Positions 1 to 64,000 of a DNA stretch of 64,000 nt are shown here, piece by piece. The position numbers and the translations under genes were made by a program. Source of the stretch: Dictyostelium discoideum (taxonomy: Eukaryota); the NCBI GenBank assembly GCA_000004695.1, contig CM000151.3, positions 7,520,001 to 7,584,000 of the forward strand, read 5' to 3'. Positions within the stretch are counted from its first letter, which is position 1. Each line of letters starts with the position of its first letter. The notes beneath the pieces are model-generated. The model saw only the letters and a program-made list of their open reading frames with translations, was not told the DNA's origin and made no database searches.

Positions 1-249
1 TATTTTACCAAATTTAACACATTTATTAATAGGTACAACTAATAATTGTTGATAGAACTTGTTGTTGTTGATTTTCATCCTCATTGTTGTAAACTTTTAT
101 TCGAAAATTTTTCTTCTTCATTCTCTTCATGTAAGAGTTCTAATTGGTCCATTTCATTTTGTAGAATTAAGAAAAACCAAATTGGGAGATTATGGGTGAA
201 AAAATTGGTTTTTTCTAAAATATCATCAAAATTAATAAAAAAAATATGA

Positions 250-692
250 TTTCAGCTTTTTTTTTTTGAATTGGATAACGCAATTATTATTTGCTTCTCC
301 TTGAGATGCTAGATCTCATTTTATTTTATTTTTTTTTTTTTTTTTTTTACAGGGTCTCTAAAAGAGGGGTTAGTTTACTTTTTTTTTTTTTTTTTTTTTG
401 TTTCGAATTTTGAATTGTATTATTACTTTTGATTAAAACATCTTTTTTGTCCAAACTTTTTTCTAAATCTTTTTTTATTTTATCGTCTGGTTCGTGATTG
501 ATGTTTATGACGTATTTGAATTGTTTTTTTTTTAATTGAGTTTTATCCACAATTTCGCTTATTTTTTGTAGGCATTTGTGTTGCTTAATATTTGTGGTGT
601 TGTTTGTGAGTTTCATTTTATTTTCTTTCTATTTTTTATATTTTTCTTTAAAAAGTTAAAAATCTGGAAATTTTCTGATTAACTTGGGTTCC

Positions 693-760
<68 letters not shown>

Positions 761-1136
761 AATGAATACTTTTTATTGGAAAAAGGAATTTTTCAAAAAA
801 AGGAATGGTGGTGGTGGTGTGTTTTTTTTCAACCGAATAATTTTTTGCTTTTTTTTGAAAATTTTGCTCACCAAAATTCTCAAACCGAAACACCAGGTTC
901 TTTTTAATTAAACATCTTTTTTTTTCCAACCTTTTTTCTAAAAACTTTTTTAAATTATCGTCCGGGTTCGGAATGAAGGTTAAGCCGGAATTTGAATTGT
1001 TTTTTTTTTTTAAATGAGATTTATACACAAATTTGCCTATTTTTTGTAGGCATTTGTGTTGCTTAATATTTGTGGTGTTGTTTGTGATTTTCATTTTATT
1101 TTCTTTCTATCTTTTTTATTTTTCTGATTAACTTTG

Positions 1137-1140
<4 letters not shown>
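250..1140 (-). mobile_element. Older nested or truncated TRE5-type retrotransposon fragments. They comprise two truncated ORF1 5' ends, a diverged A-module-like segment at ~780-900, and oligo(A/T) junctions.
   Basis: ORFs 347-616 and 648-1094 on the minus strand share the MK(I/L)TNNTTNIKQHKCLQKI N-terminus with ORF1 at 1491-2825. The segment 'ttttttgaaaattttgctcaccaaaattctcaaaccgaaaca' is a diverged copy of the A-module core. The junction motif 'atgatttcagct' at 246-258 also occurs at 4385-4397. Confidence 0.5.
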
Positions 1141-1194
<54 letters not shown>

Positions 1195-1490
1195 TTATAG
1201 AAAGTACTGAGTGAATTATTGTATTTTTTGAGATGTTTAGGAAGTTCTATTGCGGGTGTTGATGATGATTTGTGACACCCCTTGTCCTGTTTTATCAATT
1301 GGTGCGTGGTGTGTTATTTTGTTTTTATATTGTTGATTTATTGAGTAAATTTTATTTGTTTTTATATTTGTTTCAGTTAGAAGTGCTGCGTCCAGCTTGT
1401 TGTTGTCTAAAACGGTGTTTATTATGCTGGCAGATTGGATGGTGTTGGATCCTTGGACGTTCCAAACACCTATTCTTATTGTGTTTTTCT

Positions 1491-2825
1491 TTATAGTTTT
1501 ATTTGGGGTAGATTTTTATCTACCTTTTGAAGTTTCTGGTTTATTTTGTCTTCTAACTGATCTTTACTTTGTTCGTTGTGTTGTTGGTCTTGTGTGTTTG
1601 TGGGGTTTTTTGATTTATTGATTTGTTTTAGAATTTCCTTGTTGAAGTTGTCTATATCTTCATCCATTTTTGTTTTTATGCTTTTTTGTCCATATTCACC
1701 CAATTTTGGTTTGACTGGTGTTTTGTTGGTCTTGTTTGTTTTGTCTTGTTGTTTCTTTTTTGGTGTGTTTAACAATTTACTTGGTGAATCGATAATTTTC
1801 GATGGTGTACCATAGGTTGGGCTGAAACTCATGATATGTTTTATTGGAGAGGAGAAGAACCATTGATTTGAAGGGATTGAAAGTGGGAATTCTATTTTTC
1901 TTATTGCATCAGTGTTTGGGCTGGTGAAGTCGAAGATATCATTTGCCTCTCTAAGTTTTTCTTCCGTTGTTAGTCCCTTTGTTTCGCCGTGTTGTTTTAT
2001 TGGTGTATTGTATGGAGATGGTGGTTCGATAGGTTTTTCTGATTTTGTTTTAATTTCTTGATTGTTTATCGATTGTGTATTGATCTCATTCTCTATTCTT
2101 GTTAGTTCATCTACGTTTTCTAGTGATGCTTCTATTACCTTTTGAGCTGTATCATCTAGGGCCATAAATGTTTTATCATTAGATGAGGATGTGATTGGTG
2201 GGATAATGATTGTTCTTTTTCCTTGTTTTGGTATTTGTTCTGATGTAGATTGTGGTTGTTGTTCATCTGATTGTTTTTTATTTTTGTTTTCTTCTTGATT
2301 TTCTGGTAATGAGGTTTGATCTCTCCATCCTTTGTTGGAGTGACCAATTAATGTTAGATTGTCTAGTTCAATGATAGTATCATATTCTTCTACGACTCTT
2401 TTCACTGTTTTGATAATTAGAGTTTCGCCTTTAATTTCAGATTTAATTAGTTTACATCCTTCATTTTCTATTACCCATTCTATTTCTGTGAGTGATTTAT
2501 ACCAATCGAAATCCGTATACATATTTTTTGGTCTTAGAGTGGTTATAAATTGTCCTTTTAATTCTGCATCGAACATATTTACAAAATAGATTACTGTACT
2601 AATACTGTCTGTGAGAATTTTGAATGTATTATTACTTTTGATTAAAACATCTTTTTTGTCCAAACTTTTTTCTAAATCTTTTTTTATTTTATCGTCTGGT
2701 TCGTGATTGATGTTTATGACGTATTTGAATTGTTTTTTTTTTAATTGAGTTTTATCCACAATTTCGCTTATTTTTTGTAGGCATTTGTGTTGCTTAATAT
2801 TTGTGGTGTTGTTTGTGATTTTCAT
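1491..2825 (-). CDS. Retrotransposon ORF1 protein (444 aa) of the TRE5-A-like element
   Basis: Uninterrupted 444-codon ORF starting MKITNNTTNIKQHKCLQKI. The same N-terminal sequence recurs in two truncated upstream copies, at 347-616 and 648-1094. Confidence 0.6.
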   Translation of the reverse strand: MKITNNTTNIKQHKCLQKISEIVDKTQLKKKQFKYVININHEPDDKIKKDLEKSLDKKDVLIKSNNTFKILTDSISTVIYFVNMFDAELKGQFITTLRPKNMYTDFDWYKSLTEIEWVIENEGCKLIKSEIKGETLIIKTVKRVVEEYDTIIELDNLTLIGHSNKGWRDQTSLPENQEENKNKKQSDEQQPQSTSEQIPKQGKRTIIIPPITSSSNDKTFMALDDTAQKVIEASLENVDELTRIENEINTQSINNQEIKTKSEKPIEPPSPYNTPIKQHGETKGLTTEEKLREANDIFDFTSPNTDAIRKIEFPLSIPSNQWFFSSPIKHIMSFSPTYGTPSKIIDSPSKLLNTPKKKQQDKTNKTNKTPVKPKLGEYGQKSIKTKMDEDIDNFNKEILKQINKSKNPTNTQDQQHNEQSKDQLEDKINQKLQKVDKNLPQIKL

Positions 2826-2900
2826 TTTATTTTCTTTCTATTTTTTATATTTTTCTTTAAAAAGTTAAAAATCTGGAAATTTTCTGATTAACTTGGTTCC

Positions 2901-2952
<52 letters not shown>

Positions 2953-2955
<3 letters not shown>

Positions 2956-4397
2956 TCTTTTTTATATGAAAAATGAAATAATCAAAAAAAGAGATTGTTG
3001 TTGTTGTTTGTTTTTTTTCGATCTGATTATTTTTTGCTTTTTTTTGAAAATTTTGCTACGCAAAATTCTCAAAACGAAACAAATAATAAATTACAATAAA
3101 GTAAAAAGATGGCTTTTTAAGATAGTTTATTTATTTATTTATTTGTTTTTTAAGTCTTTTTTATATGAAAAATGAAATAATCAAAAAAAGAGATTGTTGT
3201 TGTTGTTTGTTTTTTTTCGATCTGATTATTTTTTGCTTTTTTTTGAAAATTTTGCTACGCAAAATTCTCAAAACGAAACAAATAATAAATTACAATAAAG
3301 TAAAAAGATGGCTTTTTAAGATAGTTTATTTATTTATTTATTTGTTTTTTAAGTCTTTTTTATATGAAAAATGAAATAATCAAAAAAAGAGATTGTTGTT
3401 GTTGTTTGTTTTTTTTCGATCTGATTATTTTTTGCTTTTTTTTGAAAATTTTGCTACGCAAAATTCTCAAAACGAAACAAATAATAAATTACAATAAAGT
3501 AAAAAGATGGCTTTTTAAGATAGTTTATTTATTTATTTATTTGTTTTTTAAGTCTTTTTTATATGAAAAATGAAATAATCAAAAAAAGAGATTGTTGTTG
3601 TTGTTTGTTTTTTTTCGATCTGATTATTTTTTGCTTTTTTTTGAAAATTTTGCTACGCAAAATTCTCAAAACGAAACAAATAATAAATTACAATAAAGTA
3701 AAAAGATGGCTTTTTAAGATAGTTTATTTATTTATTTATTTGTTTTTTAAGTCTTTTTTATATGAAAAATGAAATAATCAAAAAAAGAGATTGTTGTTGT
3801 TGTTTGTTTTTTTTCGATCTGATTATTTTTTGCTTTTTTTTGAAAATTTTGCTACGCAAAATTCTCAAAACGAAACAAATAATAAATTACAATAAAGTAA
3901 AAAGATGGCTTTTTAAGATAGTTTATTTATTTATTTATTTGTTTTTTAAGTCTTTTTTATATGAAAAATGAAATAATCAAAAAAAGAGATTGTTGTTGTT
4001 GTTTGTTTTTTTTCGATCTGATTATTTTTTGCTTTTTTTTGAAAATTTTGCTACGCAAAATTCTCAAAACGAAACAAATAATAAATTACAATAAAGTAAA
4101 AAGATGGCTTTTTAAGATAGTTTATTTATTTATTTATTTGTTTTTTAAGTCTTTTTTATATGAAAAATGAAATAATCAAAAAAAGAGATTGTTGTTGTTG
4201 TTTGTTTTTTTTCGATCTGATTATTTTTTGCTTTTTTTTGAAAATTTTGCTACGCAAAATTCTCAAAACGAAACAAATAATAAATTACAATAAAGTAAAA
4301 AGATGGCTTTTTAAGATAGTTTATTTATTTATTTATTTGTTTTTTAAGTCTTTTTTATATGAAAAATGAAATAATCAAAAAAAGAGATTGTTGTTGT
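2953..4397. repeat. Tandem array of 7.2 copies of a 199-bp unit (TRE5-A A-module, which contains the promoter)
   Basis: ORF-track artefacts at 2966, 3165, 3364, 3563, 3762, 3961 and 4160 are exactly 199 bp apart and have identical translations. The last partial copy ends in ...gagattgttgttgttgtttctatgatttcag at about 4397. Confidence 0.9.
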
Positions 4398-4450
4398 TGT
4401 TTCTATGATTTCAGCTAAAAAATTTAAAAAAATTTAAAAAATATCAAAAT

Positions 4451-4521
4451 GGGAGATTAGTTAAGTGGTATAATGCTACCTTTGGGTGGTAGCGTCCTGA
4501 GTTCGATTCTCGGATCTCCCC
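4451..4521 (+). tRNA. tRNA-Pro (anticodon UGG), 71 nt, no encoded CCA, followed by a T-rich Pol III terminator
   Basis: Hand-folded cloverleaf. Acceptor GGGAGAT pairs with ATCTCCC. D-stem is GTTA/TAAT with a GG-containing loop. Anticodon stem is CTACC/GGTAG with loop TTTGGGT (U33, anticodon TGG, G37). T-arm is CTGAG-TTCGATT-CTCGG. Discriminator C is followed by 'attctttta'. Confidence 0.75.
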
Positions 4522-4552
4522 ATTCTTTTATTTCCTTGTGAATTTAATCGAG

Positions 4553-4563
4553 GGTTCGACTCT
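4553..4563 (+). promoter_or_regulatory. Extra downstream B-box (ex-B box, GGTTCGACTCT) about 32 bp 3' of the tRNA gene
   Basis: Matches the Pol III B-box consensus GGTTCGANTCC and sits outside the tRNA body. Dictyostelium tRNA genes are known to carry such an element. Confidence 0.6.
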
Positions 4564-5078
4564 CGTTTCAAATGTTTTTTTGAATAGAAACATTAACATG
4601 TCAACCTACTTATTTTTCTATTGTACCAAGACTATATCCTATATAAACAATACGAAACTAAAGGATTTATATTCAAAGCAACAGTAGAAATATCAATTGG
4701 TCAACAAAAGGATCAAAAATTGAGACAAAATTGTAAATAAAATCACACCAATTATAAGGCACTATATGAAAAAAAGTTCATTAAGTAAACATAGATTATA
4801 TTCAAGAGATTTCTCAATCCTTAATTTGTTTGTTTAACAGATAACCAGATCAAATTATAGAAAGGCTTAATGGGAATGGGTAAACTTGATCATTTTTATT
4901 GGAATTAAGTACAAGAGAAACAACATTTGAATATGTTGAATGATTAGAAACTGATTCATAATTAAAACTTGGTAAATACTAAAATACTAAAAACTAATTG
5001 AATTAATTGCGTTGGCTATCAGGGTCTTGATTAATCGACACTACCCTGCAAAACAAAAAATTAAATAAACACCAAGTT

Positions 5079-5116
<38 letters not shown>

Positions 5117-5348
5117 AAAAAATAGTATAATATTATTACAAGAAATATTTAGGAAATTTTAAAGAAGTTTATTTTGGTAAAGTATAATTTATAATATTTA
5201 ATATAAATATTTAAAGACTTGGAGCACCAAAATTTTTTTTTAAATTATTTATAATTATTAAATAACTAAAGAAAAAGGATTTGTTTGATACCACATTAAA
5301 GAGAGTAAAGGAGAATTTATCTTGTTGTTGTTGTTGTTGTTGTTGTTG

Positions 5349-5728
5349 TTAACATAAATCTTTACGAGTTAGCATACCAACTACATTATTGAAAACATTA
5401 ATTACAACCATATGTCTTAAACCAACTTGACGGAAAATTTGATAGGCTTCACTTAAAGAACTATAGTTTTTAATAGAAACAACTGCAAAATTCATATATG
5501 GACGTAAATCAATATACATATCCAAATCTTCCTTTGTAATTAATTTACTAAGTTCATGAATTGGTGGAATTTTACTTGCTAATTCCTGTGAAAATTCTGT
5601 ATGATCAATTGGTAAATTATAACCTTTATCTGATATAAAATCAATATTCTTTAAATCTTCTGGTGAATTAAATATTTTTCTTCTTAATAGTACTGAAAGT
5701 TGACTTCTTAATATTAATCCACATAATA

Positions 5729-5813
<85 letters not shown>

Positions 5814-7903
5814 TAAATTTAATGATAAAGACAATTGATTTGAATCATTTAAATTTGAATTTGAATGTAATTGTGGTAACATAACAACAGGAAAACCATT
5901 ATGTGGACAAGTTTCTAAAATTGTTAAAGCTGTTTTAACTTTTACAATTTCAGGTAAAGTTTTTACATCAGTTGACATTGCTTCAGCAACGGTTTTCTTT
6001 CTAAGATGATTTGGTGGTTGACTATTTAAGTAAGGGATATGTTTTAATTCAATTAAATGTTCATAAATACTTTCATTGAAAATGTCACCACACCATTTAC
6101 CAACCATTACAGATAAAATTACAGGTAAAAGATATTGAGTAGTTTCTGTAAGTTCAACGATAATAACAACCAATGAAATTGTCATTCTTAATGAACCAGC
6201 CATCATACTAGCGGCACCAATTAGGGCATAGATTGAAGGATCGATCGATGTGAAATATTTTGATAAAAATATACCAATTAATCTACCCCAAGAACTACCA
6301 ATTAACATCATTGGAATGAAAATACCACTTGCAACATATAAACCACTTGTAATAATAGTCAAAACATAATAAAATATTGAAAATGTTAAAAGTGTTTGAG
6401 CTGTGAAAATATTTGTTGATCTACTGAATACAATTTGTAAAGAATTCTCCAAGGTTGTTAATGTTAATGTTGCCATTGGATTATAATAACCCTCGGCACA
6501 ATTGAATTGATTTAAAATCAGTGTAGAATCATCACCTGGGTCACATGTACCCGGTGTTAATCCTGATATACCACTGATGGGTCTACAATCTGCTAATAGA
6601 GCTGGAAAGAAACAAACTACTGATGACAATATTACAATTACACAAACTTCTATCATTTTATAAAGTTTTGATTTATTTGCAAATAATTTCTTTCTCCAAT
6701 GATTGACACGTACATTAACATGTACGAAAATGGCACCTAATAAGCCACCAATAATACCCATAATCATAAATGGTATCAACTCAGTGTAGGTGTAAAGATA
6801 GGATTTTGAAACACCAAATGTCAATACACCATAGTCATGAATTTGTTGAGTGAAACCTTGTAAAAACAAATTTGCAGTCATGGTTGCAATTAGACAGGAG
6901 AAAAAGGTACGCCATGTTAACTGACGAGACCAAAATGATGAGCCCTCTTCCAAGCAAAACAAAACCCCACCAATTGGTGCACCAAAAGCTGCAGCAATAC
7001 CAGCAGCAGCACCACATGATATAAAATCACGTTTATCACTATCGTTTTGAAAGATCCAAAATGATTTCAAGTGAAATTTCAATGTTTTCGATTTGAATTG
7101 ACTCATTGATGATCCAATACCTGCACCAATATGAAACATTGGTCCCTCTGGTCCCAATACTAATCCCGATGAAAATGAAAATATTAATGATACCAATTTA
7201 CCCAATACTGTTTTCAAATTGAATGCTTTTGAAATTCTTATTCCATTTAAATAACCTTTTACTTCTGGTAAACCTGATGAACTTGACATTGGTCCAAATA
7301 TACAAACTAATAAACCACTAATTAAACCATAACATAAATTAAATCCTAAATAAACTAAAAATGGTATAAATATTGTTGATTCTGTTGAATAAACTATAGT
7401 TTTAAAAATAAAAAGAAATAAAATTATAGTTGTTAATAAATTTTATAAAAATTTTTTTTTTATTTTTTTTTTTTATTTTTTTTTTCAAAAAAAAACTTAC
7501 ACTTTTTAACTTGAGTTAATTTAAGTGATTGTAATTGATCAACAGATTCTTTTAAACAATAACAAACTAAACCAACAACGACACCAATTAGAGTACAAAT
7601 TACCCATTTACCTAAAGTTTTTAAAATTTTTTGATATTTCTTTTTTTCAAATGTATATTTCCTATGAATTATATTATCGATTGCATTAAAATCTAAACTT
7701 TCAAAATGACTCATCAATTCTCTATCGGTTTTAGTTGTCATTTTATGATGTCTTCTATGAGTTATTGATGTCTGATTACCTCCAAAAAAGTTTTTACCAC
7801 TAAAAAATCCATTATCTGTATCACAATCTTTATTTCCATCAATATTTAATAATAAATAATCATTACCATTTATTGCCGTACCTGCTTTATAATTATTACT
7901 CAT
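5349..7903 (-). CDS. ClC-family voltage-gated chloride channel/antiporter with C-terminal CBS domains. Model is complement(join(5349..7354,7501..7903)), about 802 aa.
   Basis: Exon 1 (7903->7501) encodes an ...[11 protein letters not shown]... N-terminus and one TM helix. The donor is aag t|GTAAGT at 7500 and the acceptor is tttttAG| at 7355, giving a 146-bp AT-rich intron in phase 1. Exon 2 carries the ClC signatures G(S/L)PEVK, GPEGP and GxFxP, then a CBS pair split by a 28x AAT (poly-N) tract. Confidence 0.8.
5737..5820. repeat. (AAT)28 coding microsatellite encoding poly-N in the ClC CBS-domain linker
   Basis: A perfect run of attattatt... on the plus strand, which reads AAT codons on the minus strand. 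Confidence 0.9.
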
Positions 7904-8418
7904 ATTTTTTTTTTTTTTTTTTTATTATTATTTCGTTATTATTATTATTATTATTATTATTTTTGTTTTTTATTTTAATCTATTATTATTATTATTATTT
8001 TTATTATTTTGTTTATTTAAAAAACGAAAAATAAAAATAGTGTATTCAAAGCTTTAAATACGTTTATTATTGTTTTATTTTTATTTTTTTTATTTTTTTT
8101 TTTTTTTCTTTTTGAGAAAAAAAAATTAAAAATAAAAAAAAAAAGTTTTTAGTTTCCTCAAAAATTACCTTTAGCCAAAAAAAAAAAATAAAAAAAAAAA
8201 AAAAAAATCAAAAAAAAAAAAAATCAAACCCAATTTCGTTTGATTGAATATTATTTTAAATTAAATTAATAAAAAAATAAAAAAAAGTGGTATTTGTTGA
8301 TCTTAATCATTCGAAACAAATATCTTTGGTTGGGTGATTATATTTTATTATTTTATTTTTTTTAATTTTTTTTTATTTTCCAAAACACACTCCAACCACA
8401 CCATTTTTTTTTTGCTAT

Positions 8419-8451
<33 letters not shown>

Positions 8452-8688
8452 TAATTTATTTTATTTTTTTTCTTTTTCTTTTTTTTCCTACACTTCAATA
8501 ATATAATAATAACCCAAAAAAAAAAAAAAAAAAAAAAAAGTATTCAAAATATATAATCCAAAACAAAAAACCAAAAAAAAAAGCCAAAAAAAAAAAAAAA
8601 AAAAAAAAAAGCCAAAAAAAAAAAAATAAAAAAGAACAACAAAAAAAAAAAAAAAAAAAAAAAGAATAAAACAAATAAAACAAATAAA

Positions 8689-9336
8689 ATGAATATTGAA
8701 GATTGGTCAAAATTAGTTAATCAATTATTACCTGAGCAAAAATCAGAAAATAATAATGGTAATAGATATTTAATTGAAACTTTATCAATGGGAAAAAGAA
8801 TTGTTGAACCAAAGAATTGGTATTCAAATTTATCAGAAATTGAAATTAAAAAAAATAAAAAATCAAATACTTTTCACTCAAAAACCAAACCAATAATTAA
8901 ACAACACCAAAATCAAAATAAAGAAGGACTAATTATTAAATTTCAACCAAGATTTCCAATAATTGAATTAGCAACTTCAAATTTTATTGAATTATTATTT
9001 AATGATTTATCAATTAATAATAATAATAATAATAATATTTATAATAATAATAATAAAATTGATATTCAAAATAATAATAATCATAATAATCATAATTATA
9101 ATAATAATATTACACCTTATTCAGAATTTGGTATAATTAAAGTAAAAGATTCATTAATTTATCCAGTAATAATACAAAATCATATTAAAGGTGAAAGTTT
9201 ATATGAAGTAATTAAAAAAGGTGACCCTGAAAGAAAGTTGGATAATTTAGATCCTTATTCTTTATCAAAATTATTAATTACAACCATTTTAATTAATCCT
9301 TATCATTCCGATTTTAATGATTTTATTTTAATTCCA

Positions 9337-9426
<90 letters not shown>

Positions 9427-10048
9427 TTTAATAGCGAAGAGGATGAAAGTGATACAATGACAAGTTCAAGTTCTAATAGTAGTACTAGTACTAGTGGTAG
9501 TGGTGCTTGTAGTAGTAATAATATTAATATTAATAATAATAATAATAAAATTAAATATAAAATTATATCAGTTAATAATGAATTATCATTTTTACCAAAT
9601 TCAACACAAATTTTAAAAGAAGGTTGGTTTTGTTCAACAAAATTCTCACATCAAACAACATCATTATTATATTTATTAAAACAAATTCATAATAAAGTTG
9701 ATGATAGGGTAATTGAAATCATTAAATCATTAGATATTTTAAAATTTTTAAAAGATTGGATAACCTCAATAAATGATTTAAATGATAAATCAATTCAATT
9801 ATTAAATAAATCAAATCATTTAATAATAAATAGATCAAAAAGTAATTTTAAAAATAATCAAAATCAAAATAATAATAATAATAATGTAAATGTAAATATT
9901 AATGAAGAAATTATTAAAAGTGGTAATGATAATACACATTTTGAAATCCAATTGCCAATTGGTTTAATTAAATCATTATATTGTAAATTAATAAGATTAA
10001 AAAATGAATTTAATAAATTAATTATACCATTATCACCAAATCTAAAAG

Positions 10049-10087
<39 letters not shown>

Positions 10088-11283
10088 TTAATAATAATAA
10101 AAATGAAATTAAAAATAAAAATAAAACACATTGGGAATTATTAGAAATTATTGAACCAATTGTATCAAATAGGTATTGGATTAATCGTAGTAATAATAAT
10201 AATAATAAAAAAGAAGGAAATGAAAAAAGAAAAAATCAAAATTGTCAAGAATTATTTGAAAAATTTGAAAAGATTAAAAATGATCAATATTTAATAATTG
10301 ATCAAGAATTACCATTATTATCAACATTGATAAATGAGAGTAGAGTTAAATCGTATTATAAACAAAATGATATTTCAACAAGTTTGCCAACTTCAATAAT
10401 ACTATTAAATGAATTGAATATAATTATTAATGAATTAAAAATGGTTAAAGAATTTAATGATGATATCGTGGGTTCAAAATTACTAAACTCATTTGAAAAA
10501 GAGAAGAAATTATCATTACTAAATTTCACAAGTATAATAATAGAAGAGTATGTTAACAATAATCTATCAAACCAAGTTTGGACAAAGTTTGAAAAAATCA
10601 TATTTAAAATATTATCAAACTCAAATGATCTTAGAAATATTGTTATTAGGAATAGTGTACAACTATTCACAAATAAATTATTCAATACGGTTCAATCGTT
10701 ATCGGTATTAAGGAAAATTAAACTAGTTAATTGTTTGAATTTAACTGATTTTTCAAATCACTCTGATTTAGGCGGTGAATTGAAGTTACCATCTTTATCG
10801 AAATTACAATTAATAGATTGTAAAAATTTAAAAACAATTTCTTTAACTGCTTATAACTTACATTCAATTAAAATTACAAATTGTATGGATTTAGTTGAAT
10901 ATCAAATTTATTCACCTGAATTGTTTAAATTGGTTTATCAATTCTCTTTAATCAATTTAAATAATTATATTAAGTTTTCAAATTGTTCTTATTTACAATT
11001 TATTGATATTAGTAATTGTAAATTAGTTAAAGAATCAATTACAACTTTAGATTTAAATAAATGGAAATATCTTGTTGATTTAAAAGCTGAAAATGTACAA
11101 TTCCTTGAAAAAATCATTTTAACTGAAAATTTAATTTATCTTCAATCTTTAGATTTTACAAATTGTCAATCATTCAATGAAATCATTTTTAAACAAAATA
11201 GTTGTTTAAATTTAAAAAAATTAATTTTAATTGGTACTCAAATTCAAAATCAAGAAATTCAATTAATAAATTTATTAAAATAA
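8689..11283 (+). CDS. Leucine-rich-repeat protein of 864 aa, single exon, with several poly-N tracts
   Basis: ATG-initiated uninterrupted ORF. The C-terminal ~250 aa are cysteine-containing LRRs of FBXL/Skp2 type (LxxLxLxxCxxL...). No F-box is recognisable by eye. Confidence 0.6.
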
Positions 11284-11549
11284 ATAATATTAATAATAAT
11301 AATTATTATAATTTTTCTAATAAGTGTAATAATAAAATTGTATTAAATAAAAAAAATTAAAATAAAAATAATATAGTATAATAAAAAAATAAAAATAAAA
11401 ATACTTTTTATGTAAATATTAGTTTAACCCATTTTTTTTTTTTTTAATTATTCTTTTTTTTTATTTTTATTTTTATTTTTATTTTTATTTTTGTTTTTAG
11501 TTTTCTATAATTAATATTAATATTTTTATATTGAATTATACAAAGAACA

Positions 11550-12798
11550 ATGGCAATGATGAATTTTGAATCATCTTGGTATTTATAAATACAAATCTTG
11601 GAGTTGGAAATAATTTATTTTCATTTTCAATTAACACAAAAATAAATAAAAAAAAAAAACAAAAAAAAAAAAATAAAAAAAAAAAAATAAAAAAAGTGAT
11701 ACAAATAATTCCTTGACAATAATTTCAATATTTAATATTATTAGTGATTTTTTAGACAATATACAAATTGAAATTGATAATAATGGTTTTCATATTTTTG
11801 GTTTTGATGGCAAGTGTTTAGAAAATAATTAAAATAATTTTATTTTTTTATTTATTACTAATCATTTTTTGAAAAATTAAAAAAATATAAAATAGGTTGT
11901 CAAATTTTATATATTGATGTAAATTTAAATAAAACTTTTTTTAAAGATTTTCATATGTATGTATTTGTTAAAAAACTAAATAATAAATTTTTAACTTAAT
12001 ATTAATTGATTTTTATTTTGAAAAAAAAAAAAAAAAGTGAAAAACAAATTTTATTATGTTTTAAAGTTGAACAAATTAATAGTTTTTTTAAAAATATAAA
12101 TAAATCATCAATTGAATCAATTTTAATGGGTTATGATGAAGATGTTATGTTTATTAGAGTTATAAAATCAAATGGAACAATTTCAAATTTTAAAGTACCA
12201 GAAGTTTGTGTTGATATTAAAGAAAAGTATGAAATTTCTGAAAATGATGAATATCAATGTGAAGTTTTAATGCCATCAAACCTATTATCTGATATATGTA
12301 ATGAATTAAAATCATATAAGGATTTAAATTTGAAAATTCAAGTTAATAAAAATAATTTATTATTTAAAATTGATGACTCAATAATTAATGCTGATATAGT
12401 TTTAGAAAATAAGGTAAATAAATAATTATAAATATATATATTTTAAAATAATTAATTGTAATTATTAATACTATTTTTTTTTTAAAAAAGAAAACTAAAG
12501 AGTTTTATTTAATTTGTAAAAAGAATTTTTCAATTGAATTTAAAAATAAGTATTTTTTAAAAATTAACAATATTGTAAAGAAAATCAATATTAAAGAATG
12601 TTTTTTACAAATGAATGAAAAATATCCCTTAATTATAATTTTGTAAGTAAAACTATTCTATTTTTTTTTTTACAATCACATTCTTTTTAAATTTTATTAA
12701 TTATAATTTTTTATTTTATTTATTAAAATAAAAATTTTAAAAGTTCAATTTGTTCAGTTAGTTCTTTTCAATTTTATTTAGCACCAATATTAGAATGA
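11550..12798 (+). CDS. pcna: PCNA-family sliding-clamp protein, probably PCNA itself. Six-exon model: join(11550..11578,11697..11809 or ..11815,11896..11956,12083..12413,12491..12642,12744..12798), about 246-248 aa.
   Basis: The exons align by eye along the whole length of PCNA. Matches include MNFESS~MFEARL, ...NGFHIFGFDG~SSGVNLQSMDSS, EYQCEVLMPSNLLSDICNEL~[20 protein letters not shown], and the C-terminal QFYLAPILE~KYYLAPKIED. All splice phases are consistent. The exon 2 donor is either GCAAGT (a GC-AG intron) or a weak GTTTAG. Confidence 0.55.
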
Positions 12799-12908
12799 AA
12801 ATTATTATTAAAAATAAAAAATAAAATAAAAAATAAAAAAAACACTTCAAACTATTATTATTTTTTTTTTTTTTTTTAAATAAATTTATTACAACTTTCT
12901 CTTTATTA

Positions 12909-14420
12909 TTAATTATTAATTCTTGATACAAAACTTTTTGAATCAGTTATATATCTAATCCAACGTATTGGTGAAATATTTGAACCTAACATTTTTAAGA
13001 ATTTAATTTGTAAAGTACTACAACTAAATTGTGGTATTGAGAATTCTAAACCAATTGGACCAATTTCTTTTCTTAAAGTTGAACCTACATCGATTTGAGG
13101 TTGTTGTTGTTGTTGATTATTATTTGATGATGATGAGGTAGCACCATCAACATGAATTTGAATTCTTAAGATAGTTTCCATACCACCTCTTAATTTTTTA
13201 ATACTCCAAAATACAAGATTACCAGCTTGAGTTGATTGTTTATATTCAACCTTTTGATTTTGACTACCATAATCTAATGAATGAGTTAATGATTTGGTTG
13301 ATTTTGGAACTGGAATTGAAACGAAAATGAAATTTGGTACAACTTTATTTGAAAAATTTGAACGAATTGTAACAACCAAATCAAATCTATTTCTAATGGT
13401 TGATTCTAAATTGGTTTTAACTAAAAATGGTGTGTAATTATTATTGGAGATACGATATTTCAATAAAGTGAAATCACCTTGTGGTGGTTTAAAATTGATG
13501 GTATTATTAGGTTGAAATCCTGATCCTGCGCATTCATGAAAACTACAATCATCAACTATAAATGATGTCGTATTACTACTTGGTGCTGATAAATTACTAA
13601 CACCACCAATATTATTATTATCTATTTCATTTTCGTTTGATTCATCTCTATTTGCAATTGTTTTAAAAGTAAATTCTGGACTTAACCCTAACGATAATGC
13701 TGGGTTACCCCTTAAATAACTTTTCATTTGTATTTTACCTGTAATTTCATTTCTTAATATTGTACCATTAGATGAATATAATACTGTTAATCTCTCGCAT
13801 AAATCAATATAAATTTCATTATCACCATCTGCATCTGTGACACCACTACCACTACCACCACCACTGGTTGAATTATGTAAATTGGTTGCTGCACCACTTA
13901 TACTATCAACAATATTATTTACAACTTTTGAAACTGTATTGGTTGATAAACTACTACCACCACTACTACTGTTTTTACTACCTGAATGAATTGGTTTTAC
14001 ACCTTGTTTTGGTGGTACTGATATTTTATTTGTTGCTTTTAAAAAGTTATCAATGATTGAATCGGATTCTAATTGTTTACTTTTAATTTGTTTTGGTGGT
14101 GTAAATACAAATGCTTTCAATGTTTCTGTACCTGTTGATTGTGGTACACCATAATCCATCAATTCATCCAATAATTCATAAATTAATATAAAATTCAATC
14201 TAATAGCTTCCTCTGTTAATGATGCTGTATAATCTTGAATAATCTTTGATGCTCTATTTAATAATTCAAATCCTAATGATGGTGATACTAATAATCTTGT
14301 TGTGAAAACAAAATACATTTCTCTTTTTTTAATATATAAATAATTTATACCATCAATATTCTTTATTTTATTTTTTATTTTATTTTTTTTTGGTGTGTTA
14401 AAAATAAAAAATTAGTTAAA

Positions 14421-14467
<47 letters not shown>

Positions 14468-14583
14468 TTTGTTTTTATTATTTCATTTTACTTACAAATG
14501 CTGGTGTAATTTCAGATTTCATTGATTGAACATGTTTAAAAAATATTTCATTACTATCTTTAGAAATATCAAATCGATCTAAA

Positions 14584-14618
<35 letters not shown>

Positions 14619-14786
14619 TATTAGTCCATCTCATAGGTTTTCCATGTTTTTTTTTTTTTGATTTTTTTTTTTAGATTTTTTTTTTTTTTTTTTTTTTTTC
14701 TAAATGGGTGGGTGTGAGATTTACTTACAATCTTTAAAAATAATAGTTTCACCTTTATTGTTCAAAATAAAGAATTGAGAAAACAT
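12909..14786 (-). CDS. apm4: AP-4 adaptor complex mu subunit. Model is complement(join(12909..14360,14496..14578,14729..14786)), about 530 aa.
   Basis: Exon 1 MFSQFFILNNKGETIIFKD matches human AP4M1 MISQFFILSSKGDPLIYKD. Later matches are NFILIYELLDELMDYGVPQSTGTETLKAF~[29 protein letters not shown] and NEIYIDLCERLTVLYSSNGTIL~[22 protein letters not shown]. Donors are GTAAGT and phases are consistent. Intron 2 contains a (CT)17 tract. Confidence 0.8.
14425..14459. repeat. (CT)17 dinucleotide microsatellite within apm4 intron 2
   Basis: A run of ctctct... visible in the sequence. Confidence 0.9.
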
Positions 14787-15074
14787 CCTTTATTTATTTT
14801 CCAATAAAAAGTATATATATATATATTAAATATTATTTTATGTTATTTGATGAGGTGGCCAAGGTTTGGGATGGAATAAAAAAAAAAAAAAAAAAAAATT
14901 AAAAAAATGAAAAAATAAAAAAAATAAAAAAAATAAAAAATAAAAAAAAAAAAAAAAAATCAAATTTTAAAATTTTTTTTCATTATTGCATTTGTGTTTT
15001 CATTTTCATAATCAGTATTATTTAAATAAGGGTTTTCTAAACAGAAATTCTTTATATAGATATATTTTAAAAAT

Positions 15075-15626
15075 ATGGATAAAAGAGAAGAAGGAACAGT
15101 TGAAGAACCATTAGATTTAATTAGATTAAGTTTAGATGAAAGAATTTTTGTAAAAATGAGACAAGATAGAGAATTAAGAGGGAAATTACATGTAATATCA
15201 TCATCATCATTATAATCATAATCATAATCAAAAATAAATGAATAAAAATTAAATTCATTCCATTTTTAGGTTTATTAACCACTTAATTTAATAAATAATA
15301 ATAATAATAATAATAATAATATAGGCATATGATCAACATTTAAATATGATTTTATCAGATGTTGAAGAAACAATAAAGGTTGTAGAAAAAGATGAGGAAA
15401 CTGATGAAGAAATTATAAGAGTAAGTTTCACTTTTTTTTTTTTTTAAAAAAAAAAAATTATATTCTATAAATAGTTTTTTTTAATTGTTAACATTTTTTT
15501 TTAAAAAAAAAAAAAAATAAAAAAAAAAAATAAAAATAAAAATAGAATATTAAACGTAATATAAAGATGCTTTTTGTCCGTGGTGATGGTGTTATTTTAA
15601 TTTCACCACCTTTAAGAACTTCGTAA
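15075..15626 (+). CDS. lsm3: U6 snRNA-associated Sm-like protein LSm3. Model is join(15075..15191,15325..15420,15546..15626), 97 aa.
   Basis: The spliced product [39 protein letters not shown]|[32 protein letters not shown]|[26 protein letters not shown] is near-identical in pattern to human LSM3 ([46 protein letters not shown]...[17 protein letters not shown]). Donors are GTAATA and GTAAGT. All introns are in phase 0. Confidence 0.9.
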
Positions 15627-16935
15627 TTTTAAAATTAATCAATTATTAATTAGTGGTAGAAATAAAATAAATAAATCAAATTTTATTGTTATTATTTTTG
15701 TATAAAAAAAAAAAAAAAAAAAAAAAAAAACTTTATCAATTTTACTTCTATAGAGTAAAAAAATGTGAAATTTTTAAATATCAATGTTTGTATGAATGTT
15801 AACATATGTGTGTGTGTGTTTAATGTGCCAAAGATTTGTGGTTTTATTTTATTTTTTTTTCTTTTTTTTTTTTTAAAAAAAAATTCTTTAAACAGTTAAA
15901 GGTGACTACAAAAAAATAATAACAATAATAATAATATGAAAAACAATTAATTTTCATACTACAATATATATTTTTTTTTTTTTTTTTAGTGTTTAATTAA
16001 TTTTTTTCACTCAAATTGGTGCTCATATAAATAATTCATTTTTATCATTTTACAAATTTTCAAATATTAATTCCCAATTCAAATACCACCTACAATAAAT
16101 AATTAAAAATAATAATAAATTAAAAAAAAGTTGTAGTCAATCAAATAACAACACATAACCCCAAATTAAATTCTTTTATATAACAATGATTTTTCATACA
16201 AAAATTTATTTATTTCATTTTCATAATATTTTATTAATAAAATAAAAGTGTGTGTTTGAAGGTGGGGGTATGGATAATTTGTAGTAGTAGTAATAATAAT
16301 TTTGAAAAAACAAATACTAAATCATTAAAAAAAAAATAAAAGTGGTAATTTAAAAATAATTGAATAGTTTACAAAAATAATAAAGCACACTTTCACCCAC
16401 TTTGGTTTTTTTTTTTTTTTTCCAATTTTCAAAAAAAAAGTAATAAAGTTAAATGAGAGAAAAAAAAAAAATATCATACACCAACCCACTCACCCACTTT
16501 AAAAATACAAATACGACTACAATATTTGTATATGAAAAATATTGATCTTGTATTTGATGAATGAATGAATGAATGAGACAGTTTTATATATTCAATAATT
16601 AATTTATTTTATTATTTTTTTTTTATTAATTTTTTTTTTTTTTTTCCAACAATTTGTTTTTATTTTTATTTTTTTTTATTTTTATTTTTTTATTGGCAAT
16701 AGTAATAAATACATTTTTTTCTTTATTTTTTTTTTATTAAATAAAATATATAGTAACATTAGATTAGTAATAATATAATATAATATTACAAAAAGGGAAG
16801 ATTTTTTTTTTTTTTTTTTTTCTAAAAAAAAATAATTAATAAATTAAAAATATGGAAATTGACTAATTATTTTATTTTTTTTTTAAAATTAATTAAATAA
16901 TGTGAATAGAAAATTTATTTTTTATCAAATTTGAG

Positions 16936-16966
<31 letters not shown>

Positions 16967-17011
16967 AGAAAAGGAAAAAAAAAAAAAAATAATAATAAAA
17001 ATTAGATTAAA

Positions 17012-18754
17012 ATGAGACTATATTTATTATCGCTAATATTAGTGTTTTATGCTAGTGTATCAAGTGCTTCACTTGATAGTGTAAATTTTGGTAGAGGCGG
17101 TGGCTGGGGAAGTGGAAACCAAGGTGTACTTTGTGGAACACATTATTGTCCACCAGGTTCAACTTGTGAAAGTAAACATGGTCACTATATTTGTAGACCA
17201 GGTGGTTTAATAAGTAAGTTTTGAAAATTTTTTTATAAATATTTATTTTTATTTTATTTTTCTAATATTTTAAAAAATTATATATCTAAATTTTTATTAC
17301 AGCTGCTCCAAGTGGTGGTGATAGTGGTGGTATTTGGACAGGTGGTGATAAACATAAAAAAGATTGTGGTGGCACAGGATGTTGTAAAGAAGGTCAATAT
17401 TGTACCAAACTTGATGGAAAAGAACAATGTGTATATTATCCAGATGACAAAGGTCCACAATGTGGTGGTTCATTCTGTAGAGAAGGTGAAATTTGTGTTT
17501 TAGAACATGGTGTTTTGGGTTGTCTTGAAAATCCAGTTGAAGATAGTAAAGGTAAATATTTAAATATTTTTATTTTAAATCTATAATAATTATTTTTTAT
17601 AAAATTAATTTAATAACATTTTAAATTTTTTTTTTTTTTTATTAATATTTCTATTACTAGCAAATTGTGGTTTATTCCATTGTAATTACAATGAATATTG
17701 TATTATGGTTAATGGTTATCTTCAATGTTTATTCTCAAATGGTACTGCACCATTTGCATGTGGTCTCCAAACTTGTGTTCCACCACAATTATGTGTAAAG
17801 GTTGAAAATTGTCAACAATGTGTTTCTCCACCAAGACCAGACAATAACTGTGGTGACAAATATTGTGATGATGAACATCAATGTGTTAGAAAAGGACTCG
17901 GTTATGAATGTATTCCAAAACGTCTTACTTGTGAGACCAAAAAATGCGAAGCCTCTCAAGTTTGTATCATGGTAAATGGTGATGCTCAATGTATCGTACC
18001 ACCAGCTGCCGCCGCTGCTGAAATTAGAATAAACAATTTCAGATTCAACCGTAACTCTGTTCAACGTAATGCCAAACCAGCTCAACAACAAAGATCTGCT
18101 CAACATGCCAAACCAGCTCAACATGGTAAACCAGCTCAACATGCCACTCAACAACAACATGCCAAACCAGCCCAAAATGCTAAACCAGTTCAACATAACG
18201 CCCAACAACAACATGCCAAACCAGCTCAACATGCCGCTCAACAACAACATGCCAAACCAGCTCAACATGTCGCTCAACAACAACAACAACAACACGCCAA
18301 ACCAGCTGCTCATACTGCTGCCAAACCAGTTCAACATAATGCCCAACAACAACATGCTAAACCAGCTGCTCATACTGCTGCCAAACCAGTTCAACACAAT
18401 GCTGCTCAACAACATGCTAAACCAGCTGCCCATGGCGCCAAACCAGCTGTTAATGCTGCCAGACCAGTTCAACACAATGCTGCTCAACAACATGCTAAAC
18501 CAGCTGCTCATACTGCTGCCAAACCAGTTCAACACAATGCTGCTCAACAACATGCTAAACCAGCTGCCAAACCAGCCAAATTAACCAATGCCCAAAAATT
18601 ACAACAAGAACACCAAAGACAAGAAGCTCTCGCAAAACAACAAGCTCGTATTAGACAACAAAATCTTGTCAAACAAGCTGCCCAAAAGAAACAAACCTCT
18701 CAACGTGCTGCCTCTAAAAATCAAGCTAGACCAGCAACTCAAAAGAGAAATTAA
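17012..18754 (+). CDS. Secreted cysteine-rich modular protein with EGF/follistatin-like C-x-x-C modules and a C-terminal A/Q/H/K/P-rich tandem repeat of ~11 aa (AQQQHAKPAQH) in about 14 copies. Model is join(17012..17213,17303..17551,17661..18754), about 514 aa.
   Basis: The N-terminus has a signal peptide, MRLYLLSLILVFYASVSSA. Donors are GTAAGT and GTAAAT, acceptors are AG, and both introns are phase 1. Modules of the form C..YC.PG..C....G.Y.C recur. The overall look resembles a Dictyostelium spore-coat or extracellular-matrix protein. Confidence 0.65.
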
Positions 18755-19236
18755 ATTTATTATTTAGTATAATTATACAATTGAAAAATTATAAATTGAG
18801 ATTTCTTTTTGTTGGTGATAGGTATTCAATAGATACACGAACTTTCAAATCATTTTTCAATTTCTTTTATTTACCAATTGTTAAAACTCATTTTATTTTA
18901 TTTTTATCTCTTACATATCTCTTTTTCTATTAATAATAAAAATAATAATATTACAAAAAAAAAAAAAAAACAAAAAAAAAAAAAAAAAAAACAAAATAAA
19001 ACAATATTTTTTTAAAAAAAAAAAAAAAAAAGAAAATTTATATTTTTAAATAATTTTTTTATACAACTAATAACTCTTTTATTTATTTTTTTATTTATAG
19101 TCATTATTTTTTTTTTTTGAACCTGTTAATAATAATAATAAATAAAAAAATGATTAGAAAAATCCAGTTTTTTTTTTTTCTTTTTTTTTTTTTTTTATTT
19201 TCTATTTTTTTTTTTTAATAACATTTAAGATAGTTT

Positions 19237-19309
19237 GTCAGACAATAAAAATAAGGAACAAAGTTTTTTGTCGTCATCGTGGTCGGTGTGAGCTGAGGAA
19301 TACATCATT
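19237..19309 (-). ncRNA. Box C/D snoRNA candidate, copy 1 (~73 nt core, with a 13-15-bp terminal stem spanning 19223..19323)
   Basis: Minus strand reads 5'-cattTAAGATAGTTT-a-ATGATGT(box C)-attcctcagctcacaccgaccacg-ATGACGA(C'-like)-caaaaaactttgttccttatttttattgt-CTGA(box D)-c-AAACTATCTTAaatg-3'. The flanks are perfect inverted repeats that bring the C and D boxes together. Confidence 0.6.
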
Positions 19310-19516
19310 AAACTATCTTAAATGAATTTAAAATAAAAATAGTTTTAAAATAAAACTTACCAATTGAAAACAAAGAAAAAAAAAAAAGTTTGGAAAAATG
19401 AAAAAGTAAAAAAGAAAAAGTAATCTATTTTTAAAAAAAGAAAATTTATATTAGAATTTGCTATTAAAATATAATTAAAATAAATTTAATTGATTCAATG
19501 CCATGTATAAATTTTT

Positions 19517-19589
19517 GTCAGACAATAAAAATAAGGAACAAAGTTTTTTGTCGTCATCGTGGTCGGTGTGAGCTGAGGAATACATCATT
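19517..19589 (-). ncRNA. Box C/D snoRNA candidate, copy 2 (core identical to copy 1, different flanks with a weaker terminal stem)
   Basis: A 73-nt core identical to copy 1 lies 280 bp away. The same C box (AUGAUGU) and D box (CUGA) are present. Confidence 0.5.
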
Positions 19590-19871
19590 GAATTATTTTT
19601 GTCTCTTTTTTTTTTTTTTTTTTTTTTCAAAAAACAAATAATAGCGATAATTATAAAACTTACCAAAATAACTCTTATGCAAAAAAGCGATCAGAAATGA
19701 AAATGAAAAAAAAAAAAAAAAAATTCTTTTTGAAAAAAAAAAAAAAATTTTTAAAAAAAAAAAGAAAATAAAAAAAATTCTTTTTAAAAAAAAAAAAAAA
19801 AAAAACGAGTGTTGAAATTATTGCCCGACCTTTTTCTAAAAAGTTTTAAAATTTTATAATTTTTATAATAA

Positions 19872-19876
19872 TAATA

Positions 19877-19963
<87 letters not shown>

Positions 19964-19968
19964 TGTTT
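19872..19968. repeat. (ATT)~32 intergenic microsatellite
   Basis: A run of ataataataattattattatt... Confidence 0.9.
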
Positions 19969-20395
19969 ATTTATTCCTATATCTTTAAACAATTAATTTG
20001 AAACAATATTTTTTGGTAAATTTCCCAAGAAAAAATGCATAAAAAAAAAAAAAAAAAAAAACCAAATACAGTGGTTTGAAATAAAAAAAAAATAAAAAAT
20101 AAAAAATTAGGGGTTTTCTCAAATCTTACCTAAAATTTTTTTTACAAATAAATACCTTTTTTGATTTTAATTTTTAGTTTTTTATTTTTTTTTATTATTT
20201 GATTAGGAAATAACACCGGGCAATTATTATTTTCTATGGCAAAAAAATTTTTAGTTTTTTTTATGAGAATTTTATAAAAAATTTTATTTTTTTTTTTATT
20301 TTTTTTTTCTTTTTTTTATTTTTTTTTTTCGTGATTCAAATTTTTTTTTTTTTTTTTTTTTTTTATTGTTTTTTAAACACACAGGGTATTTCAAA

Positions 20396-21303
20396 ATGAG
20401 GTAAATATTTATACATTTAATTATTCAAATACTATTAGTAAATAAAAAATAAAAAAATTAGATGAAAAAAAATAAATAAAATAGAACAAATAAATGAAAA
20501 TGAAATAGAATAAATAAAAATGAAATAAAATTTAAAAGATAACAAAATAACGATAATGGAAAACAAAATAAAAAAAATAAATGAATTGAAATAAAATAAA
20601 AAAATAAAATAAAATAAATAATTAATATGTATATTTTTTAAAATAATATAATAGCAAAATCTCAAGCGACCAAGTTAGATCAATCGTCTCCCAACTTTTC
20701 AAAGAAGCACAAGAATCCAAAAGAGGTTTCTTAGAAACTGTTGAACTCCAAATCAACTTAAAGAATTATGATACCAAGAAAGATAAGCGTTTCTCTGGTC
20801 AAATCAAAATCGGTACCGTCACCAAACCAAAATTAAGCGTTTGTGTCTTTGCTGATCAACAACATTGTGATGAAGCCACTAAAATCGGTGCTGAATTCAT
20901 GGATATTGAAGCCTTAAAGAAAATCGGTCCAAAGAACAAGAAAGCCATCAAGAAGCTCTCAAAGAAATACGATGCTTTCTTAGCCTCTGAATCTATCTTA
21001 CGTCAAGTTCCAAAACTCTTAGGTCCAGGTCTCAACAAGGTCGGTAAATTCCCAACCCTCCTTACTCACTCTGAAGATATGGCCTCAAAGATCAATGATG
21101 TCAAATCAACCGTCAAATTCCAACTTAAGAAAGTTTTATGTTTAGCCGTCGCTGTCGGTCACATCGAATTAACTGAAAGAGAAGTTGCCACCAACATCAT
21201 TCAATCAATTAATTTCTTAGTCTCCCTCTTAAAGAAAGGATGGCAAAATATTAAGACTTTATACGTCAAAACCTCTATGGGTCCATCACACCGTGTCTAC
21301 TAA
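20396..21303 (+). CDS. rpl10a: 60S ribosomal protein L10a (uL1). Model is join(20396..20400,20655..21303), 217 aa.
   Basis: A 5-nt first exon, ATGAG|GTAAAT, is followed by a 254-bp intron and ...aatAG|C. The product [50 protein letters not shown]...[14 protein letters not shown]...[29 protein letters not shown] aligns along the whole length of human RPL10A and has the same 217-aa length. Confidence 0.9.
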
Positions 21304-21794
21304 GGATACTGTTGGTTTCTAATACACCAATACTGGGTTAATAGGAGTGTTTGATACTGTCATTTTTGACTTTATTGACATTTTGTTTCCCATCTATTGG
21401 AAGCTAAAAAATTAACTTATAATAAAAAAATACCCTTTTTTAATATAAAAAAAAAAAAAATAGTTTTCCAAATTTTTTCTGTTCATATACTTTTTTTTTT
21501 TAGACTCATTTTGACATAAATAATTTTTAAAAAAAAAATATAATTATTTAGTGGACATATCATCTATTTTTTTTTTTATTTAAATATGGAATTTATAGAA
21601 ATTAAAAAAAAATTAAATTATAATTATTTTAATTTATTAAACAAATAATTATTAATTGGATTCATTAACTTTTTTTTCCTTCTTTCTTTTACTAATTTTC
21701 ACCAAAGTTGGATTGAATTCTAATTTAAATTTCATCAAAACTTAACTGAATATCCAAATTGGTTTTTTTTTTTTTTTAACCAACAACGAAAAAA

Positions 21795-21872
<78 letters not shown>

Positions 21873-21979
21873 CAAAACTTTAAATTAACGAACGAAAACC
21901 TTATAGTTTTTATTTTTTTTTTTTTTCATTTTCATTTTTATATATTTTTTTTTTAATTAATTAATTTTAAATAAAGATA

Positions 21980-24115
21980 ATGCAAAGAACACTTAGTAAA
22001 GTTATATTGAATAGTGGTAAAAATAATTTACTTAAATCAAGTAATTTATTAAATTCAAATTTATTAAAAGCAACCACTACAAATATAATTGGAATTAAAA
22101 CAATTAATAACAATAACAATGTTAATAGTATTATTGGTTTCAAAAGTTTAAATAAAAGATATTTTACAAGTAATACACCAAAAGTTGAAGAGGAAGATGA
22201 TGAAATTGCACCAGATGAAGCAATTAAAGCAGAGGAAAAAATTAAAGAAACTGAAAGAGTAATTGGTTTATCAGAGAAATTATCATTCCAAACTGAAACT
22301 CAAAAGATTTTACATATTGTAGCAGAAAGTTTATACACAGAAAAGGAAGTTTTCATTAGAGAATTAATTTCAAATGCATCAGATGCAATTGAAAAGGTTA
22401 GACATACTCAATTGACAAATGCATCAATGATTGAGGATGCATCAATTCCATTTGAAATTAAAATTTCAACTGATGAAGATAATAAAACATTGATCATTCA
22501 AGATTCAGGTATTGGTATGACAAAAGATGAAATGATAAAGAATCTTGGTAAGATTGGTTATAGTGGTAGTAGTGATTTCATTAAGAAACTTGGAGAGAAT
22601 CCAGATAAAGCATCTATTATTGGTCAATTTGGTGTTGGTTTCTACAGTTGTTTCATGGTTGGTCATACAATTAAAATCTATACTAAATCAGCTACACCAG
22701 GATCAAAAGGTTATTTATGGGAAAGTGATGGTACCGGTAGTTATTCAATCACTGAAGCAGAGGGTGTTTCACGTGGTACAAAGATTATCATTCATTTGAA
22801 ACCAAGTTCCTATGAATATAGTAAGAAATCAATCGTTGAAAATATCATTAAAAAGTATAGCAATTTCGTTGGATTCCCAATCGCTTTGAATGGTACCACT
22901 GTAAATACAATTAAACCATTATGGACCTTAAATAAGAATGCGATCTCTGAAGAAGAACACAAAGAATTCTATCAATTCCTTAGTAAATCATATGATACTC
23001 CATCTTATAGAGTTCACTTTTCAACCGATACACCATTATCAATTCGTTCAATCTTTTATATTCCATCTCAACATATGGAGAAATATGGTATGGGTAAAAT
23101 GGAACCAGGTGTTTCATTATTCTCAAGAAAGGTATTAATTCAACAAAAAGCCAATGGTATCTTACCAGAATGGATGCGTTTCGTACGTGGTGTCGTTGAT
23201 AGTGAAGATATCCCATTAAACGTTTCTCGTGAACATTTACAAGATAATGGTTTAATTCAAAGAATTTCCTCAGTTTTAGTTAAAAGAATCTTAAAACATT
23301 TAAATGATGAAGCTAAAAGTGATCCAGAGAAATTCAATGTATTTATGACTGAATTTGGTGGTTTCTTCAAAGAGGGTATTATCACCGATTTCAAATGGAA
23401 AGATGAAATCTCAAAACTCTTAAGATTCGAATCTTCAAATGGTTCTACCGCCTCTAAAACTGACGCTGTTTCATTGGAACAATACGTTTCTCGTATGAAA
23501 CCAGAACAAAAAAATATTTATTTCTTATCAGTCCCAAATCGTGCCGTTGGTTTATCATCCCCATACTATGAACCATTCCAATTGAAAGATATTGAAGTCA
23601 TCTTTTTATATAACGCCGTTGACGAATTCGTCTTAACAAATGTCGGTCACTTTGGTGACAAGAAAATCGTTTCTGTAGAATCAAAAGAAGCTGAAGAATT
23701 TTTAGCAACAAATCAAGACAAAAAGACTGAAACCCTCTCTCAAGATGAAATCGATAAATTTTTATCATGGGTTTCCACCGTCGCTTCAGATAAAGTCACT
23801 CAAGCAAAATCAACAACTCGTTCAATCTCTTCACCAGCTATTATCATCGATCATGAATCTGCAAACTTCCGTCGTATGTTGAAAATGGTTGAACCTGGTA
23901 AACAACATGAAACTCCAAAACAAGTCGTTGAATTCAATATGAATCATCCAATTATCTTGAAATTAGTTCAACAAACTGAATCAAATCCAACAATCGCAAA
24001 ATTAGTTATTGACCAAGTTGTTGATAATGCTTTCGTTAGTGCTGGTTTAATTGAAGATAATAGAGAAATGATTCCACGTATTAATCAATTATTAGATTCA
24101 TTATTAACAAAATAA
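21980..24115 (+). CDS. trap1: TRAP1, a mitochondrial HSP90-family chaperone, 711 aa, single exon
   Basis: N-terminal presequence, then ...QTETQKILHIVAESLYTEKEVFIRELISNASDAIEKVRH... (HSP90 ATP-binding signature IRELISNASDA), and a full-length HSP90 middle and C-terminal domain without MEEVD. Confidence 0.85.
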   Translation: MQRTLSKVILNSGKNNLLKSSNLLNSNLLKATTTNIIGIKTINNNNNVNSIIGFKSLNKRYFTSNTPKVEEEDDEIAPDEAIKAEEKIKETERVIGLSEKLSFQTETQKILHIVAESLYTEKEVFIRELISNASDAIEKVRHTQLTNASMIEDASIPFEIKISTDEDNKTLIIQDSGIGMTKDEMIKNLGKIGYSGSSDFIKKLGENPDKASIIGQFGVGFYSCFMVGHTIKIYTKSATPGSKGYLWESDGTGSYSITEAEGVSRGTKIIIHLKPSSYEYSKKSIVENIIKKYSNFVGFPIALNGTTVNTIKPLWTLNKNAISEEEHKEFYQFLSKSYDTPSYRVHFSTDTPLSIRSIFYIPSQHMEKYGMGKMEPGVSLFSRKVLIQQKANGILPEWMRFVRGVVDSEDIPLNVSREHLQDNGLIQRISSVLVKRILKHLNDEAKSDPEKFNVFMTEFGGFFKEGIITDFKWKDEISKLLRFESSNGSTASKTDAVSLEQYVSRMKPEQKNIYFLSVPNRAVGLSSPYYEPFQLKDIEVIFLYNAVDEFVLTNVGHFGDKKIVSVESKEAEEFLATNQDKKTETLSQDEIDKFLSWVSTVASDKVTQAKSTTRSISSPAIIIDHESANFRRMLKMVEPGKQHETPKQVVEFNMNHPIILKLVQQTESNPTIAKLVIDQVVDNAFVSAGLIEDNREMIPRINQLLDSLLTK

Positions 24116-24432
24116 ATATTATAATAAAATCTTTTTTTTTAAAAAAAAAACTTTCAAAACATTTAATTTTTTTGTTTCTTTATACTTTTTTTTTTTTTTA
24201 CAACAAGAAATTCATTAAAATAATTATAAATAAAAAAAAAATAAATAAATAAAATATAAAAAGTTTTAAATTTAAATAATATCATAATTCTTGAATTTTT
24301 TTTTTTTAATGTATGGAAAAAAGGATAAGAAATTATAAGGAAAACCTTGAACTCCCAAAGTGAGATTTTTTGGTGTTTGTCCTTTTTTTTTTTTTGTATA
24401 AATTTTTTTAATTTTTTTTAATTATTTATTAC

Positions 24433-26874
24433 TTATTTTTTAATTGGCTTTTGTACTGCACAAACTGAACAATTTTTATCTTTTTCATCATTATCAGTTT
24501 CACAGCATGGGCATCTCCATAAATCTTTTTTTTCTTCTTTTGGTTTTATAGTTGAACTACCAAATAAATTTGCAGTGTTTGTTGAAGAAGAAAATAATGA
24601 TTGTGGAGGTTGTGAGAATAAATTTGAACCATTTACAGGTGCTGAAAATAATGAATTAGTTTTTGGTGTTTCTTTTTTCTTTAATCTTGGTACCATACAG
24701 GTATCACAACTTTTTAATTTTGGGTCATTTTCATTTTCACAACTATTACATATCCATTTTTCATCTTTTTTTGTTGTTTTTGTTGTTGTTACTGCCGCTG
24801 TTGGTGTTGTTGATAATATTGGATTGGTTTTTTTTTTTTCTTCTTCATTTGGTTTACTGGAATTTGTTGAGGTTGTAGTTGAGGATGGTGGTGGTTTTGA
24901 GAATAAATTGGAGGCATTTGTTGGTGTTGTTGTGGTTGAAAATAATGATGGTGGTGGTTTAGAGAATAAATCTGAAGCGTTTGTTGGTGTTGTTGTAGTT
25001 GAAAATAATGATTGTGGTGGTTTGGAGAATAAATCTGAAGCATTTGATGTGTTGGTTGATGGTGTAGAAAATAATGATGCAGATGGTTTTGCAGAGAATA
25101 ATGATGCAGAATCAACTTTTGGTGGTACAACTGCTGATGCTGCAGTTGAATTTTGTTTTGGTCTTGGTACCATACAAACTGTACAAGTATTATCTTTATC
25201 ACTATGTTCAGTTTCACAACATGCACATTTCCATTTTGAATCTTCTGGTTTCTTCTTTAATCTTGGTACCATACAAACTGTACATGTATTTACCTTTTCG
25301 TCATGTTCAGCTTCACAACATGCACATTTCCATTTGGCTTCTTCTGGTTTCTTCTTTAATCTTGGTACCATGCAAACTGTACAAGTAGTAACTTTTTCAT
25401 CATGTTCAGCTTCACAACATGCACATTTCCATTTGGCTTCTTCTGATTTCTTCTTTAATCTTGGTACCATACAAACTGTACATGTATTTACCTTTTCGTC
25501 ATGTTCAGCTTCACAACATGCACATTTCCATTTGGTTTGATCTTGACTCTCTGTTTTCTTTTGTTCATTTGGTTTAATGGTAGTAGAGGTTGAAGGACCA
25601 AATAAGTTGGTTGTATTGATTGGAGTGTTTGATGAAAATAAAGATTGTGGTGGTTTTGAGAATAAATCTGAACTATTTGATGTTGTTGATGAAGTTGCTG
25701 TTGAAAATAATGATTGTGGTGGTTTAGAGAATAAATCTGAACTATTTGTTGTTGTTGTTGTTGTTGTTGTTGTTGATGAAGTTGCTGTTGAAAATAATGA
25801 TTGGGGTGGTTTAGAGAATAAATCTGAAGCACCATTAGTATTGGTGGTAGTAGTAGTATTTGCTGTTGAAAATAATGATTGTGGTGGTTTTGAGAATAAG
25901 TCTGAAGCACCATTAGTATTAGTAGTAGTATTTGCTGAGAACAATGATTGTGGTGGTTTTGAGAATAAATCGCCATTAGTAGTAGTAGTTGATGGTGCAG
26001 AAAATAATGATGCAGATGGTTTTGCAGAGAATAATGATGCAGAATCAACTTTTGGTGGTACAACTGCTGATGCTGTTGTTGAGTTTTTTTTTAGTCTTGG
26101 TACCATACAAACTGTACATGTATTTACCTTTTCATCATGTTCAGCTTCACAACATGCACATTTCCATTTTGAATCTTCTGGTTTCTTCTTTAATCTTGGT
26201 ACCATACAAACTGTACATGTATTTACCTTTTCGTCATGTTCAGCTTCACAACATGCACATTTCCATTTGGCTTCTTCTGGTTTCTTTTCTGTATTTGTAT
26301 TATTGTTGTTATTAATAGTATTAGTAGTATTATTTGCTAGGGCAGCTGGTTTTGAGAATGAAAATGATGCAAATGGATTCGTTGAAACTGGTGGCGATGT
26401 TGTGGTTGATGTTGCTATTGCTGGTGATGCAGCTGGTTTTGAGAATGAAAATGTTGCAAATGGATTTGTTGATACTGGTGGTATTGTTGTGGTTGATGTT
26501 GCTATTGCTGGTGATGCAGCTGGTTTTGAGAATGAAAATGTTGCAAATGGATTTGCTGTAACTGGTGGTGATGTGGTTGATACTGCTGGAGTTGGTGCTG
26601 GTACTGGTGCTGGTGTTTCTGCTGGTTTTGATCTTGGTTTTAATTTAAAAATTCTATTACATTCAATGATTTGGGGTTAGAAATATGCTCTTTTTAAATT
26701 AAATTAAATCATCAATGCTGTGGTTGTTACATACTTTCTTGTTGATATTTCCTCTTTTGAAGCCCTTTCAAAAGTTGAACCATCTGAAAATGTCTTAATT
26801 CCAGTTTGTGGGTTATCATCATCATCATCATCTTCTTCAATGATATCCTCCCTTCTTCTATGATCACCTTCCAT
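24433..26874 (-). CDS. Nucleoporin-like protein of Nup153/Nup50 type. It has an acidic N-terminus, NPFA/FSFSKPAA and xLFS repeat regions, and at least six RanBP2-type zinc fingers. Model is complement(join(24433..26653,26735..26874)), about 786 aa.
   Basis: Exon 1 MEGDHRRREDIIEEDDDDDDNPQTGIKTFSDGSTFERASKEEISTRK resembles the Nup50/Nup2 importin-alpha-binding N-terminus. The donor is GTATGT, and an 81-bp intron ends in AG at 26654. Exon 2 carries repeats W-x-C-x2-C-x3-H/N-x6-C-x2-C (WKCACCEAEHDEKVNTCTVC), which is the RanBP2 zinc-finger pattern, and FG-like repeats. The ORF-track 'M' at 26205 is internal. Confidence 0.6.
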
Positions 26875-27094
26875 TAATCTTTTTTTCTTTCCTTCGCCTA
26901 TACAATAGTTTTTTTTTTATTTTTTTTTTTTTTATTAATAATCTATAAATATAAATATGTATATATAGTTGATATATATAGTTGATATATAGACATATGG
27001 TTATTTTTATTTAATAATTACTCATTTTAAGTAATATATTTGTTTAATGGAATAATAAATTTAAAAAAAATTAATTATAACACACCGAGATGAC

Positions 27095-27125
<31 letters not shown>

Positions 27126-27274
27126 CAACAAGCGAGTTTGGTTTCTTTTTTTTTTTTTTTTTTTTTAATTTTTTTTTTTTTTTTGCGAATCAAAAAATAA
27201 AAAAAACCAATCCACAACAAATAAAAATTTATCTATACAAATTAATTTTTTTTATTTATTTACAATTTTATATT

Positions 27275-30200
27275 TTTCACTTCTATTTATTTTCACTTAC
27301 AAAATCCTTCATTTTGTTATTAATTTCAGATTTAACTTTTAATTCTTTTCTTTTTTTAATTATAAAATAGGTTGAAATAACAACAATTATAATTGCAAAT
27401 AGAACACAACCTATAATAATACCAGCTAGTTGGGTTGATGATATTGATGGTTCTTTATTTTTACAAATTGCATCTTCTTCATCTGAAACTGAATTATCAT
27501 CAACTAAAATTGAAAAATCTATGGATAGATAATTGAAAAAAATAATAAAATTAGTTGATTAATTTTTTTTTAATTTTTTTTTTTCTATTTAAAAAAAAGG
27601 TGGAAATAAATAAATTAATAATTACCAGGATCAATTATAACATTATCATTGAAATATGGAATTGTAATACCAATAAAAGATTGTAATTCATTTGGATTTG
27701 AAAGAGCATTTAAAGAAGAATCTAATAAAATATTATCAACACTTTTAACAAAAGTATCAACGATCGCTCTTCTAATGAATCTACCATATAGCGAGACATC
27801 ATCAACTTTAATTTTTAAATAATTTGAATTATCACCTGAACTAGTTTCACCATATTCTCTAAGTGAACAAACTTTATCATCATCTTGAGTGGTTGAAATT
27901 GAAGCTTCCATAACTAATTGTAAATTATGTAATGGATTTTCAAATTGATAACTTGAGATTGAAATTGTGAATTTAGTAGTGGATGGATTCATTGAAATGT
28001 TTTGATTAGCAAATTGAATGGTAGTTTCATTTTCAAACCATTGTAATACTGTAGCTATTTGAGTTTGTGTTGTTGTATTGCCATCCAATGATTTAACATT
28101 GATTGTTGTTGTGTATCTACTACTTGATGAATCAATTTTTGAATAACTCCATTTACCAAATTTAAAAGTTTTAATTGGTTTATTATTAATATCCATTTCT
28201 CTTAATGATGAAACTGCAATCAAAGTTTTAAAAAATACTGAATTTTCATTAAGTGAATTCGATGATGATGATGATGATTGTTGTTGTTGTTCAAAACTAA
28301 CTTGAATTTCTGAAGTTGGATAAGTTGTATTAAATTTTGGTTGATCCAATACGATTGTCTTTGATAAGCAATCTAATCCAGTATATGGTGAAAAACAAAC
28401 ACATCCATTAGATGTACAATATCCATTTTTAGGTGAACCACATAATGGTGTACCTTTACATTGTTGTGGTTGATTTGTTACTAATGGTGTTGTTGTTGGT
28501 AGTGATGGTGTTGGTGTAGTTTCATTGATTGGAGTTGTTGGTGATGGTGTTGTGGTTGGTGATTCACTACTTGTATTATTATTATCATTATTATTATTAT
28601 CATCATCATCATAATAATTAAAAATTATTGGTATTATTAAATATTCATTTGATTCAATACCATTTAAATCTATTAATTTTATAATAAAATTTTGATTTGT
28701 TTTTTTTATACCATCAAATAATAAAGCTGTTGAATAAGATTTAATTGGTGTTAAATGTTGTTGAGAGAAACCTATTAAATTTTCATCTAAATAATTTATT
28801 TTTAATGAAAGAGTTGAATGAAATTCTCTGCCAATAACCCAAAGTTCACCACCTTCAGATGTTATCTGACTTGATGATTCTATTGCTAAATATCTAGTGA
28901 AACCAATATCAACACCTGATGTTATGAAATGTCTAGAGATATAGTCTGATGAGAAACCACTAAAATGACCACCATTATTAATGAAACCATAAATTGAGAA
29001 ATATATAGTTGAAATATTAGCAAAGCTAATTGGAAATTCAATAGTTGATTTATATTTAACATTTGTATCATTCATAAAAACAATAGTTGGTATACTTTGA
29101 ATTGATTGCATTGGTGTAATACCATAAAGTGTTGGGAGTTGGTTTGGTTTTAAACCACTATCTAAATCTCTTGCTTCAAATAATATTGTAATAGTTTTTT
29201 GATTTTGTTGTGAGGATGATTTCTCAATTGAGAATGATAAAAGTTCAGGTGGTGTTAAATCGATATAGTCACCACAATCATATGAAAATTTAAATACATT
29301 TGGATTTGATAAATAATTTATAAATGGATTTGTAGTTGAATAATAACCACCATCTTTATTCCATTCTTGAAATACGGCTCTATTACCATGACTATCATAT
29401 AAAATAACATCACTAATTACATATGTTTGGTTAAAACATTTCAAATTATTACTCCTTATTAATAACGTATGTTCATATATACCAATCTTATTTGTACCAA
29501 ATACTCTATTAAATTCTGTTAATTGAAATTTATAAATTGAATTATCAACTTCTCCTCTTATTATAAAATCACCATGACTAAATCCATTAATTAAATCTTC
29601 AATTTCAAATATTACAATTAGTGAATGTGAAATATTCCTTTGTTGAATTGATGTAATAATTGGACCATATCCATCATAACCTAAAAAATAATAAATAAAT
29701 AATAGTTTTAGAAAATAAATAATTAAATAAATAAATAATTGAAAAAAACCTTACTTGTATTTAAAATTATTAATTGATTTTCTAAAGGAAAAAATGAATT
29801 ACTAATTTGTAAACTATTTTGATTACCATTTGTTAGGAACCAAGGAAGAATTCCACTCATTGAATTTGCATTTATAAAAAATTCAATTTGAAACATTTTA
29901 ATAGTTGAATTCCATTTAGAATAATAAAATTTATTATCTTTTAATGGTTCACCTGGAATATATGATGTTCTATCACTTAAATGTAATGCAAATGTTATTT
30001 GATTATTCGTTATTATATTTGAACCTGTATAATTGAAATACATTACATTTGCTCTTTTTTTATTTTTAACATTAATATTATTAAATAAAAATTTAATATT
30101 TCGAATATTTTGAATATCAATATCTAAAAATAAATAATCAATTAAAAATTAATAAACTATTAATTCAAGATTAAATTAAAAAATTAAAAAATAAATTAAA

Positions 30201-32137
30201 TTTTAAAAATAATTACCAAAATTAAAAGGATAATTGATTTTTAAAGGTGGAGAAATTGAATAAAATGATGATGTTGTATATAATGATTTCTTTCCATTTG
30301 TACCAGAAATTTCAATACCACCACCACCACCATCTTCATCTAAAGATCCAAATAAAAAATCTACAATAATTTCAAAAGTTGTATTATTAATTTCATTAGA
30401 TGTACATTTTTCTAATCCAAAATAATAAACTTCATTAATTTTAATATAACCTGGAAGATTATTCAATGATGCATCTGTAGTTATTTTGATTAAATATTTA
30501 AATTCAAATAAATGATTTATTTCATATGATAAAATTTTTTGAAAATTTGAACCTATAATTAAATAATAAATAATAATAAATTATTAAATATACTTTTAAA
30601 AAAAAAAAAAAAAAAATTGAAAAACATACCTGAATTACCAATTGTATTAATAAACTTTATAGGTTCAGAATTAATTTGAAATTGTAATGGTGATAAAGTT
30701 AATGGTGGAAATGAAAATGAAGCTTCATAATTAAAAGATTCATTTGATCCATTTGCAAAGCCAAATGGGAATGATGAAGAAATTACTTTTAAACCATTTA
30801 AATAATAATCATTTGTTGAATGTTTAAATTTTGAAATACTTCTAAATGAAATTGTAAAAAATGTTGGATTTATTTGAGAATAACCAATACTTGATGGTGT
30901 TCCAAATGAATCTTGTTTTTTTTCTATAAAATTTTTATTTTATGTTATTATTAAGTGATTATACTATTTTAATAAAAATAAAAATAAAAAAAATAAAAAA
31001 ATAAAACCTACCTTTAAAATTTAATTTTATAGTTGAAATATCAATAAAAGAAGTACCATTTAAAGTTTTTAAAGTAAGGTTTTCACCATTATCCGAATTC
31101 CTTATTTGACCAATGAATGTATATTGTCCAGGATATCCATATATTGGTGATATAGTATTTTGAAAATTTGGGGAATTTGGATTGTGTATATTATAATATG
31201 GAAATAAACTACTTGAATTAATTTTAAATAATGGTCCATACCCTATCCCTTTTTCTTCAATTATTGAATTTGAATTCGGGTATAAAGCTATATTTATATG
31301 TCTATTTATATTATCTATTAAAAATTATAATAAAATTATTAACATACAAATGTATATAATTTAATTTAATTTTTTAAAAAAAAATACATTACAATTTAAA
31401 AAAATTGATTCTAATTTTATATGTAATTGTCCTGATGCAAAATCAATAGTAATGCTTTTAGGATTTGTTTGTACTAATGAACTTGAGATAGCAAATGTAT
31501 TTCTACCAATCTTTGAATACTTTATATCTAATTCAATAAACTTAATTTTATTTAATGAAACATTTAAACTTTCAAATTTTAATATCCATGGAAAAGTATT
31601 ATATGGATTAAATTCTTGATTACTACCAACTACTGAATAAATAATATTATTTAAAGGGGATATTTCTTTTTTTTTTTTTTTTTTTTTTTCAAAAATAATT
31701 GTTAATTAATCTGTTGTAATTTATTTATTGGAATATATTAATTTTTATTTTTATTTTTATTTACCTAAACATGAAAATTTATAAACAAAAGTACTACTTT
31801 TACTTCCTGCTGTTACAATTATTGTAAATTCATAATAACCATAATCTGCTCCTAAAAATTCAAAGCTATTGATTTCTGAACTACTATTATTTATTTTTGA
31901 TCCTTTGAATACTGCAAGTGGTGTATTTGAACTATAATTGAAAGGAATACCAGTTTTTAAATCATCAACTGATAGGAAATTAAAAATGAAATTACAAGTT
32001 GATAATTCCGATGAATTTGGATATTTATTTTGTTCGTCAAATGATGATGATAGATCATATATTTTTATTGATTGAGCTTTTATTAATAATACAGAGTTTA
32101 ATAATAAAAATAAAAATAAAAATAGAAATATCTTCAT
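27275..32137 (-). CDS. Large multi-exon type-I membrane glycoprotein. It has a signal peptide, a ~1200-aa extracellular region, a Thr/Pro-rich stalk, one EGF-like module, a single TM helix and a short basic tail. There are at least 8 exons. It is possibly of the EGF-like-domain 'ComC-family' kind.
   Basis: Exon 1 starts at ATG 32137 (MKIFLFLFLFLLLNSVLLIKAQS) and its donor is GTAAAT at ~31765. Internal coding exons include 30203-30466, 29723-30043 and others in 30470-31750. The largest exon is 27615-29444 and contains the EGF-like module CKGTPLCGSPKNGYCTSNGCVCFSPYTGLDC. The donor GTAATT at 27614 and acceptor AG at 27526 lead to the TM exon 27298-27525 (...AGIIIGCVLFAIIIVVISTYFIIKKRKELK...KDFV|GTAAGT). 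The 3' terminus is approximate. Confidence 0.55.
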
Positions 32138-32464
32138 TTTGTATTTTTTATTACCAAACGGTTTATTATTTTTTTTTTTTTTTGTTTTACTTTTTTTTTT
32201 TTTAATCAAAAATCATTTGATTAACAAAGGTCGCATGTAGAAAAAAAGAAAATATAAAAAATTAAAAAAAAAAATAAAAAAAAAAATAAAAAAAACCTCC
32301 ATTTTGCAATAGACGAAAAAGATTTTTTATTCTGTTTTTGAAAAAAAAAAAAAAAAAGAGGAAAAATAAAATAAAAAAAAAGAAAGTATTAAAAAAAAAA
32401 TAAAAAATTATCAATCCAAAAAAAAATCAATTAATAGGTGTTTTTGATCGAATTATATCTTCAT

Positions 32465-32950
32465 ATAATTTTAGTAATTTTCAATCGAAATTATACTTTT
32501 TTTAATTACAAAAAAGATCTCGTTACTCAATACTGGTGGTCGATTTTATAAAAATAAGCGAAGGGATCTCTTTAATTATGATGCCTTTCCAATCCAAATT
32601 GAATCTGATAAAGTTTCTCATTTTAAAGTTTTTAATAATAGAACGAAAGAATTTATTAATGAATGTAAAGACTATTTCAAACTCTCTGATGATGAAAATG
32701 TCTATTCAATTTGTCTTTATAAAAATCAATGCTCTTGTGGGTCAAAAAATAAAATATATTCATGCTGGAAAGTAAATTGTACTAATGGTATATGCCTGCA
32801 ATGTATTAAAAAGTCTTCATTTGCTTCCAATTATTGTCTGTATACCTTTTTCAAAAAAAATTTTAAATATTGCATTCAATGTATTTCTGATTCAATCAAA
32901 AATAAATCATGTATTATTTGGTGTTCAAAATCCTATTGAAGACATATACT
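32465..32950 (+). CDS. Cysteine-rich 161-codon open frame with no ATG anywhere in it. It may be an exon of an unannotated gene, a non-AUG-initiated small protein, or a recent pseudogene.
   Basis: Frame 0 is open from 32465 to the TGA at 32948-50, which is improbable by chance at ~75% AT. The product is ...KDYFKLSDDENVYSICLYKNQCSCGSKNKIYSCWKVNCTNGICLQCIKKSSFASNYCLYTFFKKNFKYCIQCISDSIKNKSCIIWCSKSY with zinc-finger-like CxC/CxxC spacing. Frame +1 is also almost entirely open over the same span. Confidence 0.25.
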
Positions 32951-33187
32951 ATTCTAATTTACATTCAGACAATTCATTAAATTAATAAAAATAATAGATA
33001 TTTAAGTGTTATGAAGGAGGTTTTTTTTTTTATTTAAGTTTAATAAATTTAAATTAAAGCATGGAGATTTGTCACATTAATTTTTTATTTTTTTATTTTT
33101 TTTGGCTTGAATATTTTGTCGGCAAGCTGCCAAAATTTTTTGACAATCTGGTTTATTAATTCAAATTATTATTTCAATAATAATTAT

Positions 33188-33224
<37 letters not shown>

Positions 33225-33418
33225 ATCAATATTGTATCACTTTATTGTTTAAAATTTTAATTGATTTATTTATTCATTTTTTTTTTTTTCATGTTTTTTA
33301 TTTTATTTTATTTTATTTTATTTAGTTATTTATTTTTTTTTATTATTTATTTATTATTTTTTTTATTATTTATTTTTTTATTTATTTATTTTTTAATTTA
33401 TTTATTTATTTTATTTAT

Positions 33419-33462
33419 TTATTTATTTATTTATTAATTTATTTATATATTTATATATATAT

Positions 33463-33537
<75 letters not shown>

Positions 33538-33540
33538 TAT
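33419..33540. repeat. (TTTA)n / (ATTT)n intergenic microsatellite block. Similar blocks are at 34990-35090 and 51130-51195.
   Basis: A run of tttatttatttattt... Confidence 0.85.
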
Positions 33541-34121
33541 ATTTTTTTATTTATCATTTATTTTTTTTTTAAAAGGAATATTAAATTTGAAAAACTTAAC
33601 CCAAAAAAAATAAAATAAAAAAAGAAATGGGAAAATTTAAAAAAAATGGTGAGAGAAAATTGAAAAAATCTAATTTTTGAGAATTATTAAAAAAAAAAAA
33701 AATAAAAAAAAATAAAATTTATTAATTATTGATTGTAATTCAAATAATAATAATTTTTAATTAATTTTTGACATCAATTTTAATGTAGAACAACGAATTC
33801 TTAAAAAAGGAAGATTTTTTTATAAATCTAATTTTTTATTATAAAACATAATAAAATAAAACATATTGCAAAAAAAAAAAAAAAAAAATAATTATAATAA
33901 TAAAAAAAATATGTAAATCAACATGGATATTATTTAGATATATATTTTTATAAAAAAAAATATTTAAAAAAAGAAAAAAAAAAAATTTTTCCAAAATAAA
34001 AAACAAAATGAATATCTTAATAGAATAAGAAACCCGTGCACAAAAAATAAAATAATGGACACATCTGACAAAAAAAAAATCCAAAAAAATAAAATAATTA
34101 AAAAAAGAAAAAAAAAAAATA

Positions 34122-34164
<43 letters not shown>

Positions 34165-34178
34165 AAAAGATTAATCAA

Positions 34179-34210
<32 letters not shown>

Positions 34211-34581
34211 AATTCTTGTATATATCTTAAAAAAAAGATTTATATCACCTTAAAATTCCTTGTGATTTAGTGGTCTAAAAATAATTTTACTATTAAAAAT
34301 TTTAGTATTTCCCCCTAAACCCTGATTCTCTTTAATCCAGAATACAAAATTGAGGCTAAAAATAAAAATTATTATAATATGATTACCCAATATGAAGAAA
34401 ATATATTATTGTGTAAAATCATTATATATCTAAAAAAAATAGATTTATAAATTGTCACAATATTATTATCGGAGCACTAAATCCAATTTCGTCACACTCT
34501 AATTTTAACATCAATTGATTTTTAGTACCCGATAAAAAGAAAAAAACCAAAAATCAAAGAGATCTAAAAATGGAATCAACA

Positions 34582-34615
<34 letters not shown>

Positions 34616-35132
34616 AAAAATCAAAAATCCAATTACTTGAATAATTTTTAATTTTTTCTAATTTTTTTCAATTTTTTTTCTTTTTGATCAATTTACAAAT
34701 CCCCACTAATTTATTAAAAAAAAAAAAAAAAAAAAATAGCCACCACACAACAACCCATTTAAATTTCAGCTCCACATTAATTTTAAGATTTATAATATTT
34801 TATATACAATTTTTTACATATAAAGCTATGTTCCTAATAAACACATTATCACACAGACCAAAATCTCTAAAAATAAGATTACGAAGTCATGAGTTAGTTT
34901 AATATATAGTTTTATAAATCTATTTTTTTTTTTTATTATAAATTTACTTTTTTTTTTTTCTTTTTATTTTACTTTTTATTATTTATTCAAATAAAGTAAA
35001 TAATTATATATAAATAAATAAAATAAATAAAATAAATAAATAAATAAAATAAATAAATAAAATAAATAAATAAATAAATAAATAAATAAACAATTATTTT
35101 ATAATAATAATAATAAATTATATTTAAATAAA

Positions 35133-37414
<2,282 letters not shown>

Positions 37415-37710
37415 TTAATTGTAATCTCGAAATTTGAGACTTTTTTTAAAAAATAATTTATTTCTTCACTATATCATTTTATCTGTTTCTGATATTTTTA
37501 AAATCCATATTATCTGTACAAAAATAATTTAAATATTAATAAAATAAAAAATAATTAATAATAATAACAATAAACAATTTGATAATGTTTTAAGTTGTTC
37601 TTTAATAATTAATTAATTTTAAGTGTTTAATATAATATATTTATTTTTATTTTTTTATTTTTTTTATTTTTTTATTTTTTATTTTGTATTTGATTATTAT
37701 AATTATTAAT

Positions 37711-38988
37711 TTAAGAAGCTGATGTATAGAAATATCTTGTTCTATAGACATTTAAATAGTTAATTAAAATATCAATTAATGTTTTAAAGATATGAATCTT
37801 TTTCAAAAAGTTTAAAAATTTGTTTAATAAACCATCACCAATAAACTTTTCATAGAATGGTGATCTAATTAAATAGAAAAAAAGTAATTTCTTTCTTCTA
37901 TTCAATTCTTTGGCTTCCAATAAGGTTAATCGTATTTTCTGTTTAAAATTTCCATATTCTGAAAATGATTTGCTTAATAATTCAGTAACTAATGATAAAA
38001 ACCATGGTTTCCAAGACTTTTTACCAAATATACAATATGAAACCCCTAAAAAATTATTAAAATAAAATAAATTAGTATATATGTGTGTGTCTTTTTATTT
38101 ATTTTTTAAATAATACATACAATAAATAACAGGTCTAAATATAAATAAAATCTCACCAATAGTTTTTGTATTATAATCTTTTGGTGGTGGAGGTGGTAAT
38201 AATTTAATTAATGTTGATTCGTTTTGTTGTAATTCTCTCTGTTGTTGATATAATAAATTATTTTCTTGGTTTACAATTCGTTGTTGTTCAAATATTTGAT
38301 CTGATAATGTTCTTCTATTATTATTATTATTATTATTATTATTAAAATTATCATCGTTTGTATTATTATTATTATTAATATTATTATTATCATTATTATT
38401 AATATTATTATTATTATTTATTGACATTGTTACAGCTGGTCTTTTATTTTGGAATTGTTTTTGTTGATTTCGATTATTTTCAAGTATTGTTTTTACATCT
38501 TTTGAAGGTACATAAAATGAATGATGTACCAACATATCACCATTTGTTTTAATTAATAGTTTTAAACGTAAAATTGCTTTTAATAATTCAATTATAAATA
38601 TTATCATCTTTTTAATATTATTATTACTATTATTGTTATTACTATTACTATCGTCATGTTGTTCTCCTTTTTTTGTTGCTAACATTTCAAAGAATAATTC
38701 TAAACTTTGCACTGTTGTAATCCAACGTAAAGTTGTTAAATAATAGGGTGGTGGTACTTTTTCACCATTTGATATTTTATCGATATTATTTGATAATAGA
38801 ATTCCTGATGACCTATAATCTAAATATGATTGCAATATATTTGCTACACTATAAAGACCTTCACTAAACAATTCAGAATCACCATATCTACCTGGTAAAA
38901 ATGTAATTAATGATTTTAATAATCCCAAATGATCACTATTCTCTAATAAAAATATTAAAATATTTGATTTTGGTTGTTTTGGAATCAT
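37711..38988 (-). CDS. pex16: Peroxisomal membrane protein PEX16. Model is complement(join(37711..38045,38121..38988)), about 400 aa.
   Basis: The donor ...cct gtt att tat t|GTATGT and acceptor tttAG|gggtttc give phase 1. The junction restores ...IGEILFIFRPVIYWVSYCIFGKKSWKPWFLSLVTELLSKSF...RRKKLLFFYLIRSPFYEKF..., which matches human PEX16 IAEFLYIARPLLH...[21 protein letters not shown]...RRTILLLYYLLRSPFYDRF and the C-terminal ...YFY motif. Confidence 0.85.
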
Positions 38989-39646
38989 CTTTATTATTTT
39001 ATTATTTTTTTAATTTATTATTTTTTTAATTATTTTTTTTCGATTTTATTATTGTGTATATATATAAATATAGATATGATTTTTAAGTATGATGTAGAAA
39101 ACAATCTATTATGATTATATTTGGTTACAACAACAACAATAACAACAACAACAACAACAATAACAACAATAACAGACAACCAACCAAAATTATTCCAACT
39201 ATCTTTTGCAAAACAAAATCTGAAAACAAAAATTGAAAAAAAAAAATAAAAAATAAAAAATAAAAAAAAAATAAAAAAAAAAAAAATAAAAATTAATTTT
39301 TTTTTTTTAATTTTTTATTTTTCAAATTTAGGTTAAATTTAAATACACCAAGATACAAATAAAAACCCCTTAGAATCAGAAAAAAAATAAAAAATAAATA
39401 AAATAAAATAAAAATTAAATAAAAAATAAAAAGCGCGCGTGGATTCATTTAAATGAATAATTAAATATTTTTTTTTTTCTTATTAATATTTCACTTTCAT
39501 ACGATCATTACACTACCAATTATATACATAAAATTTATTTATTTAACTTTAATTATAAAATACAATAAAATACAAAAAAAAATAATTCAAATAAATAAAA
39601 ATAAATAAATAAAAGAAGAAAAAGAAAAAGAAAAAGAAAAAGAAAG

Positions 39647-39688
<42 letters not shown>

Positions 39689-39691
<3 letters not shown>

Positions 39692-42546
39692 CAATCTGAT
39701 ACGTTGACTGTACAAACTGTACCAAATACAACGAATGTAACGAATACTGAGCATTCAATGTTAGCAGTATGTATATTTATCACCCCCTTTCCTTTCATTT
39801 TTTATTAATTTAATAATAACAATTATAAAATAAACTAATAAATAAAAATTATAGAAAATTGAAGAAAATAGACATATTATTCAAACTATATGGGAAAAAC
39901 AAAATTTAGGTAAATTAACAGAATGTGAACAATTTCAAAAAAGATTACATAGTAATCTTTTATTATTAGCTCCATTAGCTGATCACCAACAAAATTATCA
40001 TGTAAGTGAAAAAAAAAAAAAAAAAACAAAAAAAGCAAAGCAAAGAGTTATACTAACTATGATTTTAATCAATTATTAATGAATAGAAACAACAACAAGC
40101 ATTACTACAGCAACAACAGCAACAACAACAAGCATTACTACAACAACAGCAACAATCACCAGTTACAAATGTAGCAACCAATACACCACCAACTTTACAA
40201 CACTCAATTTCATCACCATCACCAAATAATTTTAACAATAATAATAATGCAAATAATCAATTCCTTTCACCTAATAGTCCTCAAGTTGCAAAATCATCAC
40301 CTTCTCAAAACAATCCATCAACACCAATTGCCAATACTCCAACAACAACAACAACAACAGCCGCAACAACAGCCACAAACACTAATACGATGATGAGTGG
40401 AAGTAGTGGCGGAGTGGTATCACCAGTTTCAAATCAGCAACAACAACAATCGATTCAGTCACCATCACAACAATCAGTTGTACAAAGATCACCATCACAA
40501 TCATTAAATTCATCAGCATCGTCAATTCAAAGTTTACAAAATATTCAAAATACTCAAAATACAATTCAACAATTAACAAACTCTCTAACACAAGTTAAAA
40601 CTATAATTCAACAATATCAATCACAAAATCAACAAGTACCACAAGATGTAATCTCTAGATATCATGAATTCTATTCAATGTTGCAACAACAACAACAAAA
40701 CCTATTACAACAACAATCTTTATTACAACAGCAACAAGCTTTATTACAACAACAACAAGTTGGAAACCCAATGCAACAAAGTAATGATATGCAACCACAA
40801 ACACCACAACAAAATAATATGCAACAACAACAACAACCACAAACACCACAACAAACAAATATGCAACAACCTCAAACTCCACAACAAAATAGTATGCAAC
40901 CATCTCAACAACCAATTACTCAACAAGAATATCAACAAATTTATGATAAAATAGTATCAATGAGTTCACAGATATTATTGTGTAATCAAAATATACAAAA
41001 ATTACAAAGTGAATCCTATGATCCACACGTTTTACAAGGATTACAAAATCAAGTTGCAAATTTAGAGATTGCTCAAGCAAATAGTCTTAGATTCTTACCT
41101 CAACAATATCATGTCGTACTATTCCAACAACAACAGCAACAACAAGCCAATCAACAACAATTACAATTAATGCAAATTAAACAATCAAAGGAATATATGG
41201 TTTTAACACCTGCTCAACAATTAATTTATAATCAACAAATTCAACAAAATCATTACAATCAACAAGTTATACTGAGACAACAACAACAAAAATTAATGGC
41301 AATATTGGAACAACAAAATCAAATGATAGCACAACAACAACAACAACAACATCAAATGCATCAACAACATCAAATGCAACCACAGCAACAACAACAACAA
41401 CATCAAATGCATCAACAATCACCACAACAACCACAACAAATGGGAATGGGAGGTAACCCACCATCACTTGAAATGATATCACCAATGTCTGCTGTAATGA
41501 ATGGTGTAACTAGTCCAATGAATCAAGGGATGATGAGTAGTAATAATGGTATGCCAACAATAACAACATCATTATCTGCAATTTCTCCAACCTCACCAAT
41601 TGGTACAAATTTAAATATGTCCAATCCAACTACAACCACAGTAGCAAATGTCACCACCACCGCAGCCACTACCACCACTGCTTCATCATCTGGTAAAGAG
41701 GAGAAAGAAAAGAAAAAAGATAAAAAAGATAAAGATAAAGATAAGGATAAGGATGATGATGATAAAGAATCTAAAAAAGATAAAAAAGATAAGAAGGATA
41801 AAAAAGCAAGTAAAGAGAAAACTTCGCATTGGACATCCGAAGAACATAATAAATTTTTAGAAGCAGTTCAACAATTTGGTATTAAAGATTACCATGCCAT
41901 AGCTAAATTTGTTCAAACTAGAAATCATCATCAAGTTAGAACTCATGTAAATACTTATTTAAAAAATCAAAAGAAAGCTGAAGCTGCAACATCTTCAACT
42001 CAAGTTAGTACTCCACAACAACAATTACCAATAGTTGGTACTCCACAACAATCTGTTGGTACTCCACAACAACAACAACCACCAATTGAACAAACACCAC
42101 CACCACCACAACAACAACAACAACCACCACAATTAACACCAGAACAACAATTAGCTTCACAACAACAACAAGCAACATTACAATTTCAACAATATCAACA
42201 ACCACAAGATCAACAACAGCAACAATATCAACAATATCAACAATATGATCCTCAACAACAACAACAACAACCACAACAACAACCTCCACCACCACAAACC
42301 ACTCCCCCAAATAATGAAAATAATAATAATATTAATAATAATTTAGAAAACACTAATAATAACGATAATGGTAACAATAATAATAATGAATATAATAGTG
42401 GATTTGATTCAAATAGTGGGTTGAATGACGAGATGGGAATAGGATTATTTGGATCACCTGGTAATAATAGCAATAATAATTTAGGAATTTCCATTGAAGG
42501 TAATAATTTTGATGACAATCCATCAATCTCTTCCCCAGGTGTATAA
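39689..42546 (+). CDS. Gln-rich transcription-coactivator-like protein with an N-terminal SS18/SYT SNH domain and a C-terminal Myb/SANT (SHAQKYF-class-like) domain. Model is join(39689..39766,39855..40001,40087..42546), about 894 aa.
   Basis: Exon 1 is MQSDTLTVQTVPNTTNVTNTEHSMLA|GTATGT. Exon 2 KIEENRHIIQTIWEKQNLGKLTECEQFQKRLHSNLLLLAPLADHQQNYH|GTAAGT matches the human SS18 SNH domain ENNHLIQCIMDSQNKGKTSECSQYQQMLHTNLVYLATIADSNQNMQ. Exon 3 is a poly-Q/PQ-rich region, a KD-rich linker, then SHWTSEEHNKFLEAVQQFGIKDYHAIAKFVQTRNHHQVRTHVNTYLKNQKK (Myb/SANT). All junctions are phase 0 and in frame. Confidence 0.7.
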
Positions 42547-42833
42547 AAATAAATAAAAAAATAAAAAAAATAAAAATAAAAAAAGAAATAGAAATAGAAA
42601 TAGAAAACAAAAAATAAATAAAACAGTAAGAAATTAAATTCAAAATCAAGAAATTGAATTCAATAAAAAAATTAAAATAAATTGCAATTCTTTTATTATT
42701 ATTATTTTTTTTTTTTTTTTTTTTTTTTTTAATGATATTTCTATTTCTATTTTTTTTTTTATATATTTTACTTTATTAATCAAAAAAAATTTTATTTTTT
42801 TATTTTTTTTCAAAAGCTTTTACTTTATTAATC

Positions 42834-42880
<47 letters not shown>

Positions 42881-43698
42881 AAAAAAAATTAAATAAAAAT
42901 AAAAATAGAAATAGAAATAAAAATAAAAATAAAAATAAAAATAAAAATAAAAATAAAAATAAAAATAAAAATGAAAATGGAATTAATTTTTTTTTTTTTT
43001 GGAATTCAACTCCAAGCTTAATCTAAAGAAAAAAAAAGACGTAATAAATATCCTTCTTCTATAAAAATCTGTGAGAAAATATGGAGTGGGTTCTGTGGGA
43101 AAAATTAAAAAAAATTTTGATGATTTGTTTCCAACCAGGATATTGTGTTCCAAAAGGAACCATCTTAATCTTATGGAATGCACAATACCAAAATATCAGG
43201 GTGTGAAAATTGATTTTTTTTCAATTTTTTTTTTTATTTTTTTTTTTTTATTTTTTTTTTTTTAGTTTTTTTTAACAGATTTGAACAATTTATTATATTT
43301 TTTTTTAGTTTTTTATTTTTTTTATACTAAAACATAAATCCTTTATGTTTGGGTAAGTTTCACATATGTAATAATATATATTATTATTTTTGAAAAAACA
43401 TTTTCTATTTTTTTTTATTTATTTTTTTATTTATTTTTATTCATTAAGTAGAGACTTCCCAAATTGGCAAAACTACAATTTAAATGATAATACTATAAAA
43501 AAAAAAAATAAATAAAAAAAAAAACAAATAAAAAAAGGAATAAAAAAAAAGGAATTAAGAACACCACATTTATTTTAAAGAAAGATGATAATTTTTAAAA
43601 AATTTTTTTTTTTTTTTAATAATTAAAAAAATAATGGTCCACCACACAATTTAATGTTTTTTTTATTTTTTTTATAAGTAATAAGATTTAATTGTTTT

Positions 43699-43742
<44 letters not shown>

Positions 43743-44057
43743 GTAGTTATAATAATAATAAATAAAAATTTATAAACTTAATTTCTGTTTTTTTTTATCT
43801 TTTTTATTCAACAGATTAATTTCATAAATTTTTTTTATTTTTTTTTTTTTATTTCATTTTTTTTATAATTCTTTCATTTTTTTTTATTTATTATTATTTA
43901 TTATTTAATAAAATAATAAACTAATAATAATATCCTTTTAAAAAAAAAAATAGATAATCAAAATAAAATCAATAAAAATAGCCACGAGGCATCAATTATT
44001 TTAACAGAGTTTGAATTAATTGAATTAAATACTGAAAAGATAGAAAATAATAAAAAT

Positions 44058-45770
44058 ATGACACCCAGAATTGAAAGTGAGGAATCTGCTCCTCTAGTAA
44101 ATAAAAACAACAACAATAATAACGATAATAATAATAATAATAATGTTGATGAAGAAAACCCTTTAATAATAGAAAGTGGTATTCCAATTGAAGATTTAGA
44201 ACAAAAAAATAAACCATATTTAATTAAAGTACCAAATATTGATAAACCAGATTCTGTAAGTTTTTATTTTTCATTTTTTTTTTTTTTTTTTTTATTAATA
44301 ATAATAATAATAATAAAAATTATTTATTAATTTTTTATTTCTTTTTTTTTTTTAATTAAAAAAAAGAAATGGATAAATTTTAAAACATTATGGGCATTTA
44401 CAGGACCAGGATTTTTAATGAGTATAGCATATTTAGATCCTGGTAATTTAGAGAGTGATATTCAAGCAGGAGCAATGGCAGGATATCAATTACTTTGGGT
44501 ATTATTTTGGTCAACAGTTATTGGATTTTGGTTACAAATGTTAGCATCAAGATTGGGTGTTGTAACAGGTAAACATTTAGCTGAACATTGTAGAGAACAA
44601 TATCCAAAGACACCAAGGCTATTGTTATGGTTAATGACAGAGTTGGCCATTATAGGTAGTGATATTCAAGAGGTTATCGGTACTGCGATTGCCTTGCAAA
44701 TCTTATCGAATGGACATATACCATTATGGGCTGGTGTATTATTCACTGCAGCTGATACATTCACATTTTTATTTTTAGAGAAATATGGTATTAGAAAGTT
44801 GGAGGCATTCTTTTGCTCCTTGATTGCAATCATGGCCATTTCTTTTGGTGTAGAATACATCATTAGCAAGCCCGACCAAATTGAGGTGGTAAAAGGTGTA
44901 TTCATACCATTATGCTCACAGAACAACATTTCCCAAGCTGTGGGTATCTTGGGGGCAGTTGTAATGCCACATAATATCTACTTACATAGCGCTTTGGTAC
45001 AGTCAAGAGAAATCGATAGAAAGAGTGAAACTCAAGTAAAAATCGCAAATAAATACAATCGTTTAGAATCTGCATTCGCATTGATCATCTCTTTTATTAT
45101 TAATCTATTATTGGTATCAGTTTTCGCTAAAGGATTCTATGGAGAAACTACAGAGATTGGGTTATCATCGGCTGCTGATTTCCTTATGGACAAGTATGGT
45201 AAGGTTGCAAAATACATTTGGGCAATCGGTTTATTTAGTGCTGGTCAATGCTCGACTATGACAGGTACCTATAGTGGTCAATTTGTAATGGAAGGTTTCT
45301 TAAAATTAAAAATCGCACCTTGGAAAAGATTATTAATCACCCGTTGTACCGCTATCGTTCCTGCTATGGTTGTTGCTATATTATCGACTTCTCATTTGGA
45401 TTCTTTAGATCAATGGTTAAACATTTTGCAAAGTATTCAATTACCCTTTGCAGTGGTACCTGTATTATTATTTACAAGCTCTGAGAAAATTATGGGTTCA
45501 AAATTTAAAAATCATTGGTTAAATAATCAATTTGTTAGATTTTTATCACTATTAATCATTGCAATCAACATTTATTTAATTATCACTTTCTCAATGCAAA
45601 TCTCTGAATCAGCTTGGATGATTTCAATAGTTTCAATATCTTTCTTTTTTTATTTCATTTTCATAGTTTATTTATCAATGGGTCAAGAAAACTTTAATTC
45701 TATGACTAAAAAAATCAAAAATTTATTTAATAATAATTCAAATCAAACTTATAATAATATTAATTATTAA
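44058..45770 (+). CDS. nramp1: Nramp-family divalent-metal transporter. Model is join(44058..44255,44367..45770), 533 aa.
   Basis: The donor ...gat tct|GTAAGT and acceptor aaaaAG|aaatgg are phase 0. Exon 2 opens with the Nramp signature KWINFKTLWAFTGPGFLMSIAYLDPGNLESDIQAGA followed by 10-12 TM helices. The 533-aa length matches what I recall for Dictyostelium Nramp1. Confidence 0.75.
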
Positions 45771-46478
45771 TAATTTTTTTTTTTTTTATTTAATTGATAA
45801 AAAAAAAAAAATTAAAATATTAAAATAAATAAATAATAATAATAAATATATAACTTTTTTTTTTTTTCTATTCAAATAATTATCTTTTTTTAATTTTTTT
45901 CTATTCAAATACACTAATAATTAATTTTTTTTTTTTTTTATATTTTAAATCTTTATTTTTTTTTTTTTTTATATTTTAAAATCTTTATTTTTATTTTTTA
46001 ATTAAATAAATCTTTTAAAAAGTTGATAGTAATTGTTTTATTTGTTTTTTTTTTTTTTTTTTTTTTTGTTAATAATTTATATTTTTTTGTGAAGTGACAC
46101 ATATTATCTTTTAAAAGAAGCATTAATAATTAAATTATATTTTTTTTTTAAAAAAAACAAGTGGATATAAAAAGTTTTTTTTTTTTTATTAATAAAATCA
46201 AAAAAACAAACAAATATATTTTAACAACTAAATAAAATATTAAATATATTATTAAAAAAAAGAAAAAAAAAAGTTTATAAAAAAAAAAAAAAAAAAACAA
46301 ATATAGTTTAAAAAAAAGAAATTTTCAATTAATTTTAAAAATAAAAAAATAAAATGAAAATTTTAAATTTAATTCTAATTCTTGCAATTTTAAATATTGT
46401 AATTGAATTTTCAAATGCAAGATCAAATGATAAAGAGAAATGTAGTTTAAAATTTATCCAGGAATTTCAAATGATGGT

Positions 46479-47330
46479 ATGGGTAATATTTTAATAATTG
46501 GTAAACCAAGTAATCCAAAAAATGAAAGTAAAGTTTTTGTTTCTGGTGTTTATAAAATTCCAATGTTTTCAATGGGTGGTGATACAATTTCAAGAAAGTT
46601 AGATATCAATGGTGAAGTTTTAAATGGTGGTAGTAATTCAATGTCAATTAATTTATTTTATGGTTATTTACCAAAACAAAATATATATTATTTTAGAATG
46701 AATCATGCTGGTCAACCAGTATTTAGTATGTTAAAACCATCATCATCGTCAGAATTAAAACAAGTTTTTAATATTCATAATACACCATTTGTTCCAGCTA
46801 TTAATGGTAATACATTCATTTATGGTGCATATGGTATTTATAGATTAAATAAATTACCAGAAGATGTTAGTGATGCTCAATTGTCAATTCAATTATATAA
46901 AGATCAAATTATTAATGGTTTATCATTTGATAGTGAAAATAAATCTGTAATTTATATGTCAACTTATCAAGGTACTTTCTTAAAGGGTGATATTAATTGT
47001 GTAAATTGTACAAAAGATCAATTGGAATTAATTGGAAATGATACAAATGCTCAATCAGTAAATGATTTATTAGTATATAAAGATATGATCTATTATTCTT
47101 ACCCAACTGGTATTAGAGGTTTCCCGAAGAATGGAAAAGGTAATCCAATTCAATTAGTTTCAAATGAAAATGTTAATTCAATGATTCAATTAAATGGTAA
47201 AATTTATTTCTCAACAAATGATGGTTTAATTAAAACAATAAAATTACCAAATTCATCATCACCATCATCATCAACCTCAAATCAACTTAAAACTATTTTC
47301 AATAGTTCATATTACACCAAATGTCAATAA
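46479..47330 (+). CDS. Putative secreted, N-glycosylated protein of unknown function (283 aa as an ATG-to-stop ORF). The 5' end is uncertain.
   Basis: Long ORF with many N-x-S/T sites and a Cys pair (CVNC). A perfect signal-peptide ORF (MKILNLILILAILNIVIEFSNA..., ATG at 46354) lies immediately upstream but in the +1 frame. A GTATGG donor at 46477 and AG at 46598 would join the two frames but would skip 40 open codons. Confidence 0.45.
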   Translation: MGNILIIGKPSNPKNESKVFVSGVYKIPMFSMGGDTISRKLDINGEVLNGGSNSMSINLFYGYLPKQNIYYFRMNHAGQPVFSMLKPSSSSELKQVFNIHNTPFVPAINGNTFIYGAYGIYRLNKLPEDVSDAQLSIQLYKDQIINGLSFDSENKSVIYMSTYQGTFLKGDINCVNCTKDQLELIGNDTNAQSVNDLLVYKDMIYYSYPTGIRGFPKNGKGNPIQLVSNENVNSMIQLNGKIYFSTNDGLIKTIKLPNSSSPSSSTSNQLKTIFNSSYYTKCQ

Positions 47331-47784
47331 AAAAAATTTGTTTTTTTATTTGATTATTTTGTTTTCAAATTGTTTCAAAAAATAATAAAATAAATAAAAT
47401 ATATATTTTTTATAAATAATACATAAGAAACTATGAATACTTTAAATTTATTTTCCTTTTTTTTTTTTTTTTTTTTTTTAAATATATTATTTTATTAATA
47501 TCAATTTTTTAATATTTATTCAATAAACATTTTATCCGCCAATTCTTTTTATTTAATAATATATTTTTTAATATAGTTTTATAGGTATAAATGAAAAAAA
47601 ATTAAAAAAAAAATAAATAAAAACAAGAATGCCAAAGAAAGTATGGGTTATTAAGTATATTTTCCTTTTTTTTTTTATTTGCTCTGTTTTTTTTTTTTTT
47701 TTTTTTTTTTTTCAATAATATTTATACAATTTTATCCTCTAATTCTACAAATGATTTTATTTTTTTATTTTTTTTTACAATTTT

Positions 47785-48649
47785 TTAAAATATTTCTTGT
47801 TCTTGTGGTTTTTGTTGCTCTGAAGCTTGTTGTTGTTGTTCTTGTAATTTCTTTTGTTTAACATGTTCTGATAAAGTTGGAGAGAAATCCAATGGATTTA
47901 AAGTTTCACCACCTGCACAAACATAATATTCACCATCAATAATTTCTTCCATTGTCTTAACGAGTTTACCAGAAGAAGCTAAATATAATTTTCTGACTGG
48001 ACCAGTTGGTAATTTAACTTGTTTTGAGAGTTGTTCTTTTAATTGATCATAAGTTTTAAATTTGGTTGAATGTACAGTTACACGTTCACCAGAATGATAT
48101 CTATCACCATTTCTAAAACACATTATAACTTTAGCTTTCTCTGTCTGAACTGAAAATTTATCAATTGAATGAACTGCACTCTCTTTATATGCTGATACAA
48201 CTGGTTTTTTAGGTGATTGTGCACTTGAAACTGATGGTGATGCTGATAGTGTTGGTTGTGATGTTGTAGTGGTACCACTTGATGATGTTGGTGTTGGTGT
48301 TGGTGGTGGAGGTACACTACTAACAAATGGTTTACTTGGTTTTGGTTCATCATCTTGATCGCTAACTTCTGCTTTACCAAATATATCTTGAATACCTTTT
48401 GGTATTACCTCTGTATTTAATGGTTCTGCACCACAACAAATATAATGATGTCCATCAACAAAATCCTTTATATCTTGAATTCTTTTTTTATCCATTGAAT
48501 AAACTTTTTGTACATTTCCTGTAAATAATCCAACTTTTTTTGAAAATTCTAATTTTAACTAAATAAAAAAAAAAAAAAAAATAAATAAAAATAAATAAAA
48601 TTTCCAATTTTAAAAAAAAAAATTAGTAATTTTCATTTATTTTTACAAA

Positions 48650-48720
<71 letters not shown>

Positions 48721-48933
48721 ATCTATAGGTTTATTTAAAAAAAATAAAAATAATAAAAAATAATAAAAAAAAATACTTACTTGATCAAATGTTTTAAATT
48801 TGGAAGAGTGAACAAGGCAATGAACACCTTCAACATGATATCTATCACCATTTCTAAATAATATTACACGGGCAGATTTGTCGGTTTGAAGACCAAATTT
48901 CTCCATTTTAGGTTTACCTGAAGTAGATGTCAT
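47785..48933 (-). CDS. dcx: Protein with two doublecortin (DCX) domains. Model is complement(join(47785..48558,48781..48933)), about 308 aa.
   Basis: Exon 1 MTSTSGKPKMEKFGLQTDKSARVILFRNGDRYHVEGVHCLVHSSKFKTFDQ|GTAAGT. A 222-bp intron carries (TAAA)n and ends tttAG|. Exon 2 LKLEFSKKVGLFTGNVQKVYSMDKKRIQDIKDFVDGHHYICCGAEP completes DCX repeat 1. The second repeat is KFSVQTEKAKVIMCFRNGDRYHSGERVTVHSTKFKTYDQLKEQLSKQVKLPTGPVRKLYLASSGKLVKTMEEIIDGEYYVCAGGE. Both junctions are phase 0. Confidence 0.8.
48647..48720. repeat. (TAAA)18 microsatellite in the dcx intron
   Basis: A run of aaataaataaataaat... Confidence 0.9.
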
Positions 48934-49896
48934 TTTTAAAATAAATTTATTTTATTATTTTTATTATTTTTATTATTTTTATTATTTTTTTTTTTTATTG
49001 TTTTTATTTAATGTATGAAAATTTAATTAATATTAAAAGTTTGGTGATAAAAGAAAATATTAAAAAAAAAACATTTTTTTTTTTATTCCAAAAAATTAAA
49101 AAATTAAAAAAAATAAATAAAATTTAAATTAAAGTGTTAACCGCTTAATCTGATGAGCTTACTCTGTGTGTGTATGTTAAATTTAATTGAAAAAAAAAAA
49201 AAAAAAAAAAAAAAATTAAAAAAATTATTTAAAAAAAATTTTCAAATAAAAAAAAAAAGAGCCAAAGGTTTGGATTTATTTTTGGAACAATTGTTTTAAT
49301 GAAAAAGCCCTGTTTTTATTTAATTGAAAAAAAAAAAAAAAAAAAAAAAAATAAAAATAAACTAAAAATAAAAAAATTAATAAAAAAAAAAAATTAAAAT
49401 ATTCAACATTCCTTAAAAAAAAAAAAAAAAAATATTAATAATAACTATTAATTAAAAAAACGAGTGTGCAAATATTAAAAAAACGAATCTCAAAATTAAA
49501 AAAAAAAAAAATAAAAAAAAAAAAACAGCAAACATTTTGGTGAAATTTAATTCCCAAAAAAAAAAAAAAAACAATAAAAAAAAACATTACCAAAATAAAA
49601 TAAATAATAATAAAAAAATTAATTTATATACACTTTTTTTTTTTTTTTTTCTATAAAGACCATCGTTTTATTTAAAACATAAAATGAAATTATAATTATT
49701 TTAAATTAAAAAATCATTTTTATGGATTGTAATTATTATTGTTATTAATTGTTGCATTGAAAAAGAAAAAAGGTTATTGTTGGGAGGGGGTGTGTTATTA
49801 TAAAATTTTAATGATTACTGAAAAAATGAAAAATTAATAATAATAATAATAACAACAAATCATTTATTAATGATAATAATGATGATTTGTTTTTAT

Positions 49897-50418
49897 TTAA
49901 ATTTTATTAATTTTACTGGCCATTACGGTAGGATTATCTTTGGCAAGTTGTTCTTTACCAGCGGATTTATAGTCGAAAGAGCAATCGTGCTTGTTAGAGT
50001 ATCTATGAGTGGAACAATATACAAAACTACAACGACACTTGAAACCTAATAAACCAACCTTTTTATTGCAACTAAAACATTTGGTGGTATCGGTTTGAAC
50101 TTTTTTAGTATCTTTTTCTTCTGTTGGTGGTTCTTCAACCTCTACAAGTTTAGCAGTTTCGACAACTGCGTTTGTTGCTTGTTGTTTATTTATTTCAATA
50201 TCTTTTTTGGTGATACTATTTGTGGTGGTTGAGGTGGTTGAAGTTGTATTTATATTACTAATGCTATTGTTGTCATTATTTGAGGTTGTTTCTTTTTTAG
50301 TTCTAAAACATTTCGAACACATATTCTCAGTAAGAGGATTACCGAAAAATCCACATCCTTTTGAACAAGGAGTTGGGGTATTTTGTTGTTGTGTAGTATT
50401 AGAGTCACCAGAATCCAT
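49897..50418 (-). CDS. A20-type plus AN1-type zinc-finger protein (ZFAND5/6 / stress-associated-protein-like), 173 aa, single exon
   Basis: N-terminal CSKGCGFFGNPLTENMCSKCF is an A20 zinc finger. C-terminal CFSCNKKVGLLGFKCRCSFVYCSTHRYSNKHDCSFDYK is an AN1 zinc finger. Confidence 0.85.
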   Translation of the reverse strand: MDSGDSNTTQQQNTPTPCSKGCGFFGNPLTENMCSKCFRTKKETTSNNDNNSISNINTTSTTSTTTNSITKKDIEINKQQATNAVVETAKLVEVEEPPTEEKDTKKVQTDTTKCFSCNKKVGLLGFKCRCSFVYCSTHRYSNKHDCSFDYKSAGKEQLAKDNPTVMASKINKI

Positions 50419-50839
50419 TTTTTTTTTTTTATTTATTTTTTATATTGTATATTATGTATATGAGTGTGAATTATTATTATTTTTATTATTATTATTTTTA
50501 TATTTGAGGAGGAAAATTTATTTTAAAAAATATGTATATATATATTTAAAGATAGAAAATTATTTAATATGTGAGTGAATTATTATTATTGTACAGATGA
50601 GGCGCTAAGAAAAAAAAAAAAATATTTATATGAAAATTTTTGAACTTGATGGTAATTGAAAAAAAAAATTTTTGAAAATTTTAAAACTTAAGGGAAAAAA
50701 AAAAAAAAAAATTAGTATGTTTAATATTTAAATGAAAATAAAAATAAAAATAAAAAAAAAAAAAAAAACAAAACATATATTAAAAAAAAAAAAATTAAAA
50801 AAAAAAAAAAATTAAAAAAAAAAAAAAAAAAAATTAAAA

Positions 50840-50873
<34 letters not shown>

Positions 50874-51130
50874 AGTTACACAACGACCGGTGTTCTTTAA
50901 CTTCTTATCTAGATCTTGTTTTATTTTGTGTTTGTTTACCTGTCGCAGTTGCACAACAAAAATTTTAAAAAAATAAAACAAAAAAGGATACGAATATATA
51001 AAAAAATAAAAAAAAAATAAAAAAAAAAAAAAAAAAAAAAAAAAAATAATATAAAATTAAAAATAAAAAAATAAACCTTACAGTTTAGAGGAAAAAAAAA
51101 AAAAAAAAAAAGATATATTCTTGTATATTT

Positions 51131-51193
<63 letters not shown>

Positions 51194-51493
51194 TTATTTT
51201 TATTTATTTATTTTTGTTTTTTTATTTATATATATTTATATTATTTTTATTTATATTATTATTATTTTTATTATTATTATTTTATTATTATTATTGATAA
51301 ATTTTGTTTTATCAAAGAAACTTTATAAACAAATTATGATGAAAAAAAAAAAAAATAAAAAAAAGAATTTTAAAAAAATAATAATTATGTATATATGTTG
51401 AAAAAAAAAAATAAAAAAAAATAAAAAAAAATAAAAATAATATAAATAAAAAAAATAAAATAAAATGAAAAATAAAAAAAAAAAATTTAAAAA

Positions 51494-51529
<36 letters not shown>

Positions 51530-51743
51530 TGTGTTAATAAAATTTTATTAATTTTTATAAATTATTATTTTAAAATTTTAATTATTTTTTTTAATTTTTT
51601 TTTTTTTGTTTTGTTTGGAAATATAAAAAAAAAAAAAAAAAACCAAAAAAAACAAATTATAAATAGATTGTTACCTTTTTTGTATGTGTTAAAAAAAAAG
51701 AGAGAATATGTACAATTTATATAGTGGGATTAAAATTAAAAAT

Positions 51744-51777
<34 letters not shown>

Positions 51778-51956
51778 ACAGTATGGTGAAAAAAAAAAAA
51801 AATTAAAAAAAAAAAAAATAAAAAAAAAAAATTAATTGAAAGAAGAACTTAAGAACACTGCAAAGATTCGAATTTTTTGAAAATTATAAAAAAAAATGAT
51901 CACAATTCGCTTTGGGAGGACAGTTCACTTAATTAAAAAAAAAAATAATTTTTTGG

Positions 51957-52014
<58 letters not shown>

Positions 52015-52575
52015 AATAAAAAAAATAAAAATTTTAAAAAAAAAAAAAAAAAAAAAAAAATAAAAATCGATATGAATGTCTTTTTAAAGGAAATCTTTCC
52101 AAACTAATTATAGTTTTTAAGATTATCCAATTTTTTTAATTTTTTAACTTGTGTTGGGTAATATGGAAAAATTAAAAATTAATTTAAAAAAAATTTTGTA
52201 AATTGTATATCTTTATTTTTCAATATCACAATATATTGAATTCTTTGAAATTTTTTATCATTATTTTTTTTTTTTAATTATTTTTGTTTTTCAGATTTCA
52301 TTTATTTTTCAACTGTTTTTCATTTATTTTTGCAATGATAATTAATGCAATTTAATTTAAAAAAATGGCAAAGATCCTTAAAATCTTTGTGTGGTGATCT
52401 AATTCCCATATCACTTAAAGAATAAAAATATTTTCAAAATGAAAAAAAAAATTAATATAAATAGATTTTTTTATTTTTTTTATTCATAATAAACATAAAC
52501 AAATAAACACTTAACATAAAGAAAAATATTACAAAATTAATAAATTAAAAAATTTATAAATAATAAAAATTAAAA

Positions 52576-53184
52576 ATGGCCACTCTTTTTGATATTTTAA
52601 ATACTCTTAATAATAATAATTATTTTGAAAATTGTAAAAGACAATGTTCAATAAATAAAAGCAATAAAACAATTATTGATATAATACCACCAATGGATGT
52701 AACAATGACAAATGATAAACTAATCATTGAAACAGAGTTAGCAGGTATTTCAAAAGATCATATTGAAATTGACATTAAAGATTCAATACTCACTATTCAA
52801 GGCGAAAAGAAAAAGAATTTAAATAAACAACAACAACAATTAGTTATTGAAAAATCAACAACATCATCAACAACATTAGATAGCAAAGAAGATGAAGCAT
52901 CAATTGAGGAGTTTGAAGATGATATTAAACCAAAATCAAAGTCTACAGTCACCACCACCGCCACTAAAGAGAATAAAGAAGATGAAAATAAAACAAAATT
53001 AAGTGATAAAAAGTTTATTTCAGAAAGATCATTTGGTAATTTTAAAAGATATTTAGATTTAACAAAAGTTTTATATCAATTAGATTTAAATTCAATCAAT
53101 ACTCAATTTGAAAATGGTTTATTAACAATTACAATCAATAAGAAATTACATTACTCAAATACAATTAAAATTAATATAAATTAA
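52576..53184 (+). CDS. Small heat-shock protein (alpha-crystallin/HSP20 domain), array copy 1, 202 aa
   Basis: [13 protein letters not shown]...[43 protein letters not shown]...[18 protein letters not shown]...[17 protein letters not shown] is a canonical alpha-crystallin-domain layout. It resembles the Dictyostelium hspG family. Confidence 0.8.
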
Positions 53185-53712
53185 CCATTGGTCACCTTTA
53201 TTTTCATTCTTTACAAATACATGTATAATATTAATAAATTATAATAAATTATTATTTCTTTAAAATTATTTAAATAAAAAACTTTAAAAAAGATAAATAA
53301 AAAATCATTTCCAGAAATTTTTTTAAATTTTTTTTTTTATTTAAAACTTGATTTATATTTTTTTTATTTTATTTTTATTAAAAGAGAAATTAAAAATTAA
53401 AACATGTGGATTAAATGTTGGTTTATTAAATTTACCTTCAATAAAAATGATAGATAATTTTTTAAAAAAAAAAAAAAATAAAAAAAAAATTCAAAAGATA
53501 TAAATATCTCAAGTTATAATAAAATATTTTGTTCACTTGAAAATAATAGGCAATTATTTTTTTATAAAAAAAATAGAAATAAAATACTTTTAATTATTTA
53601 AATTCAAAACTTTTTATTATTTTTTAAAGAATTCTCTTTTTTATTTTATAATTATTATGGAAATTATTTTTTTTTTTGCCCTCATAAAAAATTAGAATCA
53701 CCAATCCAACTT

Positions 53713-53755
<43 letters not shown>

Positions 53756-54079
53756 TAAATTTTCATTTATATTTCAATTGTTTTTCATTTATTTTCACAA
53801 AGTTGTTCAGTGGAAGTTAAGTTATAAAATAACAATGATTCATAAAATCTTCGTGTAAAAAAATTTTTCATGTAATTTCCTTGTCATGGGGATTCATAAC
53901 TTTAAGGAGTAAAAAAAAAAAAAAAAAAAAAAATAAATAGTTTAAAAAACTTTTTTTTTTTTTCATTAAAACAAAAACAAAAATAAAAATTAAATTAAAT
54001 AAATAATAAATAAATAAACAAATAAAAAATCAAACAAATATATAAAAAAATAAAAAAATAAAAAAATAAAAAATTAAAA

Positions 54080-54712
54080 ATGGCAACAATCTTTGATATT
54101 TTAAATACTCTTAATAATAATAATAATAATAATAATTTTGAAAATTGTAAAAGACAATGTCCAATTAATAAAAGCAATAAAACGATTATTGATAAACTAC
54201 CACCAATGGATGTAACAATGACAAATGATAAATTAATCATTGAAACAGAGTTAGCAGGTATTTCAAAAGATCATATTGAAATTGATATTAAAGATTCAAT
54301 ACTCACTATTCAAGGTGAAAAGAAAAAGAATTTAAATAAACAACAACAACAATTAGTTATTGAAAAATCAACATCATCATCAACATTAGATAGCAAAGAA
54401 GATGAGCCATCGATTGAAGAGTTTGAAGATGATATTAAACCAAAATCAAAATCTGACAATACAACTGTATCTACTACAACCACCGCCACCACTAAAGAGA
54501 ACAAAGAAGATGAAAATAAAACAAAATCAACTGATAAAAAGTTTATTTCAGAAAGATCATTTGGTAATTTTAAAAGATATTTAGATTTAACAAAAATTTT
54601 ATATCAATTAGATTTAAATTCAATCAATACTCAATTTGAAAATGGTTTATTAACAATTACAATCAATAAGAAATTACATTATTCAAATACAATTAAAATT
54701 AATATAAATTAA
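54080..54712 (+). CDS. Small heat-shock protein (alpha-crystallin domain), array copy 2, 210 aa
   Basis: More than 90% identical to copy 1 by eye. It differs in the poly-N and S/T linker lengths. Confidence 0.8.
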
Positions 54713-54904
54713 CTCCACTTTTATTTTCCCTTCTTTATAATTCTGAAAGTACATGTACATAATAGTAATAGTAATAATAATATTTTAATAATAAAATTAA
54801 TAAAATAAAAAAAAATAAAAAAACATTTAATTTAATTTTTCTTCTTCTTTTTCTTTTTTTTTTTTATTTAATATTTAATTTTTAATATTAATTGTATTTT
54901 TTGA

Positions 54905-55150
54905 TACTATCATTGCCCAAAATATTTCATTTATCGAAAATTCTATTTATATCTATTAAATATGCATCAGATTTTGATAAAGGAACAATATTATCATCAT
55001 TTGATATTATTGAATTTAATTTAGAAATTATTTTGTAATTAATTAATTAATATTATCAATTTTAAGAAATAATATATATATTTTTAAATAATTAATTATT
55101 ACATTTCATTTAAAAAATGATGATTTATAATCACCTCATTTAAATTTATT
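54905..55150 (-). pseudogene. Deleted remnant of the GNAT-like gene (3' part of exon 1 and 5' part of exon 2)
   Basis: 'cattgcccaaaatatttcatttatcgaaaattctatttatatctattaaatatgcatcagattttgataaaggaacaatattatcatcatttgat...' and '...ttacatttcatttaaaaaatgatgatttataatcacctcatttaaattt' match segments of the 56790-57904 gene. The remainder is missing. Confidence 0.6.
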
Positions 55151-55436
55151 TATTTTATTTTATTTTATTTTTATTTTTTTTAAAATCTATTTTTTATATG
55201 AAATATTATCCCTCTTGTTCTTTAAAATAAAAAAAAAAAAAATTATTAAAAATGATTATAAATAATTAAATTCTAAAAATAAAATTTTGGTAAAAAAAAA
55301 AAAAAAAAAAATTCAGAAAACAGAATTATCACATTCATTTTTTTATATTTTATATCATTTTGTGTATTTTTGAGTGTTCTATTGTTATATACTAAATTCA
55401 TAATAAAAATAAATAAAAATAAATAATTGTTTGAAA

Positions 55437-55467
<31 letters not shown>

Positions 55468-55594
55468 TTTATTAAGGACATTCCAATTGTTTTTTATCCA
55501 TAAAAAATTATTGGTCAGAATAATAAAAAGTTTATATTCCCACCATTATGAGGTATTCAAGTTTTAAAACCTAACTTAATTTTCTTTTTTTATT

Positions 55595-55637
<43 letters not shown>

Positions 55638-55966
55638 TTTTTTTTTTTTAAAATTTTCATTAAATTTTCATTTATTTTCTAATTGTTTTTCTTTTACTTT
55701 CACAATGTTTTTCAGTGGAAGTTAAGTTATAAAATAACAATGATTCATAAAATGTTCGTGTAAAATAATTTTTTGAGAATAACTTCCATGTAATGGTGAT
55801 TCATAACTTTAAGAATAAAAATATTTTTCAAAATGAAAAAAAAAAAATAATATAAATAGTTTAAAAACCTTTCTTTTTTTCTTCATTAAAACAAAAACAA
55901 ATAAAACAAAAACAAATAAAAATTAAATAAATAAATAAATAAATATAAAAAAAAAAACTTTTAAAA

Positions 55967-56590
55967 ATGGCAACAATCTTTGATATTTTAAATACTCTTA
56001 ATAATAATAATTTTGAAAATTGTAAAAGACAATGTTCAACCAATAAAAGCAATAAAACAATTATTGATATACTACCACCAATGGATGTAACAATGACAAA
56101 TGATAAACTAATCATTGAAACAGAGTTAGCAGGTATTTCAAAAGATCAAATTGAAATTGACATTAAAGATTCAATACTCACCATTCAAGGTGAAAAGAAA
56201 AAGAATTTAAATAAACAACAACAACAATTAGTTATTGAAAAATCATCAACATCACCATCATCATCAACATTAGATAGCAAAGAAAACGGACCATCAATTG
56301 AAGAGTTTGAAGATGATATTAAGCCAAAATCAACCACCAGTACTACAACTGTATCTACAGCCACCACCACAAAAGAGAATAAAGAAGATGAAAATAAAAC
56401 AAAATCAAGTGATAAAAAGTTTATTTCAGAAAGATCATTTGGTAATTTTAAAAGATATTTAGATTTAACAAAAGTTTTATATCAATTAGATTTAAATTCA
56501 ATCAATACTCAATTTGAAAATGGTTTATTAACAATTACAATCAATAAGAAATTACATTACTCAAATACAATTAAAATTAATATAAATTAA
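55967..56590 (+). CDS. Small heat-shock protein (alpha-crystallin domain), array copy 3, 207 aa
   Basis: Same family as copies 1 and 2. A conserved upstream block with TATAAATAG lies about 115 bp 5' of the ATG. Confidence 0.8.
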
Positions 56591-56789
56591 CCAGTGGTCA
56601 CCTTCTTTATAATTCTGAAAATACATGTACATAATAAATAATAAATAGTAATAAATAATAATAATAATAATAAAATAAATACTTTTTTTGTAAATTGTTT
56701 AAAATATTTAATTTTAATTTTTTTTTTTTTTTTTTTATTTATTTATTTTTTTTTTTTTTTTTGTTTTATTTAATATTTAATATATAAAG

Positions 56790-57421
56790 TTAATTTTTAT
56801 TTTTTGAAATAATCATAGTTGTTACAGAATAGGAATATTTAAAACCTAATTTTTCAACGAGAGAATTTGATATTGTATTATCATACACAGTTGAACATAA
56901 AGGTATAATATTATTTTCAATTGATGATAATGTTAATTTTGCTTTAACTTTTAATGCAATACCTTTACATCTAAATTCTGGCAATGTGTATAAATTTGAT
57001 GATTTTCCATCAGATTTAATATAATTCCAACAAACTAAATTATTACTATTATTAATTTTCTTTTCGTCATTTTCATCAACTATTATATTGACTTTATTAT
57101 TACTAGTAGTTTTATAACCAAATGCTAAACCATTTTCAATTGCCCAAAATATTTCATTTATTGAAAATTCCGTTTTATATCTATAATTGTCATTTATAAA
57201 ATATGCATCTGATTTTGATAAAGGAACAATATTATTATCATTTGAAATTATTGAATTTAATTTAGAAATTATTTTGATTTTATTTTCCATATCATTAATA
57301 TCTATAATAAAATGATTATAAAAAGGAACTGTTTTAATTTTAAATCCACATTCTTGGAAAAATTCTTCAATGAATTTAACTAAAATTGGATTTTCAATAT
57401 CTCCAAAATAAAAAGTATTAC

Positions 57422-57455
<34 letters not shown>

Positions 57456-57904
57456 AAGAGAATTAATAAATATAAAAATACAATAGTTATCTATTTTTAG
57501 AAATAATATACATATATTGTTAATAATTATTACATTTCATTTGAAAAATGATGATTTAAAATTGCATCATTTAAATTTGTTTTTTTTAATAGTTCCTCCA
57601 TTTCAATAGCATTTATACTATTGAAATATCCTTTTTCCCAATCAATTGATTTAATTACATTTTTAACGATTTCAAAATCTAAATTTTCATTATTTAATGT
57701 AAATAATTTTATAAAATTTGTAATTAATGATATTGATACTATTACACTCGGTGAATCATAATTATCTGTAAAATATTCATATAATCCAATTTTAGTTTGG
57801 TTTTCAATAAAATCAAATTGAGGAAATCCTTTTGTTTTTTTGAAAAAACTTTTGTCTTTTATGTGTATTAGTATTGATTTTTTATTATTTTCTTTTATTA
57901 ACAT
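56790..57904 (-). CDS. GNAT-fold acyl/acetyltransferase-like protein, two exons, unit A, intact. Model is complement(join(56790..57420,57534..57904)), about 333 aa.
   Basis: Exon 1 MLIKENNKKSILIHIKDKSFFKKTKGFPQFDF...NHHFSNE ends at|GTAATA. The acceptor is tatAG|t, phase 2. Exon 2 is ...GDIENPILVKFIEEFFQECGFKIKTVPFYNHF...VCWNYIKSDGKSSNLYTLPEFRCKGIALKVKAKLTLSSIENNIIPLCSTVYDNTISNSLVEKLGFKY..., which carries the GNAT motif-A pattern (R-x-x-G-x-A ... EKLGF). Confidence 0.6.
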
Positions 57905-58372
57905 TTTTATTTATTTTTTAAAAACTACATAAACCCTCTAAATAATAATAATAAAAAAAAAAAAAAAAAAAAAAACAAATTTAAAAAAAAAATAAACAAA
58001 TAAAAAAAAAAAACAAATAAATTAAAAAAAAAAAAAAAAATTTAAAAAAAAAAAAAAGTAAAAGTGTGTTGAATAATTTCTTTTTTAATTTCATGATAAA
58101 CAGTTATTACTATTCAATTTATTTAAATACATGTTTGTTATAATTATTTTTTTAATTGTTTTCTAAAAATTATATTACACTTCAAACACAACAAAAATTA
58201 TGTTGAGAAAAGTAGGTGGATGCGGACATGACCGCTTCTGTTTAATTAAAAAAATTATTATTATATTATTATTATTTTCTAAAAATTTTATATTTTATAT
58301 GATTTTGTGTATTTTTGAGTGTTCTATTGTAATTAACTAAATTCATAATAAAAATAAATAAAATTAAATATT

Positions 58373-58411
<39 letters not shown>

Positions 58412-58925
58412 TTAAGTAATTATTAAGGACAATCCAATTGTTTTTTATCCATAAAAAATTATTGGTCAGAGTAATAAAAAAAGTTTATATTCCCATTATC
58501 ATGAGATATTCAAGTTTTACAACCTTATTTTCCTTTTTTTATTTCATTTTTTTTTTTTTTTTATTTTTTTTAAAAATTTCATTAAATTTTCATTTATTTT
58601 CTAATTGTTTTTCATTTACTTTCACAATGTTTTTCAGTGGAAGTTAAGTTATAAAATGACAATGATTCATAAAATGTTTGTGTAAAATAAATTTTGAGAA
58701 TAACTTCCATGTAATGGTGATTCATAACTTTAAGAATAAAAATATTTTCAAAATGAAAAAAAAAAAAATAATATAAATAGTTTAAAAATCTTTCTTTTTT
58801 CTTCATTAAAACAAAAACAAAAACAAATAAAAATTAAATAAATAAATAAGTAAATAAATAAATAAATTAAATAGTAACTAAATTAATTATTATTAAATAA
58901 ATATATAAAAAAAAAACTTTTAAAA

Positions 58926-59561
58926 ATGGCAACAATCTTTGATATTTTAAATACTCTTAATAATAATAATAATAATAATTTTGAAAATTGTAAAAGACAA
59001 TGCTCAACCAATAAAAGCAATAAGACAATTATTGATATACTACCACCAATGGATGTAACAATGACAAATGATAAACTAATCATTGAAACAGAGTTAGCAG
59101 GTATTTCAAAAGATCATATTGAAATTGACATTAAAGATTCAATACTCACTATTCAAGGTGAAAAGAAAAAGAATTTAAATAAACAACAACAACAATTAGT
59201 TATTGAAAAATCATCAACATCACCATCATCATCAACATTAGATAGCAAAGAAGATGAACCATCAATTGAAGAGTTTGAAGATGATATTAAACCAAAATCA
59301 ACCACCAGTACTACAACTGTATCTACTACCACCACCGCCACTAAAGAGAATAAAGAAGATGAAAATAAAACAAAACCAACTGATAAAAAGTTTATTTCAG
59401 AAAGATCATTTGGTAATTTTAAAAGATATTTAGATTTAACAAAAGTTTTATATCAATTAGATTTAAATTCAATCAATACTCAATTTGAAAATGGTTTATT
59501 AACAATTACAATCAATAAGAAATTACATTATCCAAATCCAATTAAAATTAATATAAATTAA
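58926..59561 (+). CDS. Small heat-shock protein (alpha-crystallin domain), array copy 4, 211 aa
   Basis: Same family. The C-terminus reads ...[13 protein letters not shown], with two substitutions relative to the other copies. Confidence 0.8.
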
Positions 59562-59759
59562 CCAGTGGTCGCCTTCTTTATAATTGCGAAAATACATGTA
59601 CATAATAAATAATAAATAATAATAAATAATAATAAAAAAAAAAAAAAAAAAAAAAAATAATAAATACTTCTTTGTAAATTCTTTTAATAAAAAAAAAAAA
59701 AAATATTTAATTTTATTTTTATTTTTAATTTTTTTTTTTTTTTTTGTTTTATTTTATAT

Positions 59760-60877
59760 TTAATATATAAAGTTAATTTTATTTTTTGAAATAATCATTG
59801 TTGTTACAGAATAGGAATATTTAAAACCTAATTTTTCAATAAGAGAATTTGATGGTGTATTATCATATGCTACCGAACATAAAGGTATAATATTATTTTC
59901 AATTGATGATAATGTTAATTTTGCTTTAACTTTTAATAATACCTTTACATCTAAACTCTGGTAATGTGTGTAAATTTGATGATTTTCCATCAGATTTAAT
60001 ATAATTCCAGCAAACTAAATTATTACTATTATTAATTTTCTTTTCTTCATTTTCGTCAACAACTATATTGACTCCATTATTATTTTTATTATTATTATTA
60101 TTATCATTATTAATTTTATAACCAAATGCTAAACCATTTTCAATTGCCCAAAATATTTCATTTATTGAAAATTCTGTTTTATATTTATAATTGTCATTTA
60201 TAAAATATGCATCTGATTTTGATAAAGGAACAATATTATCATCATTTGAAATTATTGAATTTAATTTAGAAATTATTTTGATTTTATTATCTATATCATT
60301 AATATCAATAATAAAATGATTATAAAAAGGAACTGTTTTTATTTCAAACCCACATTCATGGAAATATTCTTCAATGAATTTTACTAATATTGGGTTTTCA
60401 ATATCTCCAAAATAAAAAGTGTCTCTAAAAAAAAAAAAAAATAATTCATAGAATTAATAAATATAAAAATACAATAGTTATCTATTTTGTGTTAATAATA
60501 ATTACATTTCATTTGAAAAATGATGATTTAAAATCGCATTTATTTGATTTGTCTTTTTTAATAGTTCATCCATTTCAATAGAATTCATACTATTGAAATA
60601 TCATTTTTTCCAATCAATTGATTTAATTACATTTTTAACGATTTCAAAATCTAAATTTTCATTATTTAATGTAAATAATTTTATAAAATTTGTAATTAAT
60701 GATATTGATACTATTACACTTGGTGAATCATAATTATCTGTAAAAAATTCATATAATCCAATTTTAATTTGGTTTTCAAATAATATCAAATTGAGGAAAT
60801 CCTTTTGTTTTTTTGAAAAAACTTTTGTCTTTTATATGTATTAATATTGATTTTTTATTATTTTCTTTTACTAACAT
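59760..60877 (-). pseudogene. GNAT-like gene, unit B, pseudogenised
   Basis: Relative to unit A, exon 2 has a 2-nt deletion ('aatgcaatacc' has become 'aataatacc'), which shifts the frame. Exon 1 has a nonsense change ('gattgggaaaaagga' has become 'gattggaaaaaatga', W-K-K-stop). The ORF track shows only 76-aa and 62-aa pieces here. Confidence 0.7.
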
Positions 60878-61348
60878 ATTTATTTATTTATAAGCTCAAA
60901 AACCCACTAAATAATAACACCAAAAAAAAAAAAATAAAAAATAAATTAAAAAAAAAAATAAACAAATAAAAAAAAAAAAATTAAAAAAAAAAAAAAAGTA
61001 AAAGTGTGTTCTATAATTTCTTTTTTAATTTCATGAAAACAGTAAATACTGTTCAATTTATTTAAATACATATTTGTTATAATTATTTTTAAATTGTTTT
61101 CTAAAAATTTTATTAAACTATTTTTTTTTTAAATCTATTTTTTAATATAAAATGTATTCCCTTTAATTATTCTTCAAAATAAAAAAAATAATTATAAAAA
61201 ATGAATGATTCTAACTTAAAAAAAAAAAAAAAAAAAAAAAAACAGAATGATTAAATTCAATTTTTTTATATTTTATAAGACCTTGTGTAATCTGGAGCGT
61301 TCTATGTTTATATACTAAATTCATATTAAAAATAAATAAAATTAAATC

Positions 61349-61380
<32 letters not shown>

Positions 61381-61913
61381 TTAAAGTGTCAAATTAAATA
61401 TTTATCAAGGATGTATCACTTTTTTTTTATCATAAAAAATTATTGAAGAGTTATAAAAAAAGTTCATATTCCCATTATGAGGGATTCAAGTTTTAAAGTT
61501 ATAAGAAAAGTTTATATTCCCATTATGAGGTATTCAAGTTTTACATAACCCATTTTCCTATTTAATTTTTTTTTTTTTTTTAAAAAATTTCATTTATTTT
61601 TCAATTATTTTTCATTTATTTTCACAATGTTTTTCAGTGGAAGTTAAGTTATAAAATAATAATTATTCATAAAATGTTCGTGTAAAATAATTTTTTGCGA
61701 ATGACTTCCATGTAATGGTGATTCACAATTTTAGGAATAAAAATATTTTCAAAATGAAAAAAAAATAATATAAATAGTTTAAAAATCTTTCTTTTTTTAA
61801 AACAAAAACAAAAACAAAAACAAAAACAAAAACAAAAACAAAAACAAATAAAAAAGTAAACAAAAAATAAAATTAATTATTATTAAATAAATAAAAAAAA
61901 AAAAATTTTAAAA

Positions 61914-62519
61914 ATGGCAACAATCTTTGATATTTTAAATACTCTTAATAATAATAATTTTAAAAATTGTAAAAGACAATGTCCAATTAATAAAAGCAAT
62001 AAAACAATTATTGATATAATACCATCAATGGATGTAACAATGACAAATGATAAACTAATCATTGAAACAGAGTTAGCAGGTATTTCAAAAGATGATATTG
62101 AAATTGACATTAAAGATTCAATACTCACTATTCAAGGTGAAAAGAAAAAGAATTTAAATAAACAACAACAACAATTAGTTAGTGAAAAATCATCAACATC
62201 ACCATCAACATTAGATAGCAAAGAAGATGAACCATCAATTGAAGAGTTTGAAGATGACATTAAACCAAAATCAGCCACCAGTACTACAACCACCACCACT
62301 AAAGAGAACAAAGATGATGAAAATAAAACAAAATCAAGTGATAAAAAGTTTATTTCAGAAAGATCATTTGGTAATTTTAAAAGATATTTAGATTTAACAA
62401 AAGTTTTATATCAATTAGATTTAAATTCAATCAATACTCAATTTGAAAATGGTTTATTAACAATTACAATCAATAAGAAATTACATTACTCAAATACAAT
62501 TAAAATTAATATAAATTAA
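61914..62519 (+). CDS. Small heat-shock protein (alpha-crystallin domain), array copy 5, 201 aa
   Basis: Same family. Confidence 0.8.
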
Positions 62520-62701
62520 CCAGTGGTCACCTTTATTTTCCTATTCTTTACAATTCTGAAAATACATGTACATAATAAATAATAATATATTTAATAAAAA
62601 ATAATAAATACTTTTTTGTAAATACTTTAAAATAAAAAAAAAAGCATTTAATTTAACATTTCTTTTTTCCTTTTTTTTATTGTTTTATTTATTTAATATT
62701 A

Positions 62702-63828
62702 TTATTCAAAATTAATTTTATTTTTTGATATTACCATTACTGCCATAGAATAGGAATATTTAAAACCTAATTTTTCAATAAGAGAAATTGAATTTATATT
62801 ATCATGTGATGTTGAACATAATGGTATAATATTATTTTCAATTGATGATAATGTTAATTTTGCTTTTACTTTTAATGCAACACCTTTACATCTAAATTCT
62901 GGTAACGTGTATAAATTTGATGATTTTCCATCAGATTTAATAAAATTCCAACAAACTAAATCATTACTATTTTTAACTTTCTTTTCTTTTTCATCATTTT
63001 CATCAAAAACTATATTGACTTTATTATTATTTTTATTTTTATTATTATAATTATTATTATTATTATAATTATTAATTTTATAACCAAATGCTAAACCATT
63101 TTCAATTGCCCAAAATATTTCATTTATTGAAAATTCCGTTTTATATTTATAATTGTCATTTATAAAATATGCATCAGATTTTGATAAAGGAACAATATTA
63201 TTATCATTTGAAATTATTGAATTTAATTTAGAAATTATTTTGATTTTATTATCTATATTATTGATATCAATAATATAATGATTAAAAGGAAATGTTTTAA
63301 CTTCAAATCCACATTCTTGGAAATATTTTTCAATGAATTTAACTAAAATTGGATTTTCAATATCTCCAAAATAAAAAGTATTACTAAATAAATAAATTAA
63401 AAAAGGAAAAAAGAAATTATTAGTTTTGAAATAATATGTATAAAAATTAATTATTACATTTCATTTGAAAAATGATGATTTAAAATTGCATCATTTAAAT
63501 TTGTTTTTTTTAATAGTTCCTCCATTTCAATAGCATTAAAACTATTGAAATATCCTTCTTTCCAATCAATTGATTTAATTACATTTTTAACGATTTCAAA
63601 ATCTAAATTTTCATTATTTAATGTAAATAATTTTATAAAATTTGTAATTAATGATATTGATACTATTACACTCGGTGAATCATAATTATCTGTAAAAAAT
63701 TCATATAATCCAATTTTAATTTGATTTTCAATAAAATCAAATTGAGGAAATCCTTTTGTTTTTTTGAAAAAACTTTTATCTTTTATATGTATTAATATTG
63801 ATTTTTTATTATTTTCTTTTAATAACAT
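62702..63828 (-). CDS. GNAT-like gene, unit C, apparently intact. Model is complement(join(62702..63383,63458..63828)), about 350 aa.
   Basis: Hand translation of exon 2 stays in frame with unit A and has two in-frame N-rich insertions (+9 nt, +39 nt). Exon 2 is missing from the ORF track only because it contains no ATG/GTG/TTG until near its end. Splice signals are conserved (|GTAATA ... tttAG|). Confidence 0.5.

Positions 63829-64000: not shown

Follow-up and report, generated by a model that had tools for sequence, protein, structure and literature searches.

Conserved splice-like signals suggest a non-coding host gene for the CD11 box C/D snoRNAs of Dictyostelium discoideum

The 64-kb stretch of Dictyostelium discoideum DNA analysed here, referred to as the window, harbours two tandem copies of a box C/D snoRNA, CD11a and CD11b (DdR11). 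A repetitive protein gene flanks the cluster on one side; on the other side, and on the opposite strand, come rpl10a and then TRAP1 (Table 1). The spliced translation of rpl10a is 217 aa long, is 92% identical to L10a of D. purpureum and matches PF00687. TRAP1 (mitochondrial Hsp90; 21980–24115, plus strand) is intron-less and encodes 711 aa, a length identical to that of the AX4 entry, and its linkage to rpl10a is kept in group-4 Dictyostelium species only. The open reading frame at 17705–18754 (plus strand) encodes a protein that is Cys-rich in its N-terminal part and thereafter carries many HAKPAQ/AAKPVQHNA-type repeats, and a GTAAGT at 17214 suggests an upstream exon for it. A tRNA gene is found at 4451–4521 on the plus strand (Rfam RF00005, 57 bits).

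Table 1. Features of the CD11–rpl10a region, in window coordinates unless another locus is named
Feature	Position	Strand	Remarks
rpl10a (ribosomal protein L10a/uL1)	20396–21303	+	exon 1 20396–20400 (ATGAG/GTAAAT), intron 20401–20654, exon 2 20655–21303
CGGGCAATTAT box, upstream of rpl10a	20217–20227	+	mirrors the 19817–19827 box
CGGGCAATAAT box, upstream of predicted host gene, candidate promoter element	19817–19827	-	exact match
Predicted exon 1	19664–19790	-	upper bound arbitrary; downstream of conserved CGGGCAATAAT box
Predicted intron 1, 239 nt, holds CD11a	19425–19663	-	5′ splice site ttg/GTAAGTTT at 19663
CD11a (DdR11) box C/D snoRNA, upstream copy	19516–19591	-	Rfam RF01561, 106.0 bits, model 1–76 of 76
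Predicted non-coding exon 2, 64 nt, T-rich, no ORF	19361–19424	-	sequence not conserved in D. purpureum
Predicted intron 2, 238 nt, holds CD11b	19123–19360	-	5′ splice site ttg/GTAAGTTT at 19360
External precursor-level stem around CD11b	19223–19323	-	arms 19323–19310 and 19236–19223, perfect 14 bp
CD11b (DdR11) box C/D snoRNA, downstream copy	19236–19311	-	Rfam RF01561, 106.7 bits, model 1–76 of 76
Predicted last exon	19040–19122	-	AATAAA signals start at 19095 and 19087
Span of CD11 copies, D. discoideum (window)	19236–19591
Span of CD11 copies, D. firmibasis (L001)	7006–7710
Span of CD11 copies, D. purpureum (L002)	7305–7936
Span of CD11 copies, D. dimigraforme (L132)	2010–2717
Span of CD11 copy, Polysphondylium violaceum (L007)	about 7570–7643

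An Rfam scan at curated thresholds assigned both repeats to RF01561 ('Dictyostelium snoRNA DdR11'; gathering score 65 bits), whose consensus is 100% and 99% identical to the two window copies. The proposal of two tandem box C/D snoRNAs on the minus strand, made in an initial annotation of the window, is thereby borne out, and the boxes are as described there: both copies carry the C box AUGAUGU, the C′ box UGACGA and the D box CUGA, and the D′ box of CD11a is degenerate (CCGA). The copies follow each other with the 280-nt period previously noted. The core reported as 73 identical nucleotides is indeed identical but was given too short, the longest identical run being 76 nt (19589–19514 and 19309–19234), and one mismatch is found across the 76 nt that Rfam defines. 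When placed beside the published Dictyostelium C/D set, the RNA proved to be DdR11/CD11a,b, an identity that the initial annotation had missed. Adding 7,520,000 to the window coordinates gives the published positions, chr2 7539516–7539591 (minus) for CD11a and 7539236–7539311 (minus) for CD11b, 76 nt each (Table S5, Diesend et al. 2022, PMC8817022), and the GC contents agree too; the window accordingly spans positions 7,520,001–7,584,000 of chromosome 2. The DdR box C/D RNAs were renamed CD RNAs in the same study, where expression of CD11 is supported by cDNA cloning and RNA-seq and where an oligo for primer extension on CD11a/b is listed in the supplement (Diesend et al. 2022, PMC8817022). 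The DdR11/CD11a,b RNA of D. discoideum (Rfam RF01561; Aspegren et al. 2004; PMC8817022) is the same object in sequence, strand, copy number and target; copies, strand, expression and rRNA target are all known, and the RNA presented here is a rediscovery. The snR71 family (RF00479, clan CL00051) scored 25.5 bits (E = 0.22), below its gathering score of 60, with only the guide and the boxes aligning, and a metagenome scan with the conserved core CAGCTCACACCRACCACRATGACGA returned 0 matches.

The D′ guide CUCAGCUCAC is located at 19577–19568 in CD11a and at 19297–19288 in CD11b, the C-to-D′ element being AUUCCUCAGCUCACA. With GUGAGCUGGG the guide forms a 10-bp duplex of −18.4 kcal/mol, equalled by 1 of 500 shuffles; the target was taken from a 45-nt rRNA segment, AAUAGGGAACGUGAGCUGGGUUUAGACCGUCGUGAGACAGGUUAG, which is generic eukaryotic LSU sequence and not Dictyostelium's own. 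This segment was found in more than 120 metagenome contigs, and Rfam assigns it to eukaryotic LSU rRNA. Counting upstream from D′, the fifth nucleotide is a U that pairs with the A of GUGAGC, which we take to be A2946 in yeast numbering. In Dictyostelium, 26S Am3279 has been mapped by RiboMeth-seq and assigned to CD11 (Diesend et al. 2022, PMC8817022), and this position is equivalent to yeast Am2946 (snR71), human Am4493 (U29) and Arabidopsis Am2936 (PMC8817022). That CD11 directs 2′-O-methylation of 26S Am3279 in domain V by way of its D′ guide is established in the literature and is reproduced here at the sequence level. The mature 76-nt RNA would enter a box C/D snoRNP, in which the D′ antisense element would pair with its complement in 26S domain V.

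Yeast snR71, human U29 (SNORD29) and Arabidopsis AtU29 have the methylated position (yeast A2946, human A4493) and the antisense core CUCAGCUCAC in common with CD11. The guide core is also common to CD11 and the Rfam snR71 consensus, and the weak snR71 match aligns exactly on the guide. Outside the guide, however, snR71 and CD11 show little likeness, and the relation is one of functional equivalence rather than of demonstrable family membership. Human U29 is encoded within an intron of the non-coding host gene UHG.

The guide had initially been sought upstream of box D, and in this respect the annotation did not hold, since the Am3279 guide sits upstream of D′; the rRNA complementarity anticipated next to the D or D′ box was accordingly found at D′, as the 10-bp duplex. 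For the D-side spacer of CD11 a target is unpublished in Table S5 (PMC8817022), and the 10–11 nt adjoining box D differ between species. We rejected the D-box-proximal spacer as a methylation guide because the D′ guide explains the published target and these D-proximal nucleotides vary. All 12 copies from the five species compared below conserve UGUUCCUU (19258–19265 and 19538–19545, minus strand) within the D-side spacer, which otherwise varies. This motif can base-pair with AGGGAACG, located in the rRNA directly 5′ of the methylation-guide duplex, and in D. discoideum the AAAC beside UGUUCCUU can pair with GUUU on the 3′ side. This may be an accessory base pairing that helps methylation; a shuffle test of the pairing was significant for P. 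violaceum only.

All Dictyostelium C/D snoRNA genes except CD38 have been called intergenic, CD11a/b being listed as such (Diesend et al. 2022, PMC8817022), and the clusters have been treated as bi- or tri-cistronic units that are perhaps cut by RNase III (PMC8817022). The published context of CD11, an intergenic and bi- or polycistronic set, thus differs from the one-per-intron host gene to which our analysis points, whereas the RNA itself is identical. On the strand of the snoRNAs the motif GGTAAGTTTT occurs 72 nt upstream of CD11a and 49 nt upstream of CD11b, in agreement with the approximately 50–75 nt first noted. The sequence TTGGTAAGTTTTAT has exactly two occurrences in the 64-kb window, and the GT in them begins at 19663 and 19360. 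GTAAGT occurs 16 times in the window, counting both strands, and for an AT-rich position drawn at random the chance of GTAAGT or GTATGT 45–75 nt upstream is about 0.8% in D. discoideum. In predicted intron 1 a branch-like CTAAT (19454–19450) precedes the 3′ splice site AAAAATAG, which ends at 19425, an alternative AG being available at 19462–19461; the CTAAT and the 3′ flank are conserved with copy 2 of D. firmibasis. In predicted intron 2 the branch-like CTAAT is at 19157–19153 and the 3′ splice site TTATTAACAG ends at 19123, and TGGAT..TTCTAA..C, the T-tract and ACAG are conserved in both D. firmibasis and D. dimigraforme. Several AGs are possible in sequence so rich in AT, which leaves the 3′ splice sites ambiguous. 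No requirement for branch-point motifs is known in Dictyostelium, and the rpl10a intron in the window is without one.

Taken by itself, D. discoideum would allow the repeated 14-mer to be explained as left over from the tandem duplication or from recent recombination. When the repeat units were aligned pairwise, the flanks outside the snoRNA were low-complexity A/T, so that alignment within this genome says nothing on selection of GTAAGT; other species were therefore compared. Syntenic loci were located by way of TRAP1 orthologues in D. firmibasis, D. purpureum and D. dimigraforme (for the latter, a TRAP1 cluster member) and by way of the rpl10a orthologue in P. violaceum. Together with D. discoideum, five species were thus available. 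Besides the two copies of D. discoideum, Rfam detected three each in D. firmibasis, D. purpureum and D. dimigraforme, and a pattern search detected one in P. violaceum. All 12 copies are opposite in strand to rpl10a and within a few hundred bases of its start, and their C and D boxes are unchanged except for the last letter of the C box.

Every one of the 12 copies has GTAAGT or GTATGT 45–84 nt upstream on its own strand, while on the opposite strand the same hexamers were found once in total across all these regions. A branch-like (C/T)TAA(C/T) follows 50–84 nt after the 3′ end of each snoRNA, and then a T-rich tract and an AG; it is of the CTAA(C/T) type in 8 of 12 cases (TACTAAC twice, TACTAAT twice) and of the TTAA(C/T) type in four. 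The introns so predicted are 187–274 nt long and the exons 36–127 nt. In spliced models from four species the longest ATG-initiated ORF has 14–23 codons, without conservation in sequence or position. At random positions, for a 45–75-nt window upstream, either hexamer is expected in 0.8–3.8% per copy or locus, which gives a joint chance of about 6e-8 when the copies within a species are counted as one event and the four species with a control are combined. Judged by these cross-species data, the repeated 14-mer is lifted above chance. The spacers of D. purpureum cannot be aligned with those of D. discoideum except at the splice-like signals, and the 5′ sites share the GTAWGT core only, which fits selection on a splice site and not a promoter box or a duplication remnant.

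Other loci did not yield the arrangement: synteny is lost at the TRAP1 loci of P. violaceum, T. lacteum, H. album and C. fasciculata, which gave no DdR11 match, and the rpl10a loci of T. lacteum, H. album, A. subglobosum and C. fasciculata gave neither an Rfam match nor an AGCTCAC guide in their intergenic DNA. The CD11–rpl10a arrangement is documented only for group 4 and P. violaceum. The rpl10a genes of H. album (L009 8001–9633) and C. fasciculata (L011 8001–9576) span about 1.6 kb for 220–245 aa, and their introns are therefore unusually long; these introns contain no CD11-like guide and no Rfam match at curated thresholds.

The perfect terminal stem of 13–15 bp at one copy, with weaker flanks at the other, was recovered as a 14-bp stem at CD11b, where ATTTAAGATAGTTT pairs with AAACTATCTTAAAT (−17.1 kcal/mol; 0 of 300 shuffles as good), and no flanking stem at CD11a (0.0 kcal/mol). 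External stems aid the processing of intronic C/D snoRNAs. The published snoscan table is in line with this, giving a terminal-stem score to CD11b but not to CD11a (PMC8817022). In copy 1 of D. firmibasis the orthologous stem is kept with a bulge (−16.5 kcal/mol), and strong external stems of −14.6 to −17.1 kcal/mol are found at D. discoideum CD11b, D. firmibasis copies 1 and 2 and the P. violaceum copy. The D. firmibasis orthologue of CD11a retains a CAATGCCA.../...TGGCATT stem (−14.6 kcal/mol). At CD11a of D. discoideum (19592–19663) the 3′ arm CATGGCATTG remains and the 5′ arm has been replaced by a poly(A) run, so that the stem is lost. Given this loss, the upstream copy CD11a may be processed less efficiently.

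The reading that we favour, with a probability of roughly 0.8, is that a short non-coding host gene with several exons runs along the minus strand, divergent from rpl10a, and that CD11a and CD11b each occupy an intron of it. Intron-encoded snoRNAs in a non-coding host had been suggested from the D. discoideum letters; the suggestion stands as far as the splice-like signals around 12 of 12 copies in five species and the ORFs of at most 23 codons are concerned, and it is from these that we infer splicing. A host-gene structure of this kind is well supported by comparative sequence and would contradict the published label 'intergenic'. A full-text literature search returned no paper on a Dictyostelium snoRNA host gene; Aspegren et al. 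2004 was outside that search and may already discuss the flanks.

The predicted gene would be transcribed by Pol II from roughly 19800 to 19040 on the minus strand, divergently from rpl10a. A snoRNP would assemble on the C/D motif while this is still inside the intron, helped at copy b by the precursor stem, and splicing would free a lariat whose debranching and exonucleolytic trimming to the snoRNP boundaries would yield mature CD11. The spliced exons would then be a by-product. In the intronic snoRNAs of Neurospora and human the 5′ splice site is 41–60 nt from the snoRNA (PMC2780460), a range that the distances in D. discoideum and its relatives match. Hosts of the UHG/GAS5 type, which include the UHG-like box C/D clusters of Neurospora crassa (PMC2780460), have one snoRNA per intron, short non-coding exons, as predicted here, and a 5′ splice site about 40–70 nt upstream of the snoRNA, as at CD11. 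Unlike those hosts, the CD11 locus carries the same snoRNA in every predicted intron, in a copy number of 1, 2 or 3 depending on the species. It differs also in having a divergent intergenic region in common with a ribosomal protein gene and in that its spliced transcript is predicted from sequence alone.

Co-transcription of the two copies would not by itself decide how they are released. Bi-cistronic primary transcripts have been obtained by RT-PCR for three of four units, the exception being CD16–CD5 (Diesend et al. 2022, PMC8817022). The clusters among CD1–17 in Table S5 are CD1/9, CD2/13, CD5/16 and CD11a/b (PMC8817022), and by elimination from these coordinates CD11a/b should belong to the four bi-cistronic units that Aspegren et al. 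described. Co-transcription of CD11a/b has thus probably been shown, and it fits a polycistron and a host gene alike. In a classical polycistron, one unspliced precursor would be cut between the snoRNAs by an RNase III-type enzyme and trimmed, and GTAAGT would be without function. This is how Dictyostelium clusters have been described on the basis of their primary transcripts (PMC8817022), and the external stems that flank most copies could signal processing without splicing. Tandem co-transcription as reported for Dictyostelium is also known from the polycistronic clusters of plants, yeast and trypanosomes, which are processed by RNase III and exonucleases, but the members of those clusters are without splice signals around them, whereas every CD11 copy is bracketed by such signals. 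A polycistron leaves unexplained why GTAAGT or GTATGT on the snoRNA strand and a branch-like motif, T-tract and AG accompany 12 of 12 copies amid spacers that cannot be aligned. Moreover, knockout of the RNase III DrnB left snoRNA levels, those of CD11 included, and methylation essentially unchanged (PMC8817022), as a splicing-dependent route predicts, albeit other nucleases could act in its place. We therefore regard the polycistron as improbable.

Still less probable is that the copies are independent mono-cistronic genes with promoters of their own, of which GTAWGT would form an upstream element. A distance of 45–84 nt is roughly promoter-like, and some members of Neurospora clusters have their own putative promoters (PMC2780460). 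The distance of the motif nevertheless varies by about 40 nt, the motif is the exact spliceosomal 5′ consensus, in every case 3′ splice signals follow the snoRNA as its counterpart, and bi-cistronic transcripts are reported (PMC8817022). The only conserved GC-containing upstream box, CGGGCAATAAT, is moreover present once per cluster and not once per copy. Lowest of all we rate a coding host, in which genuine splice sites would place the snoRNAs in introns of an mRNA, either one for a micro-protein or one from an adjacent protein gene. Short ORFs of 14–23 codons do occur in the spliced models, yet these are unconserved between species, the neighbouring genes are on the other strand, and no protein gene has been called in the interval in the annotated D. 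firmibasis and D. purpureum loci. A coding host gene was rejected on account of ORFs that do not exceed 23 codons and are not conserved.

For the proposed non-coding host gene, a candidate control element is found in the region that separates it from rpl10a. The pattern CGGGCAAT(A/T)AT has exactly two matches in the 64-kb window, one per strand, mirror-oriented and 400 bp apart. The mirrored pair is found also in D. firmibasis (L001 7932–7939, minus, and 8273–8280, plus) and in D. dimigraforme (L132 about 2923–2933, minus, and about 3233–3243, plus), and in D. purpureum a diverged box, CGGGCATTAAT, adjoins rpl10a. The mirrored box may be a promoter element common to ribosome-biogenesis genes. 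Between the promoter region of the host gene and rpl10a there is a long (AAT/ATT)n microsatellite (19873–19965), and a similar (AAT)n run occupies the same place in D. firmibasis (L001 about 8035–8075).

Beyond the known RNA, what is useful in these observations is the gene architecture, a modest refinement of gene structure. We consider it fairly probable, with less assurance than for the host gene itself, that a UHG-like CD11 host goes back at least to the divergence of group-4 Dictyostelium from P. violaceum, that it may be co-regulated with rpl10a, and that other bi- and tri-cistronic C/D clusters of D. discoideum may also be hosts with one snoRNA per intron. The published clusters compared are spaced 263–337 nt from start to start (PMC8817022, Table S5), close to the 280-nt period of CD11, which hints at the same organisation in other Dictyostelium clusters. 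If it applied to them, the count of a single intronic member among 47 Dictyostelium C/D snoRNAs would be overturned, and the negative DrnB result would be explained by clusters that are spliced hosts. Amoebozoa would then join animals and fungi in having non-coding hosts with one snoRNA per intron, and snoRNA output would be coupled to splicing and to a promoter region held in common with a ribosomal-protein gene.

The copies within a species also share species-specific substitutions, exemplified by GAUGAAAAAC in all D. firmibasis copies against GACAAAAAAC in D. discoideum, and the flanks reveal one-to-one orthology between D. discoideum and D. firmibasis. The variation in copy number and the shared substitutions point to concerted evolution or unequal crossing-over within the putative host gene.

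Follow-up and report, generated by a model that had tools for sequence, protein, structure and literature searches.

SS18- and GIF-type proteins are understood as adaptors that require a separate DNA-binding partner, and a DNA-binding domain of their own is typically absent. The gene at positions 39689-42546 (plus strand) of a 64,000-nucleotide window of the Dictyostelium discoideum genome raises the question of whether one protein can be both adaptor and DNA-binding factor, because it encodes an SNH (SSXT) domain at one end and a Myb repeat toward the other. The answer that we consider probable is that the product, MybK, is a dictyostelid SS18/GIF (SMARCL) coactivator carrying a single SHAQKYF-class Myb repeat, and thus links SWI/SNF to DNA in one polypeptide. 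The locus is D. discoideum mybK (DDB_G0276877), adjoining nramp1, and the mass and pI of the predicted product agree with those of that gene. mybK was previously catalogued; its SNH-Myb architecture is a variant newly recognised here. Rfam and tRNA scans gave no match within the mybK locus.

The splice model has three exons, all on the plus strand, and yields a product of 894 aa without an internal stop. Exon 1 (39689..39766, 26 codons) begins at the first in-frame ATG downstream of an extended run of A and is followed by a GT donor at 39767. Its final residues form the beginning of SNH helix 1. Exon 2 (39855..40001, 49 codons) carries the SNH/SSXT domain, and exon 3 (40087..42546, 819 codons plus a TAA stop) is an uninterrupted ORF with coding-level GC throughout, encoding a Q-rich spacer, a charged linker, the Myb repeat, and then a Q/P/N-rich tail. 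Intron 1 (39767..39854, 88 nt, 84% AT) and intron 2 (40002..40086, 85 nt, 81% AT) are both GT..AG and phase 0, and the length of every exon is a multiple of three. The preliminary description had proposed one continuous gene over the identical span, with no stop between the domains and consistent splice phases; this model bears it out, as does a second NCBI assembly (identical DNA) in which the same 894-aa gene was called independently.

When the N-terminal 86 aa were scanned in isolation, the SSXT profile PF05030 matched residues 28-75 (E = 5.6e-16, 58.3 bits; gathering cutoff 26.2 bits). The match corresponds to nt 39858-40001, wholly inside exon 2, to which the domain had originally been assigned. 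By phmmer, human SS18 in the SS18-BRG1 crystal structure (PDB 7VRB) matched the MybK SNH domain at 46 bits (E = 1.6e-11), and about half of the 50 aligned residues were identical. Triple mutation of I32, L54, and A65 in SS18 largely disrupts BRG1 binding (PMC9117659); the 7VRB alignment pairs these residues with I35, L57, and A68 of MybK, all three being the same amino acid. Exon 2 as the sole query gave 196 library matches, the best 150 of which were all SSXT proteins.

The domain is easily overlooked. The SSXT match was absent from a default-filter HMMER scan of full-length MybK because it is removed by the HMMER bias filter; our own SNH profile run with --nobias scored 70.4 bits on the full-length protein. 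A naive run of the HMMER check suggested in the preliminary description, PF05030 against the spliced product, would therefore have led to the domain being wrongly dismissed, although the check is significant on the isolated N-terminus. Since the filter takes a 58-70-bit domain out of a Q-rich protein, short domains can be under-reported in domain censuses, a risk that extends to Dictyostelium and other low-complexity-rich proteomes. In a 2022 survey of SWI/SNF, SS18/SMARCL was recorded as absent from D. discoideum (PMC9170682), and loss through the bias filter may explain that score. As the same survey reported no SSXT protein for this species (PMC9170682), MybK is apparently the sole candidate SS18 homologue in D. 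discoideum. In literature searches combining Dictyostelium with SSXT, the SNH domain, or SS18, no paper described the domain in mybK.

An orthologue in another dictyostelid, which the preliminary description had suggested looking for, is present in Polysphondylium violaceum. With nramp1 as the synteny anchor, loci were recovered from D. discoideum and P. violaceum; in both species the gene lies between pex16 and nramp1, and the P. violaceum orthologue (860 aa) is annotated as one gene with both SSXT and Myb domains, its SNH scoring 43.5 bits with PF05030. The site of intron 1 within the SNH domain matches that in the P. violaceum orthologue and in a metagenomic SNH-Myb gene (P0239, on contig L009). 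The D. discoideum and P. violaceum proteins are 52% identical over the SNH, 62% identical over the Myb domain, and ≤34% identical elsewhere with Q-Q matches excluded; spacer length is kept (579 aa vs about 575 aa). Judged from this sequence comparison, selection acts on the two ends of the protein, SNH and Myb. Among other dictyostelids, the D. purpureum contig stops 1.3 kb upstream of nramp1, tblastn found no mybK-like sequence at the Heterostelium album nramp locus, and the two nramp loci of Acytostelium subglobosum have different neighbours and, in their gene tables, no obvious candidate. A D. dimigraforme match (a 99-aa fragment) was rejected as an orthologue, being a non-syntenic, frame-shifted partial copy. 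mybK orthologues have been listed for representative species of all four dictyostelid groups, and mybK was placed among the cell-type-specific rather than the constitutive transcription factors (Forbes et al. 2019). The listed orthologues include DPU_G0071950, DLA_07223, PPL_05536, PPL_05147, and DFA_10142.

Beyond dictyostelids, the combination of domains is rare, as the preliminary description had expected of so unusual an architecture. Only 3 of the 150 closest SSXT proteins (the best 150 of the 196 matches) have a Myb domain and 147 do not, and a metagenome scan with an SNH-Myb alignment recovered 80 marine SNH loci, all of them lacking a Myb within 3 kb. The best SNH match, P0122 (metagenome contig L008), was set aside as uninformative, being a 53-aa ORF with no Myb nearby. 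Three short proteins of other eukaryotes contain SSXT and Myb domains within 180-264 aa: P0253 (EukProt transcript GILK01006659.1), P0239 (ENA metagenome contigs L009-L011), and P0250 (a Logan contig). The SNH and Myb of P0239 share a single unbroken exon in each of three separate metagenome assemblies, and P0253 has a near-canonical recognition helix, RSHLQKYL (TIGR01557 51.5 bits).

The Myb/SANT repeat of MybK is single (41827..41961, plus strand; aa 656-700) and belongs to the SHAQKYF class by profile. PF00249 matched residues 656-700 with E = 1.8e-10 and 41.2 bits in the full-length scan (41.2-47.1 bits overall; cutoff 24.4 bits), and TIGR01557 (myb_SHAQKYF) scored 37.2 bits against a cutoff of 29.3 bits, so that the SHAQKYF-class-like repeat first noticed near the 3' end is recovered by both profiles. 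The recognition (third) helix is without the SHAQK(Y/F)F signature, reading RTHVNTYL in D. discoideum and RTHVITYQ in P. violaceum, and of the class motif only the His and Tyr are retained in these dictyostelid helices; with THVNTYL in place of SHAQKYF, the Lys and Gln of the motif are therefore lost. The domain is basic (pI 9.5, net charge +3), with Arg, His, Asn, and Lys in helix 3, and its structure model has three helices (pLDDT about 80). We infer that the repeat binds DNA, and the pI of 9.5 is consistent with sequence-specific binding.

Myb-like folds also serve other ends, and SANT domains are common in remodelling complexes. MybK could accordingly be a constitutive SS18-type SWI/SNF subunit and not a gene-specific transcription factor, its Myb-like repeat being a SANT-type module that makes non-sequence-specific contacts with histone tails, with nucleosomal DNA, or with another subunit. 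We regard this as a serious alternative, albeit a rather unlikely one. Foldseek with the Myb model returned SANT domains as readily as DNA-binding Myb domains, those of ISWI, Ada2, CoREST, and the BAF subunit SMARCC being among the top matches; no match of either kind reached E ≤ 0.001. Degeneration of the SHAQKYF signature to THVNTYL points the same way, as do the Myb repeats of P0239 and P0250, both of which fail TIGR01557, and the near-neutral P0239 domain (pI 6.0), whose third helix is acidic or hydrophobic. That MybK is apparently the only SSXT protein of D. discoideum (PMC9170682) would likewise suit a constitutive subunit. On the other hand, the Myb domain is basic across D. discoideum, P. 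violaceum, and P0253 (pI 9.5-10.2), the SHAQKYF-class DNA-binding model is passed by three of five SNH-Myb family members, and the best PDB sequence matches are the DNA-binding Myb repeats of c-Myb, B-Myb, and Trichomonas and Entamoeba Myb proteins. Histone-binding SANT domains, in contrast, are typically acidic, and a SANT domain of a chromatin-modifying complex is expected to have a hydrophobic or acidic third helix. Nor does a constitutive role agree with the listing of mybK as cell-type-specific (Forbes et al.). The THVNTYL helix, the SANT-like fold matches, the failure of P0239 and P0250 with TIGR01557, and the pI of 6.0 in P0239 count against the reading of MybK as a link between SWI/SNF and DNA.

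A second alternative concerns the other end of the protein. Here MybK would be a Q-rich Myb factor whose two domains work separately, or whose SNH no longer serves SWI/SNF, the hairpin binding some other QLQ-like partner or nothing. The PF05030 scores of the dictyostelid SNH domains (58 and 43.5 bits) are indeed below those of the short homologues P0253, P0239, and P0250 (62-73 bits), and the P. violaceum SNH is substituted at several otherwise conserved positions. We nevertheless find this improbable, because the SNH, at 52% identity between D. discoideum and P. violaceum, ranks second in conservation among the parts of the protein, all three residues important for BRG1 binding are kept, and ten alignment columns show no variation among human SS18 and five SNH-Myb proteins.

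That the fusion is an annotation artefact, in which two genes or transcripts with an internal start or poly(A) site at 40.1-41.6 kb are merged by a chance ORF, is very improbable: CAA-rich low-complexity sequence does often lack stop codons in its own frame by chance, but exon 3 is open over 819 codons in that frame only, no second gene is seen within the ORF and its GC (26-42%) never falls to that of the flanking intergenic DNA (6-18%), it contains one AATAAA vs nine in the 300 nt past the stop, two independent annotations give 894 aa, and the same architecture occurs both in the single 860-aa gene at the syntenic P. violaceum site and on the one exon of P0239 in its three metagenome assemblies.

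The intervening sequence was initially described as a poly-Q spacer of about 600 aa, which is roughly right as to length and composition (579 aa, 25.7% Gln); the spacer is not featureless, however, in that long helices are predicted at aa 216-297 and 354-409 (single-sequence AlphaFold2, pLDDT 79-90). Its composition is Q/S/N/T-rich with only 2.2% Gly and 1.7% Tyr, and so is neither of the QG nor of the QPGY type. The first predicted element is a helical hairpin (40507..40752, plus strand; aa 216-297; pLDDT 79-87), which has only 30% identity to P. violaceum with Q-Q matches excluded; the second helical region (40921..41346, plus strand; aa 354-495) includes the motif NSLRFLPQQY, common to P. 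violaceum. A Pfam scan of both predicted helical parts gave nothing significant. The model was built from one sequence, rich in Q and L, and its confidence in these helices may be too high, a possibility that counts against the reading of MybK favoured here.

Directly upstream of the Myb repeat is a charged linker rich in Lys, Asp, and Glu (41692..41820, plus strand; aa 611-653), in place of which P. violaceum has a Ser/Lys-rich stretch. This linker may serve in nuclear localisation or in contacting the DNA backbone. The low-complexity C-terminal tail (41980..42543, plus strand; aa 707-894; 25% Q, 13% P, 16% N) contains a short Q/P/Y-rich stretch at aa 773-800 and is not conserved in P. violaceum.

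If MybK does link SWI/SNF to DNA, its N-terminal SNH hairpin would pack on a putative QLQ helix of the Snf2/Brahma ATPase, as in SS18-BRG1 and in plant GIF-GRF/BRM, and the basic Myb repeat would contact DNA. By analogy with QG in GIF and QPGY in SS18, the Q-rich spacer could provide activation or self-association. A single polypeptide would in this way direct the remodeller to particular DNA sites, a task for which plants use two, GIF and the DNA-binding GRF. A broader proposal, which we advance only tentatively, is that MybK is the missing SS18/SMARCL subunit of Dictyostelium SWI/SNF and belongs to an ancient, largely overlooked eukaryotic lineage in which SNH is fused to a sequence-specific Myb. 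As a single-chain equivalent of GRF-GIF, such a protein would target the remodeller without a separate transcription factor partner, and Q-rich composition might be hiding further domains from Pfam/InterPro surveys of dictyostelids. If true, the inventory of SWI/SNF subunits across evolution would gain a missing entry, with mybK as a concrete SMARCL candidate for D. discoideum. SS18 is a driver of synovial sarcoma, and GRF-GIF serves to boost plant regeneration; with SNH and Myb on a single chain in an amoeba amenable to genetics, SNH-mediated recruitment of SWI/SNF to defined DNA sites could be studied in a simple system.

Among known systems, human SS18 and SS18L1 (CREST), the SMARCL subunits of BAF/ncBAF, resemble MybK in that a two-helix SNH hairpin stands at the N-terminus, with a long Gln-rich low-complexity region behind it. 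They differ in that SS18 has no DNA-binding or SANT domain, whereas MybK adds a C-terminal Myb repeat, and in that the low-complexity region of SS18 is of the Tyr/Gly-rich QPGY type, whereas the MybK spacer is Q/S/N/T-rich with predicted long helices. The plant GIF1/AN3-GRF pair follows the same logic as that proposed for MybK, an SNH and Q-rich activation region being coupled to a DNA-binding domain that brings SWI/SNF to its targets. In plants the SNH of GIF binds the QLQ domain of GRF; the DNA-binding WRC domain is thus on a separate protein, joined by a non-covalent QLQ-SNH contact, whereas MybK has its candidate DNA-binding Myb domain in the same chain, and neither a QLQ nor a WRC domain. 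Plant GIFs have been placed within SMARCL (PMC9170682).

From the Myb side, the closest comparison is with the SHAQKYF-class 1R-Mybs (e.g., Dictyostelium MybE, plant CCA1/LHY/RVE, potato MybSt1, and Entamoeba EhMybS3), which like MybK have one TIGR01557-matching repeat; EhMybS3 (PDB 6NVZ) matches the MybK repeat both by sequence (E = 2.1e-5) and by fold. The signature helix of the class is SHAQKYF, in contrast to THVNTYL in MybK, and none of these factors is known to carry an SNH domain. The short SNH-Myb proteins P0253, P0239, and P0250 have both domains in the same order as MybK and have in common with it the G-x-x-D and [ST]R[ST]xx[QE]V motifs in the Myb repeat, but at 180-264 aa their linkers are roughly 25-105 aa vs 579 aa in MybK. 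Lastly, yeast Snf11, S. pombe Snf30, and C. thermophilum Snf80 are structural or functional equivalents of SNH on the Snf2 QLQ helix (PMC9117659; PMC13580576). These proteins lack a Myb domain and are either small or of unrelated sequence, whereas MybK is a true sequence-level member of the SSXT family.

mybK (DDB_G0276877) lies on chromosome 2 of D. discoideum, where hand splicing of the region read (38.8-43.4 kb of the window) gave plus-strand exons at 39689-39766, 39855-40001 and 40087-42546. All three exon lengths are multiples of three, the two AT-rich introns have GT..AG borders, and the 894-residue product has no stop between its domains; the span (39689-42546), open frame and splice phases are those of the preliminary description. 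A second assembly (GCA_054883475.1) is identical in DNA over the gene and carries a gene call of the same span and length. The computed mass (100,910 Da) and pI (6.31) identified the gene as mybK, an already catalogued Myb-family gene for which a literature search found no described function. Upstream, pex16 (38095-38988, minus strand) is divergent, ~700 bp start to start; the other flank is nramp1 (44418-45770, plus strand), whose ORF (44418-45767) is 100% identical to AX4 Nramp1. The 6-18% GC spacer between mybK and nramp1 contains a ~30% GC island at 43000-43200, with short ORFs only and no match in Rfam or tRNA scans, which may represent a small gene missed in annotation, a regulatory sequence or a noncoding RNA. 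The window also holds two tandem minus-strand copies of the Dictyostelium C/D-box snoRNA DdR11 (19236-19311 and 19516-19591; 106-107 bits), a plus-strand tRNA-Pro(TGG) (4451-4521), and a plus-strand ORF (35133-36059) that closes with some 50 Tyr codons in a row (a TAT repeat); rather than coding for genuine poly-Tyr, the frame here probably runs on into an intron of an annotated 686-aa gene.

The SHAQKYF-class-like Myb repeat proposed near the 3' end was recovered at residues 656-700, which match Myb_DNA-binding (PF00249) at 41-47 bits and the SHAQKYF-class model TIGR01557 at 37.2 bits (cutoff 29.3); the signature helix reads THVNTYL, not SHAQKYF. Single-sequence AlphaFold2 gave the expected three helices (pLDDT ~80). 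The domain is basic (pI 9.5), and its closest solved relatives by sequence are DNA-binding Myb repeats, among them c-Myb, B-Myb and the Entamoeba SHAQKYF protein 6NVZ. By fold, the SANT domains of ISWI, Ada2, CoREST and SMARCC score about equally and no match reached E≤0.001, so that fold does not separate a DNA-binding from a SANT-type role. A SANT-type chromatin contact within a constitutive subunit is a less probable alternative to DNA binding.

The isolated N-terminal 86 residues matched Pfam SSXT (PF05030) with E=5.6e-16 and 58.3 bits (cutoff 26.2); the match, residues 28-75, is encoded wholly by exon 2, as first described. Against the human SS18 chain of the SS18-BRG1 crystal structure (7VRB), the N-terminal segment scored 46 bits (E=1.6e-11), with about half of 50 aligned residues identical. 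SS18 residues I32, L54 and A65 pack with the BRG1 QLQ helix into hydrophobic cores, and their triple mutation largely disrupts BRG1 binding (PMC9117659); all three are conserved, as MybK I35, L57 and A68. Set beside this conservation, a different partner for the SNH domain, or no function at all, appears improbable.

A default full-length Pfam scan finds only the Myb domain in the D. discoideum and Polysphondylium violaceum proteins alike, and precomputed Pfam annotation is empty for both genes. Our own SNH profile, built from the best 150 of 196 exon 2 matches, likewise failed to match full-length MybK under default filters and scored 70.4 bits with --nobias or --max; the HMMER composition-bias filter is thus the cause of the lost match. 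That a 58-70-bit SSXT match is removed from a full-length Q-rich protein, and is regained with --nobias or by scanning a fragment, points to a general blind spot when proteomes rich in low-complexity sequence are surveyed for domains. A 2022 inventory of SWI/SNF subunits scored D. discoideum as lacking SMARCL (SS18/GIF; PMC9170682, Supplementary Table); the SNH-Myb architecture implies that an SS18 homologue is present in Dictyostelium after all. Both appear unreported: in the literature searched, none of SSXT, 'SNH domain' and SS18 was linked in this sense to Dictyostelium, although InterPro may already flag the domain.

With Nramp1 as synteny anchor, we reached a P. violaceum orthologue (L004 5627-8414), an annotated 860-aa gene between pex16 and nramp1, reconstructed with four exons; the order pex16-mybK-nramp1 is common to both species, whereas neighbours differ at the fetched nramp loci of Heterostelium and Acytostelium. 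Its N-terminal segment matches SSXT at 43.5 bits, a match likewise lost in the full-length scan, and its C-terminal part matches Myb at 50 bits and TIGR01557 at 35.2 bits. Identity between the two proteins is 52% in SNH and 62% in Myb, and ≤34% elsewhere with Q-Q matches excluded; with spacer length preserved, this comparison indicates selection on the two ends of the protein. Orthologues are also listed for D. purpureum, D. lacteum, P. pallidum and D. fasciculatum (Forbes et al. 2019). On a Dictyostelium dimigraforme contig (GCA_054859025.1, JBTAPM010000041.1), part of the 3' half of mybK (window 41446-42035) recurs at 9836-10359, outside the syntenic position and with frame shifts; neither the charged linker nor Myb helix 1 is present. 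This copy, annotated as hypothetical protein P0001 of 99 aa, resembles a pseudogene or dispersed duplicate; a second small fragment (6331-6577) lies 3.5 kb upstream.

The architecture is as unusual as had been supposed. When exon 2 alone was searched exhaustively with HMMER against 1.84 billion representative proteins, 196 matches reached E≤0.001; the best 150 were all SSXT proteins, only three of them with a Myb domain (P0253, 264 aa; P0239, 180 aa; P0250, 224 aa), and none of 80 further metagenomic SNH loci had Myb within 3 kb. The fusion is thus genuine and rare, and either old or recurrent. Dictyostelid orthologues were absent from the library matches though neighbouring genes were present, which we take as a property of the tool, not biology. 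P0253, from a EukProt transcriptome, has a near-canonical SHLQKYL helix (TIGR01557, 51.5 bits). P0239 belongs to a compact eukaryotic genome (57% GC) represented in three metagenome assemblies, with SNH and Myb on a single uninterrupted exon and a short first exon joined at the intron position common to the D. discoideum and P. violaceum genes. Its prokaryote-style call (ENA ERZ4903137 k141_3583242, 2690-3415; also L010 and L011) starts at an internal Met; the upstream exon, MATPTTAPPQKSLTGIPPGVSQEVVQK, is joined over a CT-rich intron at the SNH position of mybK intron 1.

This conservation elsewhere, the agreement of two annotations on 894 aa, exon 3 GC of 26-42% (never flank-like; flanks 6-18%) and one AATAAA in exon 3 versus nine in the 300 nt downstream of the stop argue strongly, if indirectly, for a single gene encoding both domains, and make a merger of two genes during annotation highly improbable.

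The poly-Q spacer, put at ~600 aa, comprises 579 residues (25.7% Gln) with no Pfam match. It is not uniform: AlphaFold2 gave long helices at residues 216-297 and 354-409 (pLDDT 79-90), another at 450-495 (~70), and pLDDT <50 outside these; a Lys/Asp/Glu-rich linker (611-653) precedes the Myb repeat.

Observation and interpretation in the preliminary description both stand. MybK is probably, in our moderately confident reading, the dictyostelid SS18/GIF-family protein, in which the SNH hairpin would dock on the Snf2 ATPase at its QLQ helix, the Myb repeat would contact DNA, presumably with sequence specificity, and the Q-rich, partly helical spacer would supply activation or self-association. 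As such, MybK would be the equivalent, in a single chain, of the GRF-GIF pair of plants.
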